Shown: in pieces, positions 1 to 64,000 of the stretch
How positions within the stretch are numbered: the stretch's first letter is position 1
Layout: each line of letters opens with the position of its first letter
From: Rhizophagus irregularis
Lineage: Eukaryota
Length of the DNA stretch: 64,000 nt
Direction of reading: 5' to 3'
Assembly: GCF_026210795.1 (NCBI RefSeq)
Contig: NC_089429.1
Location: 1,860,001-1,924,000 of the forward strand
Notes under the pieces: generated by a model
Told to the model about the DNA's origin: nothing
What the model saw: only the letters and a program-made list of their open reading frames with translations
Database searches by the model: none
Translations under genes and position numbers: made by a program

Positions 1-269
1 TCATTATCCAATAAAGGAAGGAACTGTATATATTTTGGTTATATTGCTACCTTTTTATGTATTTTGCTCGGGCCCTGCGCTAATAGTTACCCAATCATCT
101 ACGAAATGATCAACATTGATTAATAAAAAAACTTGTGGCGTAAAATGTAATCGATCGACAAATAATTGTGTAACTGTGTACGAAAAATGGATAAATTTAC
201 TCCCATTTTGAGTAAATTTTAAAAAACAAACTTTTTTCCTTTCCCTCTTTTTTTCTTTCTTCATTAAAT

Positions 270-1913
270 ATGGCATGTTCAAAAATATGTTCAGGAAATT
301 TAGTTGAATTAGCGGAAGAAATTATTCAATATTTGAGAGACGATATATCGTCATTATATTCATGTATTTTAGTTAATAGATTATGGTGTCGTATAGCAAT
401 TCCATTATTATGGGAAGATCCATTTTCGGTTCCTACACAAAAATTTGATTTTATTAAAATTTTATTACGTAGTTTAAATGATGAAGATAAAACAAGATTA
501 ATTGTAAAATATGGATTTAATAATAATGAATTTTCCCCTAAAACATTATTTAATTACCCTGGTTTTATTAAACGTTTAAATACACAAAACATTAGATTTT
601 GTATTGAAAATTGGGTTCCAAATTTAACAAATAATTTTGCAAATTCAGCAAATTTATTTTATTGGTTATTATTTAAAACTTTTATTAAAAATGAAATAAA
701 TTTAAATTCTTTTGAAATAGTAATGCTCATAAGTAGAGATCATAAATATTTTAATGAAGTATTTGATTTAATATTAAAAAATCCGAAATTTATTTATAAT
801 ATTAAAAATTTAATACTTCATCTTAACTTACTTCCAGGTGTAATGAATATCGTTCCTTTTTTAAATTTTTTAATTTCTAATTGTAATTCAATTTCAACAA
901 TTTATTTTAAAATTAATAGATGTTTTATTTCATCAATTGAAAAATATTTATCAGAAATTATTCTTTCACAAAAAAATCTTTTAAAAATTTCATTTGAATA
1001 TAAAACTCTTACTTTATATGATTCATTATTATTAACATTGAAAAATCAAAATTGTTCAAACACTTTAAATACAATTATATTTTATTGTATTGATTTTGAA
1101 AATATAATTGATAATTTAAAAGTAATTAATAATTTGAATGTTTTAGATACAATTCATATTCTTTATTGTCATTCTTTAAATTCTAATTTCATTCAACAAA
1201 TAATTAGTATTACCAAGTCATTTAAATTGAAATCTTTATTTATGAGTAAAATATTACAAATAGATTCATTACAATTATTATTACAAAAATTTGGTAATTA
1301 TTTAGAAAATTTTGGATTTGAATTTGGAGATGATGAATATAGTGAACCAAAACGTCAATTACTTGAATTGGTCGTAAAATATTGTACAAAAATTAAATAT
1401 TTTGATTTGGCAGGACCTGATGATAATAATATTAATCCAACATTTAATTTAATTAAGAATAATATGCAAAATCTTAATCATCTTTTTATAGAATTTGATC
1501 TTGAATTTGATGATTATAATTTAAGTGATGATGTTATTAAAATTAGTTCAATTATATTACAAAATTTAGGTCAAATCCTTCCTTCTAGATTAGAATATTT
1601 ATGTTTGGAACTTAGTTTTAATATGAATGATTTGGAAATATTTTTAAATAATTCTCAGAATACTTTTATTAAAAAATTATTAATTAAAAATATAGTACAA
1701 GATGGAAATGATAATCATATTTTATCTTTTATAAAAGATTTTATAAAGAAAAAGAATATGGTTAAATATTTGGCTTTTTCAGAATTTTTGGATGATAATT
1801 ATAATGATTTGTTTTCTTTAAAAGATGAAGTAAATGAATTTAAATCATATAATATAGAAGTTCAAAAGTATAGTGATTTATATATTCGTACTTATGATTT
1901 TGTAAATAATTAA
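270..1913 (+). CDS. F-box-like/LRR (RNI-like) protein, 547 aa, single exon; most divergent paralog of the cluster
   Basis: N-terminal LVELAEEIIQYL..SLYSCILVNRLWCRIAIPLLWEDPF F-box-like motif and C-terminal ILQNLGQILP..LEYL LRR-like blocks shared with eight other ORFs in the window. Confidence 0.85.
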   Translation: MACSKICSGNLVELAEEIIQYLRDDISSLYSCILVNRLWCRIAIPLLWEDPFSVPTQKFDFIKILLRSLNDEDKTRLIVKYGFNNNEFSPKTLFNYPGFIKRLNTQNIRFCIENWVPNLTNNFANSANLFYWLLFKTFIKNEINLNSFEIVMLISRDHKYFNEVFDLILKNPKFIYNIKNLILHLNLLPGVMNIVPFLNFLISNCNSISTIYFKINRCFISSIEKYLSEIILSQKNLLKISFEYKTLTLYDSLLLTLKNQNCSNTLNTIIFYCIDFENIIDNLKVINNLNVLDTIHILYCHSLNSNFIQQIISITKSFKLKSLFMSKILQIDSLQLLLQKFGNYLENFGFEFGDDEYSEPKRQLLELVVKYCTKIKYFDLAGPDDNNINPTFNLIKNNMQNLNHLFIEFDLEFDDYNLSDDVIKISSIILQNLGQILPSRLEYLCLELSFNMNDLEIFLNNSQNTFIKKLLIKNIVQDGNDNHILSFIKDFIKKKNMVKYLAFSEFLDDNYNDLFSLKDEVNEFKSYNIEVQKYSDLYIRTYDFVNN

Positions 1914-2879
1914 TGGGTAACGATTCTGAAGGTATATATGATATATATTAATACAATTCTGATATAAATAAAAAAGGTATATATAAGTTTTATATGATAA
2001 ATAAAAAAAGGCATATTTTATATGATATTTTAACATGACACAATGATTGTAAACTTTATATTCGTGTATTTCTTTCGTTTAACAATTCCGTTATTTAAAA
2101 TGTTCGTTACAGAACGTATTTTGTAAATTTGGACATAAAAGAATCTTAGGGAGAAAATCTATCAATAGCTAATAATTATATACAGGACGTTGATACCCTA
2201 ACTTTTATTCTATATTATTAATAATCTGGTTAAACTGATACCATTAATGTAATAATAATATTTCGCATTATAGTACCTAATGCTGCAGCTAGAGTAATTA
2301 GGCCTTACTAATTTCAACCCATAATTCACCACCACAACTATAAGTTTTATATATACTGTAGTTGTAATTTTGCAACTATTTAAAAAACAGTTGAGATGCC
2401 ATCCTTAGCTGAAAGCATATACTTTGCTTATATTTTCCTAAGTTTTTCAAATTTGTTTATTTTGCAATATTTGTAGCATAAAAAATAATAATAGTATTAA
2501 TTAAACCTTTTATTTGGTTATTTTTGAGGGTGCTAAGCAATTTTAATTAGTGCACCTTCTTTGATTTAGGCCATAGTTTTTATGAAATCACATACTATCT
2601 TGTTGAGCACCAGCGGTGCATTTTAGTGAAGTCATTTCAAATAATTTATTATAATATGTACAGTAATAATATTAAAACTAGTATCATAAAAGCAATATAT
2701 AATAACCATAACCATTAATCCCAAATTAATCCAATTCAATCTCACTGAGTATTCTAAAAATGTATTTGTACAAATTGTAAAAATCCTGATATTGTTATAG
2801 TTTTAATATTTCTATTTAGTAAATATTAAAAATTGTCTGTAATATTTATGTGTATACTCCTAACATGATACAAATATAG

Positions 2880-3200
2880 TTAAAAATGCAATGAGTAGTT
2901 AATTGCCATGTAAATATTATCCAATTTTATGATCTCAAAAATGGAAAACAAATATTTATTGGTTATGGAGTATGCTGGTTGTGAATCATTACAATTGTGT
3001 ATTGATTTTTTAATTTGATTAAATCAAGCAATAAATTAAATATACAGTATATTCATTTTAGCATACATAAATGTACTTGTACATCAAAATAGAATAAAGT
3101 TTGCAGACTTTGATTTATCAAAAAAATAATCAATGCATCACATAATCCAGCAGATATCCTTGGTGTAATTCCTATATTGACCAAAATATTTAATAATATT
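2880..3200 (+). pseudogene. Decayed protein kinase fragment
   Basis: Broken frames translate to KYLLVMEYAG, NVLVHQNRIKFADFDLSKK and DILGVIP; frameshifts and deletions. Confidence 0.55.
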
Positions 3201-4098
3201 AGAAATAAGTATAAAAAATTTGCATTATTCATTTTTATTTATGTATTAGAAATGGGTTTATATACTTATATGGTGCCAGAAGTCTATACTTGTCAATAAA
3301 AATGTAATACTTAAAATCTTTCAACTCCTTAAAAAAAATACAATTTAGAAAAAATAAACTGGCAACTTTATTCTTTGAGGTAAGCTCTATCAAATTACCA
3401 GTCAGATTTTTAAAAGAAGATCTACGTAAAAAGTTATAAGCATGATTTTCATATGATCAGACCAAATTTGAAACAAAATATGTTGGCCAGAACTTATGAT
3501 AATTTGGGTCGAATTCATGTATTGTGATAATGCCAGCCCGAATTATCATAATATGAATCAAATGTAATTTTTTTTAAAAAAAATTTTTTATCAATGTATG
3601 ACTCTTATGAAATGGTAGTTGCGATTTTTTATCCACTTTTTTTTATGTTTTATCTTGTTTGTAATAAAAAATTTTCAAAACTGCATTATATTAGTACTTA
3701 ACACAAGAAATCCAGTTTTTATTGGCGGAATTCCAGATCACATGTTATAGAATCAGCTCAAACAAATCACGTGATTATCGAATATAGACTTCCGGCACCA
3801 TATTTGATAATTTATAAAAAAAAATGATTTATTCAAATTACAAACTTAGAAATTTGTAAAATATTTACTACTCTAGTTTTAGTGTTTAAATAATTCTAAG
3901 AAGAGACATATTTAATATTTGGATAAAATATAAAAAAAAAAAGAATTATTTAAATTACAAACTAAGAATCTTTAAAACATTTCACTACTCTAGCCTTAGT
4001 GTTTAAATAGATCTAAAAAGAATAAAATGAGGAACAATTTTTGTTAAATGTATGGTATCAAATATTACTATATCTTTTTTAAAACACAAATAATTATG

Positions 4099-7000
4099 TT
4101 AATTTTCATTTGTTTTAATATCTAAATATTAAATAAATAAAATTAATTAATTTATTTTATAATATACCATATATTATATACACTTTACATACCTAATTTC
4201 TTCAAATTAAACATGCATTCATTCAAATCTCCGCTTACTAGCATTTCACTCACTTGTACACTAGTTTGTGAATTTTTACTTTCAAGAATTTCATTCAATT
4301 GTTCACTAGTAAAATCAAGTAAGCGACTTGTATAAAAAGCCTGTGAGTGAGATTCAGTAGCAAGATTGTTATGCCCAATTGGTGCATTTATAAATTCCAT
4401 AATATTGCATTTTAATTCTTCATTAATTTCTTCAATTTTCTTACCATAAGGAGGAAAAATCCATTCATAAATAATTTTTAAAACTTCCTTAGAAGATGGC
4501 CTTTTTAATGGATCTTTATCCCAACATTTTTTCATCAAATCTACATAGCATTGTGGAGTATTTTCAATAATTTCAGGACGTTTACCTTCACAAATACTTA
4601 AACTAAGTTGAATATCATGTGCTCTATTATTATATGGTGGTATTCCAGATGTAAATTCCCACATAATCATAGAAAAACTGTATATATCACTAGCTGGAGT
4701 ATAAGATTTACCTCTTAAAACTTCAGGTGCCATAAATGGTACAACACCATAAATATCATATTTTTTCAAAAATGATTTTACAGGTTTACATAATCCTAAA
4801 TCACTAATATAAATTTTACTCTCATTATGATTTAAAATATTGCCATCATGAAGATCACAATGAATAAGATTTTGTTTATGTATATTATCAAGTCCAGAAA
4901 TAATTTCATACAACATGTATAATTTTTGATCCCAATCACTTTCAATTATTCTTGTTAAGTTTTCTCTTAAATTACCTTTGTTTGCATAATCCATTACTGC
5001 CATATATTTCAAAGTATCTGGATTTTTTGTAAATCCATAAAAATAGATAATTTCAAATGAATTTAAACAACTTTCATGATATTTCCACTATAAAAAATAA
5101 TAAACATATTAATATAAGTAAATTATAATTTAAATTAAAAAAATAAATAATATAAATATCATACTTCATTTAAAAATTCATTTAAATTTTCATTTAAAGT
5201 ATTATGGCATTTGAGAATTACATCTTTATTATCTCCATCATTCATCAACCATGTAGCTTTATATATAGTACCAAACCCTCCTTCATTAAGATATTCAACA
5301 TTTTTAAATTTATTATAAGGAATCCATCTTAACATTTTTTCATGAATAAATTTATCTATGATTTTATTTCCACTTTTTCCAAATCTATAATTTAAAAAAT
5401 TAAAATTATATTAAAGTTTATAATAAAATTTACACTGAAATTTAAGATTAAAATTAACACTTACTCTAAAATTTAAATAGGAATTTAAGATAATATATGT
5501 CTTAGTTTTTTGTATAAATATTTATAATAATACATAACCTACCAACTAAAGTAATAGAAATTTTAAAATAAAAGAATACAGTTAACAAATAAATATTATT
5601 AAAATATATAACAATAGAAATAACAAATAACTTACAAGCTTTATTATTAAATAATTTTTTAAATAAAGAATTTAGTTAGTTTAAATTATGTGTATATATT
5701 ATAACAATAAATAATAATAGAATTAAATAAATAACTTATAACTTACGATCTATTAAATAAATAATTTAGTTAGTTTAAATTATATGTAAATATTATAACA
5801 ATAAGTAATAATAGAAATGAATAAATAACTTACTAACTAAAAGAAATTACAAAATAATTTTTTAAATAAAGAATTTAGTTTATATGTAAATATTATAATA
5901 ATAAGTACTGATAATAGAATTAAATAAATAACTTACTCTCTATATTATTTAAATAATTATTTAAATAAAGAATTTAGTTTAACTTATACGTAAAAATCTT
6001 AACAATAAGTAATAATAAAATTAAATAACCTACCAACTAAAGAAATTACAAAAATAATTTTATAAATAAAGAATTTAGTTAGTTTAAATTATATGCAAAT
6101 ATTATTGTAACAATAAGTAATAATAGAATTAATTAATAACTTACACCCTATATTATTTAAATAATTTTTTAAATAAAGAATTTAGTTAATTTAAATTATA
6201 TGCAAATATTCAGTTATAACAAAGTAATAGTAATAAATAACTTACACCCTATATTATTTAATTTAAATAATTTAAATAAAGAATTTAGTTAATTTAAATT
6301 ATATGCAAATATTATAACAATAAGTAAATATAGAATTAAATAAATAACTTATAACTTACGATCTATTAATAAATAAAGAATTTAGTTAGTTTACATTATA
6401 TGTAAATATTATAAAATAGAATTAAATAAATAACTTACCAACTAAAAGAAATTACAAAATAATTTTTTAAATAAAGAATATATTTATTTAGTTAGGTTAA
6501 ATTATATGTAAATATTATAATAATAAGTAATAATAGAATTAAATAAATAACTTATAGCTTACGATCTATTAAATAAAGAATTTAGTTAGTTTAAATTATA
6601 TGCAAATATTATAACAATAAGTAATAATAGAATTAAATAAATAACTTATAACTTACGATCTATTAAATAAGAATTTAATTAGTTTAAATTATATGTAAAT
6701 ATTATAAAAATAAGTAATAATAGAATCAAATAAATAACTTACACCCTATATTATTTAAATAATTTTTTAAATAAAGGAATTTAATTAGTTTAAATTATAT
6801 GCAAATATTATAACAATAAGTAATAATAAAATTAAATAAATAACTTATAACTTACGATCTATTAAATAAAGAATTAAATTAGTTTAAATTATATGTAAAT
6901 ATTATAAAAATAAGTTAAATAAATAACTTATAACTTACGATCTATTAAATAAAGTATTTAGTTAGTTTAAATCATATATTATAACAATAAGTAATAATAG

Positions 7001-8428
7001 AATTAAATAAATAACTTACTCTCTATATTATTATTTAAATAATTTTTAAATAAAGAATTTAATTAGTTTAAATTATATGTAAATATTATAACAACAAGTA
7101 ATAATAGAATTAAATAAATAACTTACCAACTAAAAGAAATTACATTAAATAAAGAATTTAATTAGTTTAAATTATATGTTAATATTATAACAACAAGTAA
7201 TAATACTAGTATTAAATAAATAACTTATAACTTACGATCTATTAAATAAAGAAATTAGATAGTTTAAATTATATGTAAATATTATAACAATAAGTAATAA
7301 TAGAATTAAATAAATAACTTATAACTTACGATCTATTAAATAAGAATTTAGTTAGTTTAAATTATATGTAAATGTTATAACAATAAGCAATTGAATTAAA
7401 TAAATAACTTACTCTCTATATTATTTAAATAAATAAAGAAATTAGTTAGTTTAAATTATATATAAATATTATAACAATAAGTTATAATAGAATTAAATAA
7501 ATAACTTACTCTCTATATTAGTATTTAATGATTTTTAAATAAAGAATTTAGTTTAAATTAAATATTATAATAATAAGTAATAATAGAATTAAATAAATAA
7601 CTTACTTTCTATATTATTTAAATAATTTTTTAAATAAATAATTTAGTTAGATTAAATTATATTTAAATAGCAATAAGTAATGATAGAATTAAATAAATAA
7701 CTTATAACTTACGATCTATTAAACAAAGAATTAAGTTAGTTTAAATCATATACAAATATTATAACAATAAGTAATAATAGAATTAAATAAATAACTTACC
7801 AACTAAAAGAAATTACAAAATAATTTTTTAAATAAAGAATTTAGTTAGCTTAAATATAGAAATATAGACGTCATATAACTTACACCCTGTAGTATTATTA
7901 ATTTTTAATCAGTTAGGTATAAATATAATAGGAAAGTATTTACTATAAATTAATATATCACTTACAATCTATTTAAATTAAAAATATAATTAGTTAAATT
8001 ATATTAAAATATTAGATGTCAATAAATAAATATATTAAATATAATAATATCCTTAAGTATTATAACTTACCAGCTGTAATATAATTAATTATTTATTTAA
8101 ACAAAGTATTTAGTTATTTGAGTAAAATAAACAAAGTAAAAAACTAAAAATTTAAATAACTGATAACTTACAAACTATAGTATTAATAATCATTAAATAA
8201 ATTATTTAGTTATATATATAATATAGTTAGTTTGTATTTGTACATTATGCAAGTATTTTAATATTTTTGCTTGTTTAATATACCTGTACTCCTTTCCTTA
8301 AATCCTCCAGTATCATTTCCTTCAAACTCTACTATATTGCAAAATTGTTTAAAATTTTTATGGGATAATTCTAATTTTATATTATATATTTATGCTGTAT
8401 TATTACCTTTACTAATACATTGACCCAT
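4099..8428 (-). CDS. TKL-type protein kinase with N-terminal acylation motif and micro-exon array (predicted 34 coding exons, 430 aa)
   Basis: Exons 8428-8407, 8331-8284, 28 x 3 nt (8174 down to 5543), 5465 (1 nt), 5384-5165, 5087-4193, 4121-4099; sum 1293 nt, all GT-AG, no internal stop. Motifs EGGFGTIY, VILK, HCDLHDGN, DLG, APE, DIYSF. Confidence 0.85.
5385..8283 (-). repeat. Tandem array of 76-121 nt intron units separated by 1-3 nt micro-exons
   Basis: Each + strand unit contains (a/c)cttac or cctac (reverse of a GTAAG/GTAGG donor), 3 variable nt, then ct (reverse of AG); most also contain ttagttagt (reverse of ACTAACTAA branch site). Confidence 0.85.
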
Positions 8429-9060
8429 TACTATATCAAATTCTTCCTAATCAAAAAGATAAAGTAAATATCTTTTTTTCTTTTTTTATTATTTATATTA
8501 AATACCTTATTAGTACAGATAAATATGGTAACAATATTTATGCAAATACAATATGCTGACAAGTATTGCATGTATGACAAAACAAATTTTGCATGTCCGG
8601 AAATGCATGTCAATCATCTTGTTGTTACATAGTAGTAAAAATCACAAAATAGAGAAAGTTTTCTCAATACATATTATATAAATTTTTTAAGTCATTAAGA
8701 TTATGTTTGGCTACTAAGATTACTTAGAAGACAAAGAACAGCAAAGGTAGTTCTAATTATTATCACTTTTGATTTTTAATCAAAAACCAACTTGAAAATG
8801 ATCGGCATATACTTAATTTTTTTTATTTTAATATTTTTAATATTTAATACTTATAAAACTATTATAAATCAAATAATTTAATGAAATTATATTTAAACAC
8901 GTAGATAATGTATTATTTTTTTTATCAAATATTTATATTAAAATTATTTACAATTAAGTATACACAAAATTTTTTTATTAAAATAAAACTAGAAAATAAG
9001 TTTATTAATTATAAAATATTTAACTTTGAAATTAAAAGTCATGTGAGGGTGAAAATTTTT

Positions 9061-9098
9061 GGGTGATATTGGGAACATCCACCCATATAATCAACTAG
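9061..9098 (+). mobile_element. Helitron-like 3' terminus (degenerate hairpin + CTAG)
   Basis: gggtgatatt-ggg-aacatccaccc imperfect stem, 10 nt spacer, then CTAG|T; 5' end not located. Confidence 0.4.
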
Positions 9099-11834
9099 TA
9101 TTTATATATATTATTTTTTTTTTGTCAAATCGTGTAATGAGGAATAATGCTAAAGGTTGCAGATTCCAATAAGTAGTCATTTGATTTTTTTCCATCTGCC
9201 TATTTTGATTACTAATGCTAATTTTTTTCTTTTTTAAATTTGCTTTCTTCTTTTTTTTAGTATTGCTTGACTACTAATTTTTTTTTTAAAAAAAAGAGCA
9301 ATTCAAAAAATTATTTATTTTTTTTTTCTTTAGGTTCAGTTGGAGATCTTTGTATGTGCATGCTGTGTACTATGTAGATACAGGATTTTTACCTTTTTTT
9401 AATGATAATTGATTATTATCATTTTTTTTTTATTTTTAAAAAACTCTAAACAATAATAAAACAATTGAATTTTCTGTATACCATCAATTGATAATATTAG
9501 TAAAACTAATTAATTTGCAGATGATCAGGAATAATTAAACCAAAAATGATTAACAAATGACCCAACTATCACTATTCTGATCAAAAGTCTGGGAGTAAAC
9601 TCCATATTTATCCCATATTTTACCCAGATAATTCTAGTATTTAATCCCAGCAGATCAACCTATATTTTATCCCAGATTAATTCATTAAACTTCACTGGCA
9701 ATTATATCACCTATCTATTCGCACAATATTATTTAAAATAATTCAATTTAATATTCATATTTATAGGTCACTTCATTAGTATTAAAAGATTTATAAAAAT
9801 AATATGCAAAGAGTGAATTTATTCCTAACACAAGGGTAAATCACCCCCTAAAATTCAATTTTTTATTGGTTAATCACTAATAATTTTAAACTTTTTTTAT
9901 TTAAAAGACAAGAACATAATTTTTTTTATATAAAATGCTTATTTTATATAAAAAAGTAATGAAATTTATTTGTTACATACATTTATTGTTATGTTATAAA
10001 AAGTATTTATTTGAAAGTTTATTTACTAGTAACCAGTTTTTCAATTTTATTTATTTACTTTTAATGGAACTAGTAATAATACAAAAAAAATAGAAATCTA
10101 CAATAACAAATTTATATTGAAAGAATTAATAAAAAAAGTTGTATGAGATCATAGTTAAAGGATAAAATGTAACAAAAGCAACTGATGTTAAAGATAAAAT
10201 GGACAAAATCCACCAAAGAACAAAACAACTAGAAAATTGCAAAATAAAGAGACTTCAAGATATTAAATGCCATTATACCAATAATGTCATAAAATACCAA
10301 TATGAATATATTCGTTATGATTTTAATTTTGAAAATAACTGTCTTTTTAGGAATGATTAATAAGAGAGTTTCTTTAACAGGGTTGGTATTATTTGATGAA
10401 GGAGAAATAATGCCAAAATAAAAGATATCACAACTTTACAATGGTTTTTTACACCATTCAGTAAAAAATGTTAGTAAAGATAATATCTTATTTAGACATA
10501 GTAAATCAAGGAAACTTATTGATCTTTTTTTTTGGAATAGGTGATTATTATTTACACCTATTAATGAAGTACCTAGGTGAAAGAGTTCGCTAATAATGTT
10601 TGTTAGGTTTTAAACTGTAACCAATCCAATTTTTTTTAAAAAAAATAAATACTCTATGACTGAAAAAGGTTTTATGTTTCAAACATATAATTCGCTAAGC
10701 CATTAATAAATCCCATCTAACACTTAAATTTAATTGTTCAAACCATTCGATTATTTTTAGTTTATTTCTGGCAAAATTGTGACATTGGATTACTAATTTT
10801 GTTTTAATTAGAGAATTTATATTTTTTTTTGTATTTAGTTAAACTGGAAGTTTTACTTAATTTAGGCAGATATGATGAAAAAATTAAATGTGATTATATA
10901 ATTTTGGTTGAAAATTTGAATTTTATCGTATAAACACATGATCTAATTGGTCGCTTTTTCTATCATCTTTTTTTTAGTTTAACAATTTAATTAAATTGAA
11001 ACAATAAAAATAACACATCAATAAACAAATAGTTAGCATTACTTAACTTAGTAAAATCTTGCGAAGTAAAATTGTATTTTGATAAAAAAAAAAAATTTCT
11101 CGATCATGATGATCATTTTTATTAGTTAATGATGAAAAAAAACATACTTTAAACACCAAATCTTGCATAGATTAATAATATCCCGTAATTCTTAAAATGC
11201 TAGAAATATTATAAAGCTACTGTACAAGGGGTGGGACAATGAACTAACTGAATGAACAGAACGAACGTAATTAACGTTAACATTAACGTTAACAATAGAA
11301 TTTGTCTTCAAGTGGTTTCCTTTTTAGAAAGTCGGCCAACCATTTTTAGCTTTGATTGACTGGTTACACAATTTTTTACAAATCAAACTTTCCATGAAAG
11401 TACAACCATAATCAAATGATGTAATTATCCTTTATCACGAAAGTCTATCTATCATCTTGACACAAAAATGAAAAATACCATTGTACCACACTTATCTATA
11501 TTTATACAAGTAATACAATTGTAAATCGAAGCAATTTTTTTTCTTTTCTATCTATATTTGTGCAAGAATACTATTTCTCACCCTTATTATGTTTACAAAA
11601 TCGGTTGAAAAATTGAAAAAGCTTATTACACGAGTAATACAATTGTATTACCCTTATTATGCTTATAAATCGATTGATAAATTTAGTTTTTTTTTTGCAA
11701 AAGCTTATCTTACATAAGTAATAAGTTTTATAAAGGTTATAAAAATCGATTGAAAACTTGGCGTTCTTTTTTCTTATTCTTTTTTTTTCTGCAAAAAAGT
11801 TTCATCTTTAATTTTAAGATAATAATCTTATAAA

Positions 11835-12210
11835 TGAAAAATAACTATGGAGCATGTAAAAATTGTGACGAACAATATACGAATTTATATAATGTAAAGT
11901 ATGAATGATATAAATCATACTATATCACGAACTGGATTAGTAAGAATGAAAGAATCAATAATTTAATTCAAGAGATGCAATCAGAAATGGATTATATGAT
12001 AATTGAATGGATACCATATAATCAGTTTGATAATATTGAAGAATTAGGTGAAAAAATTTTTGATAAAGTATATTCAGCAATATGGCGATGAGTCGATGAC
12101 TCTTTGAATTATAATAAGCAAAAAATGAATATATAAGAAACCCGAATAAAATAGTTGCTTTAAAATTTTATAATGATCAAAATATTGTCAACAAATTTTT
12201 TAATGAACAG
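11835..12210 (+). pseudogene. Decayed N-terminal exon of a TKL-type kinase
   Basis: Translates to YGACKNCDEQY..NWISKNERINNLIQEMQ..IIEWIPYNQFDNIEELG..VYSAIW with in-frame stops; matches the EWIPYN block of the intact kinases. Confidence 0.65.
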
Positions 12211-13036
12211 GTAAATCAAATTTAAAAACATGGAATAAATAGATAAGCAATACTATTTAGGAGAAAGTCGCTTCGCATGAGTTTTACAATATACTGTATG
12301 TACCCAAATACAAATGGCAACAAAATTGCTTATTTTTTGTTATTAGCTGTTGACGAAGTAGAAAATCATCTATAAAGTCGAGATGGTTCTGTTGTGCATA
12401 TTGAACATAAAAATATATACCGTATGCAAGAAAATACAATTGGAATAAAACAACCTGTGGGTATATCCGGAAAAAACATCGCAAATAGAGCACACACAAC
12501 AACCAGTACTTTTTGGAATAAGTCAACCGAATTACTTTCCCTCGTACTCGTGAATAAATTTTTTTTTGGGAATCAGAGCAGATATAATACAGCAATGAAA
12601 TAGTCTACTAAACAAAACACGAGAGAATTGCCTCATTCATCAATAAGAGTAAAGGCACTAGCGCACGAGAAAAACTGCTATTTAGAATGCTGAACTTAAG
12701 TTTAAAGTCAGGGTATTCGCTTATAGCCAAAATACTGAAATTAAGGCATGATTTCGATGAGCTTAAAAAGAATTTTGTAAATCCCAGATTAGATATATTC
12801 AGATAGTTAAGGAAATTCTCAATGAAGCAACTTGGTTTCATAGAAGGTGCGACACAGAATGATCACGATGAACAATAGATTACAATTTACAAATCATGGT
12901 GAATACTGATTACCAAATATTGAAATACATATGAAGGGACATATACGGAAGCAGTATCCTCTCATTTCTAAAATCACCAACAAACCACATTGACATCACA
13001 TCAAACTTCTCTTAAACTAAAGAAAAACTCGCAAAT

Positions 13037-13563
13037 ATGACTGAGTCTCAGTTTCCTCGCTATCTGTTTCCTCAGTTCACAGAAGAAGAGTTAGAAGAAG
13101 CAAGTAAAAGATCAAGGACTTCCGTGAATTGGACTGAATATAATAAGTGGGTCAAGGACGGCAAACCTTACGAAGAAGAAGATTTCATTGATCAAAAATG
13201 TAAAAATGATTCTCAACAAAGATCAGTTGGTAAATCCATTGATTTGTATCCATTCTATTATTTCATTTTTATGTATATATTAAGTTGATAAAGCCAAACT
13301 TGTAAAATTTTTTTGAAGGAGCAAAACGAGGTAACCTTATCAGAAAAGGAAGATCAGGACATGGAGTTAAATCTAACGATAGTTCCGGGAAGACAACTAG
13401 AAAGGCCTGGAAAAAAAGCATTGTATTTGCTTCCACAAATACTAAATCCAAAACCACCACTTGTAAAGACGGTGAATATAGTAATAAAACACTTGGATCC
13501 AATAAAATATCCCATTCTATCAAACTACACGAACATGATGATTCAAAATCTGCAAAAAGATAA
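13037..13563 (+). CDS. Hypothetical 145 aa protein, two exons (13037-13229, 13319-13563)
   Basis: ATG, an 89-nt GT..AG intron, frame open to TAA at 13561; acidic N-terminal half, basic Ser/Lys-rich C-terminal half; no recognised domain. Confidence 0.35.
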
Positions 13564-13849
13564 TTTCCTTCATGTTTTGATCGGGCTCAGTATTAGAGCG
13601 GAAGTTAGAGAATTTATACTCGATAAAGTAAGCAATCAATTGAAAATTAATGGACCAACAATCACCAATTATCATATTGTACCCAAAGGTTCTTACATGT
13701 ACACATTATATCTACCAAATAACCATTTTCTAATCTTACGCCATCTGAAGGGTAGATGGTATAGAGCTTTGGCTTACTTTTCTAATCACAACACTTATTC
13801 TAATTTTCTCAATATATTCTTTACGAATAAGACTTTTACAACACCATAA
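13361..13849 (+). CDS. Hypothetical 162 aa protein (MELNLTIVPGR...), possibly mobile-element associated
   Basis: Long open frame with protein-like composition in a locally GC-richer patch; overlaps the previous ORF in another frame. Confidence 0.45.
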   Translation: MELNLTIVPGRQLERPGKKALYLLPQILNPKPPLVKTVNIVIKHLDPIKYPILSNYTNMMIQNLQKDNFLHVLIGLSIRAEVREFILDKVSNQLKINGPTITNYHIVPKGSYMYTLYLPNNHFLILRHLKGRWYRALAYFSNHNTYSNFLNIFFTNKTFTTP

Positions 13850-14304
13850 TATTTTTATAATATGAACTGCAATGTGTAATTTTTCTGTATACTTAACATA
13901 TTCTTATTTAATATTTTTTTATAGCGCAGTATGATTGCAAATGTAATTTTCTATAATCTCTAACATATTTTTACATTAAAATATCATAATACTTTTAACT
14001 ACGCATTATGAATAGCAATATATAATTTTTCTTACAAACAATAAATCAAAGTCTCATTTTTATATAGCTATATGTTTTTTGTGTGATTTGGCGAGTGGGA
14101 TTGTGGAAACATGTATGCTATTATTTCTCGCTGCAATCGATATAGATTTGAAATGTGTAATGCAATTCTTTAAAAGAATCTTGCTAAGAAAACCCTATTA
14201 ATGTATGGTGGAATTGAGGAGTAATTTCGTGACAAAATCATTTTTACGTGATAATCTGTTTCCACACAAAACAAGTGTTTTGGCTTTGAAGTATGTAAAA
14301 TATC

Positions 14305-14561
14305 TAGGGTATAATGTTATAAAATATATACACATATATTATTATTGAAATTTAATGGTTCGACTAGTTCAGTTTGTGCTCCAAACTACTAGTTTCAGGT
14401 CTCAAACTAGATGAAACTAGGTTTAATAACCTGGTTTAAGACCTGGACTAACTGTTAAATAAACTCTAGATATTTTTTAAAATGACATGTTCTCATTTAA
14501 TTATTTTCGGTTTGAGTAATCCGGTTTAAATCAGTTCGGAATAAACCACTTAACATCCCTA
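14305..14561. mobile_element. Degenerate hAT-like MITE remnant
   Basis: Right end reads TAGGGATGTTAA on the minus strand, with subterminal aaacc/ggttt repeats; left end taggg is degenerate; no TSD seen. Confidence 0.3.
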
Positions 14562-15334
14562 TTAATTTGTATAAGTTAGTGTTAAGATTTCACACATTCT
14601 TTACAACCTGTATGTAGTATTGCGCATGTGAAGATTATTAATTAGATTTTTATTGCTTGTTTTTAAAATTTAATTTTAAATGTTTTCATTTACTCATTTA
14701 TTAAATTTTATAAAATAAATTTATCTGCAAAGCTTAGATTAACCTGTATAAATAATTTTGAATTGCGCGACTTGTGATTTGATCTATTCCGTAATTATTA
14801 TGGTTTGAATAATTTGATTGGCTGTCGGGTCATGTGTACGTTCCAATGGAGGATTCCATTGTTATTTATATTCCCTAATTTTGTTATTCATACCCCCATG
14901 GCCAGAATTAAGGACTGGATCTTATTATTTCGTTTTCAGTCTATTTTTGTTAAACCGGTTCTTTTTTAATTTTTAATATTATTTTTTTCTATTTTTTTAA
15001 TTTTGAAACTGAATTTATAATATTTTTCATCCCAGTTTTTTCTCTTTATAGTAATCTATATTAATATTTTTTATATCGATTTGTTGGTCCAATAATAAGC
15101 ATGATTTTTATTTTTAGTAATTTTTTTATTATTGTTTTATTAATTTTCTTTTCTATTTTTCTTTTTTTTTCATTCTTTCACTTCTTAGGTTTGCATTAGC
15201 GATATAATTTAAGTAAAAATTTTTTTTTTATTGAATAAATTGTATAAATATGCTTTGTGTAATTTTTTTTTACTTGAAAGATAAGAAAAAAACATGCTAA
15301 TATTTAATGGGATATTGATTTAAACTCATTTAAT

Positions 15335-15366
15335 CCTGTTGCAATGCAACAGGCCACTGAGGCCAG
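15335..15366 (+). mobile_element. Helitron-like 3' terminus
   Basis: Perfect 9-bp stem cctgttgca-a-tgcaacagg, 9 nt spacer, then CCAG|T; resembles the CCGTTGCAACGCACGG..CTAG type of Helitron end. Confidence 0.5.
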
Positions 15367-15373
15367 TATATAA

Positions 15374-16535
15374 CTATTTAATTCATTTATAAGCTCATCA
15401 ACTTGAATACCATAAATTTAAACTCTTCTACTTTATTGTTCAAATAAAACAGATCTTTCCTTGCAAATGAGAAGACTCTCTATAGCTAATTAGGTGACTC
15501 TTTTTTCTTTTGTAATATATTTCTTACAAGGTAAAATATTTTCACTTTCTTGATACAATTACTTACTGAATAATAATTTTCTAGTAATAATATTTTGAAA
15601 ATTTTTGAAAATTTTTAAAGAATACCTCCAAATCATTTACATTGAATTTAAGCGCCAAACCTAAATATTCTAAACTATAAGGAAGAATTTGTCCTAAATT
15701 TTGTAATACAATTAAACTATCATAATCTAATTTGATCAGGATTAAATCGGTAAATAGTATCAATATTAAAATAATCAAGATTTTGTTATTAAATCAATTG
15801 CTGAAAAAATATTTTGATCATTATTTTACAATTAAAATAAATTTTTTTGAGTTTTTGCTGTGAATCAATCAGCCTGTATAAATCTTTTTCAACAAGATCA
15901 CAAGAAAGAATATGAAGTGATGAAATTGTAGTGTAATTAGAATAAAAAAACATTTTATAAATGATATTAAGTTCCTAGACATAATAATTTTTGGGATTTT
16001 AATACCATAAATTAAATTGGATTTTGTAAGGTTAATTGTAGAGTAGAATTGAAAGAATCATCGTCAAGCATCCCAAAAGTCCATGAAATTTCAAAAGTAT
16101 GTAAATTAGTATCATTTTTATTAATATTTTGATTAATGACAGGAAAACAAAATAACTATTTCAGTTCTTTGTTAAAGTTTGAAACTCTTGTTTTTGCAAT
16201 CCAACTTTTAATAGAAAACTAAAGTTTTGTATACTTAAACATTTAATAAAACTAGGATAATTAAGTAATGTATTTGAAATAATAATGAATCAGTAATAAT
16301 TCCATATTCATTTAATTTTATTTTGTCATCATCATTTAATTTGTGTAAGTAAATCAATAAAGCAGTAATTTTTAAGATGCCATCCTGAGAATGGGTCCTC
16401 CATAATAATGGAATTGCCAAACGACACCATAATATATTAACTAAAATACATCGAAAAGTCATTCGAAAATATTGTATAATTTCGTACGTCTGTTAATTCA
16501 GGTTGGTCTCCTGAAAAAATTTTTAAGCATGCCAT
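15374..16535 (-). pseudogene. F-box/LRR pseudogene (subfamily of 36546 and 44498)
   Basis: Starts MACLKIF; retains CILVNILWCRLAIPLLW, LNDDDKIKLNEYG and LQNLGQILP; many frameshifts and about 450 nt shorter than intact paralogs. Confidence 0.85.
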
Positions 16536-17865
16536 ATTTGCAAAAGAGGAAAGAGAGATATTATATTTAAAATTTTCAGATATTTAGACATAACGGATCA
16601 ACTGATCATAACATTTATAGAATCAACGTGACTCAAACAATATTCACTTCACTATTTAACTTTAAAAATTAATATTTTGAAAAACATTGCTAATTAAACA
16701 GTTAAAAGTGTATGGAGAATAATCCTCATTTCTCTCTAACTTAAATGAAAAAAATTATTTAACTTACAAAATTTAAACTTAAATTTACTCAATCCTTTTA
16801 TATATGTTCTTATTCAAAAATTCTATTATTTATTAACATTTTTAACCTTTGAGATCTTTGATAATTAGTGAAAAGCTATTTCTATATTTTGTTAGTCCTA
16901 GTTTGCTTATTAATTAATATCATCAACTTTTTAAAACAGCCTAAAATTTCGGTCCGCTTTTAGAATAATGAAAGTTAATTTGTATGCAGAAGACTTCAAT
17001 TTAAAAATAATATTTCTTTATTGATTACATTTATATTACTAAATTCTTAGAATTTTTACTTATTTGCTATACAAAATATAAAATTAACTTTTATAGTTGC
17101 GTTCAGAACCCTTGTTAGTTTTTATATTTGATGCGAATCCTGATGATGACATGTATTGAATTGTACGTATTTTCAAACAACTTTATTATGAAATTACAAG
17201 TAAGGAATAAAATGCTACCAGATCTTTCTAGAACTTTGATGAGTTTTAATCTAATCCAACTTATAATTCCCCGTATGTCCACATAGCATGAAACAAAACT
17301 ATATTTAGTATGACAACTAATTTAATTAGTAATTTAGCTATCTAATTTTTTTGCTAATAATGAACATACGCAAAGGATTTGTAGATGATCTTTTGTCATC
17401 TTTCTAATTTAATTATAACATTCATCAATCAGGGTTGCTTCAAGATGCATGATCACTATGCTTGTACTATACCTATAATCGTACCTAATACTTTAGATTA
17501 TTTATCTTAATTTTAACGAAATAAATGAAATTTTTTCATTTGGATATTTTTATAATTTTATCACATACTCCTAATTAGTAAATATTAGTTACCATCTAAA
17601 AATTTATTACAAAAACAGCATTTACCTTCAAACAGATTCAAATGATTAGTAATTTGGCCTCTTTACATTTTTTTATCTATTAATTTATAACTTATTTATT
17701 TATTTTAGGATTGTCTATTAGTTTAGAAAGTTAGGCAAGTTTTGCACTTACTATCGTTTGTTTACTACTAACAATAGATAGTATAAAAAATGACGTGTTA
17801 TGTACATAAATGAAAAATGATAAACATTTTCTTTAAGCATTGTATGAGGCAGCGGCATCACTACA

Positions 17866-17950
17866 CGATATTTGTCGCACAATTTTTTTTTGCAGATCAT
17901 GATCATGTGTAGTAACTTGTGCAACAAACGGAGTTTCCGCTCCGAAATTC
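17866..17950 (+). promoter_or_regulatory. Conserved upstream module of F-box paralogs
   Basis: GATATTTGTCGCACAA..GATCATG..TGCAACAAACGGAGTTTCCGCTCCGAAATT; similar copies at about 28546-28622 (+), 35485-35595 (-), 41541-41625 (-), 61204-61322 (-). Confidence 0.55.
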
Positions 17951-18018
17951 AAATAATAAATTTATCATATTGGCGTAACTTTGGAATCCCCTTTTCTCCC
18001 TTCTTTTTTTCATTTAAT

Positions 18019-19686
18019 ATGGCATGCTCAAAGTTATTTTCAGGAGACTTACCCGAGTTAATGAACGAAGTTATACAATATTTTCATTATGATCATAAAA
18101 CATTACATTCATGTATATTAGTTAACAGATTATGGTGTCGTTTAGCAATCCCATTATTATGGGAAGATCCTTTTTCAATTAAAGATCCTAAAAATTATCA
18201 TTTCATTGAAATTTATTTGCATTATTTAAATGATGATGATAAAACGAAATTAAATGAATATGTAATTCATAATGAATTATTTCCTTCAAATGCATTATTT
18301 AATTATCCTAGTTTTATTCAACATTTAAGTTCATTTAAGATTTGTTGTTCTATTGAAAAGTGGATTACAACTGTTGGGACTTCAACAACTAGTAATGAGC
18401 AACATTCTAGATATTTTACACGAAAAACAAATTTACAAATTCCAATCTCTACAAAATTAATATATAAGTTGTTATTTCTAATATTCATTGAAAACGGAGC
18501 AAATTTGCATAGTTTTGAAGTTACGTTTATTAGGAAGATTGAAATTGATTATTTTAATGAGATTTTTGAATTAATTTTACAAAATCCGAATTTCATTTAT
18601 AATATTAAAAATTTTAAAATTGATTTCCATGAAATAACTGATAACATAATGGAGTTTTTAAGAAATATCTACTCTAATTGCAAATCAATTTCGTCACTTG
18701 ATTTTCAATTTCCATCATGTAATTTTAATTATTCAGTAATTGAAAAAAGCTTATCACAATTAATTAAATCTCAGGAAAATCTTCAAAAGATTTTATTTGG
18801 TTATAACGATTCACCATTGCATCATTCATTATTATCATTAAAATATTCTGATTGTTCAAATACATTAAATACAATTATATTTTATCATGTTGATTTTAAA
18901 AATATAGTTGTTTTAAACGAAGCCTTTAATCAGCTGAATGCTTTAGAATCAATTCATATTGTTTATTGTTATTCCCTAGATTCTAATTTTGTTCAACAAA
19001 TTAGTAATGTCACTAAACCTTTTAAATTAAAGTCTTTATTTATGCGTGGAATTTTACAAATTGAATCATTAAAATTGTTAATGCAAAAATTTGGCAATTA
19101 TATAGAAAATATTGGAATTACGAACAAAGAATCACAACAATTATTACAATTAATTATAAAATATTGTAGCAATATTAAATATTTGGTTACTACTTGGTTA
19201 GATACTACTAAGAGTGTTTATTTATTATTTAGTTTAATTGAAAATATTACACAAAATCTTAATTATCTTACAATTAATTGTCCTCGTTACTCTGAAAGTT
19301 ACTATTTTAGTTCAATTATATTACAAAATTTAGGACAAATACTTCCTTTTAAATTAAAGTATTTAAATTTAATTCTTATGATTAGTAATACGATTAATTT
19401 GGAAATATTCTTAAAAAATTTACAAAATACTTTTATTAAAAGATTGTTAATAAAAAATGTAATAGTGAAAGAAGAAAATGAAGATATTTTCCCCTATATA
19501 AAAGAATATATTATGAAAACGAAAAGAGTTGAGTATTTGGCTATTTTGGAGAATATTGATGGAAAATATGAAGATTTATTTTTCCAGAAAGAAAAAGTGA
19601 AGGTATTCCAATTACATGGTATAAAAGTTTTAAATTACAGTGATTTGGTTATTAATGTTTATGATTTTATAAAAGAAATTTGTTAG
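18019..19686 (+). CDS. F-box-like/LRR protein, 555 aa
   Basis: Start set at the MACSKLFSGDLPEL ATG shared by paralogs; the longer ORF-track call begins at a non-ATG codon in the promoter. Confidence 0.88.
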   Translation: MACSKLFSGDLPELMNEVIQYFHYDHKTLHSCILVNRLWCRLAIPLLWEDPFSIKDPKNYHFIEIYLHYLNDDDKTKLNEYVIHNELFPSNALFNYPSFIQHLSSFKICCSIEKWITTVGTSTTSNEQHSRYFTRKTNLQIPISTKLIYKLLFLIFIENGANLHSFEVTFIRKIEIDYFNEIFELILQNPNFIYNIKNFKIDFHEITDNIMEFLRNIYSNCKSISSLDFQFPSCNFNYSVIEKSLSQLIKSQENLQKILFGYNDSPLHHSLLSLKYSDCSNTLNTIIFYHVDFKNIVVLNEAFNQLNALESIHIVYCYSLDSNFVQQISNVTKPFKLKSLFMRGILQIESLKLLMQKFGNYIENIGITNKESQQLLQLIIKYCSNIKYLVTTWLDTTKSVYLLFSLIENITQNLNYLTINCPRYSESYYFSSIILQNLGQILPFKLKYLNLILMISNTINLEIFLKNLQNTFIKRLLIKNVIVKEENEDIFPYIKEYIMKTKRVEYLAILENIDGKYEDLFFQKEKVKVFQLHGIKVLNYSDLVINVYDFIKEIC

Positions 19687-20399
19687 ATAATAACTAAGGT
19701 TACACATAGTACATATAAATCATTTAAATTGTATAAATAAATTGATATAAATAAATATAACAATTTAAGGAAATAATTTTAATATTACTATTCTTTTTAT
19801 TGTATGCCAAAGTAATAGAATTTAAAGTTATTTTTTAATCAAATTTTATTATTTACATTATTAAGGATCATATTCTAATCTCAAAATTGTTACCAATTAG
19901 CTACAATAATTACTGAGATTCTATATATTTTGACAGTGATTGTTTTATAATTATTTATACTAAACATATATAATACTACTAAAGAATTTAATACCAATAT
20001 ACTGTAATCTATACTGTAATCTTATCATAATTAAAAATATCATTGTTTACCCTCGTTATAAAACATAATAAAGATTTAAAAGAATTGAGCTCACTTTAGT
20101 CAATTTAAATGTAAAGATATATATATCAAAAAAAAAGATAAGAATTCAATGCTAAAGATTAACAAATTTACAAATTTAACAAGCTTGATTATTATTCTTT
20201 ATTTGCATATAAAATATTTGAACAATTTTTATCCTTCAATGTCAATATTAATAATAACTGAATGACATTAGCAATGTTTTTTTAAAATAAAATTGTTTAT
20301 TAGGACATTTAATTTATTGACTTATAGTATTTACATAACTTATTAGCTATCTACATTTTTTAATAATTTATAGACTTGGAATAGTAATATAGTGTTAAC

Positions 20400-21480
20400 G
20401 TCAGTTCTTTAGTTGCTTAAAATTATTAAGCAGTAAGTTTAATTAAAAATGTATTAAGCAGAAGGATCGGAGAGGTCAGGAATTAAGATGATTAACATAA
20501 ATCTTATACAAAACAATCAATTCTAACAAATCCGACCAGATGCGAATAAAGTATAGCTTCCCAATTAGCCTATACGATCAGACGCAAATGAAGGATTTAC
20601 AAACAATCAAAAACAAACAATAGGAAATAAGAAATAAAGTGTATAAGACATAATTCAGGACAAGGTGTATATTTAGAATATAGACTTTATTATCATCATT
20701 AAACTTTAGGACTTTTTGACCCTTAATACATGGCATGAGTGCGCGCTTTATTCAACCTTGCAAATACGATCTATTTATAATAAAATTTACACTAATTACA
20801 ATATATTGAATATATACTATATATGTACTATATAAAATATATAAAATATATACTATATGAAATATATAAACTATATGGAATATATAAACTATATGGAATA
20901 TATAAACTATATGAAATATATAAACTATATGGAATATATAAACTATATGAATTATATTTAATATATTACATTTATCCACTATTTTTTTATTTTTTATTTT
21001 TAGAAAACAGAAAAGCGAACCCGTAGATTCAATTATACAGAGAACATAAAAGTCTATATATAATACTATCACTACATGGCAAGCCACCCCGAAGCGTGAC
21101 GAATTCTGTTCTTTTATGGAGTAGGTGAACACGAGTCAGAACCACGAACTTTCCCAAGAACACCCGCCTTGAAATAAAAAATTGGTAGCCCAGGATAGGA
21201 TTACTCCCCCTGGGTGTCGACTACCGAGGTAGTCTACCATTGGTTGATACCACGGTTGTGACCGAAGTCGGTGTGATACCATGATCTACGCACTTTCCCA
21301 CCACTAGGGCTACGATCTACACCTTCTAGGCCTATGGTATAGGCCCACGCAGTATAATTCATAGAGCATCCGTTGGCTGGACGGATCGAACCTGCGTCCT
21401 CCATTCCTGTCTTAGACAATCATAGGAGGGGTACACCATGCCAGTGCACTAGGTCAGCCACGACCCTATTACATTTATCC
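20400..21480. mobile_element. Probable non-autonomous retroelement remnant with GC-rich structured end
   Basis: GC-rich island with several perfect hairpins at 21180-21470, an internal minisatellite, and no credible ORF; class is inferred. Confidence 0.3.
20835..20955. repeat. 18-bp minisatellite (tatatggaatatataaac)
   Basis: About six tandem units, alternating gg/ga variants. Confidence 0.9.
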
Positions 21481-22329
21481 ACTATGTTGCATATATTCGA
21501 CATTCGCAACATAGATCGTCATCATGTGATCATGAACTTATTCTTGTGTAACAATAGTATATTGGTCGATCAATATCTCAATTCTTTAACAATAATAATA
21601 ATAATATTCTTTTTTAAATTATGAAATATTTGATAATTTGGGAAATTCTAATCCTATACTTTTGTTAATAGTCTTACTTACTAGTTTACTTACTAATTAT
21701 AATAACATCAATTTTTAAAACAGCCTGCAAATTCACTATGATTTTTGTAGTACCTGTATTAAGTCAGATATATTTTAATTTAACGTAATAAATGAAATTT
21801 TTTATTTGGAGTTTTTTACCGTCTCATAATTTATTTCAAAAATCAAGCAGTTCATCTTTAAACAGATTCAGATTTGGCCTCTTTACATTTTTTATCATAT
21901 AATATTTACTATTTTTTTATATCGCTTTTTATAATACATTTCTCAAAAAAAGTAATATTATTTTTCTTACTTTTACAATTTTACAATTAAATTAACAAGT
22001 TATGACAATAATAGCATTAGTTTGGCGTTACCTTGAAAATTCACCACAGCCGAAATTTAACATGATTTAGAACAAAATGTATATATTTTATGTATTTTAT
22101 ATAATTATTATTAAACGTAAAATTTAATTTTCTTTTGAACACAAATCTTTTTATAGCCTTTTATTTTTAAGAAAATGTTGCATATTGAAAGTAGAAAAAA
22201 GTCTTTTTAATCTTATCCGTTTATTTCACATTTTAGTAATCCGCTCGATTTATCATGATTATCATTTTATAATGTACAGCAATAATTAATAAAAATTAAT
22301 TTATGATTTTATTTATAAATATAACCAAA

Positions 22330-23320
22330 GAATAAAATTTTTATAATAAAAATTTATTATTAATATTTTTTTGGGAGGAATTGTAATTATCCCCTCATCA
22401 TTATACTTAGCCACCAACTCATTGTGCTCATTTGTCCATGCACCATCCAGCTTGTAATAACTCTCAAATTTAATTGGAATCTTTTTTGGGTATTTCCAAC
22501 TCTCAAAAAATGATTCTAACTCTTCTGTTGTGAAATTCCATTTGTATCCAAATGAAAATATTCATATAGTTTAGGAGATACATTACTTAAAATCCTTAAT
22601 AATTTGTCTCCATTGGGATCTACTACTTCGCGGGTAGCAACAACATCAACTCTGGGATCTTATTTTTTCGAATTGTGTACAATTAGAAAAAATTCTGCTA
22701 ATTTCTATCGAATTTGTAGGGTCAATATTTATAATTAACTTCATAGGTGTGGCGATATTGCCCTAATCAGTTGATTGTTTTTATCTGGATAATCTTCATA
22801 CCCACTAAGTGGAAAGCGTATATTTTCTAATTGTATAATAAAAGTGAATAAAATTTTTATAATAAAAATTTATTATAAATATGTTTTTTCTTCGGAATTG
22901 TAATTATCCCCTCATCATTATACATAGCCACCAACTCATTGTGTTTATTTGTCCATGCACTATCAGCTCATAATAACTCTCAAATTTAATTGGAAATCTT
23001 TTTTGGTATTTCTAACTCTCAAAAAACGATTCTAACCCTTCTGTTGTTGTGAAATTCCATTTGTATACAAATGAACATTTTCCGTATATTTCTAGGAGAT
23101 ACATTACTTATAATCCTTAATGATTCGTCTCCATTAAGATTTACAACTTCGTGGATAGCAGTAACATCAACTTTGGGATCATATACATCTGCTGTAAAGC
23201 TTATTTTTTTTCTAATTGTGTAATCAAAGAGAATAAATTTTTATAATAAAAATTTATTATAAATATTTTTTTTTTCGAAATCGTAATTATCCCCTCATCA
23301 TAACTTACTTAAAACATTTA
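22330..23320 (-). pseudogene. Two tandem 3' fragments (plus a short third start) of a different LRR/RNI-like gene
   Basis: Minus strand gives WNFTTEELESFFESWKYPKKIPIKF..WTNEHNELVAKYNDEGII; 22330-22700 is similar to 22845-23220; frameshifts. Confidence 0.55.
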
Positions 23321-23574
23321 TTTTGAAATTCTGGAGGAATATCCAGGCATTTGTTGACCCAATGACCATTTTTTTACAAAAAATACACGTGTTACTGTCT
23401 TCCTTAAACAAGATGCACTTTTGATTTTTCTAGTCCAAATATAGTAAATTAAGTTATTATTAACCGAATGCAATAAATCAAAGTTATTAATATGGCAAGC
23501 CGAGCTGGACTAAACTATCAGGCATTGGGCGGGTGAAAAATCAAGCATGGATTGACAAAATATTACACCGTGCC

Positions 23575-23960
23575 TGACATTTTACCTGTTCATGCTTGAT
23601 ATTCATCTGTCCGTGCTTGATATTTATCTGTACGTGTTTGATATTTTTATCTGTTCATGCTTGATGTTTATCTATCACGTGCTTGATATTTTTATCTGTT
23701 CATGCTTGATGTTTATCTGTACGTGCTTGATGTTTTATCTGTACGTGCTTGATGTTTTATCTGTACGTGCTTGATGTTTTATCTGTACCGTGCTTGATGT
23801 TTATCTGTATGTGCTTGATATTTATCTGTACGTGCTTGATGGTTTTATCTGTACGTGCTTGATAGTTTTATCTGACCATGCTTGACATTTTTATCCGTCC
23901 GTGCTTTATGTTTTTATCCATTTGTGCTTGATATTTTTGTCCGTCTGTGCTTGATGTTTT
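23575..23960. repeat. 21-23 bp subterminal tandem repeat (gtacgtgcttgatgttttatct), mirrored at about 27070-27410
   Basis: Direct inspection of both arms. Confidence 0.9.
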
Positions 23961-25169
23961 TGTCCAACTGTGTTTGATTTAATCCAACTATGTTTGATAA
24001 TTTTATCTTTGTCAAAAATTAGTTTCTTTGTCAGCACAGGGTTGATATATTGTTGGTCACATGTTTTTAAGTTTAGCGTAGTTTTAAAAAAAAATTTTTT
24101 TTTTTATTGGCTTTTTTTTATAAACAAATTTTGTAGAGAATTTTTATTTTTAATATAGGCAAAGGCTTTGTTTGGTAGAATTTCTTTGGGAATTTTTTAA
24201 TAAGATTGATAAAAAATTTCGTTAGAAAATTTTTTTCATTGATAGGGACATTTCTGAGTTTTTTTTTTTGATGATAATTTCGGAGAATTTTTTTTAATAA
24301 GATTTTTTTTTTGACATATACTTAATTTGTTGGAACAATTTTTTCTTTTAACAGGAGAGATTTTTTTTTTTTTGATAGAGAATTAATTGAGAATTTTTTT
24401 TTTTGTAGAAAATTATTTGAAGAATTTTTTTAATAGGGAAGATTTTTTTTTGATAGATAATTTCGTTACTAAAAATTTTTTTAACAAGTGAGATTTTTTT
24501 TTGATAGAGAATTTCGTTAAGAATTTTTTTTTAATAGGAGGGAGTTTTCCTTGATAAAGAATTCTTTTGGGAATTTTTTTTAATAGTATTTTTGACGGAG
24601 AATTTTATTAGAGAATTTTTTTTTTTTTTTGATAGAAATTTCATCATAGAATTTTTTTTTAATAGGTAAGATTTTTTTTTTTTTTTTGATAAAATCATTT
24701 CGTTAATAATTTTTTTAACAGGAGATTTTTTTTTTGATAGAAAATTTCGGTAAAGAATTTTTTTTTTAATAGGAAGGAAGTTTTTTTTTATAGAAATTCT
24801 TTTGAAAACTTTTTTTAATAGGTAAGAATCTTTGAATTTTTTTTTAATAGGGAAAATGTATTTTTTGATGGAAGATTTTTGTTAGAAATTTTTCTTAATC
24901 ATGGATATTTTTTTTGATTGAGAATTTCATTAGAGAATTGTTGGTTGAAAAGCCTTTTTATTTTTTTGATGGAGAATTTTGTTAGAAGTCTCAATAGAAA
25001 ATTTTATTGAAAATAGTTTTTTTTTAATAAGGGTATCGAGAATTTTGGCTTGAAATTTTTTTTTTTAATAAAGAATTTCATTAGAGATCTTTTTTTTTTA
25101 TAAAAAATTGATTGAAAATTTATTGGAAAATTTTTTATTAAATTTTACAATTTTAATAAATTTTTACTC

Positions 25170-25720
25170 CTCTTCATCTTCCCATTACTTCTTTTAATCT
25201 TCCATCGCTCCTTTTCGTCTCCCATCACTCCTTTTTGTCTCCTATCACTCCTTTTCGTCTCCCATCACTCTTTTTCGTCTCCCATCGCTCCCTTTCGTCT
25301 CCTATCACTTCTCTTAATCTTCTCATCACTTCTTTTCGTCTCCCATCACTCCTTTTCGTCTCCCATCACTCCTCTTAATCTTCCCATCACTTCTTTTCGT
25401 CACTCATCACTCCTCTTAATCTTCTCATCACTTCTTTTCGTCTCCCATCACTCCTTTTTATCTCCCATCACTCCTCTTCATCACCCATCACACCTCTTTG
25501 TCTCCCATTACTTCTTTTCGTCTTTCATCACTTCTTTTTGTCTCCCATCACTCCTCTTAATCTTCCCATCACTTCTTTTTTTTTATCTCCCATCACTCTT
25601 CTTTGTCACCCATCACTTCTTTTCATCTCTCATCATGTCCTATTTCTTCTTTTGGTTCCTATCACTTCTTATTACTCTTTTTTACTCCCTTTCATCTTCT
25701 ATTACTTTCCATTACTCCAT
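25170..25720. repeat. 20-21 bp pyrimidine-rich minisatellite (tctcccatcactccttttcg)
   Basis: Over 20 degenerate tandem units in the spacer of the foldback element. Confidence 0.9.
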
Positions 25721-27541
25721 TGTTATTTTATTTTTTTTCCTTGATCATTGTAATTTACTTATCTTTTTTATTTATTGTTATTGTTTCTTTTATTTGTACA
25801 TTTCAATAAAAATAAATATGGTGATTTTATTCTTTAAAATCGTAAATGTGACTTAAATTTTAATATTTGTAAATAAAATTTCATTAAATAAGATTATTTT
25901 GAATAAATATGTTTGCAAAAAAATTTTTTTAAAAAATATCTATAATAACCGATCAAAAATTAGATACATATTTGAAAAAAAAACCCCAGGCGATGATCGC
26001 CTAGGCGACATTTAGCAATCCCAATTTTTATTTATATATATTAAAAGTATTTAAAATAGTAGATTTTCAAAAATGTTTTTATGCCAATTAATGATAAAAA
26101 GAAGAAACACTGCAAACAAATTTCTGCTATATACTTTTCTTAAAGTTAACATTATTAACTTTTTAATTTATGTCGGCTCATGCGGAGCTTTACTAGTATA
26201 TAAAATTTGCTTAATTTACTATGCTACTTAGGATTCTATCATAGTTTTTTTTAATTTTATCTTGATCTTATTAATGTAATTTAGTATTTTTTTTAATTTT
26301 ATAAAAAAAGATCTCTAATGAAATTCTTTATTAAAAAAAAAAATTTCAAGCCAAAATTCTCGATACCCTTATTAAAAAAAAACTATTTTCAATAAAATTT
26401 TCTATTAAAAAAAAACAAAATATTTTGTTATAAAGTATAGAAAAGAGTAAAATGTATTGTAAGAAAAAAATTGAGACTTCTAACAAAATTCTCCATCAAA
26501 AAAATAAAAAAACTTTTCAACCAACAATTCTCTAATGAAATTCTCAATCAAAAAAAAATATCCCTGATTAAGAAAAATTTCTAACGAAAATCTTCCATCA
26601 AAAAATACATTTTCCCTATTAAAAAAAAAATTCTTTACCGAAATTTTCTATCAAAAAAAAAATTTCCTGTTAAAAAAATTATTAACGAAATGATCTATCA
26701 AAAAAAAAAATCTTACCTATTAAAAAAAAAATTCTATGATGAAATTTATATCAAAAAAAAAAAAAAAATTCTCTAATAAAATTCTCTGTCAAAAAATACT
26801 TTCACTTATTAAAAAAAATTCCCAAAAGAATTCTTTATCAAGGAAAACTCCCTCCTATTAAAAAAAAATTCTTAACGAAATTCTCTATCAAAAAAAAATC
26901 TCACTTGTTAAAAAAAATTTTCTAGTAACGAAATTATCTATCAAAAAAAAAATCTTCCCTATAAACTTAAAACATGTGACCAACAATATATCAACCCTGT
27001 GCTGACAAAGAAACTAATTTTTGACAAAGATAAAATTATTGAACATAGTTGGATTAAATCAAACACAGTTGGACAAAAACATCAAGCACAGACGGACAAA
27101 AATATCAAGCACAGATGGATAAAAACATAAAGCATGGACGGATAAAAATGTCAAGCATGGTCGGATAAAACCATCAAGCACGTACAGATAAAACCATCAA
27201 GCACGTACAGATAAATATCAAGCACGTACAGATAAACATCAAACACGTACAGATAAAACATCAAGCACGTACAGATAAAACATCAAGCATGTACAGATAA
27301 ACATCAAGCATGAACAGATAAAAATATCAAGCACGTGATAGATAAACATCAAGCATGAACAGATAAAAATATCAAGCACGGGACAGATGAAAATCAAGCA
27401 TAAACAGGTAAAATGTCAGACACAGAGTGACATTTTGTCTAGCCATGCTTGATATTTTATCGCGCAATGTCTGATAATTTTGTCCAACTCGGCTTGCCAT
27501 ATATTAATTAAATAACTTTACAGTACGTATTTACCTGGTCG

Positions 27542-27865
27542 CATTATACTTAGCCACCAACTTATCGTGTTCAAATTTAATTGGAAATCTTTTTGGTATT
27601 TCCAACTCTCAAAAAATGATTCTAACCCTTCTGTTGTGAGATTTCATTTGTATCCAAATGAAAATTTTCATATAGTTTAGGAGATACATTAATTATAATC
27701 CTTAATGATTTGTCTTCATTAAGATCTACAACTTCGCGAGTAGCAAACAACATCAACTTTGGGATTATGATGTACATCCGCCGTAAACCTTATTTTTTCT
27801 AAGAGTGTACAATTAGAAAAAATTCTGTTAATTTCTATCAAATTTGTAGGGTCAATATTTATAGT
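27542..27865 (-). pseudogene. Third copy of the LRR/RNI-like 3' fragment
   Basis: Similar to 22400-22735; translates INIDPTNLIEINRIFSNCTLLEKIRF; 28104-28175 also matches 22753-22822. Confidence 0.55.
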
Positions 27866-28712
27866 TGAGAGATATAGGGGTAGCACCCTTAGTGATAATC
27901 CTATGCTTGATAACATTTGTACGTCCAATTTCTGTCTGACTTTTCGCGCAGATATCTGCATAATCATTTAATAGTTGCTGAAATTGGGTTTGTTGCTGAT
28001 AATCCAAGGTCTAAGGTGTAAATCGGGGTTGGCTTTTTCTTCAGTAAAGACTGAATTCAGCTTGGGCTAGAAAAATAGCAGGGTTTGATTATAGTTAACT
28101 TTTCGATATTGCCCTAATCAGCAGTTGATTATTTTTGTCTGGATAATCTTCAAACCCATTAAGTGGAAAGCGTATATCAATTTTAAAATGTTCTCACCGG
28201 CTTTTCAATTATTAAACTTTCAATACTACTTGGTAAAAACGTACTAGTTACAATATTTTTCTAGTAGTACAAAAGAGAATTGTTTTACATTATTACATTT
28301 ATCAAAAATTAATTTATAAATTTCTTCTAGTATAATTAATTAATGAAAACGAATTAATTTTCTATAATTTATTTTTTTTTTTAGGAGTAAATTAGGTCTT
28401 ATTATCGTTTAGTTACTAAAATATGAAACAATTATGGTATAAAAAAATGATGTACAAATGAAAATTATGAATATTGATTTTTTTTTTTTAAAAAAAAAAT
28501 AAACATATGACCGACTATCAAGCTTTATTCAATTAAGATCGGTATGATATTTGTCGCACAATTAATTTTTGTAGATCATAGTGATCATGTGTGCAACAAA
28601 CGGAGTTTCCGCTCCGAAATTCAATAAATTTACCATATTTGACGTGAACTTCTTATTTCGGAATCTCTTATTTCGGAATCCCCTTTTCTCTCTTCCTTTT
28701 TTTTCGTTTAAT

Positions 28713-30398
28713 ATGGCATGTTCAAAGTTATTTTTAGGAGATTTACCTGAGTTAATAAGCAAAGTTATACAATATTTTCGTTATAACCATAAAACATTAC
28801 ATTCATGTATATTGGTTAATAGATTATGGTGTCGTTTAGCAATCCCATTATTATGGGAAGATCCTTTTTCAATTAAAGATCCTAAAAATTATCATTTCAT
28901 TAAAATTTATTTACATTATTTAAATGATGATGATAAAACGAAATTAAATGAATATGTAATTCATAATGAATTATTTCCTACAAATACATTATTTAATTAT
29001 CCTAGTTTTATTCAGCGTTTAAATACATACAAAGTTTGTTATTCTGTCCAAAAGTGGATTGCAACTGTTAAAACTTCAACAACGAGCAATGAGCGATATT
29101 TTGTACGAAATACAAATTTAACATTTATACAAATATTAAACTTTACAAAATTAATATACAAGTCATTATTCTTAATATTCATTGAAAACAAAGTAAATTT
29201 GCATAGTTTTGAAGTTACGTTGCCTAAAGATATTGATATTGATTGGTTTGATGAGATTTTTGAATTAATTTTACAAAATCCGAATTTCATTTATAATATT
29301 AAAAATTTTGAAATTAATTTGTATATAATAACTGCTGATAACATAACAAAATTTTTAAGAGTTGTCTACTCTAATTGCTATTCAATTTCATCACTTTATA
29401 TTATAGTTCCAAAGTATTATGATATTTCTACTTATTCTATAATTGAAAAAAGTTTATCACAATTAATTAATTCTCAAGAAAATCTTCAAAAGATTTCATT
29501 CGGTTTTAATAAATTCCCATTGTATCATTCATTATTATCATTAAAAAGTCATAATTGCTCAAACACATTAAACACAATTATCTTTTACTATGTCAATTTT
29601 AAAGATATAATTGTTTTAAATGAAGTATTCAATCAACTGAATGTCTTAGAATCAATTCATATTGTTTGTTGTTATTCCTTAGATTATAATTTTATTCAAC
29701 AAATTAGTAATGTTATTAGACCTTTTAAATTAAAATCTTTATTTTTGCATGAAACATTACAAATTGAATCATTGAAATTATTAATACAAAAATCTGGTAA
29801 TTATCTAGAAAATTTTGGAATTAGTTTTGGAATTACAGACAATGAATCACAACAACTACTACCATTAATTATAAAATATAGTAGTAAAATCAAATATTTG
29901 GAAACTACTTGGTTAGATAATGAGAGTGTTTATTTATTATTTAGTTTAATTGAAAACATTACACAAAATCTTAGTTACCTTATAATTAATTATATTGATT
30001 TTAATTACTTTGATAGACATAATATTAGTTCAATTATATTACAAAATTTAGGACAAATTCTTCCTCTTAAATTAGAATATTTGAATCTAATTCTTTCAGT
30101 TAATACAAGTGACTTGAAAATTTTTTTAGAAAATTTTCAAAATACTTTTATTAAAAAATTTCTAATTAGAAATACAAAGAATGATGAAAGTCAAGATATT
30201 TTGCCTTATATAAAAGAATACATTGTAAAAAAGAAAAGAGTTAAGTATTTGGCTATTTCAAAAACTTTTTATGGAGAAAATGAAGATTTGTTTTTTCAGA
30301 AAGATGTAGTAAAGGAATTTCAATTACATGATATTCAAGTTTTAAATTATGATGATTTGCTTATCGATTTTTATAATTTTATAAAAGAAGTTGATTAG
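28713..30398 (+). CDS. F-box-like/LRR protein, 561 aa
   Basis: MACSKLFLGDLPEL start and full family motifs; shares flanks with the 18019 gene. Confidence 0.88.
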   Translation: MACSKLFLGDLPELISKVIQYFRYNHKTLHSCILVNRLWCRLAIPLLWEDPFSIKDPKNYHFIKIYLHYLNDDDKTKLNEYVIHNELFPTNTLFNYPSFIQRLNTYKVCYSVQKWIATVKTSTTSNERYFVRNTNLTFIQILNFTKLIYKSLFLIFIENKVNLHSFEVTLPKDIDIDWFDEIFELILQNPNFIYNIKNFEINLYIITADNITKFLRVVYSNCYSISSLYIIVPKYYDISTYSIIEKSLSQLINSQENLQKISFGFNKFPLYHSLLSLKSHNCSNTLNTIIFYYVNFKDIIVLNEVFNQLNVLESIHIVCCYSLDYNFIQQISNVIRPFKLKSLFLHETLQIESLKLLIQKSGNYLENFGISFGITDNESQQLLPLIIKYSSKIKYLETTWLDNESVYLLFSLIENITQNLSYLIINYIDFNYFDRHNISSIILQNLGQILPLKLEYLNLILSVNTSDLKIFLENFQNTFIKKFLIRNTKNDESQDILPYIKEYIVKKKRVKYLAISKTFYGENEDLFFQKDVVKEFQLHDIQVLNYDDLLIDFYNFIKEVD

Positions 30399-30550
30399 TT
30401 ATTTATGTAATCTAAATATATAGAATGATGTAAAATTAAATACAGTAACTAAAGAAACAATTTTAATATTACTATGCTTTTTATTGTATATCAAATTTTT
30501 CTAACTGAATCAAGTAAACATACTGAGATTCTTATTTTGACTGATTATTA

Positions 30551-30855
30551 TGTTTATAAATAATTACAGTATGTTGATAAATAATTACAGTATAATTACA
30601 GTATGTCTATATATAAAGAACTACAGTATGTTTATAAATAATTACAGTATGTTTATAAATAATAATACAATATGCTTATAAATAATAATTACAGTATGTT
30701 TATAAATAACAATTACAGTATGTTTATAAATAATACTAATTTCAGTATGTTTATAAATAATTACAGTATGTTTATAAATAATTACAGATGTTTATAAATA
30801 ATAATTACAGTATGTTTATAAATAATAATTACAGTATGTTTATAAATAATTACAG
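30551..30855. repeat. 21-24 bp minisatellite (gtttataaataattacagtat)
   Basis: About 13 tandem units ending about 50 nt before the next ATG. Confidence 0.9.
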
Positions 30856-30903
30856 CTAATCCATAAAATGGCAATTTCAGAATTCCTCTCTCTCTCTCCA
30901 ATA

Positions 30904-32520
30904 ATGGCATGTTCAAAGTTATTTTCAGGAGATTTGCCAGAATTAATAAACGAAGTTATACAATATTTTCGTTATAACCATAAAACATTACATTCATGTA
31001 TATTGGTTAATAGATTATGGTGTCGTTTAGCAATTCCATTATTATGGGAAGACCCATTTTCAATTAAATCCCCTAAAAATTATCATTTCATTGAAATTTA
31101 TTTACATTATTTGAATAATGATGATAAAGCAAAATTAAATGAATATGTAATTCATAATGAATTACTTCCTTCAAACACATTATTTAATTATCCTAGATTC
31201 ATTCAACGTTTAGATACATATAAAGTTTGGTTTTCTATTGAAAAATGGGTTGCAACTGTCGGGACTTCAACAACAAGAGTAAAACATATTTTTAGATCAT
31301 TATTTCTGATATTCATTGAAAATGAAGTTAGTTTGCATAGTTTTAAAATAAAAATAACTCCAACATGTGGTGATATTATTGAATTAATTTTACAAAATCC
31401 AAATTTCATCTGTAATATCATATATCTTCAACTTGATTTTGATATGATGATAACTGATAATACAAAAAGATTTTTAATATTTATCCATTCGAATTGCAAT
31501 TCAATCTCATCACTTGATTTTCTATTCCCATCAATGGCATCAAGTGTATATTATCATTCAATAGTTGAAAAAAGCTTATTACAAATAATTAAATCTCAAG
31601 AAAAACTCAGAAAGATTTCATTTAGGTTTATTGAAGAATATCCAATTTACCATTACTTATCATCATTAAAAAACCCTAATTGCTTAAATACATTAAATAC
31701 AATTATGTTTCATCATATTGATTTCAAAAACATAGATATTTTGAGTGAAGTATTTAATCAATTACATGTTTTAGAATCAATTCATATTATTAATTGTTAT
31801 TCTTTAGATTCTAAATTTATTCAACAGATTATTAATATTACAAAACCATTTAAATTAAAATCTTTATTTTTGGATGATAAAATAAGTGAATTAATATTAG
31901 AACCATTAATACAAAAATTTGGCTGTTATTTAGAAAATTTTGGAGTTAATCACAATATATCACAAAAATTACTACAATTAATTATAAAATATTGTAGCAA
32001 AATTAACTACTTGGGTCCTATTCGATTTAATCATAAAAATAACAAGAATGTTTATTTATTATTTAGATTAATTAAAAATATTACACAAAATCTTAATTAT
32101 CTTACAATTGAAGCCTCTAATATTAGCTATAATTATATAAATTATGGTTCTAGTTCAATTATATTACAAAATTTAGGACAAATTCTTCCTTTTAAATTAA
32201 AATATTTGAATTTGAGTCTTACAATTAATACCAGTGATTTGGAAATATTCTTAAAGAATTCTCAAAGCACTTTCATTAAAAAATTGTTAATAAAATATAT
32301 AAAGAAAGAAGAAAATGAAGATATTTTCCCCTATATAAAAGAATATATTATGAAAACGAATAGAGTCAAGTATTTGGCTATTGTGGAGAATTTTAATGAA
32401 AAATATGAAGATTTATTTTCCCAGAAAGATAAAGTGGAGGAATTCCAATTATATAGTAATATAAAAGTTATGTATTACAGTGATCTGGTTAATAATACCT
32501 TTTATTCAATTAAAAGATGA
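30904..32520 (+). CDS. F-box-like/LRR protein, 538 aa (550 aa if ATG 30868 is used)
   Basis: MACSKLFSGDLPEL start and family motifs. Confidence 0.85.
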   Translation: MACSKLFSGDLPELINEVIQYFRYNHKTLHSCILVNRLWCRLAIPLLWEDPFSIKSPKNYHFIEIYLHYLNNDDKAKLNEYVIHNELLPSNTLFNYPRFIQRLDTYKVWFSIEKWVATVGTSTTRVKHIFRSLFLIFIENEVSLHSFKIKITPTCGDIIELILQNPNFICNIIYLQLDFDMMITDNTKRFLIFIHSNCNSISSLDFLFPSMASSVYYHSIVEKSLLQIIKSQEKLRKISFRFIEEYPIYHYLSSLKNPNCLNTLNTIMFHHIDFKNIDILSEVFNQLHVLESIHIINCYSLDSKFIQQIINITKPFKLKSLFLDDKISELILEPLIQKFGCYLENFGVNHNISQKLLQLIIKYCSKINYLGPIRFNHKNNKNVYLLFRLIKNITQNLNYLTIEASNISYNYINYGSSSIILQNLGQILPFKLKYLNLSLTINTSDLEIFLKNSQSTFIKKLLIKYIKKEENEDIFPYIKEYIMKTNRVKYLAIVENFNEKYEDLFSQKDKVEEFQLYSNIKVMYYSDLVNNTFYSIKR

Positions 32521-33760
32521 TAAATAAATATATTATGATATTTTGTAGTAATAGAGGTATTATTCGATTACTTAAGTCTCCTTCGAAATGGTTGATTTTA
32601 GTATTTATCAAACATATTCTATAAGCTTGTCAGATGCAAAGATTTGTTACCTTTTTAATTTCTGGACTGGAATTTCTTTTTTGAAACTTTTTTTGTAATA
32701 ACTGTAAGGACTATGTAAAGGGAGTTGGGCTTTCAATTGCATTAAAGGAACGTACTAACATTCAAAAACAGTATTTTTACTTTTAACTTTGAAATTTCAT
32801 TTGAATCACAATAATTAATCCATAGTGAGCGCAAAGGCAAAAAATAATAATTAAATTTTATTTTATTAATGATGATTCAATGAGCATCAATATGCCCGTT
32901 ATAAATGAAATAAATTAAAGAACTGGTTTTACAAATTGCAAACTTTTAATGTAAGTATTCTACTACTTTTTCTATAAATATTTGATAGCTTAAATACTAT
33001 ACATATCTGTTTTAGCATTTGTAAATTGCTTTAAGAATAAAAATGCCAATAAAAATAATCATGAATTAATTTAATTATGCAGGAAATCACATGAATTAAT
33101 ATATGAATCATTAAATAATCGACTATGATGTTTATGAATTTAGTATGTAGTAAGAATAAATTATTTATTATCATGGATTTAATTGGATTAAAATCAATAA
33201 AACATTACTAATGATAAAACGAAACTTTTCAAAATGGTTTCGATAATTGATTTTTTGATCATTCGCAATCTTTTTTTTTTATAAATAAAAACATTATTAA
33301 TAATTGTACCACACAAGTTTCATGAATTGTATTCATAATGCTTACTACAAAATATTGTGAAAATTATTTGTTTACAAATTTTGAAGCAGAGATTTTTTTA
33401 CCATAAATAATAAAGCTTTCGTGGTTTATTTGGTTAATGTCTCAATCATATGATTTATAAACGCACCATAGTTATCGTTATAAGCAACCAATTACAATGT
33501 TTTTTTCAAATTCGGATACCTTTTAAATAGTTAGTAATAGTTAATCAGAATTTCGATAAATAACAAAATTCAGTATTAATGTATTAAAAATATTCTAAAT
33601 ATTAATCCAATACATTAATTAGTATACGAAAGTATAATAATAATATAATGATTAAATTATTTCTTTAAATTATCATACTGTAACTTTATTCTTTAAATGA
33701 TAAATATATGGTATAACTTTATTTATATTGATGATACAAAAATAGTAATACATAAAATAA

Positions 33761-35416
33761 TTAATAAGTTTCATTTATAAAATCATAAATATCAATAAAC
33801 AAATCAAAATATTTTAAAATTTGAATATCATGTAATTGAAATTCCTTTACTTTATCTTTCTGAAAAAACAAATCTTCATTTCTTCCATGAAAAGTTTCTG
33901 AAACAGCCAAATACTTAACCTTTTTCTTTTTCATAATATATTCTTTTATATAAGAGAAAATATCTCCACTTTCTTCTTTTCTTATATTTCTGATTAACAA
34001 TTTTTTAATAAAAGTATTTTGAGAATTTTTTAAGAATACTTCCAGATCACTTGTATTAATTGTAAGGCAAAGATACATATATTCTAATTTAATAGGAAGA
34101 ATTTGTCCTAGATTTTTCAATATAATTGAACTATAATCAACATTAAAAGCATCAATTATAAGATAACTGAGGTTTTGCGTAATATTTTCAATTAAACTTA
34201 ATAATAAATAAATACTCTGATTATCCAGCCTAATAGGACCCAAATATTTAATTTTACTACAATATTTCATAATTAATTGTAGTAATTGTTGTGATTCATC
34301 GTTACTAATTCCAAAATTTTCTAAATAATCGCCAGACTTTTGTATTAATCGTTCTAATGATTCATCAACTTCACCCAGAAATCCCAGAAATAAGGATTTC
34401 AATTTAAATGGTTTAGTAATATTATTAATCTGTTGAATAAATTTTGAATCTAGAGAATAACAATAAATAATATGAATTGATTCTAAAACATTCAGGTGAT
34501 TGAAAGCTTCACTTAAAACAACTATATTACCAAAATCAATATGATAAAATATGATTGTGTTTAATGTATTTGAACAATTAGAGTGTTTTAATGATAATAG
34601 CGAATGGTGTAAAGGGAATTCGCTATAACCAAATAAAATCTTTTTGAGATTTTCTTGGGAACTAATTATTTGTGCTAAGCACTTTTCAGTTGGATAATTT
34701 TCAACATATGATGGAAATAGAAAGTGGAGTGATGAAATTGAATTGCAATTAGAATAAAGAAAAGTTGAAAATCTTGTTATGTTATTAGTTATTGTATTAA
34801 AATCGAGTTTAAAACTTTTAATATTATAAATGAAATTCGGATTTTGTAAAATTAATTCAAAAATCTCATCAAAATATTCAAATTCTTTATGATTAAACAT
34901 AATAACTTCAAAACTATGTAAGCTCACCCCGTTTTCAATGAATATTAGAAATAATGACCTAATAACTAGTTTTGTAAAGTTTGACATTTGTGAAGATGAT
35001 AAATTTGTATTTTGTATAAAATAGCTGGAATGTTGTTCTTTAGTTGTTGAAGTACTACCAACAGTTACTGCCCACTTTTCAATAAAATTACAAACTTTAT
35101 GTGTATCTAAACGTTGAATGAATCTAGGATAATTAAATAATGTATTTGAAGGAAATAAGTCATTATTAATTATATAATCATTAAATTTTGCTTTATCATC
35201 ATTATTCAAATTATGTAAATAACTTTCAATAAAACGATAATTTTTAGGGGATTTAATTGAAAATGGATCTTCCCATAATAATGGAATTGTTAAACGACAC
35301 CATAATCTATTAACAAATATACACGAATGTAATGTTTTATAATCATAATGAAAATATTGTATAACTTCGTTTATCAACTCAGGTAAATCTCCTGAAAATA
35401 ACTTTGAACATGCCAT
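33761..35416 (-). CDS. F-box-like/LRR protein, 551 aa
   Basis: MACSKLFSGDLPEL start and family motifs. Confidence 0.88.
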   Translation of the reverse strand: MACSKLFSGDLPELINEVIQYFHYDYKTLHSCIFVNRLWCRLTIPLLWEDPFSIKSPKNYRFIESYLHNLNNDDKAKFNDYIINNDLFPSNTLFNYPRFIQRLDTHKVCNFIEKWAVTVGSTSTTKEQHSSYFIQNTNLSSSQMSNFTKLVIRSLFLIFIENGVSLHSFEVIMFNHKEFEYFDEIFELILQNPNFIYNIKSFKLDFNTITNNITRFSTFLYSNCNSISSLHFLFPSYVENYPTEKCLAQIISSQENLKKILFGYSEFPLHHSLLSLKHSNCSNTLNTIIFYHIDFGNIVVLSEAFNHLNVLESIHIIYCYSLDSKFIQQINNITKPFKLKSLFLGFLGEVDESLERLIQKSGDYLENFGISNDESQQLLQLIMKYCSKIKYLGPIRLDNQSIYLLLSLIENITQNLSYLIIDAFNVDYSSIILKNLGQILPIKLEYMYLCLTINTSDLEVFLKNSQNTFIKKLLIRNIRKEESGDIFSYIKEYIMKKKKVKYLAVSETFHGRNEDLFFQKDKVKEFQLHDIQILKYFDLFIDIYDFINETY

Positions 35417-35639
35417 ATTAAATGAAAAAAAAGGAAGCATGTCGAAATTAAAAATTACGTCATATATGGTAAATTTATCGTACGAATTTCGGAGCGGAAA
35501 TTCCGTTTGTTGCACAAAATCCTGTATTTGCACATGATCACTACTAGTACATGATCTGCTTGCTTCTATATAAAGAATATTGAGCGACAAATATCAACTC
35601 TAAATCCGAAAAATGATATCACCGAACATTGTCTGGCTT

Positions 35640-36310
35640 ATCTTCAAAATACGCACTTTTCTTCAAAAAAAGAGACGTTGCAAAAAGTACTAGGGAAAAA
35701 AAGACTAAAAACAGCTGGCCATTTCCGAAGGATTAATTTCCTCGCCTAGAAGGACGATTTCGTATTCTATTCCTTTAGTCTTCGGGTTGGTTTTCGAAAT
35801 TTTTTGGCTTCTGAAGGCGCAGAAAAAATATCATCACGTTTTCTGGACAAAAAAAAAATATTTTTTGGGGATAGTGAACCAATGAGGATGTTAGTAGATG
35901 AGGTGATTTTGCAGATCAGGAAGTTCGGAATAAATTAACCCGTCGTTAAACAACAATAAAAAATTTGCACTTTGTGACGTCACTTGACGATCATTAGATG
36001 TGTGGACGAACGAGAACTTCTACCATTGGGGAGATAGGAAAGGAGAAGGAATTATTCCATGCGCCTATGCTTGACAGGTGATGTATGAGACTTCATTATT
36101 CATTAGTAGAAATTTGGCGAAAAAAATAGTTTTTTCCGTTGTTTTGTGTTTATGTATGTTATTTTTTTAGCCTTTTTGTTCTTACTTGTAATAAGATAGA
36201 TATAGATTACATTGGTTTAGTTCTAGATAGGTAGTTAGAATGGTTAGTTATCTTCTTTCCAACATGATGCTTAACATAATTTCAAATAGGTGAGGCCTTA
36301 ATAAATAATT
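35640..36310 (+). mobile_element. Possible non-LTR retrotransposon 3' remnant between divergent F-box genes
   Basis: GC-richer, broken coding-like sequence followed by a T-rich tail; no diagnostic domain. Confidence 0.2.
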
Positions 36311-36545
36311 AATTGTTCAGAAAGTTTAGACATTTAATTTTATTAATCTGTTATTAGTACGCAAATCAAGAGTCATTCAACTGACGTAAGAAGAAACTTG
36401 TTTGTGTCACATGATCAAACAAATGATCAGCTGATCTGTTGTGTTCAAATATCGCGGGGAATAAGAATTATGGAAATTCCGAAAACTTTATAATTTTTTT
36501 TGAAATTTTTAAAAACATCATAATATCCCTTTTTCTTTTTCAAAT

Positions 36546-38150
36546 ATGGCATGTTCAAAAATATTTTCAGGAAATCTGCCTGAATTAACAAGTAAAATTA
36601 TGCAGAATTTTCAAGAAGATTTTTCGACATTACATTCATGTGTTTTAGTTAGTAGGTCATGGTGTCGTTTGGCAATTCCATTATTGTGGGAGGACCCATT
36701 TTATAAGTATCTTCCTAAAAATTATCATTTTATTGATATTTACTTAGATAAATTAAAGAAAGATGACAAAGTAAAATTAAATGAATATGGAATTATTACA
36801 GATTTATTTCCCTCAAATACATTATTTAATTATCCTAAATTTATTAAATGTTTAAATATAAAAAATACTGTTTCTTCCATTAAAAATTGGATTGAAAATG
36901 CAAAAGTTTCATCTTATGATAAAGATTTGAAATTGTCAAATTTTATTTTTTTTTCATTAATCAAAGTATTTATTGAAAATGAAGCTAGTTTACATACTTT
37001 TGAAGTTCAATATATTTTTAATAGTGATTATTTTAAATCCTCCTTTCAACTAATCCTACAAAATCCAAATTTCATTTGTAACGTTAAAGACCTAAAATTT
37101 GATTTTCGCAGATTAACTAGTAATTTATTGTCATCACTAAAATGTTTTTATTCTAATTGTAAATCAATTTCATCACTTTATATTTATTCTTTGATAGAAA
37201 ATTATGCTGTAAAAGATTTATCTAAAATAATTCATTCACAACAAAACCTTAAAAAGATTTGTTTTGATTCTGAAATTTGTATTTTAAAAAGTTTAAAGAA
37301 TTCCAATTGTTCAAATACCTTAAAAACGATTATATTTTATGGAATTGATTTCGAGAATTTGAAATTTGATTTTAATGAGATATTTGAACAATTAAATGTT
37401 TTAGAGTCTATTCATATTCTTTATTGCTCTTCTCCTTTAAATTCTACCATTATTCAACAAATTGTTAATTTAACTAAACCATTTAAATTGAAATCCTTAT
37501 TTATAGATGAATTTTATGCAACACAAATTGAGTCATTAAAATTATTATTACAAAAGTCGGGTAATTATTTGGAAAATATTGGATTTGAATTATCAATGGA
37601 TCATGAAACTGATCTACAATTCATTAAATTGATCAAAATTTATTGTAATAATATTATATTTTTAGAAGTATTTGGATATGGTGATCAAAATATTTTCGCA
37701 TCATTTGATTTAATTAAAAATGTTCAACAAAATCTTAATTATCTTACTATTAATTCTCAATCAAAACTTAGTTCAATTATATTACGAAATTTGAGACAAA
37801 TTCTTCCTAATAGATTAGAATATTTAAGTTTGGATCTTAAATTCAGTATAAACGATTTGGAAGTGTTGTTTAAAGATACTAAAAATGTTTTTATTAGGAA
37901 ATTATTAATCATAAATAGGCAAGAAAGCGATGACATTTTACCTTGCATTAAGAAATATATTATGAAAGAAAAAAGGGTCGCATATTTAGCTGTAAAGGTT
38001 TTTTTTATTTCCTCTAATAGAGTAACAACTATAAAGGATCTTTTTCATTCAAAGGATGAAGTAGAAGAGTTTAAACTTTATGATATTCAAGTTACAAATT
38101 ATGATGTTTCACGCATTCAAGTTTGTAAATTTATAAATGAAATGTATTAG
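36546..38150 (+). CDS. F-box-like/LRR protein, 534 aa (subfamily B)
   Basis: MACSKIFSGNLPEL..DFSTLHSC..WCRLAIPLLWEDPF. Confidence 0.88.
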   Translation: MACSKIFSGNLPELTSKIMQNFQEDFSTLHSCVLVSRSWCRLAIPLLWEDPFYKYLPKNYHFIDIYLDKLKKDDKVKLNEYGIITDLFPSNTLFNYPKFIKCLNIKNTVSSIKNWIENAKVSSYDKDLKLSNFIFFSLIKVFIENEASLHTFEVQYIFNSDYFKSSFQLILQNPNFICNVKDLKFDFRRLTSNLLSSLKCFYSNCKSISSLYIYSLIENYAVKDLSKIIHSQQNLKKICFDSEICILKSLKNSNCSNTLKTIIFYGIDFENLKFDFNEIFEQLNVLESIHILYCSSPLNSTIIQQIVNLTKPFKLKSLFIDEFYATQIESLKLLLQKSGNYLENIGFELSMDHETDLQFIKLIKIYCNNIIFLEVFGYGDQNIFASFDLIKNVQQNLNYLTINSQSKLSSIILRNLRQILPNRLEYLSLDLKFSINDLEVLFKDTKNVFIRKLLIINRQESDDILPCIKKYIMKEKRVAYLAVKVFFISSNRVTTIKDLFHSKDEVEEFKLYDIQVTNYDVSRIQVCKFINEMY

Positions 38151-39164
38151 TTATTTATATTTATACGTAAACAAGATTATATATTCAAATTTATTTAACA
38201 AAATTTTATCGCTGTGGAATTGATATAAATGTAACATTGCAGTACGAGATCTAGAAGCTGAATCTGGAAGATAACTTATAAAACCTTTACTTATGCAACA
38301 AAATAACTAATTTTTAATGCATTATTAGCTTATGTATTAACAAATAAGTCATCCAAAGAATAAAATATTATGTAATAGTAACTATCATTATGTAACAGTA
38401 TGTATTTTTCCTTCTTTTTTTCTTATTATTAAATTATTAGAAGTCCTACAATCGAATAAAGTAATATTTTATTAACAATCGTAGGATTATTATAACTAAT
38501 ATAAGTTATTGTGATGGTTCAACGATAGTATATAAAAATATAAGTAGGTATTTATATGATATTTTCATTTGATGTTAAAACTTATTGAATAACAAATTTA
38601 AATTAAAAAACTAATTTATAATTGCAAATATATTTTATAGCAAAAAATATCAATCATCGAAATCAACATTATTCCAATAGTCTAACCAATAACTATTATT
38701 TAATATTCATTTTAAAATCATTTTGTAATCATTGCTTATCAAGATGCAAAATTTATCCCATTCCTTTTTTTGAAAGATAAAATTTGGTTACTAGTTTGAA
38801 AGCCTTAAAGGCAACGTTAAATTCAACATCATACTTATATTTTAGTTAAAGCGAATGAGGCGCACTTTAGATTCTTACTTCTTAATCAAATTTTGTAATA
38901 TCAATTATTGATTGAGCCAATCAATTATTAATCAATCCCGAATTATCAGCTTCAATCAAAATTGAATGGATTTCATGCAAAAAAAAAACTTTTTCTAAAC
39001 TAACAGTTATAGAAAAAAAATACATAGAAAATATCCTTCAATTTTTTTAATTTAGAAGATTAGATGATCGGTATGATTTTTAAATATGATACTATTTTAA
39101 TATTAAAATTTTTAACAAGAATAATAAACGTAAATACCTAAACATATTACACCAACTCAAAATA

Positions 39165-39392
39165 CTAAAAAATCAATAATGGCATCTGAGTCTATATAGA
39201 TTTGATACTGCAAGTATTTGGAAGTACTGTCAAAGCAGTCACGATTGCCATTACTTCTGCCTTGGTGGAAAAAGGTAAGAATGCAATGTTTCCTTTGAAT
39301 ATTGGATGGTTGAGTTAGTATATTCTGTTTCAATCCATCCAAAATCATTTACAAGATATCGTTGCAATCTGTTTAACTGTACCATCAGTATA
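39165..39392 (-). mobile_element. RNase H fragment of a retrotransposon (probably non-LTR)
   Basis: YTDGTVK...(frameshifts)...FKGNIAFLPFSTKAEVMAIVTALTVLPNTCSIKIYIDSDAIID shows the RNase H D-E-D catalytic pattern. Confidence 0.75.
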
Positions 39393-39805
39393 AGGCTAAG
39401 GGAATCAGCGTTGCGCATACAAAACATTTGAAGAATTTTTTTCTAAATTAAACGGCGTTAATGGTGATATTATATTTAATTTTTATTGGCAATTATGTTT
39501 CTAATAAAACATATGGCTATATAAAAAGAGTTAGTAAGAAGGTTCTAAATTAATGTTGCTAGTACAGATTGTATAGTTTCATCACTAGGTATAGTAGACG
39601 TTGATTCGGTATGAAAGTCGATGGATTAGTACGTAACCACCTATATATATTTTTTAGCAGCTTGTGCTCAACAGCTGATTGGTAACATTTAATACAATAC
39701 ATTGATACATTATTAGTATACTTTAATTTTATCAAGTAAATAGTGTAACTTTATTTATTGTAATAATAATATAAAATAATCTAAATTACATACTATAATA
39801 TATAG

Positions 39806-41458
39806 TTAATAAGTTTCTTTTATAAAATCATTAATATCAATAAACAAATCTTTATATTTTAAAACTTGAATATCATATAATTCAATTTCCTCTACTTTGT
39901 CCTTCTGGAAAAACCAATCATTTTCTTCATAATGAAACGTTTCTTTAATAGCCAAATATTTAACTCGTTTCTTTTCCACAATAAATTCTTTTATATATGG
40001 GAAAATATCTTGACCTTCTTTTTCCTTTATTCCATTAATTAACAATTTTTTAATAAAATTATTTTGTAAATTTCTTAAGAATATTTCTAAATCATTTGTA
40101 TTAATTCTAAGAATTAAATCCAAATATTCCAATCTAACGGGAAGAATTTGTCCTAAATTTCGTAATATAATTGAACTAGCATCATAATAATGATCATTAT
40201 AGCTAATAACAAAGGGATCAATAAAAAGATAATTAAGATTTTGATTAATAAGTTCAATTAAGTTGAATACTAAATGAATACTCTGACTATTCGGCCAAGT
40301 AGGAACCAAACATTTAATTTTGCTACAATACTTTATAATTAATTGTAGTAATCTTTGTGATCTTGATCTACTGTAAATAAATCCAAGATTTTCTAAATAA
40401 TCGCCAGACTTTTCTATTAATGGCTCTAATAATTCATCGTTTTCATCCATTAAATCCAAAAATAAAGATTTCAATTTAAATGGTTTAATAATATTATTAA
40501 TTTGTTGAGTAAATTTATAATCTATACTATCACAATAAATAATATGAATTGATTCTAAAACATTCAAATAATTAAATACTTCACTTAAAACATCTATTTT
40601 TTCAAAATCAACGAAATAAAATATAATTGAATTTAATGTATTTGAACAATTAGTATTTTTTAATGATAACAATACTAAATTGTCCAAGAATCGACCATTA
40701 CAGTCAAATGAAATTTTTTTAATATTTTTTTGAGATTTAATTATTTGTAATGAAATTTTTTTAATTGTTGAATTATGAAATTTTAAATAAAGTGATGAAA
40801 TTGGATTACAATAATTAGTAGAATCGAGAAATCTAATAAATTTTATTATGTTATTATTTATTATGATATCAAAATAAAATGTTAAACTTTTAATATTATT
40901 AATGAAATTCGGGTTTTGTAAAATTAATTCAATAATCAAATCAAAATATATCATATCAGGATTATTAAATATTTTAACTTCAAAACAATGTAAATTGACT
41001 TCGTTTTCAATGAATATTAGAAATAATGATTTAAACATTAATTTTGTAAAGTTTGACGGTAAATTTCTATTTCGTATGGAGGTTATAAGAGTACTACTAC
41101 CAACGGCTTTAGTCCATCTTTCAATAGATTTACGAACTTTACTTGTATCTAAACGTTGAATGAATCTAGAATAATTAAATAATGTATTTGATGAAAATAA
41201 ATGATAATCAATTTCATAATCATTTAATTTTGCTTTATCATTATCATTCAAATAATGCAAATAAATTTCGATAAAACGATAATTTTTAGGAAATTTCTTT
41301 GAAAAAGGATCTTCCCATAATAATGGGATCGCTATACGAACCCAGAATCTATTAACCAATATACATGAATGTAATGTTTTATAATCATAATGAAAATATC
41401 GTATAACTTTGTCTAATAATTCAGGTAAATCTCCTGAAAATAACTTTGAGCATGTCAT
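39806..41458 (-). CDS. F-box-like/LRR protein, 550 aa
   Basis: MTCSKLFSGDLPEL start and family motifs. Confidence 0.88.
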   Translation of the reverse strand: MTCSKLFSGDLPELLDKVIRYFHYDYKTLHSCILVNRFWVRIAIPLLWEDPFSKKFPKNYRFIEIYLHYLNDNDKAKLNDYEIDYHLFSSNTLFNYSRFIQRLDTSKVRKSIERWTKAVGSSTLITSIRNRNLPSNFTKLMFKSLFLIFIENEVNLHCFEVKIFNNPDMIYFDLIIELILQNPNFINNIKSLTFYFDIIINNNIIKFIRFLDSTNYCNPISSLYLKFHNSTIKKISLQIIKSQKNIKKISFDCNGRFLDNLVLLSLKNTNCSNTLNSIIFYFVDFEKIDVLSEVFNYLNVLESIHIIYCDSIDYKFTQQINNIIKPFKLKSLFLDLMDENDELLEPLIEKSGDYLENLGFIYSRSRSQRLLQLIIKYCSKIKCLVPTWPNSQSIHLVFNLIELINQNLNYLFIDPFVISYNDHYYDASSIILRNLGQILPVRLEYLDLILRINTNDLEIFLRNLQNNFIKKLLINGIKEKEGQDIFPYIKEFIVEKKRVKYLAIKETFHYEENDWFFQKDKVEEIELYDIQVLKYKDLFIDINDFIKETY

Positions 41459-42292
41459 ATTGTCAAACGAAAAGAAAGAGGAGAGAAAAGGATATTTCAA
41501 AATTAGGAAGGTATGTCAAAATATGATAAATTTATTATATAATTTCGGAGCGGCAATTCCGCTGGTTACACATGTTATTTATACAATGATCTGATTATTA
41601 AAAAATATTGTATGACAACTATCGGAATTTCGATCAACCGGTTATGTAACTGTATAAGCCTCCTATTATTTAAACTAGATAGATAATGTATATTTAATTA
41701 AATAAATTTATTTTATATTTTTTATATTTTTAATCTACTGTTTTTTGCGACTATGCTGCTGACATTCACGTGCAAGTTTTTTTGGCATTCTTTGAGAGCT
41801 TTACTATTCATTTTTATTATATATAATTTTATAAAAAATTTTTGTGGCTGATTTATAAGGTTGATGATCCTTTTTGGAATCCCGCAAATAACTGTTGACG
41901 AATGGAAGCAGGGTTACACAATTTAGTACAGGTAATCTGAACGTGACACCACGTGACTGCAACGATTTTATCGAGCGTGACTGCGTGACTTTGATTTGTA
42001 TTTTTTGTTCTAATAAAGCAAAGTTTAAGAACTTTGGACAAATTACTGTATATAAACCTTAGTAATTAAATGAGAATTGTTCAGGAGGTACAGTAAATAT
42101 CTATATAATAAATAAAAGATTGTGTAATCGTTATATTTAGAGTGACCCGTATATGCGTCTGATATATCCGTGTTTTTTAAATTTGTACCATGTTGATTAT
42201 TAATGTAATTAAATTGTTTTTTTAGAAATTAACTTATTAAGTTAATATGCATTATTTATATCCTGGCTAATTAGGAATAAATAAAATTTTAC

Positions 42293-42340
42293 TAGAATCG
42301 GACAAATGATCGGCCGATGGACCGATCATTTCCGATTCTA
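42293..42340. repeat. 48-bp near-perfect hairpin, possibly a collapsed TIR element
   Basis: tagaatcgga-caaatgatcgg..ccgatcattt-ccgattcta. Confidence 0.65.
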
Positions 42341-42494
42341 AAATAATTCACCCGCCATTTACACATTAGTAAGCATTTTATAGTATATCATCTCATATTT
42401 ATTGTTGAATACTATTTCTTTCGCTTGGTTTTTTTTTCATTTAAAAAAAAATGATCAAAAATTTTAAAAAGCTTCAGAACTAAAAGAAAGTTTT

Positions 42495-42795
42495 CCTTAT
42501 TAGAAAATTTTTTAACAAGGAGATCTTTTTTTTTCGATAGAGAATTTTATTAAAGAAGTTTTTTTTAATAGGAGGGAGTTCTTCTTGATAAAGAATTTTT
42601 TTTTGAGAATTTTTTAATAAGATGAAAATATTTTTAAGGAAAGAATATTTTTTTAACAAGGGTTTTATCGAAAATAATTTTTTTAATAAGGGTATTGAGA
42701 ATTTTGGCTTGAAATTTCGTTAGATCTGTTAGATCTATTTTATAGAATATTTATTGGAAAATTTTATTGGAAAATTTTGTAATTTTAATAAATTT
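42495..42795 (+). mobile_element. Partial copy of the inner arm of the 23491-27501 element
   Basis: Shares ttttttaataggagggagtt..ttgataaagaatt and aataagggtat.gagaattttggcttgaaattt with 24470-25165. Confidence 0.7.
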
Positions 42796-42799
42796 ATAA

Positions 42800-43153
42800 A
42801 TTAATTAGAAAAAATGTATTTGTAACAGCCTGTTATATATCTTATTTGTAACATCCTTTTTTTATTTTTTTTTAATAATAAATTTAATATGTGTTTCACA
42901 AATAAAATTTTTATATGCCAAATTTAATTTGGAAAACTTTTACTTAATGTACTTAAGACAGTTTCATAGACAAAATTTTAAGTTATAAGCAGTTTCTTGA
43001 AATTTTTTAAAAAATTCTTTTGTCTTAGTTACACAACTGATCTTTTGTTTTTGTTTACATTACGCCTGATCTTAAATTTTAATTGGATAAAATTGGGGGT
43101 TGTTACAAATAAGACGCGTAACAGGCTGTTACAATTAGATTTATCCAATTAAT
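42800..43153. mobile_element. MITE-like element, about 350 bp
   Basis: Inverted repeat core tgtaacagcctgtta..tcttatttgtaaca from 42821, with reverse copy ending 43133, extending imperfectly outward; TSD unclear. Confidence 0.65.
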
Positions 43154-43912
43154 TATTATTTATTTTTAATATATTTATATTGTAAATATAATTTATATCA
43201 TTCTAACATAATTATACTGTAAATATAGCTGTATTATTCTAATATAATCATATTGTAAATTTAATTTGCCATATACTTTTATATTTTAAATTAATATATA
43301 ATTACTATTATCCTTATTGACTAATTATTAACTCTAGTAAATAAACGAAACTATATACCATCTATTAGTTAATTAAATATATATATACATTGAAAGAAAA
43401 TTCTGATTTATATTTAGAAAAATTTAAGTATTATACGATACTAAGTTCATTGGTTCAGGTGAAAAGCAACAGGTTACTATATTTAATTTATATCAAATAT
43501 TACAAGACATATCTGCCGACGGAAGAAACGTAATATTTATTATTTCACAACCTCTAATTTCAATTGCGTTACATGAACATCTTGTGCGGACTAGATAAAA
43601 AAATGTAATACCATTCATAAATACAAATAAACAATGCAAAGTTTAAAGAGATTTATCGTTCTGGTACAGACAAGCCTTTCATGTTATTAAATATAATAAT
43701 TAACTATATTTATTTTTAAAAGTTTTGGCATGCAAAGTTGTAAACACTACTAGTAATTATAAGATTTTGTGTGATTTGATTCTAATATTATAATTTAAAA
43801 AATTTTGGGTAATTATATATTTTTTTCAAGTTAGGCAAATTTTATATTCAAAATCTGAGAGTATGTGACCTTTTTAATACCATATCAATAATAAATTTTA
43901 TTTTAATATTAT

Positions 43913-43980
43913 CCCTATAAAAAATTTTTCAGAAAAATGATCATTTATCGGAGTTTTTTTTTTCAGAATTTTTTATAGGG
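43913..43980. repeat. 68-bp mini inverted-repeat element
   Basis: ccctataaaaaatt ... aattttttataggg. Confidence 0.55.
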
Positions 43981-44091
43981 TGTTAGAACCACCACATTTA
44001 AAGCTTTATTAGAATTATAAGCTAATGAAAAAAATATCTATATATTTTTTGAGTCACATGACTAAAATTTGCATCATACCAAATAAGGATT

Positions 44092-44282
44092 GCACCTCTG
44101 AAATCTGTGACAGGTTATGCCGATCGCGGTGACAGATAACGGGTGACAAATAATTTTTTGGCACGAAAAAAATTCTAAGTCCCTCAGATACTTAGTGTTT
44201 TTGAACTCGTGGCTGCACGTGAACAGGTGACGCGTATACATCACTCCTTCCTATCTCCACCTGTCACAGATTTCAGAAATGC
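44092..44282. mobile_element. 191-bp Mutator-like MITE
   Basis: TIR GCACCTCTGAAATCTGTGACAGG / CCTGTCACAGATTTCAGAAATGC; 9-bp TSD ATAAGGATT at 44083-44091 and 44283-44291. Confidence 0.85.
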
Positions 44283-44497
44283 ATAAGGATTCCGATGTAA
44301 ACTCGCGTTTACTTAAATTAAGATTAGATAGCTGCGGTTATTTAATTATTGCATTGCGATTACACTAATTATAGACATGTCATGATCAGCTGATCCATTG
44401 TGTCTCGGGGGAATAGAAACTCCGAAACATTATATAAATTTTGTTGAAAATTTGAAAATTTTAAATCATAATATTCACCCTTTCCTTCTTTTTCAAT

Positions 44498-46099
44498 ATG
44501 GCATGTTCAAAATTTTTTTCAGGAGATTTACCTGAATTAACAAATGAAATTATACAGTATTTTCGGAATGATTTTTCTACATTACATTCATGTATTTTAG
44601 TTAATAGATTATGGTGTCGTTTGGCGATTCCATCATTGTGGGAGGACCCGTTCTCAAAGGGGTATCCTAAAAATTATCACTTTATTGATATTTACTTACA
44701 CAAATTAAATGATGACGACAAAATAAAATTGAATGAATATGGAATTAATACTGAAGTGCTTCCTTCAAATATATTATTTAATTATTCTAGTTATATTAAA
44801 TGTCTAAACACATACAGAGTTCGTAGTACTATTGAAACCTGGGCTATAAACGCAATGGTTTCAAACTTTGACGCAGTTTTGAAATTGTCAAGTTTTATTT
44901 TCATATCATTAATCAAAATATTTATTGAAAATGAAGCTACTTTATATACTTTTGAATTTAGACTTCTATATGACAAGGATTTAAGTAGTTATGTTTGTTT
45001 CAATTCCGCTTTTCAGTTAATCTTACAAAATCCCAATTTTATCTGTAATGTTAAAAATCTGAAAATTTATTTAAATAGTTATAGTGATTTATCACTATTT
45101 ATGAAATGCTTTTATTATAATTGCAGATCAATTTCATCACTTTATGTTCATTCTTTAATAGATGATCCTGTTGAAAAAGGTTTATCCAACCTGATTAATT
45201 CACAACAAAACCTTAAAATAATTCATATTGATTGTAGTAATAATTCTTTAAAAAATTTTCAAATTTCTAATTGTTCAAATACTTTAAAATCAATTATATT
45301 TCATAAGACTTATTTAGAATATTTGGGAATTAATTTTAATGAGATTTTTGATCAATTAAATGTTTTAGATTCTATTCATATTCTTTATTGTTATTCTTTA
45401 AGCTCTACTATTATTCAGCAAATTATTAATCTAACTAAACCATTTAAATTAAGATCTTTATTTATGGATAGAAGTTCTATATTACAAATTGATTTATTAA
45501 TATTATTATTACAAAAGTCTGGTAATTATTTAGAAAATATTGGATTTAGATCATCAATAAATAACAATTATAAACTACAAGCATTTAAATTAGTTAAGAT
45601 TCATTGTAATAAAATCAAATTTATAGATTTACAAGGATTTGATGATAAAAATATTTTTTCAGCATTAAATTTAATTGAAAATATTCAACAAAATCTTAAT
45701 TATCTTTCAATTTGTTTGTCAAAATTTGGTTTATATCAATCAGATAATCTTAGTTCACTTATATTACAAAATTTAGGACAAATTCTTCCTAATAGATTAG
45801 AATATTTAAGTTTGGATCTTAAAATCAATATAAATGATTTGAAAGTATTTTTCAATAATTCTCAAAATGTTTTTATTAGGAGGTTTTTAATCAGAGAAAA
45901 GACGCATCAAGATAGTGAAATCATTTTATCTTGTATTAAGCAATATGTTATGAAAGAAAAAAGGGTCGCATATTTAGCTACAGATAGTATTCCTATTGGT
46001 TCTAATGATGTAGAAGAGTTTAAAGTTCATGGTATTCAAGTTATGAGATATGATCAATTACATATTCAAGTTTATGATTTTATAAACGAATTGAGTTAG
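44498..46099 (+). CDS. F-box-like/LRR protein, 533 aa (subfamily B)
   Basis: MACSKFFSGDLPEL..DFSTLHSC and family motifs. Confidence 0.88.
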   Translation: MACSKFFSGDLPELTNEIIQYFRNDFSTLHSCILVNRLWCRLAIPSLWEDPFSKGYPKNYHFIDIYLHKLNDDDKIKLNEYGINTEVLPSNILFNYSSYIKCLNTYRVRSTIETWAINAMVSNFDAVLKLSSFIFISLIKIFIENEATLYTFEFRLLYDKDLSSYVCFNSAFQLILQNPNFICNVKNLKIYLNSYSDLSLFMKCFYYNCRSISSLYVHSLIDDPVEKGLSNLINSQQNLKIIHIDCSNNSLKNFQISNCSNTLKSIIFHKTYLEYLGINFNEIFDQLNVLDSIHILYCYSLSSTIIQQIINLTKPFKLRSLFMDRSSILQIDLLILLLQKSGNYLENIGFRSSINNNYKLQAFKLVKIHCNKIKFIDLQGFDDKNIFSALNLIENIQQNLNYLSICLSKFGLYQSDNLSSLILQNLGQILPNRLEYLSLDLKININDLKVFFNNSQNVFIRRFLIREKTHQDSEIILSCIKQYVMKEKRVAYLATDSIPIGSNDVEEFKVHGIQVMRYDQLHIQVYDFINELS

Positions 46100-46542
46100 T
46101 TATATAATTCTTGAGATTTGTTAAATAATTTTATTTTACAAAATTATAATGGAAAGTTGATAATATAATGAGTAAATGGAAGTGTATGGTTCTTGTAACA
46201 TAAAGTTTTAGATACATTGCAAAATTCATATGACATTATTTTTTTTTATCCAGTATAGTGATAATTTATAAAATTTTTTTTTTTTTTAATAAAGTCCAAC
46301 TGGCTGAGATATGAGCCAATTTCAGTTATTATTTATATCATTTAATTTTATGAAAGAAAGATAATTTTCCAAGATAATAAGAGCGATAGTGTTTATGTAA
46401 AACGAAAAAATACGATTTTTTCATATTATTTATTATTTTTATTCTAGTCAAAATTAATGATAACTAAATTTTATATTAAATATATCTAGTAAAAATAAAA
46501 TTTTGTAAAAGTGGGTATCTAAACGGATTTATTATTATATTA

Positions 46543-46752
46543 TATCAATTCGTGATCCACGAGTCCGTGATCTACGAGTCAATTGCAAATGATCTACAGA
46601 AAATGGGAATCTGGCGTGTCAAATAATGAGAGAAATTTATTAATTTATTTTAAAGAACAAACTATTTGAGACTTTGGGGCTTTATTTAAGGAATGAAAAT
46701 CGGGTATCAGGAAAATATTACTAGTGATCGACTCACGGATCACGAATTAATA
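46543..46752. mobile_element. About 210-bp MITE
   Basis: aattcgtgatccacgagtc ... gactcacggatcacgaatt imperfect TIR. Confidence 0.65.
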
Positions 46753-48016
46753 TTATTTAAGTATTGTACATAAATAATACTATTAATAAATATATTTTAT
46801 AAAAATATTATTTTTACTTCTAAAGAAATATAAAGAGTATTTTTTATTTTATGAAAAAATAAAGAAATATGAAGATTTGTATATAAACAAGTAAAATGTT
46901 TTTAAAAGTCTTATCGCGAGATTATCTTAAAAAGTTAATAATTCCAGCCAGTTTAAGTTTACAAACGTATTTTAATAAGCTAACGAACATTTTTGCACGA
47001 GGCAAAAATTCAAATTAATTAGAAAAATATGTCCTTTTCGAAATTTTTACTTAATTTTTTTTTCAATCAATTTTTACCCTCGCTTTCTTTTTAAAAAGTT
47101 ACCATGCAATCTATATGACTTGACTTTGATTAACCGGAATCTTATTAAAATCTGGTTATAAGAAATCCATGAATATGTTTTATATATATAAGTTATTTTT
47201 AGTTTAAGGTTATATTTATAGTTTATTTTATATATGTATATAGTTTATTTTTTTTATTTTTCTAGTTTATATAGTTTTATTTATTTATTGGGCATATAGA
47301 AGGAAATCGGAGGCTTAGATGTGATGGCTAAGATAGGAGTGGCTTAACTGGACGGCTAAATCGTCTGATCAGCGATAAATCACATTGCCACCTTGATCTA
47401 CAACAAATAGTGAAATAGTACTTTATTTAATAATGCAGTAATATAAAATATTGACACGAGTAATAATCAATACAATGCTTGGTTAATATAATAATGTAAT
47501 ACTAAAAATTAATCTCAAAAATCTCCTTTTTACTTGATCAAATACGCTTCATAAAAATTGTTTGGTCTTCCTTTCTAAACTCTTCCAATATTGATTTTGG
47601 CATCCTTTGATTTTAATAAATCCTTTTCATTTTCATGGTTTCCCGTCAAAAGTATAGTTTTCCACCTTTGATAAATTTTAAATTTCCAAAAATTGATCTT
47701 CAATCCCATTTCTTATTATAATAATATTCCGAACATAGTTCCCAGATCTAATCTAAAATAAATCCGAACACAAGAATAGTTTTACATCGTTACGGATGTT
47801 ACATTCCACAATTATAACACTTTAAAATTTTCTACACTTTTAAAAACTAAATATGATACTGCGTCCTACAATTAATAAATTCACTAGGTAATTCCTGGCA
47901 TTACACCGGAGGGCAAAATTGGCCGGATGGTGAATTTGTTCGATAGACGCGTACGAATTTGTACAGAATTTTGAACGATATATAAGGACCGATTTGCGAA
48001 GGATTTGGGAAGATAT

Positions 48017-49302
48017 AACAGGGCGGACATGCATTATATCACAATGTCGATCACTTGCCGATCATGATATAAGTGATATCACGTTAAATTTGAAGCTTTA
48101 TTCCAAGCAATAAATGTTCTGACAATTTATGTTAAATTATTTTATTTAATAGTTTCAGTTATCAATAAATTAATATAAAAGTATTGTGGCAAAATAAGGT
48201 GTGTTTCCAAAGTTAGATTTTACGTCAAATTTTCAATAATTAATATATATGCTATATATATGCCGATCATCTGCTAACGTGACTTTGAAGCTTCGGGCGA
48301 AGCCACAGATCTTCGGGCGAAACTTGAAACTTTTACAGTATATTATTTAGGTATTCAAGAATCAATGGCTAAAATAAACCTGGATAATTTTTGATAACCC
48401 AAAAGTTATCATTAAATAAATGTTTACAATTATTGTAAAATTAATATATGTCTGATATTTGACAAAATCTTTATGAATTATTTTAAGAACTAATTTATTA
48501 ACAATAAATAAAATAAAGTAAATAAAATCGAAATTTTTTACATTATTATGTAGAATTTGTGAAAAAACTAATTCAACGGTATTTTTTTATGTGATAATAT
48601 TGGACAAGTGATCGGCAAAATGATCGGCAATATCGTGATAATATGGGGATGTCCGCAACAGGGCGGACATGCATTATATCACAATGTCGATCACTTGCCG
48701 ATCATGATATAAGTGATATCACGTTAAATTTGAAGCTTTATTCCAAGCAATAAATGTTCTGACAATTTATGTTAAATTATTTTATTTAATAGTTTCATTT
48801 ATCAATAAATTAATATAAAAGTATTGTGGCAAAATAAGGTGTGTTTCCAAAGTTAGATTTTACGTCAAATTTTCAATAATTAATATATATGCTATATATA
48901 TGCCGATCATCTGCTAACGTGACTTTAAAGCTTCGGGCGAAGCCACAGATCTTCGGGCGAAACTTGAAACTTTTACAGTATATTATTTAGGTATTCAAGA
49001 ATCAATGGCTAAAATAAACCTGGATAATTTTTGATAACCCAAAAGTTATCATTAAATAAATGTTTACAATTATTGTAAAATTAATATATGTCTGATATTT
49101 GACAAAATCTTTATGAATTATTTTAAGAACTAATTTATTAACAATAAATAAAATAAAGTAAATAAAATCGAAATTTTTTACATTATTATGTAGAATTTGT
49201 GAAAAAACTAATTCAACGGTATTTTTTTATGTGATAATATTGGACAAGTGATCGGCAAAATGATCGGCAATATCGTGATAATATGGGGATGTCCGCCCTG
49301 TT
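48017..49302. mobile_element. Head-to-tail dimer of a 646-bp Mutator-like MITE
   Basis: TIR AACAGGGCGGACAT/ATGTCCGCCCTGTT; 9-bp TSD GGAAGATAT at 48008-48016 and 49303-49311; units 48017-48656 and 48657-49302 nearly identical. Confidence 0.9.
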
Positions 49303-49390
49303 GGAAGATATGCGGTTTTTTATTTGATATAGAAATAAATATACGAATATTATAAAGCGCCGACCCTGTGAAATTCAGCTTTACCTTTAA

Positions 49391-49530
49391 TTAATAGTAA
49401 TTTCTTAATAAAAGTGTTTTGTGAATTTTTAAAAATATTTCCAGATCATTTATCCAAAAAGCAAGCGCTAAACATAAATATTCTAATTTTTGAAGTCCTA
49501 AGTTTTGTAACACATTTGGACTTTGAATTA
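49391..49530 (-). pseudogene. C-terminal fragment of the F-box/LRR family
   Basis: VLQNLG..KLEYLCLAL..INDLEIFLK, then a frameshift into NTFIKKLLL. Confidence 0.65.
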
Positions 49531-50184
49531 GTATCATCACGTGAAATAGTAAATCTTCATTAATTAATATTACGTTCAATGTTCCAAGAAATATCAACAA
49601 GACTTTGTTGACGTCCTATTTTATTACATCATCGCTTGATATTTGACCTTTATTTTAAAGATTGGATATATGCCGGGTCTTCGAAAATTGGATTTTTGGT
49701 CGAGGTTCAGGAATATACGCCATGAAAGCCGTAATAGCAGGACGAGGATTTAGTTTTTGAGGGTTTGGAAACGGGTTACCAGATGAATATTAATTAAAAG
49801 ATGAAAACTGGACGCAATCTAATCAAATGTTGGTAAAATGGGTTAACGCTTTTGATGAATAATAATCATTTTAAATATTTATAACATATTTATTAAAATT
49901 TATACAATTGAAAATAATAATCAAATGAATAATTTATAAATAATTTTTTATTGCAAACACTAATATGTTGTTACACAATTACTCTGTTGTCACATAATAT
50001 TTTATAATAAATTTATAATTACTATCTTTATTTAATAATTGAAAAGTCCTATAAAAAATAGAGAATTGAATTATTTTAAATTACAAACTAAGAATCTTTT
50101 TACTACTCTAATCTTAGTGTTTAAATAATTCCAAAATAAAATAATAAATAGTAAAAAAATGAATTTATTTTCAAGTAAATTAAT

Positions 50185-52422
50185 TTAAAATCCATCTAAA
50201 GAGAATAAATATATTAGTAAATAAATATAATATATTATTTTAATATCATTAAAATATTAAATTATAAACAAACCATCGGGAGTTTCTTGTTTATCTTTTT
50301 CTTCTGAATGAATATTTGGATTATTTTGTACTTCATCTATATAAATAAGATAAATTAGAATAATAATAACTGATCATTATTATAAATAATTTATTTTACT
50401 TACCATTAATACTAATATTTGATCGTTGCTGCATTATTTCTCTCGCGTAGTCATTTTGAACGTCATCTATTATTTAATAAATCAAATTTAATAAAATATT
50501 CATTCTTATATTCAACGAAAATTAGAATTAAATATTTAAGGCTTTACCGTTCTCCATTTTCAATTTTTTAAATAATCTGGACGATTCTTTACTATCATTA
50601 TCTATAATCAAGATATAAATTAGTATTTATTCATTATAAAACACTAATATAAGAATAAATTACCTTTAAAATTAATTTTACTTGATTTACTAGCTATAAT
50701 GAAAATCAATCATATGTTATTTTATTTATATAAAATTCAATATTATTTTAATAAATACTTACCATTACTAGAAATACTAAAATCATATGATCTAGTGGTA
50801 TAAAATGCTGTTTTTTTTTAAAAAAAAAAGATTATTAATTAAAGGATTTATACTAAAACATTATTAACTTTATATTACCTTTTTGTTCTTCTATTATTAT
50901 TCAATTAAAAAAAAGTATTGTTAATTATAATGTTAAAGAAAAAAAACCAAATAGTTAATGAACATTAAAAAGCATACCTTCTGTTGCATTTTTTGGTTCA
51001 GGTAGATTTTCAAAATTATGAATTTTACTTGTAAATATTTTACTACTCATGATATTGCTTGTTTTTTCGTCTACTTGTATTATTGATTGAGGTAGTTCAT
51101 CAGGTTTGTTTTGGTAATATGATTTAATTTCGCTTATTTTATTAAAGAGTGTATTAGTATCAGGTCTTTTTAGTGGATTAGCATCCCAACATTGTTCCAT
51201 TAGACTTTTATATTCGGAAGGAATTTCTGATATAATTTTTGGTCTTATACCATCAATGATATTAATTGCAAGGATACAATCATGTTCATAATTCATAAAT
51301 GGAGGTTGTCCAAATGAAATTTCCCACATAAGCATTGCAATACTATAAATATCAGATTTATAAGTATACCCTTTTCCATTAATAACTTCGGGAGCTATGT
51401 AAGGAAGATTTCCATATATACTTGTTGATGGTTTGTCTGCAGGACCGCAAAATCCAAGATCACTAATACGCCAATGATCATTAAACTGTGAATATAATAT
51501 ATTTCCAGAATGCAAATCTCTGTGAATTGAATTCTCTTCATGAATCCAATAAAGTTTATCAATAATTAAAAAAGTAATTTTAATTCTTTCATTCCATGTA
51601 AGTTGATTATGATTTTGTTGTAAATATTCTCTTAAATTTACATCCAATTTATACATTACGAGTAAATAATTTCCATTTGATGGATTTTGTGTTAAACCAA
51701 AACATTGAACGATAGATTGATGTTTGTTGCCTAAAGTTAAATGTGATTTAGCCTTTAAAAAATAATAAATATTATTATTAACAATTAAATTTTAAATTTA
51801 AGTTCTTTAAATATTTTTTAAACTTACAAACCTCTTCAAACCAACTTTGACTTGCATTTTCAATATTTTTTAATTCTTTAAGTATTACAGCAAGAGTTCC
51901 AAATCTTATTAATTGTTGCTCTTTAGAATCCCATTCTTCATAAGGTCCATCAATCCGCTCTGCTGTATAAATCTCTGAGAATCCACCTTTTGTAAGATAT
52001 TTAATATTTTCTAAATTATTATAAGGAATCCATTCAATTACAGTATCAGGTGAAAGTGTTTCCATTTGACAATTTTTTATTAAATTATCAATAACATTAT
52101 TTCCAGAAGTCCAACTTGAAAAATTAGATTTTAAATAATTTCGAACACAATATTCACAATATAATGTAGCTAAACATTTTTGGTTACAATTTTCACAAAT
52201 TCTTCTTGTCCCTGAATTATAAATAATTTTATCTCGGTCATAAGATTGATTAGTTAATCTTATTGCTTCAGTTTTTTCTTCTTCTGTAAGAGATTTGTCA
52301 GCAAGAATGAATTGTTTACTAAATTCGTATTGTTCATGAAGGCCAACGTGAATATTATAATCAATTGACGTAAATGATTCACTAATTACTGCTCGCATTA
52401 ATTTTTTCCGAATATTGGACAT
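50185..52422 (-). CDS. TKL-type protein kinase with Cys-rich N-terminus, 9 exons
   Basis: Exons 52422-51832, 51752-50978, 50890-50879, 50807-50763, 50693-50664, 50601-50548, 50466-50404, 50336-50274, 50195-50185; motifs CENC..CEYC, KGGFSEIY, VILK, HRDLHSGN, DLG, APE. Confidence 0.85.
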
Positions 52423-55400
52423 TTTTGTAAAAAAAAGAAATATTTTTAAGTGCAAAAAAAAAATAAAGTTTCCATAGACGGTTAAACAAATAAGTTGTGC
52501 AACCACCAAAATTTTAATATTGTCTACCTGTCATGTGCTGCATGTGCTGCATTGTAAACAAAATAATGATCATCTGATCATAAAATATAGACAAAATAAT
52601 CCGTCATTACCGACAACTTGGATCCTTTATTTTTTATTATACACGTTCTGTAAAAACTACAAAGGTACAAATGACGTTAAGGTTAAGCTTTTGTAGACTA
52701 GAATTATTTTCTGCAAATTTAATTTTGATGTTTTGGGAAAAAACCTATTTTCAAATAATCATAGAATTCAAAAAATGGAAACACCTTTAAATTCATAATA
52801 AAATAAAATTTCAATTGTCATATTTGTGATGATGATTTTCTATGTTATCAATAAATTTCAATGGTAATAAAAAAATATTAAATATTTAGTAATGGATTAA
52901 TTTTCTTTTTTTTTTCAACAATATTTATTTTAGTTATTACTTAGGATTTTTTTTTTTTTTTTGGAAATTGATGTTTAATGAGCCAAATTTGAAGTTTCGA
53001 ATGAAAAGGCGAAATCAAAAATTCAATTTTGATTATAAAGTTTTATTTCATAATATTTCGATATTATAATGTAGTAACATATTTTTCAGGCAAATTTATT
53101 GCCTTTTTCGTAACATAATGAGCTTATAAAAATTAAAAGTTAACCATGTTTTAAATAATTTCGCTACTCAATAAAACTTTCTAAAAAAAAATTCAGAGAT
53201 CATCTCTTGATAATTTTTTATTGCAGGAAAAATAAAATTATTGTAGTTGGAGACTAAAGTCACTAAATATTTAAGAGTATACTATCCATTTTTTAGGTAT
53301 ATCTGGATGACATTATTGATGACTATATCTATTTGGTGAGCGACTCTATAAAATGATCCTTATTTAAACATCATTTTTTATTCACTTTTTAATGGAAAAA
53401 ATCATTTACTAGGACTTCCTAAGAATTTAGGTCATTAGAAAATTATACTCAACATTTTGCAAATTATATAAAATTCTTGAAGAATATCCTAAGGGTTCAC
53501 AAGTTTTTTTGTAAATTTTCTAAAATACTTCGAAAATATAAAATAATAGATGTTATTATTAGCAAAGAACAATCGCATTATTGAAGTGAAATTGGCTGAT
53601 AATAAAAACGTGATCAATATGATAATGTAATAGACTAGTAGGTAAAATTTATTTATTCATCAATGCATTTTTAACAACTTACAATATTCTGATTATTTTT
53701 TCTTTTATTTAATTTAGTAATTGAAGTGAGATTCGATTCAATTCATCATATTCTCTTTCATTACCAGCAAATAATTAAAAGGACTTTTAGAGTTATTTAA
53801 ACTGATAACAATGACGTTTGATAAATGAAACATTGTACCATGTTAAAACCAAAAACAGAAATAACACATTTTAGAGAAGTTTATTTGTCTGGCTATCACG
53901 TGGAATATTACTTAACTCTTTCAATATCTGTATATTTTCGAAAACGTATTTAAAGATTTGTTTTATTTTATTTTTTTTCTTAACATGACAAAAAGGATTT
54001 GGTGATTAATTATTTATCATACTGCATTATTTCGTAACAAATTTATGTTAACCTATTATTATTACCTTTAAATAGCAAGTAGGCCAAAAACAATCTGTCA
54101 TTCCCTATTAAAAGAAAAAATTATATTAAATCATATTAGTAAGTTTAAGAGCGATACTACATACTATATATCCTAACGGTCGTAGAAATTTTTACGCCAA
54201 GTTTTACCGGATTTACGAAACAAAATTTTTTTTAAATCTGAAATTTATAAATATTTTCTTTTTTTTTTAATATGTGGGAAAAATAGAAATTGTTTATAAA
54301 TTAATAAATATCAAGTAAATTAGCACATAAATTCTTGATATTTCACGTTGGAACCATTTACTCATTATTCACGAGGCGAGTGATAAACATTTAGCTAAGT
54401 TAACAAACTTCTACTCAATTCTAGTTGAAAAAATTAACTTTGGCCAAAATTGGTTAAACTCTTACCTGGAAATAAGAAATGATTTATATATTCTTCTGAG
54501 TGTTTATATCATGAGAAGAGTTACGCAATTTTTTGGTAATCATATTTGACTAATTTACTCGTGAAGATTATCTAATTTCACTTTATATCTATGTAATACC
54601 AAATTAAGTGCTTTAAGAATCACTACATCAATTATTTATAAATTTTTTTTAATAATAGTGTCCTTGTTTTATTTATAAATTTACTAATTGAGAAGAAAAA
54701 AGATTTCATTGACCAAACAAAAAAAATTTGTGATTTTCTCGTTAGCATCACGCATAGATCTTTACAAAAAAATTTATATTATCTTACGTAATTTTTTAAC
54801 TTGCTATTTTACACATGCTTCTACATATTAATTTTATTACATGCTAAAAATAATAAATGAAGTAACTTATTTTTACTATTTTTAGGGAGTCCGATCTAGC
54901 CAGCCAAGATTGAGTAATTGGTCATTGTAATAAATTATTTTTTACATAGAGAAAGAAAGAAAATTAATTTTAATTTTTGATTTTATTTTTACGTGTTATA
55001 AATTCTGTTACTCAAAAATCCTTAAATCTCAGCATCATCACAATTATTTTAGTATAATTGATCTGTAAATGTAAATTTGAAAAATAGTTAGTATATTATC
55101 TACCAAAAAATCTAATACTGAAAATTTATATTGTGTTTTTTAACTAGATATAAGTAAACTCAAATGTGATTTATATATAAGCAAATAATATATGATGAGA
55201 ATTCTAGTATTCAATTCCTTTGTATCATCCGTGAGTTAGTGTCCAGGTGAAATTAGGATTAGGAGACTATTAAAACTTTTTTTTGAATTTAAATAGAAAC
55301 TAAATAAACAAATAAAAGTTCTCATAATAACCAAAATCTTATTTAACCCTAAATCCTAGATTCATCTTTTAATACGCTTTAATCATTCTATCAAAATAAA

Positions 55401-56409
55401 TTTCCAATCGTTTCTTATTATCAATTAATTAAATTAATTAATAAAAGAGTGAAAAAAAAGTTTCAGTTTGGGAAAAAAAATTAAACCTAAACGGGAAAAT
55501 AATGAGAAAAAACAAATTTTTTAAAGGATGAAAAAATTTAAACCAAAAATATTTGAAAAAAAAAAACGGACAAAAAAATTAATAATAAAAAAAAAAAGGC
55601 TGAAATTGGATTAGTTGATTGGAATGCACATGGATCTATGGCATGGGATTTCAAGTTACACATAGTCAAACGTTACGGTTACACATTGTATTTTTTTTAG
55701 TTATATAAAAATTGATCGTCACATCGTCATGACGTCACGTCTTTTTTTCTTTTTTTAATAATGAACTTTATTAATATTATGAAAAAAATCAGTCGACGTA
55801 AAAAAACATCTTATCAATAAAGTATCTACACTAAATACATGACTAAAACTTTGCTAGTCTAAACTAATCTAAGATTTTTGATTAGTACATTACAATAAAT
55901 CCATTCCAAACCTAACCTCCATATTTAATTCTATATTATCCATAACCACAAAACAAAAATTTGTCCACGAAAATTAGTAGTGAATCCAAACAGTTCCTAC
56001 GTCTGATAAGATTAATGATCAAAACAGCAGTAAAATCTGTAGTGAGTTGTACTATAATGAGAATAACTAATTTGAAAAAATGACGAAACAGTAGTGACAC
56101 AAAATCATACCAATTTCGTTTTGAACTCTTAACGGTTTCCGCCTAGTATATCTAATATTGTTAATAAATGTATTTGTTTTTATTAAATTATATCTGATAT
56201 TTATACTTAAAAATAATTTGGTATATCAAAATGATTACTAGGATGAACAGAATTGTCCAACTAAACTTGTATTGTCTATAAATGAATATATCTTATTTGT
56301 TACATAACAATAATTATAATTATAGGTAAATACAATTACAGAGCGCAAAGTAAGGTAGTAATATATTCTCTTTTATTTCTTTAATACAATTTATTAGGCT
56401 CAATTATAT

Positions 56410-57530
56410 TCAACAACATTCATCATCTGAATTATCAGTTTTAGTATATTTGCCTATTTTAATTAAAAAAACATGTTGTAAAACTGTTGGTGTGAAAACT
56501 ATAGATACTATATATTGCATGCGTAAATAATGAGTTTACTTACTATTTTTTTGAGTTTCATTCGGTTCATTCTTTAATTCTTCAGAATTACGCTTTCTTG
56601 AAGAATTTACGGATACAGTTAAGCTTTGAGTAGCGGAATTTGTATTTTGTATGGATGAACTAAAAAATGTATGAAATTAGTATTATTTATTTTATATTAT
56701 TAGCAATTTATATAGAATTAATTACCTTTGAATATTATTTATATCAAATTCATATTCTTTTTTAATATATTCTGAAAAATTAATAAAAGAATTAATAAAA
56801 GATATCTAAGTTAAATATAAATTTAAAGAAGTAAATTCAATTATTAATATCTTATCGTCTACCTAATGGTTCAAGTTTTTTCATTAATGGCTAATTATTA
56901 CTTAATAATATAACATACCTTGTTTGACATTAAATGAGATCATTGAAGAAGAATTTATAGTCGAAGCTTTTGAAATCAAAGAACTTAATGCTCTACTTGT
57001 ATAAATTGCTTTTGGATGAGATTTTTCACTAAATTCGGGTCCAAGTTGCTTTAATTGTATTAATACTAATCTCTTTTTTTCAGCTTGTTTAAATACTTCG
57101 TCTCCATACATTTTGTTAAGAGATTGCTCTATTTCATAACTAGTTGGTCTTTTTAAAGGGTCAGAGTCCCAACATTTTTTCATTAAATTTGCAAAACATT
57201 CAGGGGTGTCATTTGTAATTTCAGGGCGTTTTCCATCAATAATTTCATAAATAAGTTCAACGTTGTGTTCAATATTAGCAAAAGGTTTACAACCTGTCGT
57301 AACTTCTCACATAATCATACCAAAACTATATACATCAGATTCTTTTGAAAATGCAGAACCTTTAAATATTTCTGGTGCAATATAAGGTATCACTCCATAT
57401 ATTTCATTATTTGATAATGTATTATTTGCAGGTTGTGATAATCCTAAGTCTCCAACTTTCTAATATTTAGAAAATAACATATTTCTACTATGAAAATCTC
57501 GATGTACAAAATTATTATTATGAATATGCC
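56410..57530 (-). pseudogene. 5'-truncated kinase pseudogene
   Basis: HRDFHSRNML..Y*KVGDLGL..YIAPE..IM*E has two in-frame stops; N-lobe absent; small 3' exons still visible. Confidence 0.8.
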
Positions 57531-58329
57531 ATTTTGGGTAACAAAAATATTTGAAATTACTTTTTTTTATTGCTTTTTAAATGATCATTCCACTATTCAA
57601 TTTGGTATAACAAGTAGTGATCTAATCGGGATAGTAATTAAGAAGTGGTATTCTCACCGCCATAACTTTCGCCAGGGACTGTATAACATTCAAAATTCAC
57701 AAATAAATCTAATTTTTAAATTTATTAAACTAAACACAAATATTATTAAATATAAATGACTAATTTAATACATTCCATAATTAAAATGATTTTCATTTCA
57801 TAATTTATTTCTCAATACGATGTAAAAAAAAGTTTTAAACTCGACTACCGATCAATAAAAGAATTTAAGATATATATATTTTTTTTTAATAAGAATTCTT
57901 AAGATCATTTGAGTTAATTACACGACTTCGTAAAAGTGAGCCTTTCACGGATCCATTCACAGGAAATGTAAATAATTTGTTAAATTCCGTGATCTAAGGT
58001 TATTAATTCCGGAAATGAGGCTTTTATGGAAAAAAAATGGAATATAAAAAACTGATTGACTTTTTTTACAGGGCGACAAAAACTTAAGTATACTATTAAC
58101 CCAGTAACTACTTCAGTTTTTTCTTTAGATACTTTACTTAAAATAGATTCATGGATTAAATAAAAACAAAAATAAAACCGAGATTCGTACGTAAAATAAT
58201 TAATAATTCTTCTTTGATTTATAGAATATCACTAAATAATTACACTATTCTTTTACGAATTCAATAATATATTCACTTGTACAATAAGTTCAAAATAACT
58301 TTAATATCAAGACATGAGTTTAAAATGTA

Positions 58330-59200
58330 CAAATGGCAAGGCAAATTCGGCTAAAACAAAGAAAGAATGATCTCCACATAGAAGGCGTAACAATCGGAGA
58401 AAATCCTGATATCTGGACGATAATTTTGCCGATACGTCACGTGAGATAACGTTTTAGAAATGTTGATACGTGGAACAATTAAAATTCAAACGATGCTACA
58501 AATACAAAACGGTTAAAGCTGAACTTTGTTTTACCAAATATTATGAAGATATATATAGACGAGGAATTAATATATTACTATATATGTATTAAAATAGTAA
58601 CCATGTGTATTACTTCAGAATGTTTGATTCAAGATTAACGCCACGTGAAATAAAGGAAAAATTTAGTTGGCAAGCGTGTAAGAAACTAGCGAATGATGTG
58701 GAAGGAAACGGTGGTACAATTATTAAAGACAACATCGAGAAATATGGCGACTGCTTTGGAAAAATAATTAGAATTAACAAAGTTGAGTATATTCTAATTT
58801 ATTTTAATAGCAAAAACGATACGATGAAAACCATATACATCAACTATGGAAGATGATTTAGGAAAAGGATTACAAGTGAAGAAACAAGACGATCTAATAG
58901 ACAGACGGAAATTTTATAAAACGGAGAACTCATAAGACTACGTTGACGTCTAACACGAATAACAATAACTTTTCGGAGGACAAACAATTCCGCGACGCAC
59001 CAGATAGTTTAACAGGTTCGACGGTTCAGAAGGAAGATCAGGTTGAAGAATTTAATTAATTTAACGAGGCTTTTAGTGAAAGGATTACATATATCAATGG
59101 TAAGACAATAGGATCTACAGATAAAGGTAAAGAAAAAGGTGGCTATTGCTCAAGGTGAAAGAGTAGTAAATAGAGGTATCGATAGCGCTATAATAGCTAT
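58330..59200 (+). other. Decayed coding-like sequence, possibly a retroelement ORF1 remnant
   Basis: Purine-rich broken frames; no diagnostic motif. Confidence 0.2.
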
Positions 59201-59421
59201 AATAGACTGTAGTACAATATATTTAGTTTTCTATAGCATAGTTTCAAATTTTGTATTAAATAGATACTTTATTGACTCAATGTATTTACTTACGCTGACA
59301 TTAGAATTGGTTACGTTTGTAATATTTTCAATATTAATAAAGGAAAAATATATATATATATATAATATAACTTTATTTATTGCAAATAATATAAAATAAT
59401 CCAAGTTGTATACTATATAAG

Positions 59422-61089
59422 TTAATAGTAAATTTCTTGTATAAGATCATAAATGTTAATAATCAAATCTTCATAATTTAGAACTTGAATATCATATAAT
59501 TCAAATTCTTTTACTTTATCTTTCAAAGAAATCAAGAATTCATTTTTTCCTCTATAATTTTCTGTAATAGCCAAATATTTAACTCGTTTCTTTTTCATAA
59601 TATATTCTTTTATATATGGGAAAATATCTTGACTTTCTTCATTCTTTGTATTTCTAATTAACAATTTTTTAACAAAAACATTTTGAGAATTTTTTAAGAA
59701 TATTTCTAAATCATTTGTATTAATTCTAAGATGTAAATTCAAATATTCTAATTTAAAAGGAAGAATTTGTCCTAAATTTTGTAATATAATTGAACTAGAA
59801 TGATAATTATCATTATAACTAATAGCAAGGGCATCAATTAAAAGATAATTAAGATTTTGGTTAATATTTTCAATTAAATTGAATACTGAATAAATACTCT
59901 GATTATCTGGCCAAGTAGGAACCAAAAATTTAATTTTACTACAATACTTTATAATTAATTGTAGTAACTTTTGTGATTTATAGTGACCAACTCCAAGGTT
60001 TTCTAAATAATTGCCAGACTTTTGTATTAATGGTTCTAATGATTCATTCATTTCATCCAAAAATAAAGTTTTCAATTTAAATGGTTTTGTAATATTATTA
60101 ATTTGTCGAATAAATTTAGAATCTAAATAATAACAATAAATAATATGAATTGATTCTAAAACATTCGAATGATTAAATACTTCACTTAAAACATCTATAT
60201 TTTTAAAATCAATATAATAAAATACAATTGTACTTAATGTAATTGAACAATAAGGATTATTTAATGATAATAAAGGATGGTATAAGGAGTATTCATCACC
60301 AAAACCAAATGAAATCTTTCTAAGATTTACTTGAGATTTAATTATTTGTGAAAAATTTTTTTCGATTATTGGATAAACATGAAATGAAGGAAGTAGAAAA
60401 TTAAGTGATGTAATTGAATTGCAATTAGAACAAAGAAATTCTAAAAATTTTATTGTGTTATATTTTGCATCATCAAGATCAAGTGTTAAATTTTTAATAT
60501 TATAAATGAAATTACGGTTTTGTAAGATTAATCCAATAATCTCATCATAATATTCAATATCACTAAATGTAGCCATTGACATTTTAAAACTATGCAAATT
60601 AACTTCGTTTTTAATGAATATTAGAAATAATGATCTAAAAATTAGTTTTGTGAAGTTTGATGTTTGTGAAGCTGATAAATTTATATTTTGCATAGAATAA
60701 TTGGAATGTTGCCCTCTTCTTGTTGAAATCCTGACAGTTGCAACCCATTTTTCAATAGAGAAACAAATTTTATATGTATCTAAACGTTGAATGAATCTAG
60801 GATAATTAAATAGTATGTTTGAAGGAAATAATTCATTATGAATTACATATTCATTTAATTTTGCTTTATCATCATCATTCAAATTTCGCAAATAAGTTTC
60901 AATAAAGTAATAATTTTTAGGAAGTTTAACTGAAAATGGATCTTCCCATAATAATGGAATTGCTAAACGACACCATAATCTATTAACCAATATACACGAA
61001 TGTAATGTTTTATAATCATAATGAAAACATTGAATAATTTCGTTCGTTAACTCAGGTAAATCTCCTGAGAATAACTTTGAACATGCCAT
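59422..61089 (-). CDS. F-box-like/LRR protein, 555 aa
   Basis: MACSKLFSGDLPEL start and family motifs. Confidence 0.88.
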   Translation of the reverse strand: MACSKLFSGDLPELTNEIIQCFHYDYKTLHSCILVNRLWCRLAIPLLWEDPFSVKLPKNYYFIETYLRNLNDDDKAKLNEYVIHNELFPSNILFNYPRFIQRLDTYKICFSIEKWVATVRISTRRGQHSNYSMQNINLSASQTSNFTKLIFRSLFLIFIKNEVNLHSFKMSMATFSDIEYYDEIIGLILQNRNFIYNIKNLTLDLDDAKYNTIKFLEFLCSNCNSITSLNFLLPSFHVYPIIEKNFSQIIKSQVNLRKISFGFGDEYSLYHPLLSLNNPYCSITLSTIVFYYIDFKNIDVLSEVFNHSNVLESIHIIYCYYLDSKFIRQINNITKPFKLKTLFLDEMNESLEPLIQKSGNYLENLGVGHYKSQKLLQLIIKYCSKIKFLVPTWPDNQSIYSVFNLIENINQNLNYLLIDALAISYNDNYHSSSIILQNLGQILPFKLEYLNLHLRINTNDLEIFLKNSQNVFVKKLLIRNTKNEESQDIFPYIKEYIMKKKRVKYLAITENYRGKNEFLISLKDKVKEFELYDIQVLNYEDLIINIYDLIQEIYY

Positions 61090-61443
61090 ATTTCCAAACG
61101 AAAAGAGAGAAAGAGAGAAAGGGATTTTAAAATTAAAAGTTACGTCAAAATATTGATTTATTTCGAGAGAGCTATTATTAAAAAAAAAAAATTATGATGT
61201 AATGTCGGAGCGGCAATTCCGTTGGTTGCATAAGTTATTGTTATGTATTTGTACATTGCATGATCAGCTGATCAGCTGATTTAAAAAAAAAATTCCCAAA
61301 GCCATTTTGTGCGACAAATATCGGAAGTACAAACCCAAAAAATGGTGTTCGTACGTACCTATTTTATAATAATAATGTTATCAATATTATATAAAATTTT
61401 TATTTGTCTGTATTTAATAATAATTTAAAAAGAAATTGTTTTA

Positions 61444-62955
61444 TATGGCGCGCCGATGTGGACAGATTGGTATTTTATTAATACCAACTCCTGCTATTTA
61501 AAATAATACTAGCACTTGTATTTTAAAATTACTGAATTTGCCTAAAATGGCAATTCCTTTTTATATTATTAGACAGATTTGTATTTGTTTAATACCAAAT
61601 TTCTCTAATTAAATATTACCAACTCTTGTAATTTTAAAATTAGTAGATCTTTTTTCTTTAATAGACAGATTCATATTTTTTTATTGCCTCCTTTTTTCAT
61701 TAGAAGATCTTTTTTCTTTAATAGACAGATTTGTATTTTTTTATTATTAGCTCTGACGATCATTTTTATTCGCTAAATCTCACCGCAGGTGATCCTTACC
61801 GCAGGTGATTTTATTCCGGCCAAATTATAATTCCAGCTGGAGTTAATTGTGTAACCTAATAAAAAGTTTTGACTTTTTTAGTAACAATGTGGTATAAAAA
61901 TTGCACCAATGAGTTCGGAAGATGCCCGTTTCTAATCAAATATGCAGTTAAATTTTGTGTAGCCTCACTGAATAAATCACTTTACTTAAGAAATCTATTT
62001 CGTAATGGTCAAAAGTGGTCTATTTGACCTTAAAAGTGGTCAAACTTGACCTTATTGATGGTTAAAAGTGGTCAAATGACTCAGTTGCCTTAATTGATGG
62101 TCAAAAGTAGTCTATTTGGTGGTCAAATGTAACCATCAGCTACCTTAATTGATGGTTAAAAGTGGTCAAACGTGGCCATCAGCTGCCTTAATTGATGGTC
62201 AAAAGTGGTCAAATATGCCCTCGCCTTTAACTACCAATTATTAGTATAACCAAACAGAAATTTTCGAAAAATTTCTATGTGCTATATGACCACTTTTTAG
62301 GGTCAAATAGACCACTTTTGACCATCAATTAAGGTAGCTGATGGTCACGTTTGCCACTTTTAAGGTCAAATAGACCACTTTTGACCATTACGAAATAGAT
62401 TTCTTAAGTAAAGTGATTTATTCAGTGAGGATACACAAAATTTAACTGCATATTTACTTATAAACGGGTATCTTCCGGATCTATTAGTGCAATATTTATA
62501 CCACATTGTAACTAAAAAAAATCAAAAACTTTTTTATTAGGTTACACAATTGAATTTGGCTGGAATTATAATTTGACCGGTGAAATCACCTGCGGTGAGA
62601 TTTAGCAGATCTGCTAATGAATAAAAATGATCGTCAGAGCTAATAATAAAAAATATAAATCTGTCTGGTAAAGAAAAAAGATCTGCTAATAAAAAAAGGG
62701 GATAATAAAAAATATAAATCTGTCTATTGAAGAAAAAAAGATCTGCCAATTTTAAAATTACACGAGTTGGTAATATTTAATTAGAGAAAGTTCGTAATAA
62801 ATAAATATGAATCTGTCTAATAATGCAAAAAGAAATTGCCATTTTAGACAAAAATCTGCCACTTGCAGTAATATTAAAATACATGAGCTGGTATTATTTA
62901 AATAGTGGAAGTTGGTATTAAAAAAATACCAATCTGTCCACGTCGGCGCGCCATA
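61444..62955. mobile_element. 1.5-kb foldback element, almost entirely palindromic
   Basis: Termini TATGGCGCGCCGA(T/C)GTGGACAGATTGG; arms about 700 bp, spacer about 62210-62285; internal ggtcaaaagtggtc repeats. Confidence 0.9.
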
Positions 62956-64000
62956 GTTTTAAATGCATTTCCCATTAAACTTATGTACAGTATATAACAC
63001 ATGTCATTCTTTATACCATCTTTTCATATTTGCGTTGCTATAGAAAAGAGATCATAAATAATGTAATTAAATACGCAGTATTAAACACAATTAAATCAAA
63101 ATTTCTTTATTATACAGGTGAACTAAATAAATTGTTAATTAATGGAGCTTATATGATTTCTGGTATAACCATACTTTGAATTTTAATATGTAAATACTGT
63201 AATATATTATAAATCATGATATTTTATTTCTTTTTATAATTTCATATAAAGTTGATTTGAGAATACATAACCAAAAGGTTAAAATCATGTTATTATAAAA
63301 TATAGTCTAAACCTGTGAAAGTTAATTTTTAAGAAGTGTGAAAATTTTATAATTATAAATAGATATAAAGTTAGCAATCAACTTTTTAACCGGAGAATAT
63401 TAAATTATTAATTCGAAATGACCTAAAATTCCAGCCCGCATATTCAAAAAAAATTTATATTTAAACTACTAATATGAAGAATGATAAAGTAAATTTTGTT
63501 TCTAATTCGAAAAATGATGTCACTTGCTTGATAAAGTTATTTATGTTGCTAAATTCATTTGTCCTCTATATAATGATAAGATATAAATAATAAGCAGAGT
63601 GAGTAGTAGACTAAAATTAACAAGCATACAGTACGGGAGTATTGACATAGTGTACGTTATAAGATAAAAATTTTAAAATTTTTAAAACCTTTGGAACTAA
63701 ATATTTTTTACGAATTCGTATTTGGAAGCTATTATTATTTTTTTCTTTTTTGAAAATAGTTTATATATTTATTATACATGTTAAAATATCTAGATTTAAT
63801 CCAGTATCGCTTTACACTTCAAGCATATTCCAAGAATTATCAATGTTTGTCGGCCAAAATTAAAAATTTCGATAAATACATTATATATAAAGAAATGTGT
63901 GAGCTATAAATTTTTTTTTTTTTTAAACACTAAACATTATGACATGACATCACTATGACATGACATCACAAAAAGATAAAAATATTTATTTTTATTTTAT

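Follow-up and report, generated by a model that had tools for sequence, protein, structure and literature searches.

Does a kinase gene of Rhizophagus irregularis depend on an exon of a single nucleotide to reach its kinase domain in frame? The question arises from a gene on the minus strand (4099-8428) of the window, the 64,000-nt stretch of genomic DNA analysed here, in which an earlier note had proposed a lone A at position 5465 as an exon of its own. The letters and coordinates of the minus strand bear out the core of this proposal. The A lies between introns of 77 and 80 nt, both of the GT-AG type, in the context ttttag / A / gtaagtgt, i.e., with consensus-strength splice signals on either side, AG as acceptor and GT as donor, and the two introns are similar in size to the RNA-confirmed 77-nt intron further downstream. 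With the A included, the gene model comprises 33 exons and one open frame of 425 codons (Table 1). All upstream junctions in this model, from exon 1 to the A, are in phase 1 and the kinase exon is in phase 2, as had been claimed; the A closes the frame, and a Glu codon draws one base from each of three exons. We consider it likely that A5465 is a constitutive one-base exon that shifts the reading from phase 1 to phase 2 under intron definition.

The predicted kinase domain is intact and tyrosine-kinase-like, and by its sequence the gene belongs to the expanded PF07714 family of Rhizophagus. In a homolog search the main kinase exon matched the R. irregularis protein P0001 at 100% and had 945 relatives at E<=1e-50, and Pfam PF07714 (tyrosine-kinase-like) was found at 149 bits (cut-off 23.1); kinase domains were the only domains found in the gene. 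The translation contains the Gly loop, Lys, catalytic Asp/Asn, DLG and APE motifs. At the other end of the protein, MGQC is presumably a myristoylation/palmitoylation start. In-frame stops lie upstream of this exon, whether spliced or unspliced, and the paralog P0040 likewise starts MGQC. Both public models of the gene (P0001 and P0186) start instead at an internal Met in exon 5384-5165. The 23-nt last exon reproduces the C-terminus of P0186, and retention of the 71-nt intron before it gives a shorter C-terminal end, as in P0001. Several EFEGS-type acidic repeat copies occur N-terminally in P0014, P0018, P0020, P0027, P0040, P0095, P0135 and P0167, compared with the single 48-nt exon here, a second level of exon-number variation.

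Table 1. Features of the kinase gene, listed from its 5' to its 3' end; positions are those of the window.
Feature	Position	Strand	Description
Possible 5' UTR intron	8431..8505	-	75 nt, from sequence only
First coding exon	8407..8428	-	22 nt, ends in phase 1, starts MGQC
Acidic repeat exon	8284..8331	-	48 nt, phase 1-1, resembles EFEGS-type repeats of paralogs
Array of 28 predicted 3-nt exons	5543..8174	-	Phase 1, introns of 76-121 nt
77-nt intron before A	5466..5542	-	GTAGGT...TTTTAG
Conserved 28-nt block (acceptor tract, A, donor)	5459..5486	-	28/28 identical in L004
Likely single-nucleotide exon A	5465	-	Middle base of Glu codon split across three exons
80-nt intron after A	5385..5464	-	GTAAGT...TTATAG, TTAAT at -30 and -19
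First kinase exon	5165..5384	-	220 nt, enters in phase 2, opens with conserved FGKSGN segment
77-nt intron	5088..5164	-	RNA-confirmed splicing
Main kinase exon (PF07714)	4193..5087	-	With last intron retained, continues to stop at 4185
Likely last coding exon	4099..4121	-	After 71-nt intron

Skipping of the A leads to a stop at 60 aa in a frame test that is conditional on the upstream exons, and a 5-nt AGTAA exon in its place, combined with phase-1 upstream exons, leads to a stop at residue 52. The earlier note had also taken the frame arithmetic as independent support for the whole model, a step that fails: the frame stays open as well if the A is skipped and the donor of the last triplet is shifted by +4 (5538), which likewise supplies a 3n+1 shift. 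Because this donor also works and 3-nt exons are frame-neutral, the arithmetic proves only the need for some 3n+1 shift. The splice signals are a separate matter. When the 157-nt interior of the merged intron was dinucleotide-shuffled 20000 times, the strict pattern YAG-N-GTAAGT appeared in 11 cases, any HAG-(1,4,7,10 nt)-GTRAG in 141, and a relaxed, central and frame-fixing HAG-(3n+1)-GTRW in 1740. Elsewhere in the window YAG-N-GTAAGT occurs one time, as ag-C-gtaagt at 59294 on the minus strand behind a stop codon, so the bare motif does arise by chance, and this copy can serve as a negative control. The ACTAAG suggested previously as a branch site does not follow the YTRAY consensus and is not conserved, the related locus L004 described below having ATTAAG; no YTRAY match was found in the last 60 nt of the 77-nt intron, and YTRAY is present in the 80-nt intron (Table 1). 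A second candidate micro-exon, ag-T-gt at 5434, was rejected, as the introns on either side of it would be 30 and 49 nt long.

Conservation of AG-A-GT had been named as a check of the one-base exon, and it is borne out in the one relative at hand. A pattern scan of metagenomes yielded six loci, five in unrelated bacterial-type genes and one in a relative of the kinase gene (L004), and scans of viral and prokaryote genomes for the pattern yielded 0 loci. L004, the single locus on which the related-DNA comparison is based and a close one (119/133 or 89% identity in the kinase exon), is identical at all 28 bases of the block around the A, with 22/34 (65%) and 56/75 (75%) identity in the adjacent introns. 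In X1, a sequencing run that behaves as DNA because introns are covered, the summed contig depth was 1170 and 862 over 5424-5521 and 348 and 121 in neighbouring bins, such summed depth not being equal to copy number; most exact-match contigs among the matches listed had a depth of 18-27. The depth peak fits a block that may have been kept by many paralogs. In one X1 contig, 20 letters at 5459 are connected with the kinase exon through different sequence.

Protein records of homologs carry further traces. The FGKSGN-to-WIPY segment is present in 83 of 213 records, repeat annotations of the same genes included, and is preceded by S-K/N in 25, N/I-L-E in 8, C/G-K in 9, Y/N-R in 5, other residues in 26 and nothing in 10. 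We infer that S-K/N corresponds to A+GTAA+A read as exon, N/I-L-E to the acceptor tract read as exon up to the donor after AG-A, and C/G-K to a phase-1 exon extended by the first 4 nt of its donor. Traces of the one-base site, as deduced from the window sequence, would thus be present in 33 of the 83 records (25 with S-K/N and 8 with N/I-L-E), and the same phase gap appears to recur across models from R. irregularis, R. diaphanus and R. clarus. Two records, P0149 (S-E before FG) and P0014 (V-E-F-G into the Gly loop), agree, at the protein level alone, with Glu as the junction residue. The retrieved public models patch the frame by a 5-nt exon or a +4 donor, and none has the 5' exon structure predicted here. 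Among the 356 protein records from the homolog and representative searches, there was neither a phase-1 triplet segment joined to a kinase nor a transcript-derived full-length protein, and the 21 long-read-assisted OCT59 models are without the 5' part.

Upstream of the A, the array of predicted 3-nt exons has intact AG and GT at 28/28 triplets at the DNA level, the donors being GTAAGT (25), GTAGGT (2) and GTAAGC (1). A single ~94-bp unit, repeated in tandem and with higher-order periods, accounts for the central 22 introns. The interiors of these core copies deviate from their consensus by 0.069 per site and have 13 invariant columns out of 84; without constraint, the 22 copies should have accumulated about six changes at their 88 GT/AG positions, a rough figure, the copies being related. 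No intron is longer than 121 nt, and hence no dead unit is concealed in the array. Triplet type is tied to the type of acceptor tail (ATC, TTG/TTA, AGA/GGT/AAA), and the copied unit therefore covers acceptor, triplet and donor. A 7-nt donor duplication occurs in 9 of the 22 core introns, with the G lost from the second copy. Derivation of the two introns around the A from the array unit is unsupported (z 0.7 for the 77-nt and 0.4 for the 80-nt intron against shuffles). As both differ from the array unit, the one-base exon would be older than the array expansion. Together, the 28 triplets and the A form 29 consecutive exons that total 85 nt.

Of the possible reading phases of the array, phase 2 was rejected because of five stops, and phase 0 is without stops and hydrophobic. 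Phase 1 has a CAI of 0.49 and a GC3 of 0.28, compared with 0.28 and 0.54 in phase 0; the 1st-5th percentile of native stretches spans a CAI of 0.46-0.53, and the GC3 of the window's genes is 0.14. Codon usage favours phase 1 over phase 0, though the phase-1 values are still low. Stop avoidance in the array is weak evidence, a stop-free triplet order being obtained in 14.5% of shuffles. Skipping of single triplets creates a stop in 2 of 28 cases. The last triplet is among these, its final G keeping the three-exon codon from becoming TAA. Array-like runs of I/L/G/M/V occur in ten protein records, nine of which end in S-K, and arrays therefore recur in R. irregularis and R. diaphanus. In 5 of these 10 strings (P0017, P0040, P0096, P0141, P0144) a G stands directly before R, E or D; if this G is GGT, phase 1 would contain a stop there, which would speak against this phase.

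The RNA data comprise three polyA runs (X21, X22, X23) from two samples of one study, to which 257, 280 and 315 aligned reads belong. At least 99% identity was reached by 5, 10 and 10 of them; as nearly all are 95-99% identical, the reads stem mostly from paralogs or another strain. The splice joint of intron 5088-5164 is covered by 5, 9 and 10 reads, respectively, and the downstream acceptor region is used in RNA of the kinase family. Depth falls to zero inside the 80-nt intron and is zero over 5424-5590, with reads stopping at about 5384. Frame, splice consensus and conservation give good support to A5465 as a real one-base exon, but no read or contig among the matches listed, and no protein record, displays the A itself. 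In bin 5375-5423, a read would add 10 bases if it ended at 5384, 11 if the A was skipped and 13 if the +4 donor was used. The six cells contain 27, 20, 20, 10, 21 and 34 bases; three (20, 20, 10) fit 10-base ends, neither 11 nor 13 divides any of the six, and 27, 21 and 34 are ambiguous. This arithmetic takes means as rounded values, assumes the numbers of reads, uses greedy extension and is compatible with AGTAA too. The paralog-dominated reads stop at the acceptor in a manner that indirectly disfavours skipping of the A.

Could the kinase do without the A altogether? The 5' part might be untranslated, as 5' UTR or decayed sequence, with translation starting at the internal Met of exon 5384-5165 and the A, whether spliced in or not, free of any frame duty. 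P0001 and P0186 do begin at this Met, no RNA read is clearly from this gene copy, and the frequency of stop-free triplet orders among shuffles agrees with such a reading. Yet the Met is found in 0 of the 83 homologs, while the coding segment upstream of it is conserved (G in 82, S in 81 and N in 80 of 83), and the MGQC start with in-frame stops upstream recurs in P0040. Retention of AG and GT in all 28 units, with drifting interiors and no hidden dead unit, also speaks against decay, and we regard an internal start as very unlikely.

Other readings keep the 5' part coding and change the splice sites, and both are rated lower still. One has a 5-nt exon, AGTAA, ending at the GT at +5 of the donor, and an array read in phase 0 as a hydrophobic stretch. 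The stop-free, hydrophobic phase-0 translation, the compatible read ends and S-K/N in 25 of 83 records, several of them after long I/L/G/M/V runs, are in accordance with it, as are many public paralog models. Several such models are 5'-partial, however, and the same +4 patch is seen at unrelated phase-1 donors (nine records), as expected of a predictor artefact. Moreover, phase-1 upstream exons run into an immediate stop, the 109-nt intron that precedes the array yielded no entry in phase 0, GTAAGT would have to give way as donor to GTGTTA (in L004, GTAATA), and the phase-0 CAI and the distance of its GC3 from that of the window's genes are unfavourable; we hold this exon to be highly improbable. 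The least probable reading in our view, although 5538 gives an open frame, is that the A is skipped and the frame closed by a donor 4 nt downstream, at the last or another triplet. Minor use of a GT at +5 as a shifted donor is known. Here, however, GTTATG is far weaker than GTAGGT, the 13-base read extension into bin 5375-5423 is absent from 6/6 cells, and the fully conserved block would be left unexplained.

If the A is a one-base exon, as we favour, each short intron (76-121 nt) may be recognised via its own signals, i.e., by intron definition. Because every intron would be recognised separately, exon length would be nearly irrelevant, and exons could be as short as 3 or even 1 nt. Splicing at the A could proceed in two steps, with removal of one intron extending the one-base exon ahead of removal of the other. 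Through the A, the kinase domain would then be linked to 28 predicted codon-sized exons and, beyond them, to an N-terminus with a predicted lipid anchor. The array may have expanded by tandem copying of an intron-plus-3-nt unit, growth that would be tolerated because this unit is frame-neutral, while the older one-base exon would have stayed single and been retained because its loss ends the protein at 60 residues. In this way both the length and the sequence of a linker from membrane anchor to kinase would depend on the array, at about one residue per unit. It is tempting to extend this to a subfamily-wide, splice-coded hypervariable linker, in which phase-1 triplets are included or skipped combinatorially and the shared one-base exon acts as a frame gate for the kinase; each triplet skip would remove one residue and recode its neighbour. 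We consider this extension rather doubtful. If true, an obligate symbiont would diversify its signalling kinases in an NLR-like manner by means of this combinatorial linker, which present annotations would fail to reveal.

One-base exons had been described to us as very rare, with a single report from Arabidopsis APC11, which is overstated, as the available texts also describe them in Fusarium CYP621A (PMC12940212) and in 13 genes of Coprinopsis (PMC12230235). The APC11 exon, in a single-copy gene, was proven by cDNA and mutation (PMC4674806). Like A5465 it is a lone A between AG and GT that is required by the frame and was missed by annotation; unlike the exon inferred here in an expanded family, it is accompanied by no micro-exon array in the portion of that account available (PMC4674806). 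The Fusarium exon, a G in the conserved PKG motif between long exons, was confirmed by 18 reads (PMC12940212). The excerpted description shares with our case the fungal host, the phase-1 donor and phase-2 acceptor, the middle codon position, conservation and wrong public models, whereas the base here is an A, lies in a variable linker beside 3-nt exons and is predicted from sequence, not read-confirmed as in CYP621A (PMC12940212). In Coprinopsis cinerea, 13 one-nt exons in 13 genes and 89 genes with an exon of <=3 nt indicate that fungal spliceosomes handle one-nt exons; the cases there are scattered and single, and the available part of the paper describes no tandem array (PMC12230235). For plants a micro-exon database exists (PMC12409088), and in the available text of the R. 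irregularis assembly paper no such exon structure is mentioned (PMC10234402). A literature search that drew mostly on the main texts of openly accessible papers gave no hit on micro-exons for Rhizophagus or for its kinases.

The original account of mini-exons in the nank genes of Tuber melanosporum is reportedly that of Iotti et al. 2012. These NACHT-ANK genes contain codon-sized mini-exons, including dozens of 3-bp exons, and alternative splicing of them is reported in the available texts (PMC9815663, PMC4986451). As far as those texts describe them, the likeness consists in dozens of 3-bp exons with intact signals (28/28 here) in an expanded fungal family; the difference is that the Tuber genes are NLR genes, whereas here the array lies in the N-terminal linker of a kinase and is closed by a one-base exon. 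With kinase domains only, the host gene is not a NACHT-ANK NLR. By analogy, the predicted array works like the Tuber mini-exon arrays and is not a member of them.

One-base exons (Arabidopsis, Fusarium, Coprinopsis) and codon-sized arrays (Tuber NLR genes) are thus already known. What is likely new is a putatively obligatory, family-wide one-base exon paired with an expanding codon-exon array in a kinase family, and this combination is a more interesting object than the lone exon. If it is real, tens of kinase genes in a model mycorrhizal fungus would be misannotated at the 5' end, with a predicted membrane anchor missing from databases. One-base exons would be a family trait and not merely isolated cases, the 29 tiny exons would offer a strong natural test of minimum exon size under intron definition, and codon-sized exon arrays would extend from ascomycete NLR genes to Glomeromycotina kinases.

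The window has a GC content of 20-30% and contains F-box-like and kinase genes. Some nine long genes, each a single ORF of 545-612 aa with MACSK or MTCSK at its start, are spread over 216-61191 on both strands, a cluster that we take to be F-box/LRR-like. A second kinase gene, at 50195-52530 on the minus strand, has its 3' end divided among a number of short exons, each ~10-70 nt long. Two arrays of 22-23-nt repeats lie in opposite orientation at 23580-24007 and 27076-27413, with further repeats between them, among these a 20-nt repeat array at 25166-25635; judged by this arrangement, the region 23580-27413 looks like an inverted-repeat mobile element.

Follow-up and report, generated by a model that had tools for sequence, protein, structure and literature searches.

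A homogenised tandem array of predicted codon-sized exons in a PF07714 kinase gene of Rhizophagus irregularis

The window analysed here, an AT-rich, 64,000-nucleotide stretch of Rhizophagus irregularis contig NC_089429.1 (positions 1,860,001 to 1,924,000), contains a PF07714 kinase gene that is host to a long run of predicted tiny exons. All of the features described below lie on the minus strand and are numbered by window position. The kinase itself is encoded by two exons. Exon B (4185–5087, with the kinase ORF at 5087–4188) is recognized by Pfam as PF07714 at 122 bits, relative to a cut-off of 23.1 (E 3.5e-35), and is 100% identical to the database protein P0001 (EXX54257.1), an R. irregularis protein and one of 1311 matches at E ≤ 1e-30. 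Exon A (5165–5384), evident in both the sequence and the database protein, supplies the Gly-rich loop and the region of the catalytic Lys. The Gly loop, Lys, HxD..N, DxG and APE motifs are all present in the translation, and kinase activity is predicted on this customary motif set. Only kinase families were matched among the domains of the host protein, with no NACHT-ankyrin NLR. An ordinary 77-nt intron (5088–5164) separates the two exons, with a joint at 5087–5165 in sequencing runs X19 and X20 and none in X6, and a further small 3′ exon is possible near 4121. The database model of P0001 is 357 residues long and has its start at a Met within exon A; the region upstream of 5384 is therefore unannotated.

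Upstream, the gene model begins with a predicted 75-nt GT-AG intron of the 5′-UTR (8431–8505), to which an X18 joint at 8434–8519 corresponds approximately; the ends of that joint are non-canonical as reported, and its source is this gene or a paralog. The first coding exon (8407–8430, with its ATG at 8428) encodes MGQCISK, ends in phase 1, and is joined to the kinase exon by an X18 contig; paralog models P0040, P0074, P0095 and P0152 begin with MGQ or MDQ. The N-myristoylation pattern is MGxxxSK, and we take the MGQCISK start to match it, with a Cys for palmitoylation, giving a predicted lipid anchor. A second predicted intron of 75 nt (8332–8406) is called from the sequence, its acceptor having been chosen because an in-frame TAA must be bypassed; no joint for it appeared among those listed for the RNA contigs. 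It leads to a 48-nt, phase 1-1 exon (8284–8331) encoding an acidic unit of the EFEG type, which occurs several times over in paralogs and has a similar segment in 14 of 134 database proteins.

Between this exon and exon A, at 5385–8283, lies a tandem run of 30 GT-AG introns of 76–121 nt each, with 29 exons between them: 28 of 3 nt and one of 1 nt. The original prediction placed a micro-exon cassette array of 30 units at 5639–7965; the array is real and more extensive than that, and the 30 units correspond to its 30 introns. The upstream edge (7887–8283) comprises four diverged outer introns and three 3-nt exons (first bases 8174, 8073 and 7968). A homogenised core (5636–7886) follows, with 24 three-base exons, three flank classes and a shared mid-intron containing a branch-point-like ACTAAC. 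The first bases of the core exons are 7886, 7802, 7715, 7608, 7512, 7415, 7332, 7238, 7129, 7022, 6941 and 6858 in the first half, and 6745, 6659, 6565, 6441, 6362, 6248, 6147, 6036, 5939, 5836, 5749 and 5638 in the second. At the downstream edge (5466–5635) are two diverged outer introns and one 3-nt exon (5545–5543). The array is closed by a single-base exon at 5465, which converts phase 1 to phase 2 for the kinase exon, and by a last intron of 80 nt (5385–5464).

The signals within the array are regular. Units of the form AG-NNN-GTA(A/G)G number 28, whereas 1000 dinucleotide shuffles averaged 0.065 and never exceeded 2; one AG-N-GTAAG unit stands beside them, and no second such run was found within the 64-kb window outside the array. 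Across the 2.9 kb there are 29 GTA(A/G)G donors, all of which belong to units. Each of the 30 introns has GT-AG ends, with a GTAAGT donor in 26 and a TAG end in 27, and a branch-point-like CTRAY occurs in 21 of the 30 (shuffled mean 5.7, maximum 14). An in-frame stop is present in 29 of the 30 introns, their lengths are spread evenly across the three frames (10/10/10 modulo 3) with exon length constant, and none of the 30 is of double length, the mark of a unit without its exon. There are ten kinds of triplet, the commonest being ATC (9), TTG (5), GGT (4) and AGA (4).

The splice-like motifs do not decay at the rate of the adjoining sequence. In the 22 core introns, the GT and AG positions carry no changes in 88, whereas mid-intron cells are changed in 144 of 1430. 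The three splice G's likewise carry none in 66, as opposed to 24 substitutions in 154 G/C cells. Fisher p-values are ~1e-4 for each comparison, and are optimistic because the core units are related, non-independent copies. Moreover, the eight outer introns average 63–71% likeness to the core, and their splice signals have nevertheless been kept. As judged by sequence comparison, the splice signals are under constraint.

Each triplet travels with its own flanks, as had been predicted for this array. This holds for 9 of 9 ATC units, 5 of 6 TTG/TTA units and 8 of 9 GGT/AGA/AAA units, the exceptions being the outer TTG/TTA unit at 5545 and the GGT/AGA/AAA unit at 7886. Permutation among the 22 central units gave an acceptor flank likeness of 0.87 within classes and 0.67 between them, and a donor flank likeness of 0.96 and 0.83 (p=0.0002 for both). 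The predicted clustering by triplet type, and not by position, was also seen (flank-position rho of 0.06 for acceptors and 0.02 for donors). The GGT and AGA/AAA flanks are of one type (p=0.92), so that there are three cassette classes and not four. The central units are alike and the outer ones diverged, as claimed, with a best core match of 0.72–0.77 for the eight outer introns and 0.83–0.97 for the 22 inner ones. Finally, the mid-intron is indeed common to the classes: in a column-based test, 21 shared variants, each in at least two of the 22 introns, showed no association with the class upstream (p=0.98) or downstream (p=0.38). A p-value of 0.0002 obtained for the downstream class came from a fixed-offset slice that took in the class-specific tail, and the column-based test supersedes it. 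Variants lean weakly toward neighbouring units (mean distance 6.5 vs 7.7, p=0.06), and the tail of intron 12 has a mixed look, part ATC-type and part TTG-type. Class order showed no higher-order block repeat (longest repeated word 4, p=0.87).

Such a pattern is expected from recurrent unequal crossing-over or conversion within the common mid-intron, with the edges escaping, and the observations fit it. The unequal mid-intron recombination put forward in the original prediction thus agrees with the class-linked flanks, the unlinked mid-introns and the diverged edges, the events themselves being undated. Hypervariability, the other suggestion made there, is a possibility only: the inner introns differ at ~10% of mid-intron cells, a value suggestive of slow turnover, and differences in array length show up solely among paralogs, in gene models made automatically.

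The arithmetic of the reading frame is exact, in that adding 84 and 1 nt to phase 1 yields the phase 2 of kinase exon A, and the joined phase-1 frame is free of stops from the MGQCISK start to the end of the kinase. With the array exons in phase 1, each residue is split between two exons; the predicted product is a 29-residue stretch that is polar and aromatic-rich (GRAVY -1.46). A phase 2 reading of the array contains stops and was rejected. The stop-free order of the triplets is not significant under shuffling (p=0.14) and offers no support by itself, and stop-forming pairs would be possible wherever one of the seven T-ending triplets came to be adjacent to one of the five that start with AA or AG. 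It was further proposed that each recombination event changes the protein by about one residue without a frameshift. The frame is kept; because the exons are in phase 1, however, gain of a cassette lengthens the protein by one residue and alters the adjacent one as well, and stop-forming junctions could arise. In all, 30 introns are devoted to 85 bases, out of ~1280 coding bases.

Transcript evidence was drawn from four runs (X6, X18, X19 and X20) of 24, aligned as contigs at 90% likeness with paralogs included; at that likeness, joints may come from paralogs. The 5088–5164 intron is removed in X19 and X20 and not in X6, so X18–X20 are probably RNA and X6 is probably DNA. Contigs without differences (X18, 4398–4506; X20, 5169–5306) suggest that this gene is among the transcripts. 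An X18 contig of depth 65 joins 5384 to 5465, with CT..AC ends and at least 24 matching letters per side, such that the last array intron is out and the next is retained. The donor used directly follows the 1-nt exon, and the contig stems from this gene or a paralog. The joint is absent from X6, and the contig fits a serial removal of introns. Another X18 contig, of depth 249, joins 8413 to 5384, i.e., the MGQ exon to exon A with the entire array skipped. This joint places the MGQ exon and the kinase in a single type of transcript, and is out of frame as displayed, with hidden letters or a paralog origin possible. Inclusion of a 3-nt exon was not seen among the joints (15 of 193) and loose ends (24 of 827) listed, nor in any contig or protein examined. 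Short-read contigs break within the repeat, and none of the listed pieces spans it.

The arrangement is not confined to this gene. Among five metagenome loci, L001 and L002 have a 1-nt exon before exon A, with the same AG-A-GTAAG, and 3-nt units that share the mid-intron occur in L002 and L003; L004 and L005 were uninformative. Splice sites are damaged in some units of L002 and L003, and arrays therefore decay in some copies. Between L002 and the window, the repeat intron is 88% alike, the last intron 69% and exon A 82%, a single case that hints at homogenisation between loci. No matches to the unit pattern were obtained in the prokaryote or viral collections, and none to the kinase in the genome contig collection.

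In a set of 134 database proteins (120 kinase matches and 14 from a second search), 53 are without exon A, 30 start inside it, six are 5′-partial, nine read through the intron, 19 cross into exon A by a bridge of the SK type or one like it, and the remaining 17 are of other kinds. Seven of the 134, paralogs from R. irregularis and R. diaphanus, have runs of I/M/G/L/V/R, 21–66 residues in length, at the position of the array. We infer that these runs are array triplets called in phase 0 by gene finders; if so, the paralog arrays differ widely in length and content. The G-K, G-D and G-E pairs found in paralog peptides would be phase-1 stops if the Gly triplet ended in T. A ten-residue stretch of P0014 may be a partial phase-1 model. 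A correctly spliced protein was not found in a near-length exon A search (54 matches), in a P0095 N-terminus search (four matches), or in those of the best 150 of 857 representatives that have a WIPY motif in their first 170 residues, and the full phase-1 product was absent from the database proteins inspected by eye. Overall, the array is real, under constraint, family-wide and unannotated.

How the array is used can be read in several ways. Probably, the 30 introns are spliced singly, the tiny exons encode the 29-residue stretch, and the array gains, loses and rearranges units by unequal mid-intron exchange; the encoded stretch likely sits between the predicted lipid-anchored N-terminus and the tyrosine-kinase-like domain. 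Conversely, the array could be a silent minisatellite within a single 2.8-kb intron, where motifs are copied with the unit and the mRNA skips them all, frame kept. Tandem duplication copies motifs at no cost, the X18 joint at 5384–8413 skips the entire array, no included triplet was seen among the joints and loose ends listed, and X6 holds thousands of unit-like contigs (12,411 records were matched, 6,682 of them fitting two places), which indicates a genome-wide repeat. Silence is nonetheless improbable given that the signals are unchanged in the face of 10% mid-intron drift, even in outer introns only 63–71% like the core, and that strong sites 76–121 nt apart, the size of the verified 77- and 80-nt introns, would be hard to ignore. 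Recursive (ratchet) splice points are a related idea, by which a long intron would be removed stepwise, so that the mRNA would retain hardly any triplets or none; the partially spliced contig at the last intron and the array-free form (both X18) are in keeping with it. Ratchet points are of zero length, with GT directly after AG, whereas three variable bases always stand between AG and GT here, and the last unit has exactly the single base that the frame requires. There is thus little to recommend ratcheting, and we give it hardly any credence. A phase-0 reading, in which whole codons would yield a hydrophobic, transmembrane-like segment and a 5-nt exon would lead into the kinase, as in several database models, is very unlikely. 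This frame is open and hydrophobic (GRAVY 1.95), four different Leu codons are present, and 19 of the 134 database models bridge to exon A via the SK-type or similar junction. However, the donor of the X18 joint comes after a single base and not after five, and the ATG-led frame ends in phase 1 both here and in P0074, P0095, P0152 and P0189. The genes of the window have a GC3 of 14%, and the array has 28% when read in phase 1 but 54% in phase 0, the nine ATC copies being non-independent. Furthermore, F/L/I/M/V make up 52% of ordinary ORFs when these are translated with a one-base shift, and hydrophobicity in phase 0 is therefore expected as a by-product.

A more serious contender shares its splicing mechanism with the reading we prefer; the only difference is in the reason for having an array at all. 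Here, the exons would be spliced in with the peptide itself irrelevant, as a frame-safe repeat drifting in number, tolerated or selfish, within a floppy linker. Few triplet types are repeated many times, class order has no higher-order structure (longest repeated word 4, p=0.87), the array-free form is transcribed (X18), and the paralog arrays look very different in length and composition. On the other hand, 30 additional introns per gene cost time and errors, the analogous Tuber system belongs to a putative immune-receptor family in the available text of its descriptions, and the unit is apparently uniform between loci (one case, L002). We consider an irrelevant peptide quite possible, at somewhat less than an even chance. 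Within the spliced case, selected diversity (a partner-binding or decoy segment) and a tolerated linker are about equally plausible.

Were the introns spliced singly, as we favour, their short length would allow recognition by intron definition and removal in series, in which case a tiny exon would always be already attached to a longer neighbour. The 3-nt spacing would be fixed because any other spacing, once a unit is spliced, would shift the kinase frame. Exchange within and between loci could keep the unit uniform. Moreover, every array exon is symmetric, and skipping of single exons could therefore add isoforms, as in the Tuber nank genes.

The closest known parallel is the nank NLR family of Tuber melanosporum, described in the available text as having multiple codon-sized (3-bp) microexons that are alternatively spliced (PMC4986451; PMC10197012). 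As in that family, the array belongs to an expanded signalling family of a mycorrhizal fungus, with multiple 3-bp exons and frame-safe, one-residue steps. In contrast to nank, the host protein is a PF07714 kinase of the Glomeromycotina, without a NACHT or ankyrin part, and the array is a homogenised tandem exon-intron repeat of three classes, in phase 1 and closed by a 1-nt exon. The array would thus work like nank and is not part of a nank gene, differing in host protein, lineage and homogenised cassette repeat. The micro-exon genes (MEGs) of Schistosoma mansoni, which in the available text have 10–20 exons of mostly 15 bp, introns of 0.1–5 kb and secreted products (bioRxiv 10.1101/2023.06.21.545858), are similar in their serial tiny exons, mostly multiples of 3, that are overlooked by automatic annotation. 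They differ from the present 29 exons of 3 or 1 nt, with repeat introns of 76–121 nt in a cytoplasmic kinase; only 85 of ~1280 coding bases here are in micro-exons, the product is a kinase with an MGxxxSK start, and the introns are short. Single internal exons of 1 or 3 nt have been reported as spliced in Arabidopsis (PMC4674806), Fusarium CYP621A (PMC12940212) and Drosophila hth (PMC7392893), but these, as far as the accessible parts of those papers go, are isolated and not arrays of 29.

The expansion of PF07714 kinases in R. irregularis, of which this gene is a member, is known (PMC6123716), and the available text of that account makes no mention of exon arrays. Database models of the expansion either begin within exon A or cross the array by artefactual bridges. 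The literature searches yielded no account of arrays of this kind in the Glomeromycotina, although subscription papers (Iotti 2012 included) and supplements could mention them. Codon-sized microexons are therefore already known, and what appears unreported is their homogenised tandem-repeat array in a kinase family.

If spliced as predicted, the array would be among the most intron-dense coding stretches possible. It would also be a natural test bed for the spliceosome on runs of 1–3-nt exons, and many kinase N-termini of this model arbuscular mycorrhizal fungus would be wrong in the public databases. The kinase family could then vary its front end with the reading frame intact, and, if arrays also vary between isolates or nuclei, they could generate protein diversity in a fungus that has long been regarded as clonal. 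It is conceivable, if on the whole doubtful, that a membrane-anchored kinase subfamily of the Glomeraceae draws on a genome-wide pool of one-codon cassettes traded by recombination within and between loci and, together with exon skipping, produces variable N-terminal recognition peptides per gene, nucleus or transcript. Such a system would provide a multinucleate and largely clonal symbiont with a fungal equivalent of the variable receptors that serve in immunity or as decoys.

The repeat units of the micro-exon array, each a repeat intron with its triplet exon, may also occur in other parts of the genome, next to non-kinase sequence, because contigs from X18 and X19, two sequencing runs that are probably RNA, match a unit only partially (at window positions 5688, 5904, 6251, 6595, and 7767) and then continue into at least 255 unrelated letters. 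In L003, a metagenome-contig locus with a kinase paralog and 3-nt units, a repeat unit with an ATG triplet (5–148) adjoins the array in inverted orientation, and the final donor site is damaged, reflecting either a broken copy or a mis-assembly. Within the window's own array, all four AGA exons (7512, 7415, 7022, and 5939, minus strand) contain a second AG, and this tandem acceptor, if used, would generate a 1-nt exon and a frameshift. A 117-bp duplication (3800–4021) lies directly 3′ of the array-bearing kinase gene, and the same stretch is also doubled in L001 (1550–1740), another metagenome-contig locus with a kinase paralog; the duplication may represent repeated small 3′ exons.

An internal contrast to this gene is provided by a second PF07714 kinase (52530–50958, minus strand), which has the common Cys-rich N-terminus and lacks a micro-exon array. 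A kinase fragment at 57500–56900 (minus strand), with an in-frame stop near 57309, is a probable pseudogene, and a degenerate kinase-like remnant was recognized by eye at 2930–3200 (plus strand).

The window also encodes nine intron-free paralogs of 544–612 codons starting with M(A/T)CSK, presumably F-box/LRR-like: six on the plus strand (216–1910, which had no match in a Pfam search, 17848–19683, 28575–30395, 30850–32517, 36513–38147, and 44465–46096) and three on the minus strand (41515–39809, 35593–33764, and 61191–59425).

Finally, positions 23580–27413 resemble a foldback element of 3.8 kb whose inverted arms are modular, since two pairs of tandem arrays with mutually reverse-complementary consensus units (23580–24007 with 27076–27413, and 24364–24827 with 26526–26950) enclose a 20-bp array at 25166–25635.
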